Assembly (NCBI GenBank): GCA_035221665.1
Contig: CM069133.1
Location: 138,074,001-138,138,000 of the forward strand
Source: Okamejei kenojei
Taxonomy: Eukaryota
Reading direction: 5' to 3'
DNA length: 64,000 nucleotides
Part shown: positions 1 to 64,000 of the stretch, piece by piece
How the letters are laid out: each line of letters opens with the position of its first letter
Numbering within the stretch: position 1 is the stretch's first letter
Position numbers and translations under genes: made by a program
The notes under the pieces: generated by a model
Seen by the model: only the letters and a program-made list of their open reading frames with translations
Database searches by the model: none
What the model was told of the DNA's origin: nothing

Positions 1-20
1 AGTCAGGCGGGAGCGGCGCC

Positions 21-397
21 CCCAGGCCCACAACCAGCGCAGAGAAGCAGCGCTAAATCCAGCTGAAATCTGCCTGTCTCGCCGGGTTAGCCTACCAGCC
101 CTGCCTGGACTTACGGGAACGACCTCCCAGGCCCACAGCCAACACGGAGAAACAGCGCTAAATCCAGCTCAACTCTGCCTGTTAACCTACCAGCCCTGCC
201 TGGACTAATGGGAACGACGGCCCAGGCTTACAGCCAGCGTGGTGAAGCAGCGCTAACTCCATGGCTCCGGGCTGGTGTCCCGTCAGTCCAGGCAGGGCTG
301 TAGGTTAACCCGGCGAGACAGGCAGAGTTGAGCTGGATTTAGTCTGCTTTTCCATGCTGGCTGTTAGCCTGAGCCATCGTTCCCATAGGTCCAGGCT
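21..397. repeat. GC-rich ~95-105 bp tandem repeat (2.4 direct units) followed by an inverted unit
   Basis: Units start CCCAGGC at 21, 126 and 221 and share CAGCGCTAA(A)TCCA and CTACCAGCCCTGCCTGGACT; 277-397 is the reverse complement of a unit. Confidence 0.8.
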
Positions 398-419
398 AAT
401 TGTGTCCATTTTAGTGTCC

Positions 420-505
420 ATTGTCCATTCCCCTCCACCGGTGCTGCCTGACCCACTGAGTTCCTCCAGTAGTCCTTTTCTTTGTTCCAGGCTCCAGCAT
501 CTGTG
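420..505 (+). mobile_element. PLE terminal fragment
   Basis: TGCTGCCTGACCCACTGAGTTCCTCCAG...CAGCATCTG, the same terminus as the other PLE ends in the window. Confidence 0.6.
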
Positions 506-570
506 GTATCTCCCCTGGACGTCGACTTTGCTAGCTGTCAATGCTTTTACTCAGCTATTTTTTTTTACAG

Positions 571-658
571 GGAGAGGCTGTTCTGACCCATCCATGAGAC
601 AGCATAAATCACATAAAGTATGGTGCTTCAGAAGGAAGGAATGGGCTGGAACCTGGCT
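571..658 (+). other. Candidate 88-nt internal exon of an unidentified host gene or lncRNA
   Basis: Acceptor TACTCAGCTATTTTTTTTTTACAG|G, donor CT|GTAAGT; only one frame is open (RGCSDPSMRQHKSHKVWCFRRKEWAGTW). Protein not recognised. Confidence 0.4.
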
Positions 659-1544
659 GTAAGTTAACAATAGTGGAGCCTCTGAAATTGTGAACTTTGT
701 TCAGCAGCGAGCTCGGGCAACTGAGTGTAGCCACAGCTATTCTTTCCTTTTGTGGCAGAGTTTATTAGTCTTTGATATAGTTTGATTTTTTTTTTTTAAT
801 CGTCCGATTCATAGTTTCATAATCACCAGTCAGCCACCTTTCATACTTCTCCATTCAGAGATGTGACTCATTGCTGGCAGGAAGGTTTGGCAACTTCTAT
901 TATGATAGAGTTACTGACTGTGCCCCCAAAGCCTGGAATGACATAGAACAGATGATCACGTCAACTGTGACCAATAGATAATGTGAAAAATTACTGAATA
1001 CATCAAATGCAATTATTTGATTTTGTAAGGACCGATGTGCCAGTTGGTATCTAGAACAAGTCCAAGGAAATCAGTAGACCTAACCTAAAATAATACCATT
1101 ATTCATCCAACAATCTTGTTGTTCATTACTCCACATGTGAATCATTATACCAAGATAAATTGCTGAAATGTCTAATATCGTTAGCTTGGCTCCACTGCTT
1201 TCTTTAGTGACACTAATTTGAGAATACATTTGGCAGAAATCAATTCCTCAGAACAATTCTACATTAAATTATGCTTGTTCTAATATTAAATTGAATAAAC
1301 TAAACTGTTTGTCAAGTAAATTGATCAGCTGTTATAAATAAGGCTATACTGTCACACCAAACAATACTGAGGTTGAGACACAAAAATACTAACGTCCGCA
1401 TCCAGATTAAGCAGTAAATGCCAAGCTCTAAACATACACGCACAAAGAAACTTCTGTCACATCAAGGGAAAATTGCATAGCATTCAAAAATTATATGATT
1501 AAAATTTTGTGTAAGAGGTGTATAGAAAGGCAATTCACCTAGAC

Positions 1545-2858
1545 TATTTCTGACACCTCTCTCCCCTTTCATGATCACTCTGTCACCATTTCAAGCAAAA
1601 GGCTACCACACACATCTACTGCAAATCCATTGAGACCCACAGCTGCCTTGCTCACACCACCCCCCTTTCCGTCTCTTACAAGCACTCTATCCATTCCCAT
1701 ATTTTCTCGCACTCTGCTGCATTTGCTCTCAAGATGAGGTTTCCCTCTCTCAGGTATCTGAGATGTCTTCTTTCTTCAGGAAACGAGTTTCACCCTCACA
1801 CGGTTATCGATGAATCCCTCACACATGTATCCTCTGTTTCCCTCAGTTCTGCTCTCACCAGACCCCCCTCACCAGAAAGAACAGGGATGGAGTTCTCCTG
1901 GTCCTTCCCTTTGACCCTTTAATCCTCCGCGTCCAAACTATCATTCTCCAACATTCGTGCCAGCTTCAATGGGATCCTTTCCCTCCCTCCCTTCACTTGC
2001 TCATTTTCCCACCCAACCAACCCACCCTCTCCCTTCTTGCTTGAGGCACCTCTCCTGCAACTGCAAGAAGTGTAACATCTATCCTCGTGTCAGGAACCTC
2101 ACCAGCCTTTCCAGGCGTGGCACGGGTTCACATGCACCTCATCCAACCTCATCTATTGCATTTGGTGCTCTCATTGAGGCCTCTTCTATGTTGGTGAGAC
2201 CAAGCATAAACTAGGCAACCATTTCTCTGAACACTTGTGTTCTGTCCGCCAGGGCCAGCTAGAGCTCCTGGTTCCTATTCCCTTTGCCATTCCTATACTG
2301 ACCTAAGTCTAGGAAGGAATTGCAGATGCTGGTTTAAACCAAAGATAGACATAAAAAGCTGGAGTAACTCAGCAGGTCAGACAGGAGAATAGGAATAGAT
2401 GAACTTTTGGGTCTGAAGAAGGGTCTCGACCCAAAACGTCACCTATTGCTTTTCTCCTGTCTGACTCGTTGAGTTACTCCAGCTTTTTCTGTCTATCTTC
2501 TGATTTCTATGTCATCACCCTCCTCCACTGCCAGAATGAAAGAACAGCACGTCATATTGAATTCGCCTATTTCAGTTCAATACCGATCCCACACCTTCTG
2601 ATCTCCCCACCCACATCTTTCTTTCCATTCCCCCCACCCCCATCACCTAATTACTTCCCCCTCCTCCACCTCTGCTTTCCGCTCATCGCCCTCCCTTCCC
2701 TACTTCAGGTCACCCATTTTTCTTCACCTCCCCCTCCCCCTCTACTCCATCAGTCTGAAGAAGGATCTAGACCTGAAACATCGTCCGTCCATTCCCTCCA
2801 CCATTCTCTCTACCTGTGATCAACCCACTGAGTTCCCCCAGCATTTTGTTTTTTGCTA
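1545..2858 (+). mobile_element. Degraded PLE 3' portion (RT C-terminus, Cys-rich linker, terminus), interrupted by a fold-back element
   Basis: Similar to 11100-11590 (TISDTSLP; ICSQDE-like; CNCKKCN); PLE terminus with hammerhead-like motif at 2755-2782. Confidence 0.75.
2311..2500. mobile_element. ~190-bp fold-back mini-element made of two inverted PLE termini
   Basis: AAGATAGACATAAAAAGCTGGAGTAACTCAGC ... GTTGAGTTACTCCAGCTTTTTCTGTCTATCTT are reverse complements; central CTGAAGAAGGGTCTCGACCCAAAACGTC. Confidence 0.8.
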
Positions 2859-3990
2859 AAGCAATCCATTTCAAAGTTGTGTTTTATGTGAAAATATGTT
2901 TTAATTTATCACTTGTTTATCCAAACATTTAGCACTTTGGTTAATACAATTTATCTAAAATAGTTGCTCATGCTATTTCAATAAATTCATTATTTGTGCA
3001 TTAACAAGTTTGTTAAAATAGCACTGTTTTTTTCTGAGATATTAACCAGTATTCTAAAAATGCAAACATTTCTCATTAATTATCTTCTTGGTCCTGATTC
3101 TAATTTTGCAGATTATATTACTCTTTCTCTGTTTCTTTTATGAAGTGTTGCTAAAATTGTTTTTATAGCGAGAGATTCATTAAAAATACTAAAATATATT
3201 GCAACCTATTATTACATTAGAGGTTCACATCTCCCTTTCAGTGAGAATATTTTGTTTTTTGTGTTTAATCTTTTAAGGCTAATTACTTAAATTATCTGGT
3301 GATACAATCTGAAATGTTATTGCTCCTATTTTATCAACGGTTTAATGACTAACTCATCTCAAAAGCTTGTGGTTGCCTTTTAGTGTATGAATTTAATTTG
3401 AATTCTATGCAGCTGTATCTAATGAAAACAGATGACAGAAAATATGAACACTGATGCTTTAGAAGTGTTGAAAAGGTGTCATCATATAAACTTCCTTTAA
3501 AATATGGTATATTGACAACAATAGCACAGCAATGCACAGTTCAGATTTCAACAAGTTCATAACACAAACTGAGCAGTAATAACATGAAAACAGCAAAGTC
3601 ACCAACAGAGAAGGAAGGGCAGTAGAGGAGTTTATTGCGACGGAGAAAATAAATAGTTCAGCTAGAAAAATAAATGAGCAAGAGAAATTGGTAAATTATT
3701 GATTTGGTAGTGAAGATAATAAATGTGGCTAACGGTGCAATACAGGCTGATCAATGCAATTTCCACAGAAAACCAGGAGTTGGTTGGATCAAACAATACA
3801 ATTTCAGCAGGAGGGAACATCTGAGTGCAGTTGTCGATGCTACAGTTTTTATTAGTTTTCAATATGATTTAATAGTGTGGCTACATACCTAGTTCTATCA
3901 TTGCCTCTCCCACTTTTCCATTGAAAGAAGAGTCTGTAATTTTATCCAGTGTTGGTAACTTTGGACATATAAAAGATCAGCTCATACTTA

Positions 3991-4299
3991 TGCCCCTGTC
4001 CCACTTAGGAAACCTGAACGGAAACCTCTGGAGACTTTGCACCCCACCCAAGGTTTCCGTGCGGTTCCCGGAGGTTCCCAGAGGTTTTTGTCGGGTTCCT
4101 GGAGGTTCCCGGAGGTTTTTTCAATTATTTGAAATAATCGTCGGAACATAGAAGAAGCGGAAACCACTTTCGACCATTAGGGAGACTGACAAAAACCTCC
4201 GGGAACCTCTGGGAACCTCCGGAAACCGCACGGAAACCTTGGGTGGGGCGCAAAGTCTCCAGAGGTTTCCGTTCAGGTTTCCTAAGTGGGACAGGGGCA
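3991..4299. mobile_element. PIF/Harbinger-type MITE
   Basis: ~95-bp TIRs beginning TGCCCCTGTCCCACTTAGGAAACCTGAACGG; flanked by TTA (3988-3990) and TTA (4300-4302), the TSD typical of PIF/Harbinger. Confidence 0.9.
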
Positions 4300-4373
4300 T
4301 TAGGATGTTTATTCTTTGCACAAGTTTCACAAGATGCATCTGCTGCATCAGCCACAAAGGATATCAACAGCAA

Positions 4374-4466
4374 AAGAAGGGTCTCGATCCGAAATGTCAC
4401 CTATCCCTTCTCTCCATAGATGCTGCCTCACCCGGTGAGTTACTTCAGCATTTTGTGTCTATCTTC
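4374..4466 (+). mobile_element. PLE terminal fragment
   Basis: AAGAAGGGTCTCGATCCGAAATGTCACC...GAGTTACTTCAGCATTTTGTGTCTATCTT. Confidence 0.7.
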
Positions 4467-5300
4467 AACAGCAAAAGAGTCATCCTGTTTTCTTATTATA
4501 ATTTCCTTTCCCTTCTGTGATTTAAACAAAATCTATAGTTATCCCCTTTTTTTAGTTTTGCACTATGCCACACTATAGGATTAAGATATTTTTCTCTCAA
4601 TGAGATGACCTTCCCATCAGCTACTGAGTAATGGACAAGTTTTATAAAATTATAAAGCTAATATATATGCAAATGGACCATTCTTTCCGATACCTACAGT
4701 ACCCAACAAAATGGAAGAAAACTCAAAACAAATTCTCAGTTAAATTGCTCCGAAAGCAGTTCCACAATGAAAGCTGATGGTGATAAATGACATTGTTCAA
4801 TGTTAAAATCCATTATGATCTTAATCAACAGAACTGAATAGGTGGAAATGTCTTGCAATTATTAAATATCTATTTTGCCATTTATGAAAACATACACTGT
4901 TGAATGGAACATCTTAATCAGTTTCTGCTTTATTGTAATCAATAGCTTTACATTTGATTAACGTGATCCCTAAGTTATATTAAAACGGTGGTATTTTAAA
5001 AATAATAAAATATTTTCATAGTATGGATAAACAACCATTAATGACTCAGAAGAGACGCATATTATGTCAAAACAAATTTGGAAGCAATAAAATGCAACGT
5101 AATGATAATGGATCAGAGTTAATAGGATAACCTGCAGACGTTCTTGTAATGAGATTTTCAGGTGGCATGGAAACAAATTTGTTCCTGTTTTTTGTTCCTA
5201 ATGTTCATTGGGCCACAGGGAGGGTATGTGGAATATATCTTAGCTTTTTCAACTTGGTGTTTTTTCACCTCCCTGAAGCACGCTGCCTTCAAAGATATCT

Positions 5301-5339
5301 GGCATCCCAGTGGTGCAGCGGTAGAGTTGCTGCCTCACA
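5301..5339 (+). mobile_element. 5' part of a tRNA-derived HE1-like SINE (continues at 9351)
   Basis: GTGGTGCAGCGGTAGAGTTGCTGCCTCACA matches the SINE heads near 12890, 37885 and 40120. Confidence 0.75.
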
Positions 5340-5981
5340 AAAGGGCAAGATTGCTTTATCAAAGGGAGCTGAGGGAATGCTCTGTGTTCTCAGAGACATG
5401 GCTCACCCCCAGCTCCCCAGACTCAGCGGTCCAGCCTGAAGGGTTCTCCATCCACCGCATGGACCGTACACTGGCATCTGGGAAAGGGAGAGGAGGGGGC
5501 GTCTGCCTCATGGTCAACTCTGCGTGGTGCTCAGACGTGGCAGTCCTGTCCAACTCCTGCTCTCAGCACCTGGAACATCTGGCGGTGAAGTGCCGTCCCT
5601 TTTACCTCCCAAGAGAATTCACCTCCATCATCCTGACCGCGGTCTACATCCCACCCCAGGCAGACGTCCATCTGGCACTGGAGGAGCTGCACGCCATGGT
5701 CAACAAACACCAGACGTCTTACCCCGAGGCATTTACCACCATTGCTGGGGACTTCAATAAGGCAAACCAAAAGAAATCACTCCCCAACTTCCACCAACAT
5801 GTCTCCTGCTGCACCAGAGGACCAAACACCCTCGACCACTGCTACACCACCATCAAGAATGCCTACCGCTCTATCCCTCGCCCTCACTTTGGTAAATCTG
5901 ACCATACCGCGGTGCTGCTTCTCCCTGCCTACAGGCAGCAATTAAAGAGCGCACCCCCAGAGGTGAGGACAGTACAGAGCT

Positions 5982-6027
<46 letters not shown>

Positions 6028-8960
6028 AGGAACAACTACAGGACTGTTTGGAATCTGTAGACAGGGCAATGTTCAAGGACTCGGCAACGGACTTGAAGTC
6101 GTTACAGACTTTATAAAGAAAAGTGTGGAGGACTGCATCCCTACAAAAACCTTCCGAGTGTTTCCCAATCAGAAACCTTGGATGAACTGTGAGATCCGCA
6201 CTCTTCTGAACACCAGACACCAGGCATTCATGTCTGATGATACAGTGGACTACAAGAAGTCCAGATATGACCATCAAAGAGGCCAAAAGGGAGTTCTGCT
6301 CCAAACTGGCGGATGAGACAGATGTTTGGCAGCTGTGGCGGGGCCTGAATGCAATCACCTCCTACAAGGCCAAATCAGGAGGCAGCTCAAATGTTGGCGA
6401 AACATCACTCCCTGACGAGCTCATTGCGTTTGACAGGGAGAATACTGATGTGCCTTCCCGAGCCCCCATTTGCTGTGATGGTATTTCAGTCTCAGTCACA
6501 GAGGCCGACGTCAGGAAATCCTTCAGAGGGGTGAACCCTCGAAAAGTGCCTGGACCTGATGGAATACCCCGTCATGTTCTAAAAACCTGTGCGGACCAAC
6601 TGACTGGAGTTTTTTTTTGGTTTGTTTTTTTTTGTTTTTTTTTGTTAGAAGTAAGTACAATAGTGTGGTTCTTGAGTACCTAATACATACATACATATTT
6701 CCATTCTTGTACAACTTCGTATTTGTAATTTAATAATAAAAGAACAGTGAGAGAAAAAATATATAAAGAGTGTCGGAATAGATAGACAAGCGAGTAGAAA
6801 CAGATACCAAAAGAAATAAAGGACAGAGATGAGAAGCTAAAAAAGATTGAAAAAAAGGAGAAAGTAGAGAAAAGAGAGATTAGGAGAGATCTACCTATTT
6901 CGTTTTTTTGCCCATCCGTCACCCGGTTGTAAACCATTTAATTTCTAAGGTTATGTTATGTTGCACCATCTACTTGTAAAAAGTTGATAAAAGGAGACCA
7001 AGTCTTTAAGAATTGGTCTACTTTGCCTAGTAGGAGGAATCTCATTTCTTCAAGATGTAGCGTTTCCGACATATTTGAAATCCACATTTTGAATGTTGGC
7101 GTGGTTGCGTTTTTCCAAAATTTGAGTATAAGTTTTTTTGCTGTTATTAAACCGTAATTAAGAAAAGCTTCTTGGAATATAGTTAGTTTACTTCCCTCTT
7201 CCATTGATCCAAAGATAATCAGATCTGTATAGGGGTTCAATTTTGTGTTAAATAGTTTTGTAAAAATTCCAAAAATTTCATTCCAAAATGTATGCAGTTT
7301 TGTACGAGACAAAGGAATGTGCTATAGTGGCATTTTGAGTTTGACATTTATCACAGATGGGGGAAACATTTGAAAATATTTTATTCAGTCTAGTTTTCGA
7401 ATAGTATAATCTATGTAAAATTTTAAATTGAATTAAGTTATGTCTTACATTAATTGAACATTTATTTACATATAATAGATTTTTTTCCCATCTCTGACTG
7501 GAGTTTTTACGGACATTTTCACCTCTCACTTCTGAAGTCTGAGGTCCCCACCTGCTTTAAAAGGGCATCAATTATACCAGTGCCCAAGAAGAGCAAGGTG
7601 ACGTGCCTCAATGACTATCGACCTGTGGCACTAACACTTGTGGTGATGAAGTGCTTCGAGAGGTTGATCATGGTGCAAATCAACTCCTACCTTGACAAAA
7701 ACCTGGACCCAATGCAGTTCGCTTACCGTCACAACAGATAAACAGTGGATGCGATCTCGCTGGCCCTCCACTCCACTCTGGACCTCTTGGACAATATAAA
7801 AACTCATATGTCAGGCAGTTATTTATCGATTACAGCTCGGCATTTAACACAATCATCCCCTCCAAGCTGGTTACCAAACTCTCAGAACTGGGTCTCTGCG
7901 CATCCCTCTGCAATTGGATCCTCGACTTCCTCATTCACAGACCACAGTCCGTTCATATTGGTGGAAATGTGTCAGCCTCGATAACAATCAGCACGGGAGC
8001 ACCTCAAGGCTGCGTGCTCAGCCCCCTGCAATACTCACTCCATACTCATGATTGCATAGCCGGTCACAGTGCGAACTCCATCATCAGGTTCGCTGACGAC
8101 ACCACTGTTGTGGGACGTATCACTGATGGGGATGAGTCAGAGTATAGAAGAGAGATCGAGCAACTGTCCATATGGTGCCAGCACAATAACCTGGCCCTCA
8201 ACATCAGCAAAACCAAGGAACTGATTGTGGACTTTGGAAGGAGTAGGATGGGGACCCACAGTCCCGTTTATATCAACGGGTCGATGGTTGAAAGGGTCAA
8301 GAGCTTCAAATTCCTGGGCGTGCACATCTCTGAAGATATGCAATTATTAAAGCACATCAGCGCCTCTACTTCCTGAGAAGATTACGGAGAGTTGGTTTGT
8401 CAAGGAGGACTCTCTCTAACTTCTACAGGTGCACAGTAGAGAGCTTGCTGACTGGTTGTATCATTGCTTGGTTCGGCAACTTGAGCGCCCTGGAGAGGAA
8501 AATACTTCAAAAGGTAGTAAATACTGCCCAGTCCATCATCAGCTCTGACTTTCCTTCCATCGAGGGGATCTATCGCAGTCGCTGCCTCAAAAAGGCTGGC
8601 AGCATCACCAAGGACCCACACCATCCTGGCCACACACTCATCTCCCTGCTACCTTCAGGTAGAAGGTACAGGAGCCTGAAGACTGCAACGTCCAGGTTCA
8701 GGAATAGCTACTTCCCCACAGCCATCAGGCTATTAAACCTGGCTCGGACAAAACTATCATCACTAATAACCCATTATCTGTTATCTGTTATTTGCACTTT
8801 ATCAGTTTATTAATTCATGTGTGTATGTATTTATATAATGGTATATGGACACACTGATCTGTTTTGTAGTCAATGCCTACTATGTTCTGTGTGCCGAAGC
8901 AAAGCTAGAATTTCATTGTCCTATCAGGGACACATGACAATAAACTAACTTGAACTTGAA
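5340..8960 (+). mobile_element. Rex1-clade (Rex-Babar) LINE, 5'-truncated, frameshifted APE+RT ORF2; interrupted by L1
   Basis: APE motifs ETWL, GGGV, YIPP, GDFN, LDHCY, SDH; RT motifs GPDG, YRPVAL, QFAYR, QGCVLSP, FADD; C-terminus HPGH..LLPSGRRYRS; AATAAA then (CTTGAA)n tail. Confidence 0.92.
6615..7493 (-). mobile_element. 5'-truncated L1/Tx1 fragment (ORF2 C-terminus, 3' UTR, A-rich tail)
   Basis: QFKILHRLY, CDKC..H, FWNEI, KLILKFWK..PT..WI, FLKTWSPF; poly-T on plus at ~6610-6643; 15-bp TSD CTGACTGGAGTTTTT at 6600-6614 and 7494-7508. Confidence 0.92.
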
Positions 8961-8964
8961 CTCA

Positions 8965-9349
8965 TGCCCCTGTCCCACATGCCCTGCCCCACTTAGGAAA
9001 CCTGAACGGAAACCTCTGGAGACTTTGCGCCCCAATTTGGAAGGTAACTTCTTTTTTTCACCCAGTTTTATTCCACCAGGGAGGTCTTACCTTCCACTAC
9101 CTGCAACCTCCGGCAACCACCTTCAACTAGCATCGCAACAGGCTTCGACTAAAAAATTACCGATTATTAAAACGGCAACCTATTTTTAGTTGCGGTCGGT
9201 TTTGAATTTTTTGAAATAATCGCCGGAACATAGAAGAAGCAGAAATCACTTTCGACCATTAGGGAGACTAACAAAAACCTCCGGGAACCGCACAGATACC
9301 TTGGGTCTCCAGAGGTTTCCGTTCAGGTTTCCTAAGTGGGACAGGGGCA
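8965..9349. mobile_element. Second copy of the Harbinger-type MITE (longer interior, partly deleted TIRs)
   Basis: Same termini (TGCCCCTGTCCCAC ... GTGGGACAGGGGCA) and shared interior with 3991-4299. Confidence 0.85.
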
Positions 9350-9350
9350 C

Positions 9351-9625
9351 TACAGTACCAGAGGTGCAATCCTGACTATGTGTGCTGTCAGTACGGAGTT
9401 TGTACATTCTCCCCGTGACCTTGTGGATTTTCCCCGGGAGCTCCAGTTCCCTCCCACACTGCAGAGACTTACAGGTTTGTAGTCTAAGTGGCTTGGTAAA
9501 ATTGTAAATTGCCCCTAGTATGTGTAGATAGTGTTAATGTGTGGGGATCACTTGTCAATGTGGACCTGGTGGGCTGAAGGACCTGTTTCCACGCTATATC
9601 TCTAAACTAAACTAAATTAAACTAG
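9351..9625 (+). mobile_element. 3' part of the split HE1-like SINE
   Basis: TACGGAGTTTGTACATTCTCCCCGTGACC...GGGCTGAAGGACCTGTTTCC...(CTAAA)n tail. Confidence 0.8.
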
Positions 9626-10506
9626 AATAAGGAACTCGTAGCCTGTAGTGGTGGGCCCATCTCCTGCTACACTGAGGTGCAATATAATAGGACCAAATGA
9701 GGAAGCACCACCTGGTCAGCCTCAAACAGGTGCCATAAGTGCCCGTAAATCTTTGATCATTAATGCAATGGGACTGAGCTCGGAATTTTATTTACCAATC
9801 CTGGTTAAGAAATGGCCACCATCTGCTTTCAGCAAACTGGAAAACACAGCTATTATATCGCGGAGATCACTACCCACTAAATAAGTATGGAAATGGCCTG
9901 TAATGTAACTAAAATGTGAAGCTGCTGTGTTCATTGGCAGTGCTGACTTTGCCAAGTTCTGTGATTCATGCAAGATCTTAAGAATCTGGCAATCTCATTA
10001 ATAACTTCCTGCCTGACATCATGGACCACCTGCACATTTTGTACGTGAATGTGATTCAGTTCCTGATGATGTCTTAACGGCGAAGGTGGTCTGAGAGATG
10101 CAGCTATGTATTTATTACCCCGGCGATTAACAGCAAAAAGCTCACTTTCGCTGGATTTATTAGCTCTTGCTCCCGAACAACTCGAAGAATGAAACAGATG
10201 CATCTTTTGTTAAAATTGTTTTAACAAATGAAGCCTAATGAAAGGAAATGTTTTTGGGTGGGTGGGGTTGTGGGTGGCAAAGTCTGGAAAAAAACCCACT
10301 GGGCTATCAATGGATTATGGGAGCAGTTGTTTTATCTTGCTTTAATCCGGTGATGGGTTCAAAGCTCCTCATGTCATCTGAGGACTTTGATTCAATCGTT
10401 TAAATCAATTTAAAAAAATACAAATCTGTGATGACTATACAAAGAAGAGGTTAAATCATATTCCTTAACCTGAAACATAAACTGAAAATATCAGAAATAC
10501 TTGGCA

Positions 10507-11590
10507 GGGGGTACACAAAATGCTGGAGAAACTCAGCGGGTGCAGCAGCATCTATGGAGCGAAGGAGATAGGTAACGTTTCGGGCCGAAACCCTTCTTCA
10601 GGCTGATGGGGGGGGGGGGGTGGGGGGAGGCGGGGGGGATGAAAGGAAAAAGGAGGGGGAGGAGCCCGAGGGCTGAGGGAGAGGTAGGAACGGGAGGAGA
10701 CAACAAGGGTTAACTGAATTGAGGGAATTCAATGTTCATGCCAAGAGGATGCAGACTCCCCAAGCGGAATATGAGGTGCTGTTCCTCCAATTTGCGGTGT
10801 TGCTCACTCTGGCCGTGGAGGAGGCCCAGGACAGAGAGGTTGTATATGGAATGGGAGGAATGCTTAGCAGTTCACAATGTATTTTCTCTCTTCATTTCAG
10901 ACCTGCAGCATGGCGTGCTATACACGCACGGGCCCCAGCTACGCTTGCCTCTTTGTTGGGTACGTCGAACAATCCTTGTTCTCGACGTACCAGGGCCCCA
11001 TCCCCGACCTCTACCTCCGTTACATCGACGACTGCTTTGGTGTCACCTCCTGCACCCACACACAACTGACTTCATTCATTTCACCACCAACTTCCATCCG
11101 GCACTCAAATACACTTGGACCATTTCCGACACTTCCCTACCATTCCTTGACCTCACCATCTCTATTGCAGGTGATACGCTCCTGACCGACATCCACTACA
11201 AACCTACTGACTCCCACAGCTACCTGGACTACTCTTCCTCCCACCCTGCTCCCTGTAAGGACTCCATCCCCTATTCCCAATTCCTCCGTCTACGCCGCAT
11301 CTGCTCCCAGGATGAGGTGATCCACACCAGGTCATCACAAATGGCCTCATTCTTCAGACTCGCACCAGGGTCTCCTCCATACCCCGCAACACTGCCCTCG
11401 CTCCCCATTCCCCCACTCGGCAGCCAACCAAAAGACCGCTCCCTCCGCAACTCCCTCCATTCTTCCCTCCCCTCCCAGGGCACTTTCCCTTGCAACCGCA
11501 AGAAATGCAACACTTGTCCTTCACCTCCCCCCTCCACTCCTTCACACCCACCAAGCAGTCCTTCCAGGTCCGACAGAGACCTGCACCTGT
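10507..11590. mobile_element. PLE: inverted terminal repeat (10507-~10860, minus) joined to a plus-strand RT fragment (~10905-11590)
   Basis: GPSYACLFVGYVEQ, YLRYIDD, FLDLTI, KPTDSHSYLDYSSSHP, SIPYSQFLRLRRICS, CNRKKCNTC; a tail-to-tail inverted terminus is typical of PLE insertions. Confidence 0.88.
10574..10601 (-). ncRNA. Minimal hammerhead ribozyme-like motif in PLE terminus
   Basis: Minus strand CTGAAGA-A-GGGT-TTCG-GCCC-GAAA-CG-TT: core boxes and helix II present, helix I weak. Confidence 0.55.
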
Positions 11591-12599
11591 CAGATTGGGA
11601 ACTTTCAATTCCCAAATAAATATATTACATTTGGTTAATGGTTGATCTTAATCGTGACAGAAACTGAATGGTAGATCAATTAGGAATCTCACCTAATTTG
11701 CAATAGTCACCTTAATCAGCCCATTTGAGAAGGCAGCAAGAAAATTAGTCTAAAGCCAGCTCGTTCCATTTATTCAGATGCACTTTAAAGACAAATAATA
11801 TCAACAGTTTTTGCTCCATGACCTGAAAAGTGGCAATGACTTGTTTCATGAGCCTAATCTTGCATGTAGGTAGTTCAGAGCAGGGAGAAATCTCTTTATT
11901 TTAATTGTTCCTTGCGGCTAGAGGAAACAGAATCTTAAACTTCCCATTCCTCTAATAATCAGGGCAACAGATAAGGGGCTAGGGTTTGGCATATTGTTTA
12001 TAGAGCAAATATTTATAACAATGGCAAAATTTGTGTTTAATGGTAGGGCAAACCACCAGAGTAAGAAACAAGCTCATTTTGTATCCAACATTATTTTCTT
12101 TTCCATGTGGAAAATTAAATTGGCCAGAGACACTCTTACTCGTTTTGCACCATTGCCTAAGACAAACTTAACCTTCAACGACCCTGTCAATATTTATTAA
12201 AATAGATGTTATTCATTTAATATGCACATAGCAAAAACATTATTATGGCGAGTGAGGTGAACCGGCTGGTTCTGCATATAATACCTTCATTAATAATAAT
12301 ACACATATGCTGACATTATTTGAACAGGATAATTGACTGCAAAGCTGGTTATTACAACCCTAATGTTAAATGTTAAAACTGTGATTTATTACTTCCTCTC
12401 ATTATAACATTCATTGAATGGAGCTGAGTGTAATTGTGAGCATGCACATTATGGACATAAAATAAGATTGGTTAATAAGTTCACTTTTAGATTTCAGAAA
12501 TAATCACAGCAATGACACTGCATATCTGATGATGTATGAGTCAGTAAAGGCATGCGCTGTAAAGTGGAACATTGACTACATAGTTCTTGCATATCCTCA

Positions 12600-12815
12600 C
12601 TTTACTTGCTCTTTCAATGCCAGTGTCAACATCCTCGACCAAGGCGTTGGGGTCTGGAATCTTCTCTCTAAACGTATCTGCCTCTCTACATAACCTCCTT
12701 ACTTTATGACAGTTCAGAACGTTTCATCACCTACGCTAATATCATCCTAATATTGTTCAGTGTTAACCTTTCTTTCATAATTGGGGCATTTTGATGTACC
12801 AAAGGCACTATCGTC
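12600..12815 (+). mobile_element. Old L2-type 3' end remnant
   Basis: TCTGGAATCTTCTCTCTAAAC..TCTGCCTCTCTAC...AAAGGCACTAT; resembles 53390-53660. Confidence 0.45.
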
Positions 12816-12884
12816 AGCATTGTGCTCAGAATGTATACAAGCCTTGAGAACCATGATTTGCTCCCTCTCCCAAAAAAAAAAGTG

Positions 12885-13180
12885 TGGTACAGTGGCACAG
12901 TGGTAGAGCTGCTGCCTTACAGTGCCAGAGACCTGGGTTCAATCCTGACTACGGGTGCTTGTCTGCACTGAGTTTGTATGTTCTCCCCGTGACTTGCGTG
13001 CATTTTCTCTGAGATCTTCGGTTTTCTCCCACACTCCAAAGATGTACAGGTAAAATAGCTTGGTGTAAATGTAAAATTGTTCCTAGTGTGTTTAGGATAG
13101 TGTTAATGTGTAGGGATCGCTGGTGGGTGCGGACTCGGTGGGCCGAAGGGCCTGTTTCTGCGCTGAATCTCTAAACTGAA
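12885..13180 (+). mobile_element. Full-length tRNA-derived HE1-like SINE
   Basis: A-box-like TGGCACAGTGG, B-box GGTTCAATCC, CR1-like 3' end GGGCCGAAGGGCCTGTTTCTG. Confidence 0.85.
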
Positions 13181-13534
13181 CATCAAATTCAATGGTTTCT
13201 AATAGACATCTAATCTAGTGTTTATCTCCTAGTTACTGAATATTTTCCTTATTCTGGTTTTGATAGATTTATTTTGTCTCCTACTTTTGTTCCGCCAAAC
13301 ATACAGTATCTTCACCACTTTCTCTGAGATGGCACCATGGTTTGGATAGTTGATTCTGAAGCGCTCCTGACAGGCCTTTTAACAGCTAAATATCTCTGAT
13401 AATCACATAATTGAAATCAGTTGAAATGGGCTTAAATAATCTAAAAAAAACCCATATATTTAATTAAAGACACATTGATAAGAACCAGGTGACACTCTTG
13501 CTTCAATGCAAAGTTCGATCTTCCGCGCTTTCAC

Positions 13535-13690
13535 CCTTGATAAGTAAGGGTGTCAGGGGTTCGGGGAGAAGGCTGGAGAATGGGGTTGAGATGGAACGAT
13601 AGACCAGCCATGATTGAATGGTGGAGGATACTTGATGGGCCAAATGGCCTAATTCAGCTCCTATAACTTATGAATGTATGAACTATGTAT
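13535..13690 (+). mobile_element. CR1 3' end fragment
   Basis: GGGGAGAAGGCTGGAGAATGGGGTTGAG...GGGCCAAATGGCCTAATTC, (TATGAA)-like tail. Confidence 0.75.
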
Positions 13691-14244
13691 GTGAGTTATC
13701 CTGACAACACTTCTGACAACGTATTTGGATTTTATTATATACTTTGGCCCTGTGTTTATTCTGAATTCTGCCTAGAGTCAAGGGCAGTTACTTTCACCTT
13801 GCTTCATGAATTCAGTTATTTGGCACACATCTAGGGTCTCTTTATGAGCTGTATATATCTTAAATCCTCCGTGCAGTTGAGCAGTTTTATAACTGTGCTG
13901 ACACAGCTCGGTTTGAAGTGAATCTGATTCTGGAACATAGATCTTCGAAACACATCTGGGATGTTGATTGGTCACATAGTCTTTGTCCAGTGCTCTGCGT
14001 CATCACTTGATATCACAAGATATTTCTTGAATGAAACTGGTTGGAGAATAGCTTCTGTAACTTTGGGGATCACAGGAGAACGCAGAGATAAATTGCCTAT
14101 TCTGCCTTTCTATCTGAACATGGTTATGAGCTGTATTTAACCTCTGATATAATATGCCTATATCTGGAACTCTAATCCATGGGTATATTATCTCCAATTT
14201 ACCTACTCCACTCTTTTCCTGGGTGGTCTTGCACTTTCTGTCAA

Positions 14245-14535
14245 ACTTAGAATAAAGGGGAGGTCATTTAAGACTGAGGTGAGAAAAAACTTTTTTTACC
14301 CAGAGAGTTGTGAATTTATGGAATTCCCTGCCACAGAAGGCAGTGGAGGCCAAATCACTGGATGGATTTAAGAGAGAGTTGGATAGAGCTCTAGGGGCTA
14401 GTGGAGTCAAGGGATATGGGGAGAAGGCAGGCACGGGTTATTGATAGCGGACGATCAGCCATGATCACAATGAATGGCGGTGCTGGCTCGAAGGGCCGAA
14501 TGGCCTCCTCCTGCACCTATTTTCTATGTTTCTAA
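14245..14535 (+). mobile_element. CR1 3' end fragment
   Basis: ORF2 end (RVVNLWNSLP) plus 3' UTR GGCTCGAAGGGCCGAATGGCC and TTCTATG tail. Confidence 0.88.
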
Positions 14536-14571
14536 ACTACTATTATTCGGAAGCTGCTCTGCCTGCGTCCA

Positions 14572-14730
14572 GAAAGATAGCCACAAAATGCTGGAGGAAT
14601 TCAGCGGGACAGGGAGCATCTCTGGATAGAAGGAATGGGTGACATTTTGAGTTGAGACCCTTTTTCAGACTGAGACCCTTTTTCAGACTGAGGGGAGTGG
14701 GAGACACAAAGATAAGGAAGGGGAAGGTGT
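14572..14730 (-). mobile_element. PLE terminal fragment with ~19-bp internal duplication
   Basis: TGAGACCCTTTTTCAGACTG twice; reverse complement of the PLE terminus. Confidence 0.7.
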
Positions 14731-14939
14731 CAAAACTGCCTGTATCTAGATTGGGACTAAGTCCCATTTATCTATCATCATTGTACTCACTGACCTAAAA
14801 GATACAGACAAGATAAAATATTGTACAGTAGTTGACAATATGTGCTGTGGACAAGGTTGTGACAAGGTTGTGTTAAATACGGAAACACACTTATAGTACC
14901 AAGTGTGTTGAGATGGCAGTTTATAAGAATTTTATGCCA

Positions 14940-15900
14940 AGTAGTCTGGTGTTATGAGTACAAAAGTAATTGCCAGAAGATTTGTTATTGGCTCGAGTTA
15001 GATGAAGATTTTGAAGATACAGCAAACAGTTAGGAATGCAAAAAATATGTTAGGTATCGCAAGAGGAATTGAAATCAAGAGCTGACATACTCCAATTATA
15101 GAGGCCAGGATGAGCCCACACCAGGGAAAGCTAATGCATTTACCCTACTTAGAATTCCAGAAGAGTGATGAAAAAATATTACTGCACAGGTTATTGTTAA
15201 AAATAAAAGCTTGTGTAGGAGGTACCACAATAGATGGATGGAAGATTTGATTAGTACGGGTGGCAGGGGTTAAGGGGGGAAGGCATGAGAATGGGGTTAG
15301 TAGGGAGAGATAGATCAGCCATAGTGGAATGGCAGAGCAGACAAGATGGGCCGAATGGCCTAATTCTGCTGCTATCACTTATTACCTTATGAGATTGGTT
15401 GGCTAACAGAGAACAGGCATGAATGGATCATCCTTTGGTTGGCTGGCGTGTAATGTGCCACAGTAATCGGTGCTGGGGTCTCAGTTTCCCACATTTATAC
15501 CAGAATACTCGGTTACTAAATGTGACGTGACACCAAGATAGGTAGAAAAATTAATCTGTGAAGAAAATAAAATTAAGTGTGTCAAAAGGTAATAGGTAGG
15601 TTGAGTGAGTGGGCAACAAAAGCAGGAAAAATAAAGAAAGCATCTTCTCTAAATGGTGGGAATTTGCTGCAAAGGGATCTATGGTAACAAGTGCATCAAT
15701 TTCAAAGGACCAGTATGTAAGTGATGAAAATAGTTAAGAAGGTCAGCAGAAACTCATATTTTACTACAAAGAGAATTTAATCTAAAAGCAGAGTGGTCGC
15801 GCTTCAGAGAAACCACTTCTGAACAGAATTACACTTCTATGCACAGTATTGGTCTCCATACATTGGAAGCAGTTCAGAGAAAGTTTGGTGGACTGATCTA
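14940..15900 (+). mobile_element. Degraded old CR1 RT fragments, with a CR1 3' end at ~15240-15392
   Basis: GGAGGTACCACAATAGATGGAT, GTGCCACAG..CGGTGCTGGGGTC (QGSVLGP-like), GACACCAAGATAGGT (DTK). Confidence 0.6.
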
Positions 15901-15909
15901 ACAATAACA

Positions 15910-16215
15910 CAGAGGGAGGCCATTCAGTCCATTGGGCTTATATTAGCTCCCAGGGGAGTAATCTCCAGAGTACCATTATCCCCCTGCTTGGTTCCCAGCA
16001 CCCCTGCAACCTATTCTTTCTCACAAATGCCCATTGAATCCCTTTTGATTCTTTTATTGTCATTAACCAATGCAAAGGGGGTAAATTAACCTTCCTGTAC
16101 ATCTTGGGAGGAAGCAGGAAAAACACGTGGCCCCAGAGAGAACACACAACCTTCACCACTCGAGGTCAGGATCAAAGCTGTTCCCTGGAGCTACGAGGTA
16201 GCAGTACCGTCTGCT
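15910..16215 (-). mobile_element. Old tRNA-derived SINE
   Basis: GAGGTCAGGATCAAA...GAGGTAGCAGTACC, reverse complement of a SINE head; similar to 23995-24200. Confidence 0.5.
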
Positions 16216-17391
16216 GTTATCAAGCATGATCTTATTGGGGAGTGGGGTAGGTTTGCTGGGCTGTGACCTACTGCTGATTCTAATTCATATAGCCGTGCGT
16301 TTGCTCCAACTGCTGATTTCTGAAGCAAGGATTACATCTTGCAAACAGAATGCGTTAGTAGTTCTCAGATAGGAGCTAGGGATAGAATAAAGGGATTTTG
16401 ACAAGATCATATAAACTTTGAGAATGAATCAGTTTTTCATTGAATCCACAAGTCTGTGTTACTGTTCTGTGAAGTGCAATCATTGCTTTCTACTTACGAA
16501 GTGCATTTATTCTTCATCTTAGTGCGAATTGTTAGATTTAGTGACAGTTACAATCGCATCACGTGGCGAAAAATGACACTACCATGGACATTTTAGTGTT
16601 GAGCTTTCCTGTGAAGAAAGAAAAAATAGGTTTTATATTAGTTCTGAAGCTGGAGAGTTTTTGTTTTAATCTGAATTATGTGACAGGATAGCATCATTCT
16701 ACTGACAAATAATGTATAATACATGCCCTTCAGTGGGGTTTATATAACCTTGTGACTTGGGAAGGATGGATAACATTATTACATTTCATTCTCATGAATA
16801 TGAAGTATTGCAATGACAGTAAAAATGGTAACAGTATTAAATGATATTTTAATAAGCCATGTATTTAATACTGTTGTGAGGAATATTAATAGCTGCTCCC
16901 ATTTATAAAAAGAAAACTACTTTGCTGTTTATATCGATTACGTACTATATTTTAATTAATTACAGCCCCTGTGTTCTTCTAGTTCAGGTCAACGATTAAA
17001 GACTTCCTGAACATAATTATCCACGATGACTTCCCCTGGGCACCTTTAGGTTCATCCATGGACAGAGTTGTTCATGTAATATTTCTTGTATCCAGTTACC
17101 ATTAGCTTTCTGCAGCAGGGGCCTTGTGTGAGGTTAATGAATCAAAACTCATTGGATGTCTTGCAACACCCGACCGGGATTTATAAAATAAATTGGTTGC
17201 AATTTTTATGACTTCTGATGTGGACTGTGTGTTTTGTTGTTTTCTAACATTATGTTTGACGGTGGGAATGGTTTGTATTGGATGCAGTCTCGTTGAAAAT
17301 AGTGGGGACATGAGCAACTGCAGATGCTGGAACGCAAAGTGCTGGAGTAACTCAACAGGTCAGGCAGCATCTCTGGAGGATATGGATAGGT

Positions 17392-18160
17392 GACGACACC
17401 ACGGTGGTAGGTCTGATCAGCGATAACGATGAGTCAGCCTACAGGGAGGAGGTCCAGCACCTGACAACCTGGTGTGCCGATAATAACCTCGTCCTCAACT
17501 CCCAGAAGACGAAGGAAATAATTGTCGACTTCAGGAAGAACAGAGGGGGCAGACACACCCCCATCCATATAAACGGGACTGAGGTGGAGAGGGTCTCCAA
17601 CTACAAATTCCTCGGGGTACACATCTCGGAGGATCTGTCCTGGTCCCTCAACACCTCCAAGCTGATCAAAAAGGCGCAGCAGCGCCTTTACTTCCTGAGG
17701 AGGCTCAAAAAGGCCCACTTGTCCCCCCCGATCCTGACCAACTTCTACCGATGCACCATTGAAAGCATCCTGACCACCTGCTTTACGGTATGGTACAGCA
17801 GTTGCACCGTAGCAGACAGGAAGGCACTACAACGGGTGGTGAAACTCAATGGATGCCCTCCACCGAAAACGGTGCCTGAGTCGGGCCGGGAAGATCATCA
17901 AGGACCCCTCCCACCCTAACCATGGACTGTTTGCCCTCCTACCATCGGGGAGGCGGTACAGGAGCCTCAGGTCCCGCACCAGCAGGATGAGGCGTAGCTT
18001 CTACAATAACACCATCGCACTGCTGAACTCGGAGTCCCGCCGATAGATTTCCACATCTGTATTTATTTATCTGTACTTATCTGTATATTGCTATCACTTC
18101 GTGCTGTCACAAAACTGCATTTCGTTGTACCAATACTTGTATATGTACAATGACATTAAA
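17392..18160 (+). mobile_element. Rex1-clade LINE 3' fragment inserted in a minus-strand PLE terminus (17305-17397 and 18161-18183)
   Basis: [50 protein letters not shown]; the flanks rejoin as GGTGACG...GCTTTCTTCAGAC. Confidence 0.88.
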
Positions 18161-18670
18161 ACGGGTGGGGCTTTCTTCAGACCTCCCCATGTCCTCCAAT
18201 AAGTTTGTGTTCACAATTCTTCATAATTGTAGTTAACACAGTGTTCAAAGACAGCTCTGAAATAACCAGATATTGTATTCTCTGATTTTGATTGCACTTC
18301 TCGATCAATATCTCCTGGCTCAATCTCTCTCATTCACCTTTCAACACACGTCACATTTAATCTAATCTTTGATTGGCTGCTCTTGTGCGCATGATCCACC
18401 TATGACCGAGCGCGGAGTGCAGGCAGGTGACATTGATCCATGTGCATTGCCCAATTTCCTGTGAAATTAACTCCTGCAAATGTAATTAACACTCAGTCTG
18501 AAGTTAACAGTAGGGCCATGCATTGCATCTGCACCATTTAAAGAGATTATTAATTATTTGCAGGTTTGTTGGAAAGTCATTTGGAGATGAGGTTGCTTCA
18601 TTGCAGGGGCCAGGAACCTGTAGTTACATGAGTGTGCATGATAACTGAGCTAATTTTACTCATTTTCTAA

Positions 18671-19232
18671 TTTAGAAGATTGAGGGAGGATCTTATAGAG
18701 ACTTACAAAATTCTTAAGGGGTTGGACAGGCTAGATGCAGGAAGATTGTTCCCGATGTTGGGGAAGTCCAGAACAAGGGGTCACAGTTTAAGGATAAGGG
18801 GGAAGTCTTTTAGGACCGAGATGAGAAAAACATTTTTCACACAGAGAGTGGTGAATCTGTGGAATTCTCTGCCACAGGAGGTAGTTGAGGCCAGTTCATT
18901 GGCTATATTTAAGAGGGAGTTAGATGTGGCCCTTGTGGCTAAGGGGATCAGAGGGTATGGAGAGAAGGCTGGTACAGGATATTGAGTTGGATGATCAGCC
19001 ATGATCATGTTGAATTAGAAACATAGAAACATAGAAATTAGGTGCAGGAGTAGGCCATTCAGCCCTTCGAGCCTGCACCGCCATTCAATATGATCATGGC
19101 TGATCATCCAACTCAGTATCCCGTACCTGCCTTCTCTCCATACCCTCTGATCCCCTTAGCCACAAGGGCCACAATTGCGGTGCAGGCTCGAAGGGCCGAA
19201 TGGCCTGCTCCTGCACCTAATTTCTATGTTTC
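18671..19232 (+). mobile_element. Young CR1 3' end containing an inverted same-family 3' fragment (19016-19173)
   Basis: ORF 18680-18985 (DLIETYKIL...RTRGHSL...RVVNLWNSLP); the inverted piece starts with the (TAGAAACA)n tail. Confidence 0.9.
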
Positions 19233-19329
19233 TTCTCCTTTGCTGCTAAAAATGAACAATTCCCTTTTCATTCCCTGGGCCTTCGGCACAGGAAATAGAA
19301 AATCTAAAATATGCCCATTTTGAAGCTCT

Positions 19330-20127
19330 CTCTCCGATGGAGGGGAGTAGAAAGATAGAGGGAGGTGGTGAGTGGTAGAGAGGAAGAGGGCAGAGAGCGA
19401 AGGGTAGAGACTCCGTCCTCCTCATTTCCCTCATCCTCCTCACATTCCCTACCCCAGAACCTACCCAGGTCGTAGAGCAGTGCCAGGGCCTGGAACACGG
19501 CCTGGTTCTTGTACTCGACCCGTCCCTGGCTGTAGACCCAGGCTCGTCCTTGGTTCCTGTGGCAGCCTCCAGCCATCAGCTCGGCCTCCGCCTGGGCTCC
19601 AGTCAAGGCCCAGGCTCATCCATGGTTCCAGTGGCACCACCCTTGCCACCATGTGTTTGTTGGGTGTCGGGCGGTCTTGGCCCCATCCCAAGCCCCAGTC
19701 TCGGCTCTCACCCCAGCTCGAGCACCAGGCTCGGCTCCAGCCAGGGCCCGTGGCTCCACCCTCGCCACCGGATGTTGGGCGTCAGGCACCGGCAGCTGTC
19801 TCACGAGTGCTGGATCGCCCCCCTCCCTCCCAGAGTATCCCGTCCTGCCTTGCGAGTCCATTGTGATGTCAGTCGGGTTTTTTTTCCCCGAAATGGGTGA
19901 GTTTTCGGGCTGTTTTTAAAACTTCAAAGGATTAAAAAGTTTGGAAATATAGGCAATGGGAAGTCATTTATCACCTTAAGGGGGGAAATATGAGTAGAAT
20001 GTGTGAAAATGTGAAGGCTGGGGTCTAGCGTTTGGAAGGAAATGAAAATCAAGCAGATTGTGCCCAGATGACACACACACACACATATACATACACACAA
20101 ACAAGATGAGAGTTTTAGTTATATAGA
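19330..20127 (-). mobile_element. Possible non-autonomous Helitron-like element (5' end at 20127; 3' end not found)
   Basis: Minus strand begins A|TCTATATAACTAAAACTCTCATCTTG, followed by (GT)n, then a GC-rich low-complexity body; left boundary approximate. Confidence 0.35.
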
Positions 20128-20137
20128 TATATATTTG

Positions 20138-20138
<1 letters not shown>

Positions 20139-20189
<51 letters not shown>
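20139..20189. repeat. (TA)n microsatellite
   Basis: Pure TA run of ~50 bp. Confidence 0.97.
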
Positions 20190-20198
<9 letters not shown>

Positions 20199-20829
20199 AA
20201 TATAAATACATATATAAGCCCTTCTGACCCCTTTAGAATTAGAGTTAATAATCAGCTGAGATAGGAGTGATGAGGAGTATGAGTGAGAAGGCTTACTTCA
20301 CATCCCCTGAATCTTTCCTAATGCATTGGGTCTTGGCATTCGTGCTCTATTCGTCTGTCCACTTCCAGACTGAATGTTTATTTACCACTGGCTTAAAGGT
20401 GATGTCTATCTTTTTGAATATTGATTTTTTTTTTTTTGAAAGTGTCCAATAAAACTTGCTAACACTCTGGTTAACTTCCAATTACTGAAAACCACAAGAA
20501 AACTGCTGATACTGAAAATCTGCAATAAGTGAATGCTAGAAACACAGCTTCATAACAGTGTCAAGTGCTGTCTGTGGTGAGGGGAGGAAAATATAGCGTT
20601 TGATGTCAATGACCTTTCATCAGCACTCTGGGAATTTAGAAAGCATGTGTTTCAACTTGCTGCAAAGGGTGAGGGCTGGAGAGATCTAAGAGACTGTCTG
20701 CCATGTGATGGAAACCCAGAGACACTGAATGACATGAGTGGAGTTGGTGCTGGCTGAGAGAGCGGACGATGACTCGTTAATTGTGGCTGTTCAGCAAGGT
20801 GGAGATGCCAGAAAGAAATGCCTGAAACA

Positions 20830-21360
20830 GGATAGTGAAGACAGCCAGTAGGATCATTGGTGCCCTCCTCCCTTTCCTGTTGGAGATCCACCAGAAGCCC
20901 TGCATCCACAGAGCCATCTCCATCATTAAGGACCCTTACCACCCCTCCCACTGCATCTCCCCCCTCCTGCCATCTGGGAAGAGGTACAGGAGCATCAGCT
21001 GTAGAAACAGCAGGATGCTAAACAGCTTCTTCCCAAAAGCAATAGAAATGGTTAACGGATTGCGTACCCTCCCCGTACACACACACACACACACCCATAT
21101 CTAACCCCAGCTAGTTACCTGTCAAGGTGAAGCCACTGAACAGCACCTTAAATTGTTCCTATGTTAGGGATCAATTGTTCTCTCTGAATATCTGTTTTAG
21201 TTCTATTTTAGTTCTATTTTAGAGATGATAATTTTTAAGTTGTAAGTATTTATTTCTGTTTTTATTAATTGCACTGATGACAAAACTGATGAGAAACATT
21301 TTTTTGTTTCTTCTGCGTATGCAAGTACTCATTGAAATGACAATAGAGTGAATACTGATA
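20830..21360 (+). mobile_element. Rex1-clade LINE 3' fragment
   Basis: KTASRIIG..LPFLL..KDPYHPSH..LLPSGKRYRSI; same family as 50395-50712. Confidence 0.85.
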
Positions 21361-21417
21361 CTACTGAATACTGAAAATAGAGAAGCAGAAGCAAAGGAAA
21401 ATTGGAAAAAAAAAACA

Positions 21418-21960
21418 GTTGAGACACAAGAGGCTGCAGTTGTAGGAATCTTGAGCAAAACACAAAGTTCTGGGAGAACTCAACAGGTCAGGCAGCGTCT
21501 GGAGAGGGAATGGACAGACAACGTTTTTGGTCTGGACCTTTCCTCAGACTAATGCAGATATCCTATCAGATGTACAGAGCCTCAAACCACCTGCTGGATC
21601 TGACAATCATCAGGACAAACTTTGTTACTTAACACAAAATTACTTCAAGAATGCAGGAACTGGTGAACCCTGTGAAATGGTGAGGACAAAAAGTTGCTGG
21701 AATTGTGAGATACAAAACACTGCAGATGCTGGAAAACTGAAATGAAGACTGAATTCTGGAAATATTCAATAGGTCAGGCGGTGCCTGTGGAGAGGGAGAA
21801 ACAGATACATTATTTGATATCCTTTTGCAAGACTCTGATGCTAACTGGAAAAGGTTAATCAAGTGAAATTGTTGAATTCATTGTTAAATTCAGAGGGCCG
21901 GAATTGCAAGTTGATGGAAAGTTAGAAGCTGTGTGACAATATCTGCCAACAGTGTCTCTG
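21418..21960 (-). mobile_element. Two degraded PLE terminal fragments
   Basis: GGAGAACTCAACAGGTCAGGCAGCGTCTGG...CTTTCCTCAGACT, and an older TGCAGATGCTGGAAA...AGGTCAGG terminus. Confidence 0.6.
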
Positions 21961-23994
21961 ATTTCATCTATGATTGAATGGTGGAGTGGACTAGATGGGC
22001 TGAACGGCCTAACTTTGTCCCTCTGTCTAAAGCGGAGGTTGAGGCTTGCATGATAACAGAAGAACAAGAGTGAGGTATTTTACCCATCGGTTTTTTTTTT
22101 TCTGATATTCAGTGTTTTCACTGAAATGACTTTGCCTCTGTCCCTTGATGCCTTTGGTTAACAAACAATATTGTGTTTCTTCCACTGCGTGCAGTAAACA
22201 TTTCATCAGATTTTATTTGAGTAGCATTAGCTGGAAACAAATGAGGGGTGATTGGGTACCTGCTGTGAGAATGGTATCATTTCTGCAGCTGAAAATGGGC
22301 TTGTCCAATTTCCACGTCTTAATTTATACTTTAATGTGAATGTAAACTTAATGCGAATATAATGGGGAAAAAGAGGAACATGTTTCATTATTAATATTTT
22401 AAGCTTAACATATTATAACAAAAGTGGAACCATTGTCCTGTTTCTATTTTCCATGAATGCTTGTCAGCTTCCTAGGTTGTGTTATAACAATACTCTCACT
22501 GGGATGTTTTATGCTATGTGATCTCATAAGACACTAGCTGATAAATGAAGTTTCCTTCCATTGCTATTATTCATATAGATTTCTGTGCAGTTTTTATATT
22601 TCCTTTTTTGCCCTTCATAGATCAGTCTTTTTGGCATTGAATCCAATAATAAATTGATCCAGTGCTGAACAGTAGGGAGGTCATTAGATTTCGGCTTTTT
22701 CAGCTGTTTTATTCAGCATTCACCTGGTTTGGTCTTCACCAGTTTCTGCATTTTTGTTATGTAATTTTGAGTGGAGTAACAAAGTTTGTTGTAATGTGAC
22801 ATGGCCGTGACAGCAACCCTTATGATTGTCACCTTCAACAGGTATTGTGAGACACTGCACACTTGATATGGTACCTGCATTAGTCTAATTCAGATATAGA
22901 TATGCCCATATTTATTTTCATTTATTCGGCCCATCTCCTTGTCAACCGCAACCTTTATAACTCCACTGTGGAAAAAGAAATGGATACGAACGGGCATCTC
23001 GGTTTCATTTTCTGTCTGAGCAGAAAAAAAGATTTGAAAGCAGTCCATCGCACCTGCAACAAATTATAAATCATTTCCACCACTTGTCTGGAAATCAGTC
23101 TTTCCGCAGAATAAAATAAAAATACCATTTACTGGATTAAAAATTTTCCACAAGCAGAAATTTCCTATTGGGGGATCTCACAATCCAGGCTCATGTATAT
23201 CTGTGACAGTTTCTTCACTGAATCTGTTTTAATACCTGTCTGCAATAAATCCCATATAATTGTTATGGAAAGCTCCTGTAAGAGTCACGCTAGCTTCAGC
23301 CCAAGGTTTTAAAACCCTTTTTGATGAGTGAGATGAGCATTTAGTGAGCTCAGGACTTCTGTGATTAAGGGAAAATCAACGCTACTGCTGAAATTATCCC
23401 AGGCAGAGGTGCACAGTTTCTCAGACACACCAAATGTCTGCTTCATAAACCGACAGTTATTAATCTGCATATATTAGCCTGTCAGCTTTTTAAATTAAAC
23501 AAAAAATAACTTCTTCCACACAGATTAAAAGTTCGTGACACAAACTAATCAGATCATTTTAAAGAGGCAACAGCTAAATTTCAAAAACAATCAGAATATT
23601 TGAAAAGAAGAAGCACCAATTTGAGCCACAAAGTTTTTAGGATGATCTGATGTTAATCATAGTCATGGTACCCTGTGTGTTATTTAGTGATTGTTTCCAC
23701 AGAAAACAAAACCAAATCTGAAAAGTGATTTGGAATCCACACTGGTGAAGTGGAAGAGGCTTTTCTCTCTTTGCTCGAGGTAAAGGATCAGTTGAATAAA
23801 TATGTTTCTGTTTGGTCTGAACATACTTTTGTGAGTGATTCACTTGCTCCACAACACTTCCAACTTCTATAAACTTGTGAATTTTGTTGAAGAAACTTTT
23901 TAGTGTAAGCCAGCATGTTGTCTTTTGTGGAAGTTTATTATTAGGAGGCTTCAGGCGAGAAAAATAACTTGCAGATTCCACCAGTTACCTACGT

Positions 23995-24200
23995 ACTTGG
24001 GGCAGTTTGTAGCATCAAATTAACCTTCCAATCCTTTCATCTTTGGATGTAGGAGGAAACTTTTGGATGTGAGAGCACCTGGAGGACACCCATGCAGTCG
24101 CGGAGAGAATGTGTAAATTCCACACAAAACAACCTGGAGGTCAGGATTGAACCTAAGTTTCTAAAGCTGTAAGGCAGCAGCCGTTCCAGCTGTGTCAGTG
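23995..24200 (-). mobile_element. tRNA-derived SINE (older)
   Basis: GGAGGTCAGGATTGAACC (B-box complement), GAGAATGTGTAAATTCCACAC. Confidence 0.65.
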
Positions 24201-24815
24201 TCCTGATTACACCTCCTTCTGTGGGGTTAGCTTTGACAGTGTTCATCCTCATAATCTTTACACGTTAATTGTGCCAGTTTGATTGTCCTAGTCTCCAACT
24301 TCTGTAAATAATCCCTTTGCTCGCCACACCCCTTTCTTTGCAACATAAAAGCAGATTTGTTTTTTCACGTTTGCAGATCTGATCAAAGATCACTGACTTT
24401 TTTCTCTCTCACTGGATGCTGACTGGCCTACAGGACCTAATTTTTTTATTTTTTTTTACTTCAGATTTCCAGCATCTGCAGTCTTCTTGGTTTTCAGTCA
24501 TTTGAAGCAGTTAGCTGAAGGGCAAGAGAACAGGGTATTGGTGAAACATTGTTTCAATTGCATCAGAAGATCTGAGATTCCTTTATGCAGTTCTGCAGTT
24601 GTATAGGGCTCTGGTGAGACCACATCTGGAGTATTGTGTACAGTTTTGTGTCTCCTAATCTGAGGAATGACATCCTTGTGATTGAGGCAGTGCAGCGTAG
24701 GTTCACAAGATTGATCACTGGGATGGCGGGACTGTCATATGAGGAAAGATTGAAAAGACTAGGCTTGTATTCACTGGAGTTTAGAAGGATGAGGGGCAAT
24801 CTTATAGAAACATAT

Positions 24816-27800
24816 AAAATAGTAAGATTAAACGAGAACTTACCAAGTTTGAAGTTTGATCGTTATTTTATGAGTTACGATGAGGGATTACGTGAAGAAG
24901 CCCCGCCTGGCGCATGATCGGCATACTTCAAAGCAGCGGCATGAAAAACCCAGCACCAATAGCCGGAGTAAGATAGTAAGGCTCAACATAGACTAGAACT
25001 ACCAGATGATCATTTATTTTACGAGGGTCGGGAGTGGAGGGCACGTAATCCCTCATCGTAACTCCTCATAAAATAACGATCAAACTTTAAACTTGGTAAG
25101 TTCTCGTTTAATCTTACTATTTTACTTCGGAGTCACGTGAGTGACTACGTGAAGATTTTGTAGCTCTGTGTTTTTTATGTCGTAGATTCATTCCATACGA
25201 CACTCCGGCTCAGTCAACACAGTAGTGAGTAAATAATACATCTTTTAAACATTGCTTCAGTTTATGTAATAAGTCTTTTAATTATAAAAGAATGAAAGTA
25301 ATAACCCTTCTATCGTAGGGGAAGATTTATAACCAAAGATATAAATTGATAATATAAAACAAAGCAACAATCAAAGAGAACCCAACACTGCGTGTCCAAC
25401 CCTGACACTGTGAGAAACTGGTTTCTCGTAAACTTTGAAAAGTTTATTTTACATCATCCTACAACATCTAATTTTTGATCGAGTGGCCCGTCCTGTGCCT
25501 TTGCCGTGGATGTACCTACCTCCCTGGTGGAGTAACTTTTAACATCTCAATGTCTACTCCTGCTGAGTCCCAAAACCTGTTTTAACCATCTAGAATGTAA
25601 CTATCTAGAACCATCAGTTTGTACTTGTAATTTTATGTGTTTTTTTGTGTGTAATAAATAGCGCTGTCTCACCACCACGGAGACTCTTGCCTACTTCAAC
25701 ATATTGAGTCAATGCTTAACCACACATCATTTTTGGTCGACAGGATATGCATTAAAATTTACCTTGGTTCCAGCTCCTCCTGGTCTGCTTTGTTCGGTTA
25801 AGTCATAAACATATAAGACAATGTTATCTGTAGCCACATGCATACAGTCTAACGTAACATTTGCAATGTTTGTGCTGATACTAAAGCCATGAGCATTATT
25901 ACTTCAAATGTTAACTTATGAAACAGTGATAGAATTGGAGCCCATTGCCTAAGCAAAGTAAGAACTATGCTGACCTCCCAAACATCTGCATTTCTACTTT
26001 GGGCAGATTTTTGTATATATTCCTTTCCCATATCGGGATATTAACGGTTGACCCGATAGATTCATGGTCAGCAATTTGTCCTAAATAGGACGATAAAGCA
26101 CTATGAGCCCTATTAATGGCCCTATTGCTTAGGTGCTGATCAAAATGCAATACAGCAAGGAACTCCAATATATCTGATATGTTAGCAGTATGATAAAATA
26201 TCTTTGACTGTCTACCAAAGACTTCCAATTTCTTTATATAACCAAAATATTGTTTTTAATGCTATTTTTCCAAGCTGCAGTTATAACATTCATGGTCCTA
26301 TCCGACAGTCCAAGCTCTTGTAATGGTCTGGTCAGAACCCACAGATTAACAAATTCATATGATCATGCCATGGATGAATTTCTGCAACAAATTACTGCAG
26401 CTAGGAATCGTCATAAATGGTTCAATTATCATTCTAAACATCAATGTGAACCATGACTGTGTCCGATTTGGGCCACCAAACCGCCCGTGGCAGAGTCTTG
26501 CTATATTTTCATCAGATATTGCCTAATCAGACAGAATGGGGAACATAAAAGAACATATTTCCCCCTCAATGTAGTGAAAATGCATCCACCGCTACTGCTC
26601 CTGGGTTGGGTTCCCATGAGACGTATTTGGGCAATTGGTGATTTAATCTAGACGCAAACAGATCAATGTCAGGTAATCCATACCACTGACAATGTTTTTC
26701 AAACTTGTGAATTTAATATCCATTCTGTATTGTCTTTAAATTTTCGTGATCTGTTGTCTGCCACAATATTGTCTCTCCCTGAGATAGATAGCTGAAAGCC
26801 AAATATTCTTAAAGATACACCAATGCCACATCTGGTTAACCAGATAATCACATGATAATGATCTTACTCGACCCATGTGATTGATATATGCCACAACTGT
26901 GGTATTGTCTACTTGTAATTGGACATGCAAATCTTTCATAGTAGAACAATAAGCTTTAAATCCATAAAAGCTCCTAACAACTCCAAATAATTAATACCAA
27001 ATGTTTGGAGAAATAAGTTCTTGGACAATCCATCTGCCACCCCCTGGTGTTATTGTCCGTAGCCCCCTAGATAAGGGACGTATCAGATATTAACCTGATA
27101 AGAACAGATATTACACTTATCTTAGCCCAAAAACCGAGAAGCTATCCACCATCCGAGAATACTTGCTTCAGTTTGCAATGACTGCTGGCTGCTGAGCTAA
27201 TATGTTTTTAAGCAGCTTGTGGAACATTCTCAATCCGCCACTGTAATTCTGATAAAGCTTCCTTTGGCAATTGCGTAGGCCTGTCAAAATGGCCTGCACA
27301 CTCTTCTAGTGCATGTTTTTTTTTGCCCTTTGGAGCTTTTTTGGTAATGCAGTGGACCAACTCTACTGCAGAAATAGTGTTACTAATTTACCTAAGCTCC
27401 TTCTTGGATGGAGGGATAAGGCTTGTCAACAAGGCAACGACACACATTTGTAATATTGACACTTTGTCTCTTGGTAAATTTAACGAACATGGTACTGAAT
27501 CACTCACAAACCCCAAATAGTAAATTGTTGGGGATGGCTGAAGCTTAGATTTTGTTGGATGGATCAGGACCCTAGCCTTTCAACAGGTTTGTAGTTGCTG
27601 CACTAGTTTTTCAGCTGACTCCTGATCAGCATTGCAATTACAAATGTCATCAAGATAAACCATGACCATGTGTCCTTATCAGTGCGAGTGCTGGTTTCAA
27701 CTATTGTGTGAACAGCCTAGAAGCTGAGCTTAATCCATTAGATAATGCCTTAAATTTCCATAGCTGACCCATCTAATTAATTTTCAATTACCTGTGACAT

Positions 27801-29460
27801 GATGATAAATTGGTACTAAATCATACGCATCCTGCAAATCTATAGTAACCAATTAACAACCTGTTGATAACAACTGCCTTGCAGTGTTGAAGGTGTCCAT
27901 TTTGATACATTAATGTTTTTTCTGGACAAATGTATTAAAATGTGTTGATGTCAAGAATGACTCTACAACCACCATCTTTCTTCTGCCTGGGGAGATTATT
28001 TGATACAAATTATTGTGGATGCTTATTCTGTTTTTTCCCATTACACTTTCCCTAAATAAATTTCTTACCTCTTCTTTATTTGAGATTTTTCAGGTGCAGA
28101 AACATAAAATAGGATTAGGTTTATTCTGTACAGGTGGATCAACTCCTTCTACAAATTTTATTGTAGATCCTTACACAGTATCTAATATAAACCGATCAGC
28201 TGTTATGCAATATCATTTATCATAACACACCTGTAATCTACTACCAATCGGAGGTTCAACAAAAGCTTCCTCTGTGATAGAATAAAGTTTTTGTACCTCT
28301 CCAAATGCACACGATGGCCTTCTTTCCCCAACAATATGGGTTAACATAAGGCTGTGCTGGATGAAAATACTTCCTCACCATACTCCTGCCTCTGTTTGAT
28401 CCAATATCAAATCCCCTTCACATTGGACCAGCCAATTTTGCAAAAGTTTTATGAGGCTGATAGTCTTTGCCTCTTTATCAACGTCTTTGATTTGTTTTAG
28501 GCAGGTTTACTCCGTAAATAACCAGGAGTTTGAACATAGCTTGTTCTGTATTGACCTGCAAATCTAAAGTGCAAAATGGTCCGAATGGCAATTTCCTCTC
28601 ATACCATTGAGCTCAACATATGAGCTATAAAACAATGCCAACTTGTCTTTTATAAATTTTGGTCATTGCACAATCTTTCACTTGCTTCCCACAAGCAGTG
28701 ATGCCACCCGCAAACTTGAATTTCTTTTGAATCGTATTCCCTGTGCCTCCGCACTATTGAAGACATGGGTGCCCTAATCGGATTCACCATTGGCACCCTA
28801 GTAAAGCACAAGTGTTTTCATATAAATCTGCTGTTTCAACCATAACAGCCTCCTGAAGCTGGTGAGAAACCAATTAATGTTGGCCACCATGGTTACCTTC
28901 CATGGCCTCACCGCTTCCTTCAGGTATCGTACTTTGTACCCTTGGTTGAAAAATAATCTGGAGTATTCCACCATTTAATTCATTCTGAGCCATAAGGCTT
29001 TCTTGTCTGGAGGCCTTTCCTTATTAGAATCATCTAAAACCCCGGCTTCTCAGACTTCTTTATTTTCCTCCCCACTGGAGATTCTTCCCGTGGCTTTTGG
29101 TTTGTGGAGCGACTAAATGCTCCCTACGGTTAATTTCAACGGACACCGGTATCGGAACCGGTTCCGCACTAATCTGCCGTCCCGATCGCTGAGTTTCTAC
29201 CCGGGACGCATTTTAACCTCCGTTTTTCCTCCGGAGTTTTTTCCCTTTTACTTTCAACTCCTGCTGGCTCTGCATGCCAGCACCACGGAGTTTGAAACAC
29301 GCCCTGTAAGTAATTTAATCCACTTACCTGTGGGCCTGTTCCTTACCGCTGGTGGAGCTGCGCTCTGCAGCTCTTTGCCTACCGACAGCGTCGATGTAAT
29401 GCCGATCATGCGCCAGGCGGGACTTCTTCACGTAGTCACTCACGTGACTCCGAAGTAAAA
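24816..29460 (-). mobile_element. DIRS1-type tyrosine-recombinase retrotransposon, copy 1 (degraded ORFs, intact ends)
   Basis: 36-bp ITRs at 24889-24924 and 29399-29434 (1 mismatch); ICR 25042-25155; colinear with 57497-61998; DNTTVVAYINHMG RNase H motif in ORF 26736-26939. Confidence 0.93.
27067..27145 (-). pseudogene. RNU2: 3'-truncated U2 snRNA copy (nt 1 to ~78) inside DIRS copy 1
   Basis: Minus strand ATAGCTTCTCGGTTTTTGGGCTAAGATAAGTGTAATATCTGTTCTTATCAGGTTAATATCTGATACGTCCCTTATC versus vertebrate U2 ATCGCTTCTCGGCCTTTTGGCTAAGATCAAGTGTAGTATCTGTTCTTATCAGTTTAATATCTGATACGTCCTCTATC; absent from copy 2. Confidence 0.93.
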
Positions 29461-29844
29461 TTAAAAATGGACTGGACAAGCTAGATGTAGGAAAAATATT
29501 CCCAATGTTGGGTGAGTCCAGAACCAGGGGCCACAGTCTGAAAATAAAGGGGAAGCCGTTTAAGACTGAGGTGAGAAAAAACAGAGAGTTGTGAAATTGT
29601 GGAATTCCCTGCCACAGAGGGCAGTGGAGGCCAAGTCACTGGATGGATTTAAGAGAGAGTTAGAAGGAGATCTAGGGGCTAGTGGAATCAAGGGATATGG
29701 GGAGGCAGGCACGGGTTATTGGTAGGAGGCGATCAGCCATGATCACAATAAATGGCGGTGCTGGCTCGAAGGGCCGAATGGCCTCCTCCTGCACCTATTG
29801 TCTATGTTTCTATGTTTATCATTTAACAGCTCTATAAGTTAGAC

Positions 29845-30365
29845 ACAGGAACTGCAGATGCTGGTTCACAAAATAAAAGAAGCAAAGACCTCGAGTAACT
29901 CAGCCGGTTTAGTTTATTGTCACGTATACCAAGGTAAAGTGAAACGTTTTGTTTGTTGTGTGCTATCCAGTCAGCGGAAAGACTATACATGATCACAATC
30001 AGACCGTCCACAGTTCACAGATACAAGATAACGTTTATTGCAAGAAAAAATACAGTAAAGTCCAATTAAAGATATTCCGAGGGTCTCCAATAAGGTATAG
30101 TAGATCAGAACCACACTCTAGATGGGTACAGGCAGCATCTCTGGAGAACTTGGATAGTTGACATCTCCAGTCGGGATCCTTCTTCAGACAGATAGTAGTA
30201 GGGGGGAGAAAGCTGCAAGAGAGATGGTCTCACCCCCACATCTCTTCCAGCATTTAAACCTCCCCCCCCCACCCCTACAATCAGTCCGAAGGAGGGTCCC
30301 AACCCAAAACGTCACCAATCGATGCTCCCCAGAGTCTGTTACATCAGCATTTTGTGTTGTTTTAC
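29845..30365. mobile_element. PLE fold-back element with spacer, interrupted by a minus-strand Rex-type 3' tail (~29907-30120)
   Basis: Inverted PLE termini with degenerate hammerhead-like motifs at ~30160-30187 (-) and ~30286-30313 (+); TTTATTGTCAC tail insert. Confidence 0.6.
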
Positions 30366-31064
30366 GTTGCCAAGATAAACAGTTTCATTGAGGAGGATAT
30401 AATTATCAGCATTTGTGAAATTGGTCAATGGTCCATTACAAATGGCTTCAATTGACTCGTGTGAGTCTGGTCCCATGTCACCAAAATCTAGTGAAACTAT
30501 ACAGATGGGTCACAAAGTTCATAATTTACAGTTCAAATATAATGACGATGTGATTTCTTATGAGTGCTGGGGACAATTAAGGAAATGTAAGAAACCCCAT
30601 TGGAAAACCCTATTTTTTTTTCCCAATTGACAAGAATATTTTCCTTCACTAGACATGCTGCTAATATGTGCTCTTGAGATCGTATAAGCACCTTATGCAG
30701 GACGCTGTCATGTAAAAATCCATTGAATCAGTTCTGATGACAGTCATTCATCAGGATAGTTGACTAGTGATCATCAATATTCTCGGCAGTCATAGTTAAT
30801 GATTTCAGCAGAGATGGGGAAAAAAAATGGTATGACCTTCGGGGAACAATGCGCCACCAATTCTGCCCTTCCAGCATTTGGATCTCCCTTGATAATTCAG
30901 CGGTGCTGAGCAGTAAAAGTAATGGAATAAATGCAGAAACTTCCTCAGCGTATTCATCAGACCAGGAATCATCCGCACTAAGATCTCTATGATCATTCGT
31001 TGCCTTCGAATATTGAACATATCAACAGATCCTGCTCTAGCTCACAGTGCCTTTTGAGCCTTTA

Positions 31065-31405
31065 ATAAGTTATCGGGGAAGAATTAGGCCATTCGGCCCA
31101 TCAAGTCTAATCCGCCATTCAATCATGGCTGATCTTTCTTTTCCTCTCGACCCCATTCTCCTGCCTGCTCCCCATCACCCCTAACACCCGCACTAATCAG
31201 GAAACTGTCAACCTCTGCCTTAAAAATACCCAAGAACTCAACCTCCTCAGCTGTCTGTGGCAATGAATTCCACAGATTCGCCACCCTCTGATGAAAAAAA
31301 TTCCATCTCATTTCCTTTCTAAAGGCATGTAATTTTATTCTGAGGCTGTGGCCTCTGGTTCTAAACTCTCCCACCAGTGGAAACATCCTCTCCACAGCCA
31401 ATCTA
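31065..31405 (-). mobile_element. CR1 3' end
   Basis: ORF 31123-31401, RTRGHSLRI..RVANLWNSLP. Confidence 0.85.
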
Positions 31406-32585
31406 GTAAATTACAAACCAGCAACTTGCTTTTAAATCTAGGGCCCATTCTTGACTTGGTAGTCAACTTATTTTTGCTTCCTATCTTATTTTATTATTAA
31501 TATGAGTCAATGTGAACTTTTTTTTAAACAAAGGGTGCACTTTCTAGGTTTTACAGTTGGTCATGTGGGATGCGACTAATATTTAATCAAATAGAGTAAA
31601 ATCGAATTCCATCCGATGTCTTTCGCTCTGGTGGTTGCCATTATTTTTTAATATAATGAGGAAGGGGATGTAATTGACATGATATTCCCAAATGGATTGA
31701 ATAGTTTCCATATGCCTGGGTGGCTTACCACAGAATGAACAATCGAAGGAAGATGGATCACATTCAATTTGTAAGCTTGCACATAATAATAAAAACCCCG
31801 AATTATTTGCATTAAAATTCTTTGCTACCACCATATCAATTCTGATCCTAATTAATTCAGCTGTAGCATTACTGATAAGGGAATGCCAACAACACATGGC
31901 ACTTTGGTTTATAAAACATAGTGGTGTGCTTTCATAAAGATAGGCTTTCAATTGTTCCTTGTGTTTTCCTCATCTGAGCTTCATTACAGATTTTTTCCCA
32001 CAGTGGGAAAAGTCTGTGTATGTGAGTCGAATCTACTGACAAGATCTATAACACATTGTCAATGTATTTGTAAATAGTTTAAGGTGATCCAATTAAAAAT
32101 AAAGAGCTAATGCCCAAGAAGGCTGCAGCTATAGCAACAATGCTCAGGTTACTCATTTTCTCATTTGGTATTTTATGCTTCACAATGCTGCAGCTTTGAA
32201 CAGAGACTTATGCAAAAGGGGTTTAGGGAATTAAGATAAGAAGAAGACCAATAGCACTGTTCAAAACTGCACCAGAGAGCATGCACTGATAAGTGTTCAT
32301 CGTGTATTAAAACAATTAGCAGCATGAACTGGTAATATATTCTGAGATTATTAACCATGCTTTTGCATAGATCCTTCTAATCCTCATTATAATGGAGCCA
32401 CGCAGCCGGAAACAAATTTGTGTTATACAGTATTTCTAATTGATTATATGGAAAGTAATGATTTTGCAAGAATTGCTGAACTTTAGACATTGGATTGATG
32501 TACATTGGATTTGTCATTCTGGATTTTGCAGCTGTTAATATATTTGTTTAGTTACAGCGTCTACCATACATTTACTTAAAGTGAG

Positions 32586-32778
32586 AAAGACACAAAGTGC
32601 TGGGGTAACTCAGTGGGTCAGGCAGCATCCCTGGAGAACATGAATAGGCAACATTTCTGTTCAGACCAAAACGTCGCCTAGTCATATTTTCCAGCGATGC
32701 TGCCTGACCCACTGAGTTACTCCAGCATTTTGTGTCTTTGTTTTATAAACCAACCATCTGCAGTTCCTTGTTTCTACA
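32586..32778. mobile_element. PLE-derived fold-back mini-element
   Basis: AAAGACACAAAGTGCTGGGGTAACTCAGTGGGTCAGGCAGCATC ... GATGCTGCCTGACCCACTGAGTTACTCCAGCATTTTGTGTCTTT. Confidence 0.85.
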
Positions 32779-33142
32779 TGTTGACTAAAGGCAGTTAGTG
32801 ATGCCACCTCGTACACCTTCAAGCAAATGGTGGGCATGAAGTGACTTCAAAGTGTAATTCGGATTTACATTCTTATCCAGATCAACCTCCACTTTTCTTT
32901 GTCATGGCAATTTACTCCTTCCAGATTGGATTGATTTCTGCAAGTGCATGATAAATGTTGCTTGGTTAGGACCCATGCAAAGTCTGAACTGTTTCTAGCT
33001 CAGGTAGCCAGGGTGGGAGAGAGAGGAACTCTCATCCGATCCCAATCAACCTCAAGTCCACATCTGCACCATCAGAAAGGATCCTGAATATTGATCCAGA
33101 GAAAGGAGACTGGACTGTTCTTTCTATAACCTTTTCCCCCAG

Positions 33143-33151
33143 CTTACCCAG
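33143..33151 (+). other. Candidate 9-nt microexon
   Basis: TTCTTTCTATAACCTTTTCCCCCAG|CTTACCCAG|GTAAGT: branch-like TATAAC, pyrimidine tract, perfect donor, frame-preserving length. Confidence 0.35.
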
Positions 33152-33959
33152 GTAAGTCGTACCCTTATCATTTCCACGGATGTCATTGTTAGTGTGCAAG
33201 CTTCTTGGATAAGCATAGTCTGATGGAAGACTGTAAGGATTAAAGCAGCTGATTTGCAACCAAATAAAATTGGTTTGAGTTGGTAACAGCTAATCTGATT
33301 CTTCATTTTTCCTGTTGATGGGTTAGATCATAATACCTTCATAGTCTGTATTGCCTTATATAGATCCACTTTTTCTTCCATATGGGTTTCATTATTATTA
33401 TTGTATGGTTTTGATAGAATGTCACGTTTTGCATTGCAAGAAACACGATATATCAAAATGTGATTTTTGCATAATGTGAATTTTTCGTTGGAGGCAGGAA
33501 GGAAGCCTGAGGAAATCGTTCTAAAAATGGTACTTTAAATAATAGCTTGATAATTATACCTAATGATATTCTTGGCATTTAGCGTAAATATTAAATAGAC
33601 GCAGTGTGAAGCCAACTTTGGATTGATAGAAACTTTACTTGGTGTGATCATGATTCTGGTAATCTGCTTATTTTCCTGTTTAAACCATGAGGCTAAATAT
33701 ATGCATGTTCAGCTGTATAATGCTGTGTAGCTGTTTAGACACTTGGTGCATTTACTCTTGCTATCTTTAGAATTAGGATTTCACTCCTTACTAGAAATTG
33801 AAGGGAAAATATTGCAAACACATCTTGCTGGACCGATTAATCTTTGAATGCTTTGTCTTTGCTAAAGTACCATTTCAACTGAATATTTCAGGTATTGGTT
33901 ATGGAACAGATAATGGGCACTGACCATTTCATTTAACAGCTATACAAAAATGATAGTGA

Positions 33960-35118
33960 ACATTATGATCTGGATGAGGGAATTGAATGCAACATCTCCA
34001 AGTTTGCGGATGACATGAAGCTGGGGGGCAGTGTTAGCTGTGAGGAGGATGCAAGGAGGCTGCAGGGTGACTTGGATAGGCTGGGTGAGTGGGCAAATGC
34101 ATGGCAGATGCAGTATTATGTGGATAAATATGAGGTATCCACTTTGGGGGCAAAAACAGGAAAGTAGACTATTATCTGAATGGTGGCCAATTAGGAAAGG
34201 GGAGATGCAATGAGACCTGGGTGTCATGGTGCACCAGTCATTGAAAGTAAGCATGCAGGTGCAGCAGGCTGTGAGGAAAGCGAATAGTATATTAGCATTC
34301 ATAGCAAAAGGATTTGCGTATAGGAGCGGGGAGGTTCTACTGTGGTTGTACAGGGTCTTGGTGAGACCACACCTGGAGTATTGCGTACAGTTTTGGTCTC
34401 CAAATCTGAGGAAAGACATTCTTGCGATAGAGGGAGTACAGAGAAGGTTCGCCAGACTGATTCCTGGGATGGCAGGACTTTCATATGAAGAAAGACTGCA
34501 TAGACTCAGCTTGTACTCGCTAGAATTTAGAAGATTGAGGGGGGATCTTATAGAAACTTACAAAGTTCTTAAGGGGTTGCACAGGCTAGATGCAGGAAGA
34601 TTGTTCCCGCAGCAACTCTACTGCTGTGCCACCGTTGCCACCCTGAGATGTTGTCTGAGAAGATATGAAGAAAGACTGGATAGACTTGGCTTGTACTCGC
34701 TGGAATTTAGAAGATTGAGGGGGGATCTCGTAGAGACTTACAAAATTCTTAAGGGGTTGGACAGGCTAGATGCAGGAAGCTAGGTCCCGATGTTGGGGGA
34801 GTCCAGGACAAGGGGTCACAGTTTAAGGATAAGGGGGAAGTCTTTTAGGACCGAGATGAGAAAAACATTTTCCACACAGAGAGTGGTGAATCTGTGGAAT
34901 TCTCTGCCACAGAAGGTAGTTGAGGCCAGTTCGTTGGCCATATTTAAGAGGGAGTTAGATGTGGCCCTTGTGGCTGAAGGGATCAGGGGGTATGGAGAGA
35001 AGGCAGGTACAGGATACTGAGTTTGATGATCAGCCATGATCATATTAAATGGCAGTGCAGGCTCGAAGGGCCGAATGGCCTACTCCTGCACCTATTTTCT
35101 ATGTTTCTATGTTTCTAT
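33960..35118 (+). mobile_element. CR1 3' region (RT FADD to tail) with an internal duplication and SINE fragment
   Basis: SKFADD, RPHLEYCVQFWSP, YEERL; 34483-34608 repeated at 34663-34788; (TTCTATGT)n tail. Confidence 0.9.
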
Positions 35119-35749
35119 GGTACTTTGTTGGTCACATCTACCGTGGTACAGTGAAATTCATTGCAGTATACAATTCAGTACAAGTATCGCTATACAAAAG
35201 CACTTAGATACATATTAGATTAGCATCTCAGATACAGTGCAAACCTATAGCAGTAGTACACGGAGCCAGTATTCAGAGTCACTAGTTTGGCGCCATTTTG
35301 AAGTCCCAGTTGTTGTAAGTAAAGGGATTGCCAGCAGAAGCAGTTGAAATGGCTCAAGTAGAAACATCTTGGGGAGATTTGAAAGGTAATTGCTTCATGA
35401 TACAGCTCTGAAATACCAACCATCTGTATTTTCTCTACACTGCAGCCTCTTAACATTCTGTGCAATTTCAACATTTTCTGTGGCTAGTTTTGATATATGA
35501 GGTCTAGGCAACATGGGACACTTTGAAAAACAAAGATCTGTTAAATGAATTTACAGCAGAATTTGAAATGTTTCACTTCCAGTCACTTCGGTCATTAGGC
35601 TGGTTTGACTCTCTACAATAGTGGGCTGAACCTTGGTCGAAGTGATGAATGACCATCACCAAGAGCTTACTGTGTTTCTATTTGCTCAGGCTTTCAAAAG
35701 GTTTATCTGCAGCTGGATTCTGTCAGCCAATATCTCAACATCTTGCTCT

Positions 35750-36550
35750 ACTCCCTGTAGACCCATGACTGTGTGGTCTCGTACAATGCCAACTCGATCT
35801 TCAAATTTGTCAACCATAACACTGTTGTCGGCCAATACCCACTGTTGATGATGTGACAAAGTAGTTTGAGAATCAAGCGTCATGGTGTTAGGTACTATTG
35901 TTAAGATGAACACTTCATCTCGGTAAGGTGAAAGAATTGATTATTGACCAAAGAAAGTGAGGCGGTGAATATAACCTGTCCTCATGAATGGAGCTGGTGT
36001 AGAGATGGTCGGCAGCATCAGGTTCCTAGCATGCATATCCCCAGAAACATCACCTGGGTCCCTTCACATTCATGCTGTGATCAAGAAATGGCATATTTAC
36101 TATCTTGGGCATCAGGGAAGTTTTGGCAGATCCACGAGGTTTCGACAGATACACTATAGAATGTATCTGGCTGGAATGTATCTCAGCCTGGTAAGGCAAC
36201 TTCTCTTCTTTTGACTGCCTGAACCCTCAAGAGAATGGTGAGCACAACCTAGTCCATCACAATCCTTCCATCCAGTCCATCATCATGGTGTGTTGCATCA
36301 GGAAGGATGGAAATATTGTCAAGGTTGCCTGTCTGTCTGGTTCCTTTCATATCTCAATTCTACCCTCGGGTAGAAGATACAGAAACTTGCAGTTTTGTCT
36401 TTTGGAATTGGTGTGCTACAAGCTATATTTTGTGCTCAGTGTCTTTCCCTTCGCACTACGTATTGTACTGAGTTTAATGCGATTGATACACCTTGATAGG
36501 ATTGGATAGCATGCAGAACAAAGCTTTTCGTTGCACCCGGTGCACATGCT
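35750..36550 (+). mobile_element. Degraded Rex1-type fragment and Rex-type 3' tail
   Basis: THDCV-like, FKF...TVVG, ILPSGRRYRNL remnants. Confidence 0.6.
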
Positions 36551-36849
36551 CTAGGATCTGTGACGTCGGAGAGCAGAGCAGAAATGTATATCTTCCCCGA
36601 CGATTCAACTTAAAGAAGGAGCATTGTAATGTCTTCACCAGGAAGTAGCAGAAAACAGAATTCAATGTCAAATTGGGTACAGGATGAAGGAAAGAAAGAA
36701 CGGACAGATTAAACACTTAATGGATAATATTCCTACTTAATTATTTGACTGATGATGAAATGTGCTAGATGTGCTTGCAGGCAGATGGGACAGCAGGGCA
36801 ATTTGGGCAGAAGGGCCTGTTTCTGTGCTGTTTGACTCTATTGCATATT

Positions 36850-37765
36850 TCAGATTCATATTCATATTCACATTTATTGTCACATGCACCAATATAGGTA
36901 TAGTGATATTTCACTTACCATGCAGCCGTACAATTAATAGAACACAACACAATTAAAAAGAACGATAGAACTTAACATAAACATCCACCACAGCGATAGA
37001 AACATGGAAAATAGGTGCAGGAGGAGGTCATTCGGCCCTTCGAGTCAGCACCGCCATTCATTGCGATGATGGCTGATCACTGTGATGGAAGGAAATAAAG
37101 TTCAGTCAGTCTTCCTCCTTTTGTTCACCCGAGTTTGGGGCCTTGACCCTCCGTAGTCGCCGCTACGGACAGCCCGATGCACAGGCCCTCTCGTCGGGAT
37201 GATCGAAGCTCCGGCGTCGGGATGGATGGAACACACTCTGCAGCTTGGAATGCCCGGATCGGCCACTTTCTCACCGGGGACCGCGGCTTCTCGATGTTGT
37301 AGGCCGCAGGCAGACCAGCGGGTGGAGCTTTTCTCCGGTAATCCCTGGCAAGGGATCCCTGGTTGGTAAAGTCCGCTCCACGCCTGCAGCTAGAAGCTCC
37401 GTAGACCGCGGCTTCACGGTGTTTAAGTCAGCAGGCCGGCAGTCGGAGCCTTTCTTCTGGCTCCGCGATGTTGAAGCCCATGCTGCGCCCGCTGCTGAAG
37501 CTCTGGGCCAGTCTCCGGGAAAGGCCGCACCAATCCAAGTTGTTAGTCCGCGAGGGAGGGCGAAAAGGCGACTGGGAGAAAAGTCGCACCTCCTCCGAGG
37601 TAAGTGACTGGAAACGGTTTCCCCGTTGCCCCCCCCCTCCCCCCCCCCCCTCTTGACCACCCCACATAAAAAAACATACCTTGAGACATACATTTAGTCA
37701 TACTAAAAAAAACAAAAAGTCGAAATGACCGACAAACTGCTGGGGAGGCTGCCGCGTGTGGCTCA
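36850..37765 (-). mobile_element. Non-coding, GC-rich non-autonomous retroelement with Rex1-type 3' tail; CR1 tail piece inserted at ~36995-37080
   Basis: Minus-strand end GTGACAATAAATGTGAATATGAATATGAAT; 5' end resembles 63722 onward. Confidence 0.55.
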
Positions 37766-37871
37766 CCCCTACTTTTAAGTAAATTTACCATTTAAGGAAT
37801 TTTTAAAAGCTATTCTATCTGAGCAGATGCAATATCAAAACAATAAGTTGTCTGATATCCATGTGATCCCA

Positions 37872-38175
37872 CAGGGGCGGGACAGTGGCGCAGGGGTAGA
37901 GTTGCTACCTTACAGCGCCAGAGATCCTGGCTTGACCTTGATTACAGGTGCTGACTGTACGGAGTTTGTGCATTCTTCCTGTGACTGCGTTGGGTTTTCT
38001 CTGGGTGTTCTGGTTTTCTCCCACGTTCCAAAGACGTGCAGGTTTGCAGGTTAATTGGCTTCTGTAAATTGCCCCTGATGTGGAGGTTGGAACTAGTCTA
38101 TTGGTGATTGTGGTTGGCACAAAGCAATTGGGCTGAAGGGCCTGTTTCCAAAGTGTATCTCTAAGTGAAACTGAA
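37872..38175 (+). mobile_element. HE1-like SINE
   Basis: GTGGCGCAGGGGTAGAGTTGCTACCTTACAGCGCCAGAG...GGGCTGAAGGGCCTGTTTCC. Confidence 0.82.
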
Positions 38176-38449
38176 ATCTCTTTGTAACAGCATCCTGATA
38201 CGCACGTCCCTTTGCATCTGTCTCGCCACTCCCCTCCTCTTTATACTTGATATCTTCCCTCTCCACTCACAGTCCTGATGCAGGAACGTTGACCATTGCT
38301 TTTCGGCCACAAAAAGTTGATGCTCAACCCGCTCAGTTCCTTCAGTTCCCCCAAACTCATTAGAGGGGAAACAAAACACGCAAGAATGGTGGAAAATAAC
38401 TCTCCGGAAAATTCTGCACTGATCTCGCTGGTGGCAAATCAAGTCCCAG

Positions 38450-38790
38450 GAGAATGTTTCTACCAGTGGGAGAGTCGAGGACCATAGGTCAGAGCCTCAT
38501 CATTTGAAGGGCGTTCCTTTAGGAAAGAGATGAGGAGGAATTTCTTTAGTCAAGGCGTCGTGAATGTGGAATTCTTTGCCACAGAGGTCTGTGGAGGCCA
38601 ATAACGGATATTTTTAAGGCAGCGATTGATAGATTCTTGATTAGTACGGGTATCAAGGGTAATGAGCAGAAGGCAGGAGAATAGGGTTAAGAGGGAAAGA
38701 TTGATCAGCCATAATTGAATGGCAGAGTAGACTTGATTGGCCAAATGGCATAATTCTGCTCCTTCCTTTCACTAATGAACTTATGAGCCT
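38450..38790 (+). mobile_element. CR1 3' end
   Basis: GGAAAGAGATGAGGAGGAATTTCTTTAGTC...TGGAATTCTTTGCCACAG...GGCCAAATGGC. Confidence 0.8.
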
Positions 38791-38869
38791 ACTGTTACCT
38801 GTTTTAAATCCATTTAATGGAGATGAACATTACCGGAAGAAACAATGTTTATTGCCCTGGAGTTGAGTG

Positions 38870-39170
38870 GTGTTGCTTGCCAGGCCATTTTAAAGGCCGG
38901 GTAAGAATAAATTGCCTGCTTGAGACTTATGGTCTGGAGTCTGGCTTGCCTTCTGACTGGCTTTCCTACTCTGATTACATTAATGAACTAAGTGGATTTT
39001 TACAGCATTGAGATGATTTTATGGTCTCAATAATTGATGCTAGCTTTATATTTCATATTTATTCAGTTAACTTTAAATCCCTAACTGCAGCAGTGTTAAT
39101 TGTGCTATTAAACTAATAATCAATAGCCAGGCCACTAGTCCAGTCTTTTGATTACTAGTCAAGTAACTTC
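38870..39170 (-). mobile_element. Old chondrichthyan SINE remnant (SacSINE-like)
   Basis: GGTCTGGAGTC...CATTAATGAAC...TTTTTACA...GATTACTAGTC pattern, recognised from memory only. Confidence 0.35.
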
Positions 39171-39732
39171 TTTACTTCATGACACATCCACTTCTCTCCC
39201 TGATCATTTTTGTTGTATTTGAAGTTATGTTGGGCGTTCTCAGACCTTCACCTGGTGAATGCTTACAATTAATTCAAGGATAATGCAATGATGAATCAAT
39301 GAAAATATTCATTTGATTGGTTCTTTTTTTCCTACTGGGTCAAATCCTTGCATGGCTTTAAAGACCTTTGGCATAATTTCTTGTAGTCTTTGTTTTTCTT
39401 GAATAACATTCCTCTTCTTTCTAAGTCCATTGTTAATTAATCAATCACATGAACCTCCAATTATGTTCTGGTTGGGCTTCTTTCTACAAGATGCCAAATC
39501 AATGTTTTACGCAGTTGCTTTGTAATACTTCCTCCTCCGATCGTTAATTGGTTTGGCAATGCATGCTAGAATCATGCTCATTTTTACTGTAAGTTTATGA
39601 AATAATCCTATACCTTCAATGAGTTGCACAATATAGCACTCACCTCCTCCTTCTGTTCAGCAGATTTAAACACACATTTTTTTCATGGTTGGTGCATGGT
39701 TGGAGTTACCTCTACCAAGGTCCATTATGGTC

Positions 39733-40105
39733 TAGAAACATAGAAACATAGAAATTAGGTGCAGGAGCAGGCCATTTGGCCCTTCGAGCCTGCACCGCCA
39801 TTCAATATGATCATGGCTGATCATCCAACTCAGTATCCTGTACCTGCCTTCTCCCCATACCCCCTGATCCCTTCAGCCACAAGGGCCACATCCAACTCCC
39901 TCTTAAATATGGCCAACGAACTGGCCTCAACTACCTTCTGTGGCAGAGAATTCCACAGATTCGCCACTCTCTGTGTGAAAAATGATTTTCTCATCTCGGT
40001 CCTAAAAGACTTCCCCCTTATCCTTAAACTGTGACCCCTTGTCCTGGACTTCCCCAACATCGGGAACAATCTTCCTGCATCTAGCCTGTCCAACCCCTTA
40101 AGATT
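39733..40105 (-). mobile_element. Young CR1 3' end
   Basis: ORF 39830-40093; (TAGAAACA)n tail; near-identical to 18680-19015 and 34790-35118. Confidence 0.92.
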
Positions 40106-40110
40106 ATATA

Positions 40111-40362
40111 GGCGGCACGGTGGAGTAGTGGTAGAGTTGTTGCCTTACAGCACCAGAGACCCGGGTTCGATCCTGTATGCAGTATGTGCGTTCTCCCCGA
40201 GGCCTGCGTGGGTTTTCTCCGGGAGCTCTGGTTTCTTCCCACACTCTGAAGACGTACAGGTCTGCAGGCTTCTTGGCTTGTTATGTACGGGGATCGCTGG
40301 TCGGCACGGATTCGGTGGGCCAAAGGGCCTGATTCCACTCTGTATCTCTAAACAAAACTAAA
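40111..40362 (+). mobile_element. HE1-like SINE with internal deletions
   Basis: B-box GGTTCGATCC; CR1-like tail CTCTAAACAAAACTAAA. Confidence 0.82.
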
Positions 40363-41004
40363 AATCATGCTAAGCTTATCTATATTAAAAATATATATTT
40401 TGGATAGGAGCTAATCCTCGAATCGCATCTTCAATCATTTCCAATCTAATTTTCTGATCTAAGACTCTTATCTGCAATTACCTTTCTCCCAATTACTAAG
40501 CTATACGACATGTTCCCGATACTTTCTTTCAAGTCATTGATATTGAAGTGCAGCCTGTGGCTCGGAGTCTCCAATGGTTTTCATTTTCAGTGACAAATGC
40601 TACTTCCTGTTCAAACCAATTTCAGTCAACTAATCTCATTGGACCCAATGATATTTAGTGCCTTTCCTGCTTTATCTGGTCAAATACTTTTCAACGATCA
40701 AGAGACAAAGTGCTGATCTGGCTGCTAACATAAATCATCTTTGGGTAGTTTCAGAAAGCGTAAAATCAAGAAAATTAGCCTTCTTTTGTACGCAGTCCAT
40801 TGGTTTGCTTGTAATTATGGACAGGTTTCAGGAAAGGATTACTTGAAATATATTAATAGCCACTTAAGCAAAAGGTCCTATTGAATAATATTAAACATAG
40901 AGATCAGGTTTCAAGCCAGAATTTCATAGAAACATCTTTTGATGAGTGCCATTAGGGCCACAAAATTCCTGAAGTAAAATCAGAGCATTCTGAAAATGTT
41001 CAAA

Positions 41005-41229
41005 CTATACGGAGTTTGAACCTTCCCCTTGAGACCATGTGGGTTTTCTCCGAGATCTTCGGTTTCGCCCCACACCACAGGCATACAGGTTTGTAGGCAC
41101 ATTAACTTGGTAGAAATGTAAATTGTCCCCAGTGTGTAGGAGAGTGTTAATGTGCGGGGACCGCTGGTTTGTGCGGACTCGGTGGGCTGAAGGACCTGTT
41201 TCTGCGCTGTATTTCTAAAGTAAACTAAG
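41005..41229 (+). mobile_element. 5'-truncated HE1-like SINE
   Basis: TACGGAGTTTG...GGACTCGGTGGGCTGAAGGACCTGTTTCTGCGCTG. Confidence 0.8.
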
Positions 41230-41900
41230 ATCAGGTAGCATCTGTGGAAATCAAAACAAGGATTAATATTTTGAGTTGATGACCTTTCAAAAAAATTCAG
41301 ATAGTTTAAAAACTTTCAGAGCAAAGAGAGACGGAGAAAACAAGAGAGAAGGTTTGTTATAGAGTGCAGTGGAGGCAAGATTGAGTAAATAGATGACGGA
41401 GAGCAGGCTGCTAGTACATTGTAAACACCAGTAAATAGGAATGAAATGTCTGGAAGAGATGTTTATGATAGCAGACTAATGACATTTTAAAATACTAAAA
41501 GAGGGGGGGGCAAATAAAGGAGATTAAACTGGAAATGGGAGATATGAAACTGCAATGGCTGATTATCTGAAATTGTTGAATCCATCATTGAATCCCAAGG
41601 GCAGTACTGGGCATAGACAAGCTGCAATTCTGCTTCTTGAGCTGCCAGTGAGCTTTGTTGGAACAGTATTGGATGCCAAAGGCAGAGCGATCAATGGGAG
41701 TGCGATGGAAAAGTAAAATAGCTGAAAATTGGAAGTTTAGTCTTACCCTCACAAACTGAATGTATTGAGCAGAGTCGATCTGTGTTTGGTTTTCATGGTG
41801 CTGAGGGTATCGTGTTATGAGTAAGAACATTGAAGTGGTTCAAGTAGATCGCTGTTAATGTGGGAGTTATTTGATCTTCTGAAAATGGGAAAAGAATAGC
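41230..41900 (-). mobile_element. Old PLE fragment
   Basis: TTATCTGAAATTGTTGAATCCATCATTGAATCC...TTGGAACAG, similar to 10715-10860 and 21855-21930. Confidence 0.5.
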
Positions 41901-42319
41901 TGTGAAGTCTGTAACTCCTTTCATTTGCTGAAAAATGCATCTCCATTCACTTTGAAATTTTCAGTTACATTTATTCAACAAGGTATGGTAACTCAATTCT
42001 TCCCTTCATTATGCAAAGTGTAGTAATGATGCAAAGTGGCCATTCAATACCTTGTCAGATCCTCGACGAACACCCGGATTGGCTCTGAAGAATCATATCG
42101 TAATTGTTAATGGCCTCTGACACTTGGTATTTTGCAGAGATGGTGCAAAAAATTGAAGCAAAGGACAACTTAATTTGAATTTTTCTAATTTAATCCATCT
42201 TTAACAAATTGGAAATTAATATCACACAACTTGGTGTCAATGAGGAGTTAAATTTATGTCACTATATAAAGTGTGTCACGAATAAGTGTGCTAATGAACC
42301 CTGGACATAAAGAGACGAG

Positions 42320-42592
42320 GAAATGGAGACGAGGAAACACTTTTTCTCACAGAGAGTGGTGAGTCTGTGGAATTCCCTGCCTCAGTGGGCAGTGGAGGCC
42401 GGTTCTCTGGATGCTTTCAAGAGAGAGCTAGATAGGGTTCTTAAAAATAGTGGAGTAAGGGGATATGGGGAAAAGGCAGGAATGGGGTACTGATTGGGGA
42501 TGATCAGCCATGATCACATTGAATGGCGGTGCTGGCTCGAAGGGCTGAATGGCCTACTTCTGCACCTATTGTCTATTGTCTATTGTCTATTG
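42320..42592 (+). mobile_element. CR1 3' end, (CTATTGT)n tail subfamily
   Basis: GAGACGAGGAAA duplicated at the 5' junction; RVVSLWNSLP; tail repeat. Confidence 0.88.
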
Positions 42593-42829
42593 ATAGTATG
42601 TTAGTTTAACAGTCATAGATCAGGAACCTTATCCTGAGCACTTCAAGGAAACATTGGTCATTGAATTTTAGTTTTCTAGCTATTGTCATAATGTGTGGTC
42701 ACCAAAAACCTATTTTGCCAAATGAAGAAAGAATGCAATTACCACAATGCTGTCTACAGTGTGATGACAAGAGTTCAGGGCACGTGTGTCCCTGTTTCAG
42801 TGAACGGACTAAGGAAGCCTAGATGAGAG

Positions 42830-43900
42830 AGATTGAAGCTCTGGTCATGAAAGAGGAGGCATTGGACTGGTACAGGCAGCTGATACCAAGGGTATCCCTG
42901 GAGTATTTCACGAACTGAAGAACATATATATAAGAAGGAAATCAGGAGGGCATAAAGGGAGCAAGAAATGGCTCTGCCTGATAATATTGAGGAAAGGCTA
43001 AGGAGATTTTATGTACATTAAGGAAAATGGAGTAACTATAGAGAGACATTGGTACATTGGCCTTGATCAATCAGGGTATTGAGTTTTGAAGTTGGGATGT
43101 TATGTTACAGTCATACAAGATGTTGGTGAGGCCGCATTTGGAATATTGAGCTCAGTTTTGTTCACCCTGCTATAGGAAGGATGTTGTTAAGCTGGAAAGA
43201 GAGCAGAGAAGATTTTCAAGGTTGTTGCCAGGACTTTAGGGCCAGAGTCATAAGGAGAGCTTGGGCAGGCTAGAACTTTGTTCCTTGGAGTGCAGGAGGC
43301 TGAGGGGTGATCTTATAGAGGTGTACAAAATCACGAGGGGATTGGATCAGGTGAATTCGCATGGTCTTTTACCCAGAATAGGGGAAACAAGATCCAGTGA
43401 ACTTGGGTTTAAGGTGAGAGGGGATAGATTTAATAGAAGCGTGAGGGGCCATTTTTTCACACAGAAGGCAGTAGATATATGGAACAAGCAGGTTGAGGTG
43501 GTTGAGACATGTATTATAACAATATTTAAAAGATAGACGCAAAATGCTGGAGAAACTCAGTGGGTCAGGCAGCACTTCTGGAGAAAAGGAATGGGTGACG
43601 TTTCGGGTCGAGACGCTTGTTCAGACTGAGGAAGGGTCTCAACCTGAAACGTCACCTATTAATTTTCTCCAGAGATGTTGCCTGACCCGCAGAGTTACTC
43701 CAGTATTTTGTGTCTATCTTTGGTGTAAACCCGCATCAGCAGTTCCTTTCTAAATATTTTAAGGACAGTTGGACAGCTACTTGAATGGAATGGTTTAGAG
43801 AGATATGGGCCAAACATGGGCAAGTGTAACTAGCATGGATGGGGCATCTTGGTTAGTGTTGGCAAGTTGCGCCCGGGGCCTTTTTTCCTGCTGTACAGTA
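42830..43900 (+). mobile_element. Older CR1 (HER1-like) fragments interrupted by a fold-back element
   Basis: VRPHLEY, LECRRLRGDLIEVYKI (ORF 43261-43536). Confidence 0.8.
43532..43752. mobile_element. PLE-derived fold-back mini-element with two inverted hammerhead-like motifs
   Basis: GGGTGACGTTTCGGGTCGAGACGCTTGTTCAGA/CTGAGGAAGGGTCTCAACCTGAAACGTCACC; approximate TSD AATATTT(T)AA. Confidence 0.85.
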
Positions 43901-44943
43901 TTACTTCATGATTCTACGCTCCTATTAACAATGTCAGAAGACCCTAATTTGTGATGTGCGGCAGTGTGTGTAATGAGGGATAATCATATTCTGCTTATTC
44001 CTTTAGATAAGTGTACAGCAATTCATTATGGCAGTTTCAAAGTGAGTCTCCACAGAGCTGTATCAATCATTTATTTAAAGCTTTAGTAAATTTGCACACT
44101 AGTTCAGGACAACTCATTCACATGCATTCTCTAATATAAACTTGTGTTTAAATATATTAATCAATCCACTTTGGCAAGGAGGTATAAATGTTGCACAATG
44201 AAAGAACACATCCTTTATATGGCATGTCCTTTGGAAGGGGACATTGCTGATTGAAAATGAATTAAATCCTAATGTGATAAAAGCAAGGTGCATCGAGAAA
44301 ACATCGCGTGGATATGGGAGCCTTGTAGCTGTGACGTGGTTTAAAACATGGGGATTTAATGCTTCCAGCTGCCTAACACGAGAGCCTGTAATGCTCAGAA
44401 GGCTGACGCAGTTGGTTCCAAGCATTGATTTTAAACAAGATGTAATTGCCTGCTGTTTTCTCATCAGGATGTGCGTTGACTGCCAGAATGAGCAAAACTT
44501 GCCAATTTAAAATGCCCCTGCATCACCACTGTGAAAGAAATAGCCAAAAGACTTGAAGCCTGAAAACATGCTTTTGTCTCAATAATTCCCATATGTGATG
44601 TGGGGGGAAACTAATACTGCATGGAATTATGCAGAAACTGCAACACAGGTCCAGGGACCTTGACTGCACAGTTCTACGCATGTTTATGTTTCATATAATC
44701 CTCCTCCCATCTTATTTCATCTGACTCCATCATAATGCCCTTCTTTCCCTGTTCGACCCTGTTCACCTCCAACTTCTCTATGACCATGTAACATAATAGT
44801 CACCTTACAAAGTAGTGTCCATGTAAATATATTTCTGCAGAATCCCTCACAGTTTTCATTGGTGGCTCTCTTAACTTAAATCGTGAATGGTTTTGGATTT
44901 TCTCAACTTGAAACACCTTGCCTACATCTACCTTTCTCCATCG

Positions 44944-45498
44944 AATCATAGAATCATAGAAAATAGGTGCAGGAGTAGGCCATTCGGCCCTTCGAGCCTG
45001 CACCGCCATTCAATATGATCATGGCTGATCATCCAACTCAGTATCCTGTACCTGCCTTCTCTCCATACCCCCTGATCCCTTTAACCACAAGGGCCACATC
45101 CAACTCCCTCTTAAATATAGCCAATGAACTGGCCTCAACTACCTTCTGTGGCAGAGAATTCCACAGACTCACCACTCTCTGTGTGAAAAAATGATCTTCT
45201 CATCTCGGTCCTAAAAGACTTCCCCCTTATCCTTAAACTGCGACCCCTTGTTCTGGAGTTCCCCAACATCGGGATGAATCTTCCTGCATCTAGCCTGTCC
45301 AACCCCTTAAGAATTTTGTAAGTCTCTATAAGATCCCCCCTCAATCTCCTAAAATCCAGCGAGTACAAGCCAAGTCTATCCAGTCTTTCTTCATATGGAA
45401 GTCCTGTCATCCCAGGAATCAGTCTGGTGAACCTTCTCTGTGCTCCCTCTATGGCAAGAATGACTTTCCTCAGATTAGGAGACTAAAACTGTACGCAA
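44944..45498 (-). mobile_element. Young CR1 3' end
   Basis: ORF 45135-45410, YEERLDRLGLYSL..DLIETYKILKG. Confidence 0.92.
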
Positions 45499-48244
45499 CT
45501 GATGTAACCCTGATGTAATCCTTCATCATTTTAAATGTGCTCAACAGGTTGCATCTGTAAGTTCTATTTGGTTGAAAAAAGGAACCCAGTTTTTTCAGCC
45601 TGCCCTAATAATTGTATTCAATCCAGTGTCCAGCACCTTCGTTGCACATCTAACAGATGATGTAAAAAATATAAGCTATAAATCAGATTAATTATTTTTT
45701 TAAATATCAACTCAAACGATGCAATGCATTTGATGTTTTGGAATTGTTTTTTGACATTCACTATATGTGTAAATATATGTAAAGGAGCATGTGTATTCGT
45801 TTGAACATGTCCAAAGTGTCCAAATAATTTCAACTTCATTTTGATGAAGAAACCAAATAAATAAATGATGACACGTGGTATAGGGCAGCACCAAATTTGG
45901 GAAAAGCGTGATGGTCAGGAAATTTTAAAAGCCAAATTTGGAAGAAAGGAATGAAAGTGAAAGATGAGTTAACAAAAAGTAATTTAACACGAAATTACAT
46001 AATACAAAGTATTTTATAAAACAAAGTACTGGAAATGTGTAACAAACAGGAACATCTGTGGAGAGAAAAACCCATTAAGAGTCAAAATGCCTAACTGAAA
46101 TGGACCCCGTTTTAGTGACACAGAGTATTAATGAAATAAAGCAATTAAATGAATAAATTGTAATAAAGGAACCATAGCAACATAGTGGTATGTTGCAGCT
46201 GCAGTAAGTGGGAGTTGATGGAAACCCTAGTGATTAATGGACACTATGCCTTGTAAGTGTTTGCCGCTCAAGAAACTTTGGCTGAAGTTGATGAGTTGGA
46301 GTCTGAGATTCAGACCCTGTGGTGCATCAGGGAGGGGGGAAGTTTTAAGAAGCAGTTGCATTCCTAAGATTAAGTTCCGCAGAAATTGTCCGTCAAGAGG
46401 CAGGGGGCATTTGCATGAGGCAGGTATGTGGACCCAGCAGGTAGCATTGGAGGAGCCTTAATTCTTGCACTTTTCCAATATACAAAATATGGTGGGAAGA
46501 TGAGCAAACTGACCACAGCACTGCTGAATGACCATTGACGTGGGGGGGGGGGGGGGGGGGGGGGGTGAAAACAAATGATCTGGTGATAAGGGCAGTACAA
46601 TTCACAGATTAGATATTTGCTCTGCAGCTGTGTTGCTTATTTCAAGCTGTGGTTAATAACAGCACATTGGAGTTGGTGAGGAAATTGGAATGGGAGAGGA
46701 AAGAGCAGTTTATTTTAGTCCATTCAAGAAATGACAACATAGATAGCACTCGAAGAAGGTTTATCTGAAGGAGTATTGGCAGTCAGGGTATAAATTAAGT
46801 ATTAGAACCACAAATTAGTAGTCTCTGGGTTATTATTTAAACTGCATAGAAGTTGACATTGGTCAACAAGAGCAGAATGCATAGCTCAATATGTGCCATG
46901 GGAAAAAATGGGGACATAAGGAAGTGCAGATGCTGGACAATTAGAAAACAATACCAGTGTGAAGAAGGGTCTAGACTGAAAACATCGTCTATCCCTGTCC
47001 TCAAAATGTTGTCTGACCGGTTGAGTTACTCCAGCACATTGAGTTCTATGGGAGAAAATGGTTTTAATTTGTCAGACATGAACCAATATAAGTGGGGATA
47101 GGGCAAACTGTCTTATTGTGACAGGTTTCACTAGAATTGGTCAAATTGACTAAAATTGACTACTAACTGTAGGTAAGGCTTTAAACTAACTATAGATAGA
47201 CACAAAATGTCAGTGTAACTCAGCAGGACAGGCAGCATCTCTGGAGAGAATGAATGGCTGACGTTTCAGATCGAGACTGTGTCCTACACATTTAAACTAC
47301 CTGGTGGGGAAGGCATTTCCAATGAAGGGAAATTAAGATCATTAATGTGAATGGACAAAGTCATAATGCGGGATAATTTAAAAAATAGCTTTTCTGATAA
47401 TGATAAGATTATGTTTATCATTACTTAACATAATAAACAATGATGAACAACTGTCAAGTACATAAAAAACATTAAGTTACTGATCCAATTCGAGACGGGT
47501 CAGGCAAAATGTAGAAAGCCCAAATTTAAGGTTCTTAATCTGAATGCACACATTGCCAATCAGGAAGTGTAGAAGCATTGGGAGAAATTGTTCTTGGATT
47601 CCCCAACAGTTGGAGTAATATACGGTATGGTATGAAACAGAAAACTAAAGGGATATGGAATATGAATTGTGGAGGAATACAATACACTTAGACTGAGCAT
47701 TGCAAGTTAGCTGCAGTAGTATGGTAAGCATATTCATAGGGTGCATTAGAGATGCTTTTCCAAATGAGTTATTGAGAAGCTAATAAGGGTATTTTACATG
47801 TGGAATTGTACATTAAGAAATGTTTAATTAATAATTGTGCAAAAGTGATACTCTTTTGATAAAATATTATATCCTGATTAAAAGCAATTTAGTTGAATTT
47901 GAAACCAGAATTTTAATTTAAACAAAGGAAATATTAGGCAAGATTGCTTTTGGTAAATTGGGAAACTATATTAAAACATAAGACAGTAAGCAAGTAAAAA
48001 ATAATGTTTAAAGAAGAAATACACAGTTTACAGCAAACATGTATCCTGGCAATACTCAAAAACCTAAAGAAAATTGGTTCAGCCATGGTTAAGCAAAGAA
48101 GTTAAAGATGGTATTAAATCAAGAAAATATCTTAAAACCACCAACAGAGGTACTTACTGTTAGCTTTAGGGAGCATTTCCTAATTTAGAACAAAAGGGAA
48201 AAGAAAGTGAGATGAGGGAGGAAGACAATATAATATAATATAAT

Positions 48245-48471
48245 GTCTGTGGAATTCTCTGCCACAGACGGTAGTTGGGCCAGTTCATTGGCTATATTTA
48301 AGAGGGAGTTAGATGTGGCCCTTGTGGCTAAAGGGATCAGGGGGTATGGAGAGAAGGCAGGTACAGGATACTGAGTTGGATGATCAGCCATGATCATATT
48401 GAATGGCGGTGCAGGCTCGAAGGGCCGAATGGCCTACTCCTGCACCTATTTTCTATGTTTCTATGTTTCTA
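48245..48471 (+). mobile_element. Young CR1 3' end
   Basis: CTGTGGAATTCTCTGCCACAG...(TTCTATGT)n. Confidence 0.9.
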
Positions 48472-49019
48472 AATAATACAAAAACAGATTGTAAAACCTG
48501 ATGTAGATATGTAAGAAAGTTAAACAGAATCTAATGTGGCTCCCCTGCAGACTGAGACAGAAGAAAATGTAGTGGGGAGAAAGGAAATGGCAGAGAAATT
48601 AAACAACCATTTTGTTTACCTTCACAGAAGAGACACAAGAATCCCTGGGAAATGATAATATGACTGAAAACTAATTCATAGCCAAAACCCAATGACCCTC
48701 ATCCCAAGATTTTGACAGGTGGTTATGGAGATAGTGAACGCATGGTAGTTATAATATCAAGATTCTATGGATTCTAGAATTGTTCGTAGAAATTTGAAGG
48801 CAACATATGTAACCCCATTATTTAAGGGCAGAGAATGACAGAAAGCAGGGCAACTGTACTCCACTTGTAATATAATGATAGAATTGGTTAAGTGGTAACA
48901 GGGAACATATCAATAATATATTTGAGCGGCTCAACATGGATTTTTGAAAGGAAACGGTGTGAAAAGGAACGGAGGATGCTGGTTAATACCACTGAAGGTC
49001 CCCGGTCCAAAACGTGAGT

Positions 49020-49047
49020 CTGAAGAAGGGTGCCGACCCGAAACGTC
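49020..49047 (+). ncRNA. Minimal hammerhead ribozyme-like motif in PLE terminus
   Basis: CTGAAGA-A-GGGT-GCCG-ACCC-GAAA-CG-TC. Confidence 0.55.
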
Positions 49048-49786
49048 AACGCATATTTTTTTTCTCTGGAGTTGCTGCCTGACCCACTAAGCACTTTGTG
49101 TCCATCTTCTTTACGAAAGGAAAATCTATTTTGATAAATCTATTAGAATTTGACAATTTTGTTATGAAAGGATGGATAAGGGAGAACAGAGGATGTAGTG
49201 GATTTGGAATTGATTCTTGATAAACTTGCCACTGGGAAATAAAATTCAAAATCGGAGCACATAGGATTGGGTGCGTGGATTGAAGATTGGTTAATGGACC
49301 GAAAATAAAGCTTGGAATAAATAGGCCAAAATATTAAAATCTTTACACTAAATATCAGTGTAAAGACCCCGGCAGCTCATAATCCACCTCATTGATTTGG
49401 GCGAGGGATTCAAGTACACAGGATGCAAGTTTGCCGATGAAACTAGATGGTTGTGTGGGCTCTGTAGAGGATTTGAGAGAGGCTTCAGTAGAATATCCTA
49501 TTCATAGATTAAGTGACTGGGAGAAGACATGACAGATGGAATAGAATGTAGAAAGATGTGAACTTGACATGGGCTTTGGAATAAAAAAATGGAAAAGCAG
49601 AGTTTATGTTTAAATGGCAAGAAGTGCAAACCAGATGGTGTAGAGAAATACGTGGGTATCCTTGTACACAAATCACTGGATGTTAATGTTCAGCTACAGC
49701 AGCCGATTAGAAAGGAAACAGTATGTTGACCTTTATTGGGAGAAAGTTTTAGTTCTAGAGTAAAGACATCTGTCTGCAATTATATA

Positions 49787-50843
49787 AAGAACAATGGCAG
49801 CAGACAGTCAGGGTGGGCAGTAGGACATCAAAAACCATAGCCGTGAGCACTGGCTCGCCCCAAGGCTGTGTCCTAAGCCCCCTGCTGTTTAGTCTTACAC
49901 ACGACTGTACTGCTAGACTCAACAACAACTTCATCAACAAGTTCGCTGACGACACAACAGTGGTGGGTCTCATCAGTGACAAAGATGAGTCGGCATACAG
50001 GATGGAGGTGGAGCTGCTCACAGGATGGTGCAAATCCCACAATCTCATTCTCAACGTGGGAAAAACGAAGGAGATGGTGGTTGACTTCAGGAGGGCGGGA
50101 AAACAATGCCATAAACCTCTGCACATCGATGGAGCTGATGTGGAAAGGGTCAGCAGTGTGAAGTTCCTAGGACTCCACCTGTCAGATGACCTGACGTCCA
50201 CGACCAACACCACAGCACTGGTCAAGAGAGCCCAGCAGCGACTACACCCTCTCCGAAGACTACGGAAAGCAGGTCTCCCCACTGCACACCTACGAACTTT
50301 TTAAAGGGGGACAATCGAGAGCACATTAACCTACGGCATCACCTCCTGGTTCGGGAGCTGCAAGGCGTACGAACGGCACCAACTGGACAGGATTGTGAAG
50401 ACCGCCAGCAGGATTATTGGTGCTCCACTCCCTTTCCTGCTGGACATATACAGGAAGAGATGTATTAGCAGAGCCATCTCCATCATCAAAGACCCCTACC
50501 ACCCATCGCATCACATATTCTCCATCCTGCCATCTGGGAAGAGGTACAGGAGCATCAGCTGCAAAACCAGCAGGATGCTCCTCAGCTTCTTCCCGCAGGC
50601 TATAAGACTGATAAACGGACTTTGCCCCCTGCCAAAGTATCGCGCACCAACCGCCAACCTGGACACACTGAAGCAGAGCCATTGTCGTGCCACTGCCGAT
50701 CGGAACTCGTGATATATGTACTTTTATTCTCTATTTCTATTTATTTTTTACCGCACACTGAATGGACACTGGTTGAGAAACGTTTTTTCGTTTTCCTCTG
50801 GGTATGTAAGTACTCAGAAAAATGATAATAAAGATATACAATA
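49787..50843 (+). mobile_element. Rex1-clade LINE 3' fragment
   Basis: [31 protein letters not shown]; one in-frame stop at 50302; probable TSD TTATATA. Confidence 0.9.
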
Positions 50844-50859
50844 AGTTATATAGGACTAC

Positions 50860-51580
50860 ATAAAACAAGCTGGTGGAGGAGCGCAGTAGGTTAAGCTGCA
50901 TCTGTGAAGGGAATTGGACAGGCAGCGTTTTGTGTTGAGCCTCTGCTTCAGACTGAATGAGGACGTTATCTTTCCTGTAAAAAAATGTAGATGCCGGAAA
51001 TCTGAAATAAAAACAGAAAATACTGGAACCACACTGCCTGCAGTAGGATCTCTGGAAGGAGAGACAGCTGAGGTTTCAGGTCCGAGACTCTTCTCAGGAC
51101 TAAGAAAGAAATAAAAAACAAGTTTGTTTTAGGTAGCGGAGAAGGTGAGGGAGCAGAAAGGGTGGAACAATGTTATTAGCTTCTATAGAGGGAGACTATA
51201 GTGTTGCAGATAACCAGCGAAAGTCATATTCAGCTGTTTTTCCTGTGTAATGTGTTGTGAATAGTAAGGGCATGGGGAATGGCCAACAGATCATACACAC
51301 ATAGGAAAAGAAAGGAGAGAAATTGAGCCAAAGCAATGTTGACAGCAGAAATAGTCTGTTCTCATACACATAGAAAGAGAGGGCAAGTTACCTATGGTTA
51401 GATAATTTGAAAACTGATTCCTGCAGATTGCCATATGCACAGACCGAAAATGAGGTGCTATTTCTTAAGGTTGTGTTTTGGTTGTTATAATGGTGCTGGA
51501 ATTCACATTTGGTGAGGTCAGAAAGGGATGGTCAATTATAATGGCAGTTAACTGAACTCTCGATTACTCCTGGCAACTGA
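50860..51580 (-). mobile_element. Old PLE terminal fragments
   Basis: CTTCAGACTGAA and CAGACCGAAAATGAGGTGCTATTTC, resembling 10750-10800. Confidence 0.5.
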
Positions 51581-51589
51581 GCAAAGAGA

Positions 51590-52740
51590 TTAGAGGCATA
51601 CAGCGCAACTAGCCCATGTCAACCAACATGCCCCATCTACATTTGTCCGCCTGCCTTATTTGGCACATATTCCTCAAAACCGTTCCTGTCCATGTACCTG
51701 TCTAAATGTTTCTTAAATGTTGTGATAGTACTTGCCTCAACTATCTCCCCTGGTAGGTCTTTCCACCTACCACCCTTTGTGTAAAAAAAATGTTGCCCCC
51801 TCAGGTTTCTTTTAAATCTTTCCCCCCCTCCCTCTGGGTAAGAGCATTTACCCGATCTATTCCTCTCATGATCTTGTATACCTCTACACCACAGACCGTC
51901 AGGACCTGGCAACATCCTTGTATATCTTTCCTGCACCCATTTCAGCTTAACAACCTCTTTCCTATTACAGGGTACCAAAAGCTCTTGCAGCAGCATCTAA
52001 GGAGCGAAGGAGATATTTCCTATTACAGGGTGACCAAACCTGAACACAATACTCGAAAAATGGGGCCTCACCAATTTCTTGTACAACTGTAACATGACCT
52101 CCCAACATCTATACTCAATACTCTGACTGATGATGGCCTATGTGCTGAAAGCCTTCTTGACCACCCGATCTACTCATGAAGGAACTATGTACATGCACTT
52201 CTAGTTCCCTTTGCTCACTAGTACTCCCCAGACCCCCGCTATTCACTGTGTGAATAGGTCAGACCCTGGTTTGACTTCCCAAAAAGCAACACCTCGCACT
52301 TCTCTGTATTAAATCACTTTGAATCACTTCCCTCTGGAAGGTGACTCCGGACTGTCAAAGCTGCCACAGCCAGACATAAAAACAGTTTTTATCCACGAGT
52401 AGTTGCTCTACTCAACAGCCAAAAATCTGTAGCCTCCCTTTGATCTGGTATTTTGTTGGCTCACATGCTTAATCAATGGTGTTTTATCATTAATGTTTTA
52501 TTATTATTAATATTTAGTGTTTTCTGAGTCATTCGTAACTGTCACTGTATGTCATGTTGTTACTTGTGGGCGGAGCACCAAGGCAAATTCCTTGTATGTG
52601 AATACTTGGCCAATAAATTTACTTACTTACTTACTTACTTAAACTCCACAACCATTCATCAGCCCCCTTACCCAACCGATCAAGGTTCTGCAGCAATTTT
52701 TGACAACCATCTTCACTGTCTACCGACTTTAGTTGTCCAA
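51590..52740 (-). mobile_element. Older CR1 fragment interrupted by a Rex-type 3' end
   Basis: VQERYTRMLPG, FKKHLDRYMD in ORF 51637-51996. Confidence 0.72.
52324..52640 (+). mobile_element. Rex1-clade 3' end with (TTAC)n tail
   Basis: LPSGR..RTVKAATARHKNSFYP; AATAAA followed by (TTAC)5. Confidence 0.8.
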
Positions 52741-53389
52741 TCTGCATTTAGTTTCTTCAATGTAAAGAATGCCATATTCTGAACACTACAATAAATGCAA
52801 GAAAAATGCTGCTTCACCTGGAAGAACTGACTGGTTTCCTTGGTGATGGGAAGGCAAGAGGTGAAAGGATGGGTGTTGCATCTCCTGTGGAGATGCAAGC
52901 AACATGCCAAAGTGGAGTCGAGTGGAGTGGGGAAGGGGGGGGGGGGGGGGGGGGGAATTATTATTTGTCTCCCCTGGCTGAGGTGGCTGGAATCAGAATC
53001 CTAATTTGAAGACAAGAGGTCAATCATTTAGAGAAGATATCTCACCTTGAAGGATCTTTGGAATAATTTGCAGAAGAAATCCATTCATTGAGAGGATCTT
53101 TGGAATGTTATATCCTCCATACTAGGAAAGCTCAGCCACCGATGGATCAGGACAGAGGCTGAAAGTTTTAGAAATTGAAGAAATTATGGGAAAAGGACTA
53201 GTGCAGAAAAGAGGCACCATTTCAAATATCAACAAAGGTCCTCTGGATGGACACAGATGGCTCAGTGGCTTATCCTTGCTGCAATGTCTGATGCCCTTAC
53301 ATACAAACCTCTAATAACTTTACATTCCTTTTATCCTGACCTCAAAATTCTGTAGTTTCTTCAACTCAGTCATACTTTCAGTTATTTGA

Positions 53390-53660
53390 CAACTCCCCCA
53401 GGCTCTGGAATGATTTATCTAAACACCCCCCCCCCCCTCTCCATCCTATCTCTCTCTCTCTCTCCCTCTCCCTCTCCCTCTCCCCTCCCTCTCCCCCTCC
53501 CTCTCCCTCTCCCCCTCCCTCTGCCTTCAAAAACATTCTGTTAAATATATTGCTTTTGCCAAGCTTTTAGTCATTGACCTTAATATCTCCTTTCTTGATT
53601 TTGTGTGATGAATGATCTTGTGAACTGCCCTGCATTATGCCAAAGGTGCTTTTTAAACCA
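53390..53660 (+). mobile_element. L2-type 3' remnant with expanded C/T low-complexity tract
   Basis: CTCTGGAAT...CTAAAC [CT-rich] ...CCAAGCTTTT...AAAGGTGCT. Confidence 0.45.
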
Positions 53661-54684
53661 CTACTTATTTATACACACAAATTCTCTGCAGGGAATGTTG
53701 GCAAGAAACTGCCTGTACAGCTTAAATTTTGAAAAAAAAAAGAAGCTGGGTTTTTACTTTCAAATCTTGAATCTTTCAATTTACCAGATGTTATTGAAGA
53801 AGATATTGTGTAGCTGAAGCACGCTTTCACTCTGTTCATTTTATAGTTATATTTAGGTGGATAAAATACTGCCTCAGAAAGCTGCTTTATATCAAATGCT
53901 CTGTATGTAATACTGAAAAATGGCTTGGGATTTGACAAAGTAAAACGAATGCTGAATATGTTCAACTATATTTTCATAGAGCTGTTGGGATTAAGTAATG
54001 TGTGTGGTACATGGATTTAGATGGTTTGTCGAAATAAATAGGGACATCAGTGACTTGCACTACTTGTTCGCAGTGATAAGAGGATGTATGATGACAGTCT
54101 TCTGAAAATAAATTGATGTTTTTATTTGTTATTATGAGTGCACCCTATATATGCATGGCTGCAAGAAATAGAAATGCTTAGAATTTTCTTTTGCAGTTCA
54201 ATAGATATTATTTTCTTCAAATTTCAACAATTGATTAAGGTTATTTAAATGCATCAATGGTCTGTTGTACACGAGCAGTATTTCTTGTTCTTAATTATTG
54301 TTCTCCTTGTTGGCCTGGAACATATTTCACTATATCAACCTGTACATACCTGGCAGATCCCTACTGTCAAGTCAAGTTTACTCGTCACATACACATACGG
54401 GATGTGCAGTGAAATGAAAAGTGGCAATGCTCGCGGACTTTGTGCAAAAAACAAACAGACAAGCAACAAACTACAAACAGAATGGAACAGAATCACATGT
54501 TATTTTACATATTAAATATTGTGGGCGGTATTGTGGTCCAGTAATTGTGAATCCGGTCTGTGCTGAGTCAACAAGATATTGTTTCTAGGCATTGAACTGG
54601 GGCTGGGAAAAATAGCCACAACCTCTGTTGCTAATCAATATCTTTTTGGAAAATGCAAATGTTTTTTTTTGTTTTTTTATTATT

Positions 54685-54948
54685 CCAGCATGGAAACAGG
54701 CCCTTTGGCACCCCAAGTCCATGTTAAACATCGATCACCTGTTCACACTAGGTCTATGTCCTACACACTAGGGGCAAATTACAGGAGCCAATGAGTCTAC
54801 AACCTGCAACCATAGCACCCGGAGAAAACCCACACGGGTCACAGGGAGAACGTGCAAGCTCCACATCGACAGCACCCGTAGTCAAGATTGAACCCACGTC
54901 TCTGGCGCCCTGAGTCAGCAGCTCTACCGCTGCACCGCTGTGCCACCC
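54685..54948 (-). mobile_element. HE1-like SINE
   Basis: GCAGCTCTACCGCTGCACCGCTGTGCCACC is the reverse complement of the SINE head. Confidence 0.82.
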
Positions 54949-55754
54949 ACAAAATGTGCAGATGACCAGTAAACAGCAGCCAGCATACATTCAGAGGGAC
55001 AATAATATCACCTTGTAACAAAGCAATCTGAAGGATGGCCCAGATCTCAAAGTTGGGACTATGACATTCCAATTTACATAAATGACCAGGAAACTCAATG
55101 CAAATTGATCCAAACTTACAGAGGGAATAAAATCAGGAGGGGCGGTAAAGCTTTTAAAGGGTCAGATCAGAAGCTGTAAAGATGTAGATTGGCAGAATAT
55201 TGAGCAGACAAAATGTTATACCTATAAATGTAAAATATTATGCGCTGAATTAATAGAATAAATGAAAAGCAAACTTCATGATTGGCTCAGCCGACAGAGA
55301 ATAGAACTGAGGTTCGTAAACTACGTAAGCAAAATATTAGAATATAAAATCAGAGGCATTTTATAATCTGGGCTGAACAAATCCATTTCTGTGCACTGAG
55401 AAGAGAGGAAATTCAAGCATTGCAGGTCATGCAGAGAAGTGTTGATGTCAGGAAACTGAGTTAAAGGGAAGAGTGCGGAAAATCAGGCTTTTCAATTTAG
55501 GGAGAGTGTAATTGAGATGATCTTGTCGAGGGCTTAATATAGTTAAGGGTATAAGAAACATATCCCGAAATAATGCCCTGAAGCAGTAACTGTTTCTTTC
55601 CAAACAGATATATCTTCACATATTGAGTATTAATGACCTTATTTATTTAAATCTGTCAATATTATCTGCTTATATTTTATTTGGCAAATTTTATGAGGTA
55701 TCAGGCAGTATTGATTGAATATTGATTAATTAATTGATTGAATAATGCCATAAA

Positions 55755-56568
55755 AACCCATAGGAGCATAATTAAACCATTGGGCCCATCGAGTCTGCTC
55801 TGCCATCCAATCAAGGCTAATCTATCTTTCCCTCTCAACAACATTCTCCTGCTTTCTCCCCATAACTGTTCACACTCATGTTAGTCAAGGTCCTATCAAT
55901 ATCTGCTTTAAAAATACCCAGTGACGCAGCCTCCGCAGCCATCTGTGGCAATGAGTTCCACGCATTTAGCAACCATCCTCTGGCTAAAGGAATTCTTTAG
56001 CCAGAGAATTCTTTAGCCAGCGGCCCGGCTGCGGCGCTCCAGCGGCTCTCCAGCGGTGCTCCAGCGGCGGCTCGGCTTCAGAGCTCCGGCGGCTCCAGCG
56101 TTCCCGTGGTCGATCCTGGCTGGGGGCTGTGGTGGTGTTCCGGCGTTCCGGCGGCGGCGGCGGTGGCGGCCTGGCTTCGGAGGCTCGGCCGCGGGCCTGG
56201 TGGACGATGACATCGAAGGCCTGGATTGCCTCAGTACAGAGGGGGAACAAGTAGGGAAAATGACAAAGACTTTAAGACTTTTGCCTTCCACCACAGTGAG
56301 GAGGTGCTTGGTGAACTCACTGTGGTGGATGTTAAATTATGTGTTTATTGTGTGTTTTGTTTTAATTTATTACATGTTATGACTGCAAGGTAACAAATTT
56401 CGTTCAGACCGAAAGGTCTGAATGACAATAAAGGAATCTGAATCTGAATCTGAATCTGAATCTGAATCTTCCTGATCCCCAATCTGAAGGTACATCCTTT
56501 TATTCTGAGGCTGTGCCTTCTGGTCCTAGTGGAAACATCCTCTCCACATCCATTCTATCCAGGCCTTT
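55755..56568 (-). mobile_element. CR1 3' end split by a plus-strand element
   Basis: GGCAATGAGTTCCAC ... resumes TCCTGATCCCCAATCTGAAGG..TATTCTGAGGCTGTG. Confidence 0.78.
55997..56469 (+). mobile_element. CpG-rich non-autonomous retroelement with (CTGAAT)n tail
   Basis: GC-rich body; stem-loop TTCAGACC-GAAA-GGTCTGAA; GACAATAAA; (GAATCT)6. Confidence 0.7.
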
Positions 56569-56862
56569 CGATGGATCAGCAGCTCCAATGAGCATCACTG
56601 CTTGCTTCAACTTGACATTTGCTGCAGGAGGTGGCTGTAGTAAGGTTTTTGGCCTAGTGTGGAGACAAATTAAGAAAATTATCAGGGACACCTAGCTTGC
56701 TGAAGGTACTTTTCAAATAGGACCAGATTTGGTTTCCATTTATATAAAATTTTATGTTCCATGCAAAAGTTGCCTTTCTCTCTCCACATGGTTAATCACT
56801 CATTCAAACATTAAAAGGAGCAGCTATTTTACCAAAAGGCTTAAATCAAAATAAATGTTACT

Positions 56863-57345
56863 GGGTAGACAAAAATGCTGGTGAAACTCAGCGGGTGCAG
56901 CAGCACCTATGGAGCAAAGGAAATAGGCAGCGGTTCGAGCCAAAACCCTTCTTCATCCTACAAATGTTACTGGGTGCTGGAGGAATTCAGCAGGCCAGCC
57001 AGCATCTGTGGAGATTCAATTCAATTCAATTCAATCTTTAATTGTCATTGTGCAGTGTACAATACAGAGACAACGAAATGTAGTTGGTATCTCCGAAGGG
57101 CGAACTTACGAATAAACAAGTAATTGCGCAGTAGTATGAGTATATACATCTATACATAATAAGATAAGAGGATAAGAGGATGTTAAACATTTTGGGTCGA
57201 GGCCCTGCATTAGGCGTGAACAGGGTTTCGAACTTGTTGATAATTGCTTTGACTTCACAGATGCTGCCAGAATGGTTAAGATTCTCCAGCAGTTTGTTTT
57301 TTTTTGCCTAAGATTCCTACGTCTGCAGCCTCTTGTGTCTCTAAA
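56863..57345. mobile_element. Cluster of PLE termini with a Rex-type tail insert ((ATTCA)n at 57014)
   Basis: GGGTAGACAAAAATGCTGG...CCCTTCTTCA; AAATGTTACTG recurs at ~56853, ~56961 and ~57343. Confidence 0.6.
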
Positions 57346-57679
57346 TGTTACTGTGACGTGTAGTAATTTGAATGTGCTGACAGAGCGAGAAGTGGAATTA
57401 CTTTTATTAACACAGTGCACCACAAAAATCCAAATCTAAAGGCATTTTCAACACCAGACATTCATGTTGTAGCTAAAACAACCATGGTGCTTCTACTTTA
57501 CTTTGGAGTCACGTGAGTGATTACGTGAACAAGCCCCGCCTGGCGCATAATCGGCATTACATCGACGCTGTCGGTAGGGAAAGAGCTGCAGAGCGCAGCT
57601 CCACCAGCGGTAAGGAACAGGCCCACAGGTAAGTGGATTTACTTTACTTCCAGGGCAGTTCAAACTCCATTACGCTGGC

Positions 57680-59128
57680 GTGCAGAGCCAGGAGCAGTTA
57701 AAAATTAAAATGGAGAAAGTCCAGAAAAAATCACCGCGGGTTAAACGAGCGTCCCGGGGAGAAGAAAAACAGTCGAGACATGAGATAAGTGCGGAGCCGG
57801 TTCCGATACCGGTGGCCGTGGACATACCCGTTAGTGAGCCCGTAGTTGCTCCTCAAACAAAAGCCACAGAGGAAATTCCTGTATCAAAGAACAGTAAAAG
57901 GAAATCCGAGAGGCCCGTGGTTTCTGATGACTCTGATAGTGAAAGTCCTCCGGATAGAAAAGCCATGTGGCTAAGAATGGAACACATGGAGAAAGTTCTC
58001 CAAGGGTCCAAGAACCCAGAATATTCCCAAGCAGGCCCAGAGGGGTTTGCGTATCAAAAATACGGCACTATGGCAAATTGGGAATTTGAAACTCCAGAGC
58101 CTGGAATTGGGCTGGAGGAAGTCTCCTTTGAGCAAGTGTCAGGAGTACCAGGGCTGCAAGAGACAGACCCTGAAGGTGGTGATATTGGCCATGAGTACCC
58201 ACCACAATACAAAAAGATGAAACCAGGTGTGCCTGATGTAGCACAAAGTTTTGCTATACCTGAAGGAAGTGGTGAGGCCATGGAAGAAAACCTGGCGGCC
58301 AACATTAATTACTTGGTTTCTCACCAGCTTCAAGAGGCTGTTATGGTTGAAGCAGCAGAATTATATAAAACACCGGTGAATTGTGCCTCACTGAGGGTAC
58401 CTACGGTGAATGCGACTATTTGGACTCCCATGTCATCAGTTATGCGGGCACTGGAAATACGTTTTCAAAGAGTCCTCAAACTTATTTCAGCTGGCATCAC
58501 TGCTTTTGGGAAGCAAGTGGAAGGTTCTGCAATGACCAAAATTCAAAAAGATATGTTGGCTTTATTCTGCAATTCATTTTTTGAGCTGAATTGTACGAGG
58601 AAAATTGCCATTTGGCCCATTTTGCGCCCTAGATTTGCAGGTTTGTGCAGAACTAGTAATGTTCAAACTCCTGGTTATTTGTTCGGAGAAAACCTGCCCA
58701 AGCAAATCAAAGATATGGATGAAGAGGCAAAATCTATCAGCCTCATGAAACCCTTCGTCTTTGGCCAAAGAAGGTCTGGTGCAATGAGAAGGGGATTTGA
58801 TTTTGGAGCTGGAACATGCAGAGGCAGGAGTATGGTAAGGAAGTATTACCACCCAGCACAGCCTAATGTTCACCCATATGTGGGGAGAAGGAGACCATCA
58901 CATGTGTTTGGAGAGGTACAAAAACTTTATTCTATCACAGAGGAATCTTTGGATGAACCACCTATTGGTGGTAGATTACAATTATTTTATGATGAATGGG
59001 ACTGTATAACATCTGACCGGTTTATATTAGATACTGTGTCAGGAGCTACAATAAAATTTGTAGAAGGTACTGATCCACTGGTACAGAATAAACCTAATCG
59101 TGTTCTGCACTTGATAAAGCTGAAATAA
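57680..59128 (+). CDS. DIRS ORF1 (gag-like) running in frame into the RT N-terminus; first ATG at 57709
   Basis: P.NC..L.VP.VN..IW and LFGENL gag-like motifs; PIGGRL..F...W..IT.D..IL is the typical start of DIRS RT. Confidence 0.75.
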   Translation: MQSQEQLKIKMEKVQKKSPRVKRASRGEEKQSRHEISAEPVPIPVAVDIPVSEPVVAPQTKATEEIPVSKNSKRKSERPVVSDDSDSESPPDRKAMWLRMEHMEKVLQGSKNPEYSQAGPEGFAYQKYGTMANWEFETPEPGIGLEEVSFEQVSGVPGLQETDPEGGDIGHEYPPQYKKMKPGVPDVAQSFAIPEGSGEAMEENLAANINYLVSHQLQEAVMVEAAELYKTPVNCASLRVPTVNATIWTPMSSVMRALEIRFQRVLKLISAGITAFGKQVEGSAMTKIQKDMLALFCNSFFELNCTRKIAIWPILRPRFAGLCRTSNVQTPGYLFGENLPKQIKDMDEEAKSISLMKPFVFGQRRSGAMRRGFDFGAGTCRGRSMVRKYYHPAQPNVHPYVGRRRPSHVFGEVQKLYSITEESLDEPPIGGRLQLFYDEWDCITSDRFILDTVSGATIKFVEGTDPLVQNKPNRVLHLIKLK

Positions 59129-60828
59129 AAGAAGAGGTACATAATTTGTTTAAAAAAGGAGTTATTGAGAAAACTGTTAAGCATCCACAACAATTTGTAT
59201 CAAATATTTTTCCAAGACCTAAGAGAGATGGTGGTAGTAGAATCATTCTGGACCTTACACACTTTAATACATTTGTCCAGTTCAAGATGGATACCTTCAA
59301 CACTGCAAGACAATTGTTATCAGCAGGTTGTTACATGGCTACTATAGATTTGAAGGATGCGTATTATTCAGTACCAATTCATCGTCATTTTCGAAGGTAC
59401 TTAAAGTTTAGTTGGATGGGACAGCTATGGCAATTTAAGGCATTACCTAATGGATTAAGCTCAGCTCCTAGGCTGTTCACAAAATTGTTGAAACCAGCAC
59501 TTGCACAGCTAAGGGCACAAAAACACATTGTTATGGCTTATCTGGATGACATTTTAATTGTCAATGCTAATCAGGAGTCAGCTGAAAAATCAGTTTCAGC
59601 AACTACAAGCCTGTTTGAAAGGCTAGGGTTCCTGATCCATCCAACAAAATCTAAGCTACAGCCATCCCAAACAATTGACTATTTGGGGTTTGTGATGAAT
59701 TCAGTTACCATGTTAGTGACTTTACCAATAGACAAAATTGTTGATGTTACAAATGAATGTTGTTGCCTTATTCACAAACCTTATCCCTCCATCCGAGAAG
59801 TAGCAAAGGTTATTGGTAAGTTAGTAGCAGCATTTTCTGCAGTGGAATTTGGTCCACTACATTACCAAAATCTCCAAAGGGTAAAAGCATAAGCATTAAA
59901 AAAGCGAGCAGGCCATTTCGATAGGCCTATGCAATTACCAAAGGAGACTTTATCAGAGTTACAGTGGTGGATTGAGAATGTTCCACAAATTGCTAAAAAC
60001 ATGTTAGTACAGCAGTAGTAGTGTTTTTACAAACTGATCCAAGTGCTCTCGGATGGGGGGGGGGGGGGGGGGGGGGGGGGGTCGTCTACGGATAATTTCA
60101 CCAGCTGTGGTGGCAGATGGACTGTCCAAGAGGAATTGTTTCTCCAAACGTATGGTTTCAATTATTTGGAGTTATTGGGGGCATTTTATGGATTAAAAGC
60201 TTATTGTTCTACTATGAGGGATTTGCATGTCTAATTACAAGTAGACAATAATCACATGGGTGGTGTAAGATCATTATCATGTGTTTGTCTGGTTAACCAG
60301 ATATGGCATTGGTGTATTGATAATAATAATATTTGGCTTTCAGCAATTTATCTCCCTGGGAAAGACAATGGTGTGGCAGACAACAGATCAAGAAAATTTA
60401 AAGACAATACGGAATGGATGTTAAATCCACAAGTTTTCAATAATATTGTCAGTCGGTATGGATTACCAGACATTGATCTGTTTGCATCTAGATTAAATCA
60501 CCAATTGCCCAAATACGTATCTTGGGAACCCGATCCAGGAGCAGTAGCAGTGGATGCATTCTCGCTACATTGGGGGAATATGTTATTTTATGGTTTTCCC
60601 CCATTCTGCCTGATTGGGCAATGTCTTACGAAAATAGAGCAAGACTCTGCCACAGGCATACTGGTGGTTCCAAATTGGCCTACACAGGCTTGGTTCCCAT
60701 TGATGCTTAAAATGATTATGGAACCATTTATGACGATTCCTAGCTGCAGTAATTTGTTGGTGCAACCAGTAACAAAAGAAATTCATCCATTGCATGATCA
60801 TATGAATTTGTTAATCTGCAGGTTCTGA
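59104..60828 (+). pseudogene. DIRS RT / RNase H / Dam-like methyltransferase ORF with stops and frameshifts
   Basis: IDLKDAYY, LPNGLSSAPRLFTK, YLDD, YLGF, TD.S..GWG, NYLELL, N.VAD..SR, DIDLFAS, FPPF, VVPNWPTQAWFP. Confidence 0.92.
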
Positions 60829-60836
60829 CTAAACCA

Positions 60837-61608
60837 TTGCAAGGGCTTGGACTGTCAGATAGGACCATGGATGTTATAGCTTCAGCTTGGCGAAATAGCA
60901 CTAAAAAACAATATATGTCGCATATAAAGAAATGGGAAGTCTTCTGTAGACAGTCAAAGATATCTTATCATACTGCGAACATATCAACTGTATTGGAGTT
61001 CCTTGCTGGGTTGCATTTTGATGAGCACTTAAGCTATAGTGCCATTAATAGTGCTCGTAGTGCTTTATCGTCCTATTTGGGACAAATTTCTGACTGTGAA
61101 TCAATCGGGTCTCATCCATTAATATCCCGGTTTATGAAAGGGATTTTTAATAAAAATCCTCCAAACCCAGATATACAGAAATTTGGGATGTCAGCATTGT
61201 GCTTACTTTGCTTAGGCAATGGACTCCAATCACGTCAATGTCTTTGCAAAAATTAACATTTAAAGTGGTAATGTTAATGGCATTAGTGTCAGCACAAAGA
61301 GTACAAACATTGCAAATGTTACGTTTAGATTGCATGCTTCAGATAACATTGTGTTTTATGTTTATGGTCTAATCAAACAAAGCAGACCAGGGAAAACTGG
61401 GACCAAGGTAATGTTTAAAGCTTACCCTGTTGATCAAACACTGTGTGTAGTTAAACATTTGACTCAATATATTGAAGTAACCAAGAGTCTCCGGTGTGGT
61501 GAGACAGCGTTACTGATTACGCACAAAAAACACATACAAAAGTATCAGTACAAACCGTTTCTAGATGGTTAAAACAGGTTTTGGATTTAGCAGGAGTAGA
61601 CACTGATG
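60837..61608 (+). pseudogene. DIRS tyrosine recombinase, frameshifted and lacking the C-terminal H-x-x-R and Y
   Basis: ST.KQY, SAINSARSALS, HPLISRFMKG, LVSAQRV, KQSRPG, LCVV, SRWLK; the corresponding C-terminus survives (degraded) only in copy 1 at ~25420-25550. Confidence 0.88.
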
Positions 61609-62584
61609 AGTGTTGAATGGATTGAATTTACGACATAAAAAACACAGAGCTTCAAAATCTTCACGTAGTCACTCACGTGACTCCGAAGTAAAATAGTAAG
61701 ATTAAACGAGAACTTACCAGTTTGAAGTTTGATGAGGACGTTTTTTTATGAGGAGTTACGATAAGGGATTACATACCCTCCACTCCCAACCCTCATAAAA
61801 TAAATGATCATCTGGTAGTTCTAGTCTGTTAGCCTTACTATCTTACTCCGGCTATTGGTTCTGTGTTTTTCATGCCGCTGCTTTGAAGTATGTCGATCTT
61901 GCGCCAGGCAGGGCTTCTTCACGTAATCCCTCATCGTAACTCCTCATAAAATAATGATCAAACTTCAAACTGGTAAATTCTCATTTAATCTTACTATTAT
62001 ATGCCACATAGTAAACAAAACTACCAGTTACTATTAGTTTTATTTGGCAGACAACCAGTCATATTTTGCAGTTTTTATTGTCTGTCAAATGATACTTATG
62101 CCCACAAACTACATAACATTTCTTATTTTGGCATTTAAAACAACGGGACATTATAGTTAAATCTGTTGCTGTCAGTAATATGGTTAAAATGATTAGGGAG
62201 GTCTGTAGATGTGATAATGTTGCAAACAATGGTCTGATTGTCAATTCCGATGAATATATTTTGCCCATGCCCATGTCATCAATTGGTAAATTTGGTTGAT
62301 AAACAGTGTCATTTACTTACAGTGGACATTTAATATTTATATGCAATAAATCGGATCAATTAAAAATGAAAATCTCCCGACACTGATGGCAGAGTGAACA
62401 ATTTGACTCAAATAGTGTTTTTTGATCTCTTGAGATTACCAAATAGACCACTAGTAAATATTTAATAGAATAGTCTACTATTCCTTTCTCCAAAATTCAA
62501 ATAATTATTTCAAGTTCTTTCCTTAACATAAGAGGCTTTGTCACATTGGTGCCAATTTTTCAGGAGCTACCTCAGAGAAACTGG

Positions 62585-63130
62585 AGCCACAAGAAGCAGC
62601 AGACGATGGAATCTTGAGCAAGACACAAAAGTGCTGGAGGAACTCAGCAGGTCAGGCAACATCAGTGGAGGGAATGAACAGACGACAGTTTGCGTCTGGA
62701 CAATCCTTCACACTAGGAGTGGTGGGGGGAGGGGGGAGGGGGGGGGGGAAGCTGGAAAAGAGGGGGATAAATGGGGATGTGAAATGAATGTACCAGGGAG
62801 GGGAGGTAAAGTGACTGGGGAGTTGGGAGGTGGTTAGAGAGTGTGTGTGTACCCGGAAGAGGGGGTTGGATGGGTGGGTGTGGGGAAGGGGGGGGAAGGG
62901 GGGGCAAGGGAAAGAAGGTGGTGGGGGGGGTGTTAGGGAGCTAGTTTGATTCCCGACCCAATATGACATCCGTCCATTCCTTCCACAGTTGCTGTCTGGT
63001 GCGCAGAGTGCCTCCAGCACACTGTGTTTTGCTCAAGGACAGTGTGGGAATGGGAAGGGGAGTTAAAATGGTTAGCTCGGAACTTAGTCTGTCCCCTGTA
63101 ATGGAGAAAGATCAAGAGAGGGGGGTGGCA
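62585..63130 (-). mobile_element. PLE terminal region with a G-rich tract and a small inverted terminus
   Basis: GTGCTGGAGGAACTCAGCAGGTCAGGCAAC...GGGAATGGGAAGGGGAGTTAAAATGG. Confidence 0.6.
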
Positions 63131-63611
63131 GAGTTCAAGTGAATCTGAGGTTTTGATTGATTGAAAGATGCAGCACAGAAACAGGTCCTTTAACCCATCA
63201 TGTCCAAGCTGACCATCACTGATTTTCACCATTTCAACTCCCTGCCCATTCCCATACCCACCCTTCTATCCCAGATCCCTTCCATTGCCAGAGTTGATCA
63301 GTAGGACATCCATTGCATCCATTGCCCTGCCTTAGCCCAAAAACATCAGCATTGATTCTGGTGATCAAGTTATCCCCATTGTATTTGTTTTTGCTTCTAT
63401 GGCTTCATCAACAATTCAAGATTTGTACTGCACAGAAGAAGGCCAATTGTTGCATTGTGTCAATGATTTATTAAAATCTTCTAACGGTGAAGATTAGCCA
63501 AGAAGCATTTTTAGGGGGACGTTTAGAAAGCAGTTCTTATAAAAAAAATTAATTGGTGACTCTCTGGAATTGGGGATTGAAATTAATTCAGCAGGACAGA
63601 TATGTCTGAGC

Positions 63612-63720
63612 ATAGACACAAAATGCTGGAGTAACTCAGCGGGCCAGGCAGCATCTCTTGGGAGAAGGAATGGGTGACGTTTTGGGTTCTTCAGACGGGT
63701 CTTAACCCGAAAGGTCACAT
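63612..63720. mobile_element. Left arm and centre of a PLE fold-back, interrupted at 63722
   Basis: ATAGACACAAAATGCTGGAGTAACTCAGCGG...GGGTGACGTTTTGGG..CTTCAGAC GGGTCTTAACCCGAAAGGTCAC. Confidence 0.7.
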
Positions 63721-63721
63721 C

Positions 63722-64000
63722 CAGGGGCGCCGCACGATTGGCAAGTCTGTCTGTTTTTTCATCTTTTAAAATGTTTTTAATGTGTGTTAAAAGATGGTGT
63801 AAATGTTCTCCAGTTTGTTTCATGTGGGAGGAGGCGGAGAGATCCGGGGGAAAGTTTTTTTTCAGCATCTTACCTTGCCAGAGATGCGATTATTTTCCAG
63901 ATGGTATCTCCCGTCGCTCTGCGTCCTAACTTTGATGGAGCTGGCGGCCTCCTCGGACTGACCTTGAGCCCCACCGCGGGGTGTGGGCTTAATATCATCC
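63722..64000 (+). mobile_element. 5' part of a GC-rich non-autonomous element related to 36850-37765
   Basis: GGGGCGCCGCACG..., CTTACCTTGCCAGAGATGCGATT..TTCC matches the reverse complement of ~37575-37605. Confidence 0.5.

Follow-up and report, generated by a model that had tools for sequence, protein, structure and literature searches.

How did the 5′ part of a U2 snRNA come to lie within the pol region of a DIRS1-like retrotransposon, and is it a one-off fossil or has it been spread by the element that carries it? In the window, i.e., the whole 64-kb stretch of DNA analysed here, an Rfam search yields one U2 match (RF00004) on the minus strand with 71.2 bits and an E-value of 4.9e-12, the gathering threshold being 46. 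It is the sole match at gathering level across the 64 kb, and the sole snRNA among the three matches with E ≤ 1; two weak miRNA matches were dismissed, as their scores lie far below the gathering thresholds. Window position 27145 aligns to nucleotide 1 of the U2 model, and the unambiguous core (27070..27145, minus strand) comprises 76 nt, corresponding to model nucleotides 1-77 minus nucleotide 28, which is deleted. Over model columns 1-66, 60 positions are identical according to a manual count on the Rfam alignment. Substitutions relative to the consensus occur at 27133, 27132, 27128, 27111 and 27094, of which the one at 27111 changes the branch-point recognition hexamer GUAGUA to GUAAUA. The match ends after stem IIb, at nucleotide ~77-85 depending on the choice of the 3′ boundary, and 99 model positions are absent, including the 3′ half with its stems and the Sm site. 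The window sequence shows no A-tail at the U2 piece, which is bordered by DIRS coding sequence on both sides. A functional U2 snRNA gene is ruled out by the altered GUAGUA hexamer and the 99 absent model positions. To our knowledge, U2 has no internal promoter. A first-pass annotation of this DNA had already proposed a sense-oriented U2 fragment in the G-W-G codons of a DIRS motif, starting at nucleotide 1, with GTAGTA altered to GTAATA and with neither poly-A nor Sm site; the Rfam alignment and the translation bear out each of these points. Its 3′ end at nucleotide ~78 agrees with a core reaching nucleotide 77, but the boundary itself is ambiguous between 27070 and 27062.

The element that harbors this fragment, hereafter copy 1, is a full-length DIRS1-like retrotransposon of 4647 nt (24815..29461, minus strand), delineated by self-comparison and tblastn, in which every reading frame is broken. 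Its left inverted terminal repeat (29399..29461, minus strand) has inverted matches at 24872-24924 (91%, 53 nt) and 25119-25155 (100%, 37 nt). The right inverted terminal repeat, including an extension, occupies 24815..24924 on the same strand in the self-comparison, and the terminal repeats pair as 29399-29450 versus 24872-24924 with 91% identity. An internal complementary region (25042..25155, minus strand) consists of two adjoining halves that match the left and right termini in the self-comparison: 25119-25155 corresponds to the left end (100%, 37 nt) and 25042-25124 to the right end (95%, 83 nt). Between these repeats, the minus strand carries the remnants of three coding regions. ORF1, gag by position and without a Pfam match, was traced in several frames with the ORF1 of copy 2 as tblastn query (28099..29296). 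The pol remnants (26335..28248), comprising RT, RNase H and a methyltransferase-like part, were traced with the intact homolog P0001 and are split by the U2 piece. The tyrosine recombinase remnants (25500..26362, the lower bound being approximate) were found with a copy 2 ORF that matches Phage_int_SAM_4. Copy 2 itself (57493..62001, plus strand) was identified by self-comparison, has ~80% identity to copy 1 and lacks U2. In Pfam, an ORF of copy 2 matches RVT_1 with an E-value of 2e-21, while the N-terminal SAM-like integrase domain Phage_int_SAM_4 scores below the cutoff (E 2.3e-4) and the frameshifted catalytic part of the recombinase has no Pfam match. Methyltransferase matches are weak (PCIF1_WW on copy 2 and Dam on P0001, both with E 0.003). 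The layout of DIRS1-like elements, as given in the excerpts of PMC3266345 and PMC7192593, comprises inverted terminal repeats, an internal complementary region and the order ORF1-pol-YR. By its inverted ends, paired internal complementary regions and pol domains, the host of the U2 fragment is DIRS1-like. Out of 120 homologs listed, the one close relative that carries a name belongs to the skate Amblyraja radiata (66%).

Some further features of these repeats were observed. Copy 2 lacks ~340 nt that are present in copy 1 near the end of the recombinase (61606-61608 versus 25547-25205). A single consensus splice-donor site lies ~135 nt from the left end of either DIRS copy, at 29327 (minus strand) in copy 1 and at 57629 (plus strand) in copy 2, and might be used to make a spliced transcript for the recombinase ORF. 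Elsewhere in the window, other retroelement remnants with RVT_1 and/or ALKBH8_N matches are located at 7696-8810, 17314-17916 and 49759-50301; this pairing of domains is typical of Rex1/Babar-like LINEs. The SINE-like repeats of the window are presumably of the shark and ray type; taken with the skate homolog, they suggest a cartilaginous fish.

Copy 1 carries U2 in sense orientation within the G-W-G codons of the TDAS..GWG motif, which we take to be part of RNase H. Its translation reads EASILGW|W ahead of the insert and I*GATDN behind it, such that the DIRS motif continues over the insert and no host sequence is lost. A proportion of 117 out of 120 homologous pol proteins shows TDAS..GWG at fixed spacing with nothing inserted; the other three are a longer regex match that still holds the normal motif, a frameshifted protein and a TDVS variant. 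Protein P0077, which has 85% identity to copy 2, shows the peptide SDGGLRI in a shifted frame, and this peptide suggests that the empty site was a run of six Gs. Compared to such a site, copy 1 is 82 nt longer, which is not a multiple of three, and the added sequence contains in-frame stops. The 3′ junction (27062..27069, minus strand) is a G-run common to the 3′ arm of U2 stem IIb, with the Rfam consensus ugggggcc, and the W-G-A codons of the DIRS element; here, a TAG occupies the expected Trp codon, and position 27063 differs between copies in public runs. Because the Rfam consensus also has a G-run at this place, positions 27069-27062 can be read as U2, as DIRS or as one half of a short duplication, so that the 3′ end shows G-run microhomology. 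The 5′ junction (27146..27151, minus strand) reads TGGTGG in the sequence, an upstream copy of the G-run with a G immediately 5′ of U2 nucleotide 1. The target-site duplication is therefore 0-6 nt long: it reaches at most 6 nt, each copy having one mismatch, and vanishes when the G-run is counted as U2. The truncation point of the U2 RNA is complementary to the target, as the G-run of the Rfam consensus (rather than of the species' own U2) matches the DIRS G-run.

At the homologous position in copy 2, identified by self-comparison, lies a run of 27 Gs followed by TCGT (60055..60085, plus strand), which makes this site 25 nt longer than the six-G site. The absence of U2 from copy 2, noted in the first-pass annotation, thus stands, but copy 2 does not offer a clean empty site. 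In each of the two DIRS copies of the window, this one six-G run has been changed. The window has four uninterrupted G runs, 21-43 nt in length, all on the plus strand (5982-6024, 46542-46565, 52935-52955 and 60055-60081), versus C runs of at most 12 nt. These G runs may be real expansions or an effect of the assembly. The independent 25-nt G-rich addition in copy 2 at exactly the U2 site would suit a scenario in which a double-strand break at a fragile G-run, with no targeted endonuclease cut, was patched by microhomology with U2 cDNA or RNA and the product was then amplified. A short, degenerate duplication at a target that is not A-rich is compatible with this scenario as well. On the contrary, an exact start at nucleotide 1 requires run-off by a reverse transcriptase, and the run in copy 2 may be an assembly artefact. 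Moreover, as three other G-runs of 21-43 nt are present, G expansion appears to be general in this window. We therefore regard break repair as an improbable origin of the insert.

Four of the 24 listed public runs, from four studies, were mapped on positions 26500-27700 at 80% likeness. X1, X2 and X15 derive from organism A and X6 from organism B, with X15 probably being DNA. Runs from organisms A-D match at most 0.56 of the words of a 7.5-kb stretch, and these organisms may be relatives rather than the species of the window. All runs are fragmented contigs, for which summed depth does not equal copy number and to which true U2 genes may add depth within the insert. The junction data given below draw on 32 pieces out of 7054, 24 loose ends out of 608 and the 40 best-supported letter differences out of 250. 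Relative to the median of the other 28 bins, the summed depth in the two insert bins amounts to 1.38 and 0.51 (X1), 1.22 and 0.38 (X2), 1.09 and 1.38 (X6), and 0.88 and 0.93 (X15). As a rough bound, the insert-only bin in X1, X2 and X6 holds a depth equal to ~1800-2200 typical long contigs, or 58-71 after division by 31.

Several distinct junction versions are present in these runs. Contigs that start at 27137 and proceed upward with only nine U2 letters occur in X1 (n = 5), X2 (n = 5) and X6 (n = 7), and loose ends at 27137 in the same three runs spell a U2 variant that is 2 nt longer on the same DIRS 5′ flank. A loose end of X1 carries the two derived U2 changes of the window, i.e., the loss of nucleotide 28 and the change at nucleotide 36; since both U2 versions have these changes in common, they point to a single capture. 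Another X1 contig passes from the U2 body through the variant and on into the 5′ DIRS flank, of which it covers seven letters with a single change. In X15, a contig with depth 89.8 begins at 27022 and has changes at 27034, 27038, 27041 and 27063. It very likely reaches 27128, because the depth there leaves the same value (142.7 - 52.9 = 89.8), and by this depth arithmetic it would span 41 DIRS and 59 U2 letters. Three of the 32 pieces listed extend across a junction; they differ from the window at 1, 15 and 6 letters, and their U2 side comprises 16-27 letters, which is under the 31-letter bridging rule. The one contig that meets this rule is the X15 contig, deduced by arithmetic and absent from the listed pieces. 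The letter that completes a U2-like GGGGAC at 27063 accounts for 28, 25, 74 and 51% of the depth in the four runs, although it may be present in empty-site copies as well. Of the 11 joints listed, not one leaves out the insert alone, which is a weak negative since empty-site copies as diverged as copy 2 (80% identity) may escape mapping. X15 alone comprises at least three junction versions (depths 50, 89.8 and 52.9), and added lengths of 82, 83 and 84 nt coexist among the versions.

These observations might still be accommodated by a retrocopy at one or a few loci, with the junction variants being alleles, orthologs, or segmental or tandem duplicates instead of transposed copies, and with the depth stemming from true U2 genes or pseudogenes. 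Depth is indeed summed over overlapping contigs, and true U2 would map at 80% likeness. Distinct flanks of other insertions were not seen in the mapped runs either; because no second site with its own flanks was observed, transposition is inseparable here from tandem or segmental duplication. Nonetheless, even after the division by 31, the depth of the insert-only bin equals 58-71 typical long contigs in X1, X2 and X6, and X15 holds its three or more versions on its own. In addition, none of the five substitutions between insert and U2 consensus is found among the best 40 of 250 letter differences, and the copy in the window is a solitary full-length element. A restriction to few loci is hence hardly probable, and we consider it highly probable that the U2 insert is multi-copy and was spread by the element. 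Propagation, which the first-pass annotation had set against a junction unique to this locus, is favored by the junction versions in all four runs. As this sharing of the insert points to propagation, a one-off retrocopy after the integration of copy 1 is unlikely.

The same runs show additional structure around the insert. Linked differences at 27034, 27038 and 27041 lie beside the insert, the one at 27034 reaching 86% of the depth in X6 and 47-60% in organism A; they mark a second sub-lineage that is unequally represented in organisms A and B. An X1 contig with depth 29 (26991-27101) links DIRS sequence to a fold-back in which a part of the U2 piece is duplicated in inverted orientation. In the interval 26759-26903, several contigs skip 99-131 nt after RNase H, with one deletion form reaching a summed depth of 5340 in X1 and 3771 in X2. 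This suggests an amplified DIRS sub-lineage with an internal deletion.

An insert that persists in an amplified lineage may have been kept for a function, be it as an in-frame peptide, as a spliced intron or as an RNA module that aids replication. One frame is open over most of the insert and into GATDN, the added length of the variant would be 84 nt, and a YAG resembling an acceptor site closes the insert. The folding of stems IIa and IIb is retained, with a z-score of -2.04 and 6 out of 200 shuffles being equally stable. However, a TAG stands at the Trp position, one variant contig has a TGA upstream, and the three lengths of 82, 83 and 84 nt occur side by side. The acceptor-like end is matched in pyrimidine richness by 11 of the 159 YAG sites of copy 1, the GUAGUA hexamer is gone, and the variant has a rewritten stem I sequence. 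The intron reading was rejected: the GT...AG interval spans 83 nt versus 82 nt added, so splicing would not restore the frame. Five peptide words of the translated insert have no occurrence in the 120 pol homologs. A protein containing the translated insert was found in none of eight candidates and in none of 1.84 billion representatives, and a separate search returning 48 candidates retrieved the query as its only match. A functional role thus seems very improbable, and a neutral passenger is the better reading.

Our preferred explanation, to which we assign a probability of about 0.5, is one capture in an ancestral DIRS copy by LINE-type internal priming, with subsequent spread in trans. The target DNA would have used its G-run as a primer on the G-run of U2, located in the 3′ arm of stem IIb, the reverse transcriptase would have run to U2 nucleotide 1, and repair would have left the G duplication of 0-6 nt. 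Thereafter, the insert would have been a neutral passenger of a pol-dead element, many copies of which were probably made in trans by the enzymes of intact DIRS relatives, with at least two U2-bearing sub-lineages presumably amplified after the capture. Mobilisation in trans is the simplest reading because the pol frame is lost, the ends and internal repeats are kept, and the RT of DIRS-1 is trans-acting, as excerpts of PMC7192593 describe for Dictyostelium. The cis elements of copy 1 are intact in this respect, the repeats being 91-100% identical. The tailless retrocopies described in the excerpts of PMC5322556 are 5′-complete and internally primed, with an RNA end complementary to the target, and the 5′-complete, tailless U2 piece with its complementary end follows this pattern. 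Furthermore, in the excerpts of PMC5131818, all 15 of 15 template-switch captures in Drosophila replaced part of an ORF. Unlike in those captures, no DIRS sequence was lost here, which favors an insertion from outside. The presence of other, LINE-like RT remnants in the window also speaks for this origin. Against LINE priming, the target is G-rich rather than A-rich and the duplication of 0-6 nt is shorter than 8-30 nt, the consensus for tailless retrocopies being an A-rich TT/WAAAA target with a duplication of 8-30 nt (excerpts of PMC5322556). Among the vertebrates surveyed there, tailless copies are reported for therian mammals and anole only, and the word shark does not appear in the excerpts.

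The junction also fits a capture by the DIRS RT itself, and the two routes are not separable here. The first-pass annotation had named both, and both still fit, except that a one-off capture after integration of this copy has become unlikely. By double template switching at the G-run, the RT would have jumped onto a co-packaged U2 RNA, copied it to the cap and returned to the same G-run, possibly via cap-templated or untemplated C residues, after which the same lineage would have been amplified. Retroviral RTs are known to add C at capped ends. Such a switch forces the sense orientation, which would be only a 50:50 outcome for an insertion from outside, and it is in line with the G-run microhomology at the 3′ junction and the G directly 5′ of U2 nucleotide 1. 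It would also yield a fresh copy with intact ends, able to become a master at once. LTR elements show double template switching with microsimilarity and subsequent secondary amplification (excerpts of PMC5131818), and the RT/RH of DIRS is close to that of Ty3/Gypsy (excerpts of PMC3266345). Conversely, all 15 Drosophila cases involve a loss of element sequence that is not seen in the DIRS copy (excerpts of PMC5131818). Template-switch capture by DIRS was not found in the literature searched, and the term template switch is absent from the excerpted text of PMC7192593. We consider a switch by the DIRS RT possible, though doubtful, and retain LINE-type priming followed by spread in trans as the preferred reading.

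A comparison with known systems places the feature between several of them. Like the tailless retropseudogenes of U2 and other small RNAs (excerpts of PMC5322556), the piece is 5′-complete and 3′-truncated, lacks an A-tail and has an end complementary to its target. In contrast to them, its target is G-rich, its duplication is degenerate with 0-6 nt, its host falls outside the therian and anole range, and the U2 copy has probably been re-amplified inside another element. The LTR double-switch retroposition of maize Bs1 and Drosophila CG17604_r (excerpts of PMC5131818) shares the presence of a sense cellular RNA inside one retroelement, the junction microsimilarity and, probably, the later non-autonomous amplification. 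In the window, this microsimilarity is confined to the 3′ junction, the 5′ junction being the RNA end, and secondary amplification may be reflected by many diverged junction versions in the runs, whose flanking loci were not seen. Compared to the LTR captures, the host is a tyrosine-recombinase DIRS element that carries an snRNA instead of an mRNA and that has had none of its own sequence replaced (excerpts of PMC5131818). Since neither an A-rich target nor an ORF replacement is found, we assign the feature to neither the tailless retrocopies nor the LTR captures.

The Cassandra and Ajax TRIMs with 5S rRNA sequence (excerpts of PMC10946416) are also non-autonomous families that propagate a piece of a structural RNA; their 5S piece is located in the LTRs, where it provides a promoter, whereas the U2 piece lies in pol. 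Crocodilian SINEU elements, with heads derived from U1 or U2, similarly amplify U2 5′ sequence in a mobile family, and SINEU-3 occurs almost only inside one transposon family (excerpts of PMC4494074). SINEUs have the snRNA at their 5′ end, bear a poly-A tail and insert independently, whereas here the snRNA piece is internal and tailless, and shared junctions and derived changes point to one insertion carried by its host (excerpts of PMC4494074). U2 fragments that adjoin retroelement DNA are also known from the non-LTR elements Keno and Utopia; this topology was rejected, as these elements target U2 genes and insert into them (excerpts of PMC4640811) and U2 is located here inside a continuous DIRS element. 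An Rfam search of the 64 kb detected no 3′ part of U2. Compared to DIRS1-like elements as described in the excerpts of PMC3266345 and PMC7192593, the RNase H motif is broken by a cellular RNA. By analogy with these systems, the feature likely works like a non-autonomous retroelement carrying host RNA. No snRNA-carrying DIRS was encountered in the literature searched, which included few subscription papers, and a Repbase or Dfam consensus with the insert may exist; the excerpts of PMC7922186 and PMC9210276 contain nothing on snRNA in DIRS. Viral and metagenome contigs, sets that are unlikely to contain vertebrate repeats, gave zero matches for the junction or insert patterns and no loci related to the DIRS RT protein.

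Taken together, the locus likely belongs to a DIRS lineage that was amplified and bears a captured U2 fragment as its mark, and is more than a one-off fossil. Little is understood of how DIRS elements replicate, and Dictyostelium has been the main test system. If a full-length lineage with a dead pol has spread in an animal genome, it would offer natural evidence that DIRS elements are mobilised in trans in vertebrates, and it would be the first snRNA-carrying DIRS family found in the literature searched. If the capture was LINE-driven, tailless retrocopies would extend to a lineage in which the survey, as excerpted from PMC5322556, does not report them. Tentatively, a double template switch by the DIRS RT may instead have founded a long-lived, non-autonomous family of DIRS elements with U2, numbering tens to thousands of copies across two or more related species. 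If so, this would be the first retrovirus-like RNA transduction in tyrosine-recombinase retrotransposons; U2 would reach the replication particle of DIRS, and DIRS would count, alongside retroviruses and LTR elements, among the transducers of host RNA. The U2 insert provides a shared marker for dating DIRS sub-lineages between species, and U2-bearing DIRS elements would inflate U2 counts in the annotation of these genomes and in hybridisation.
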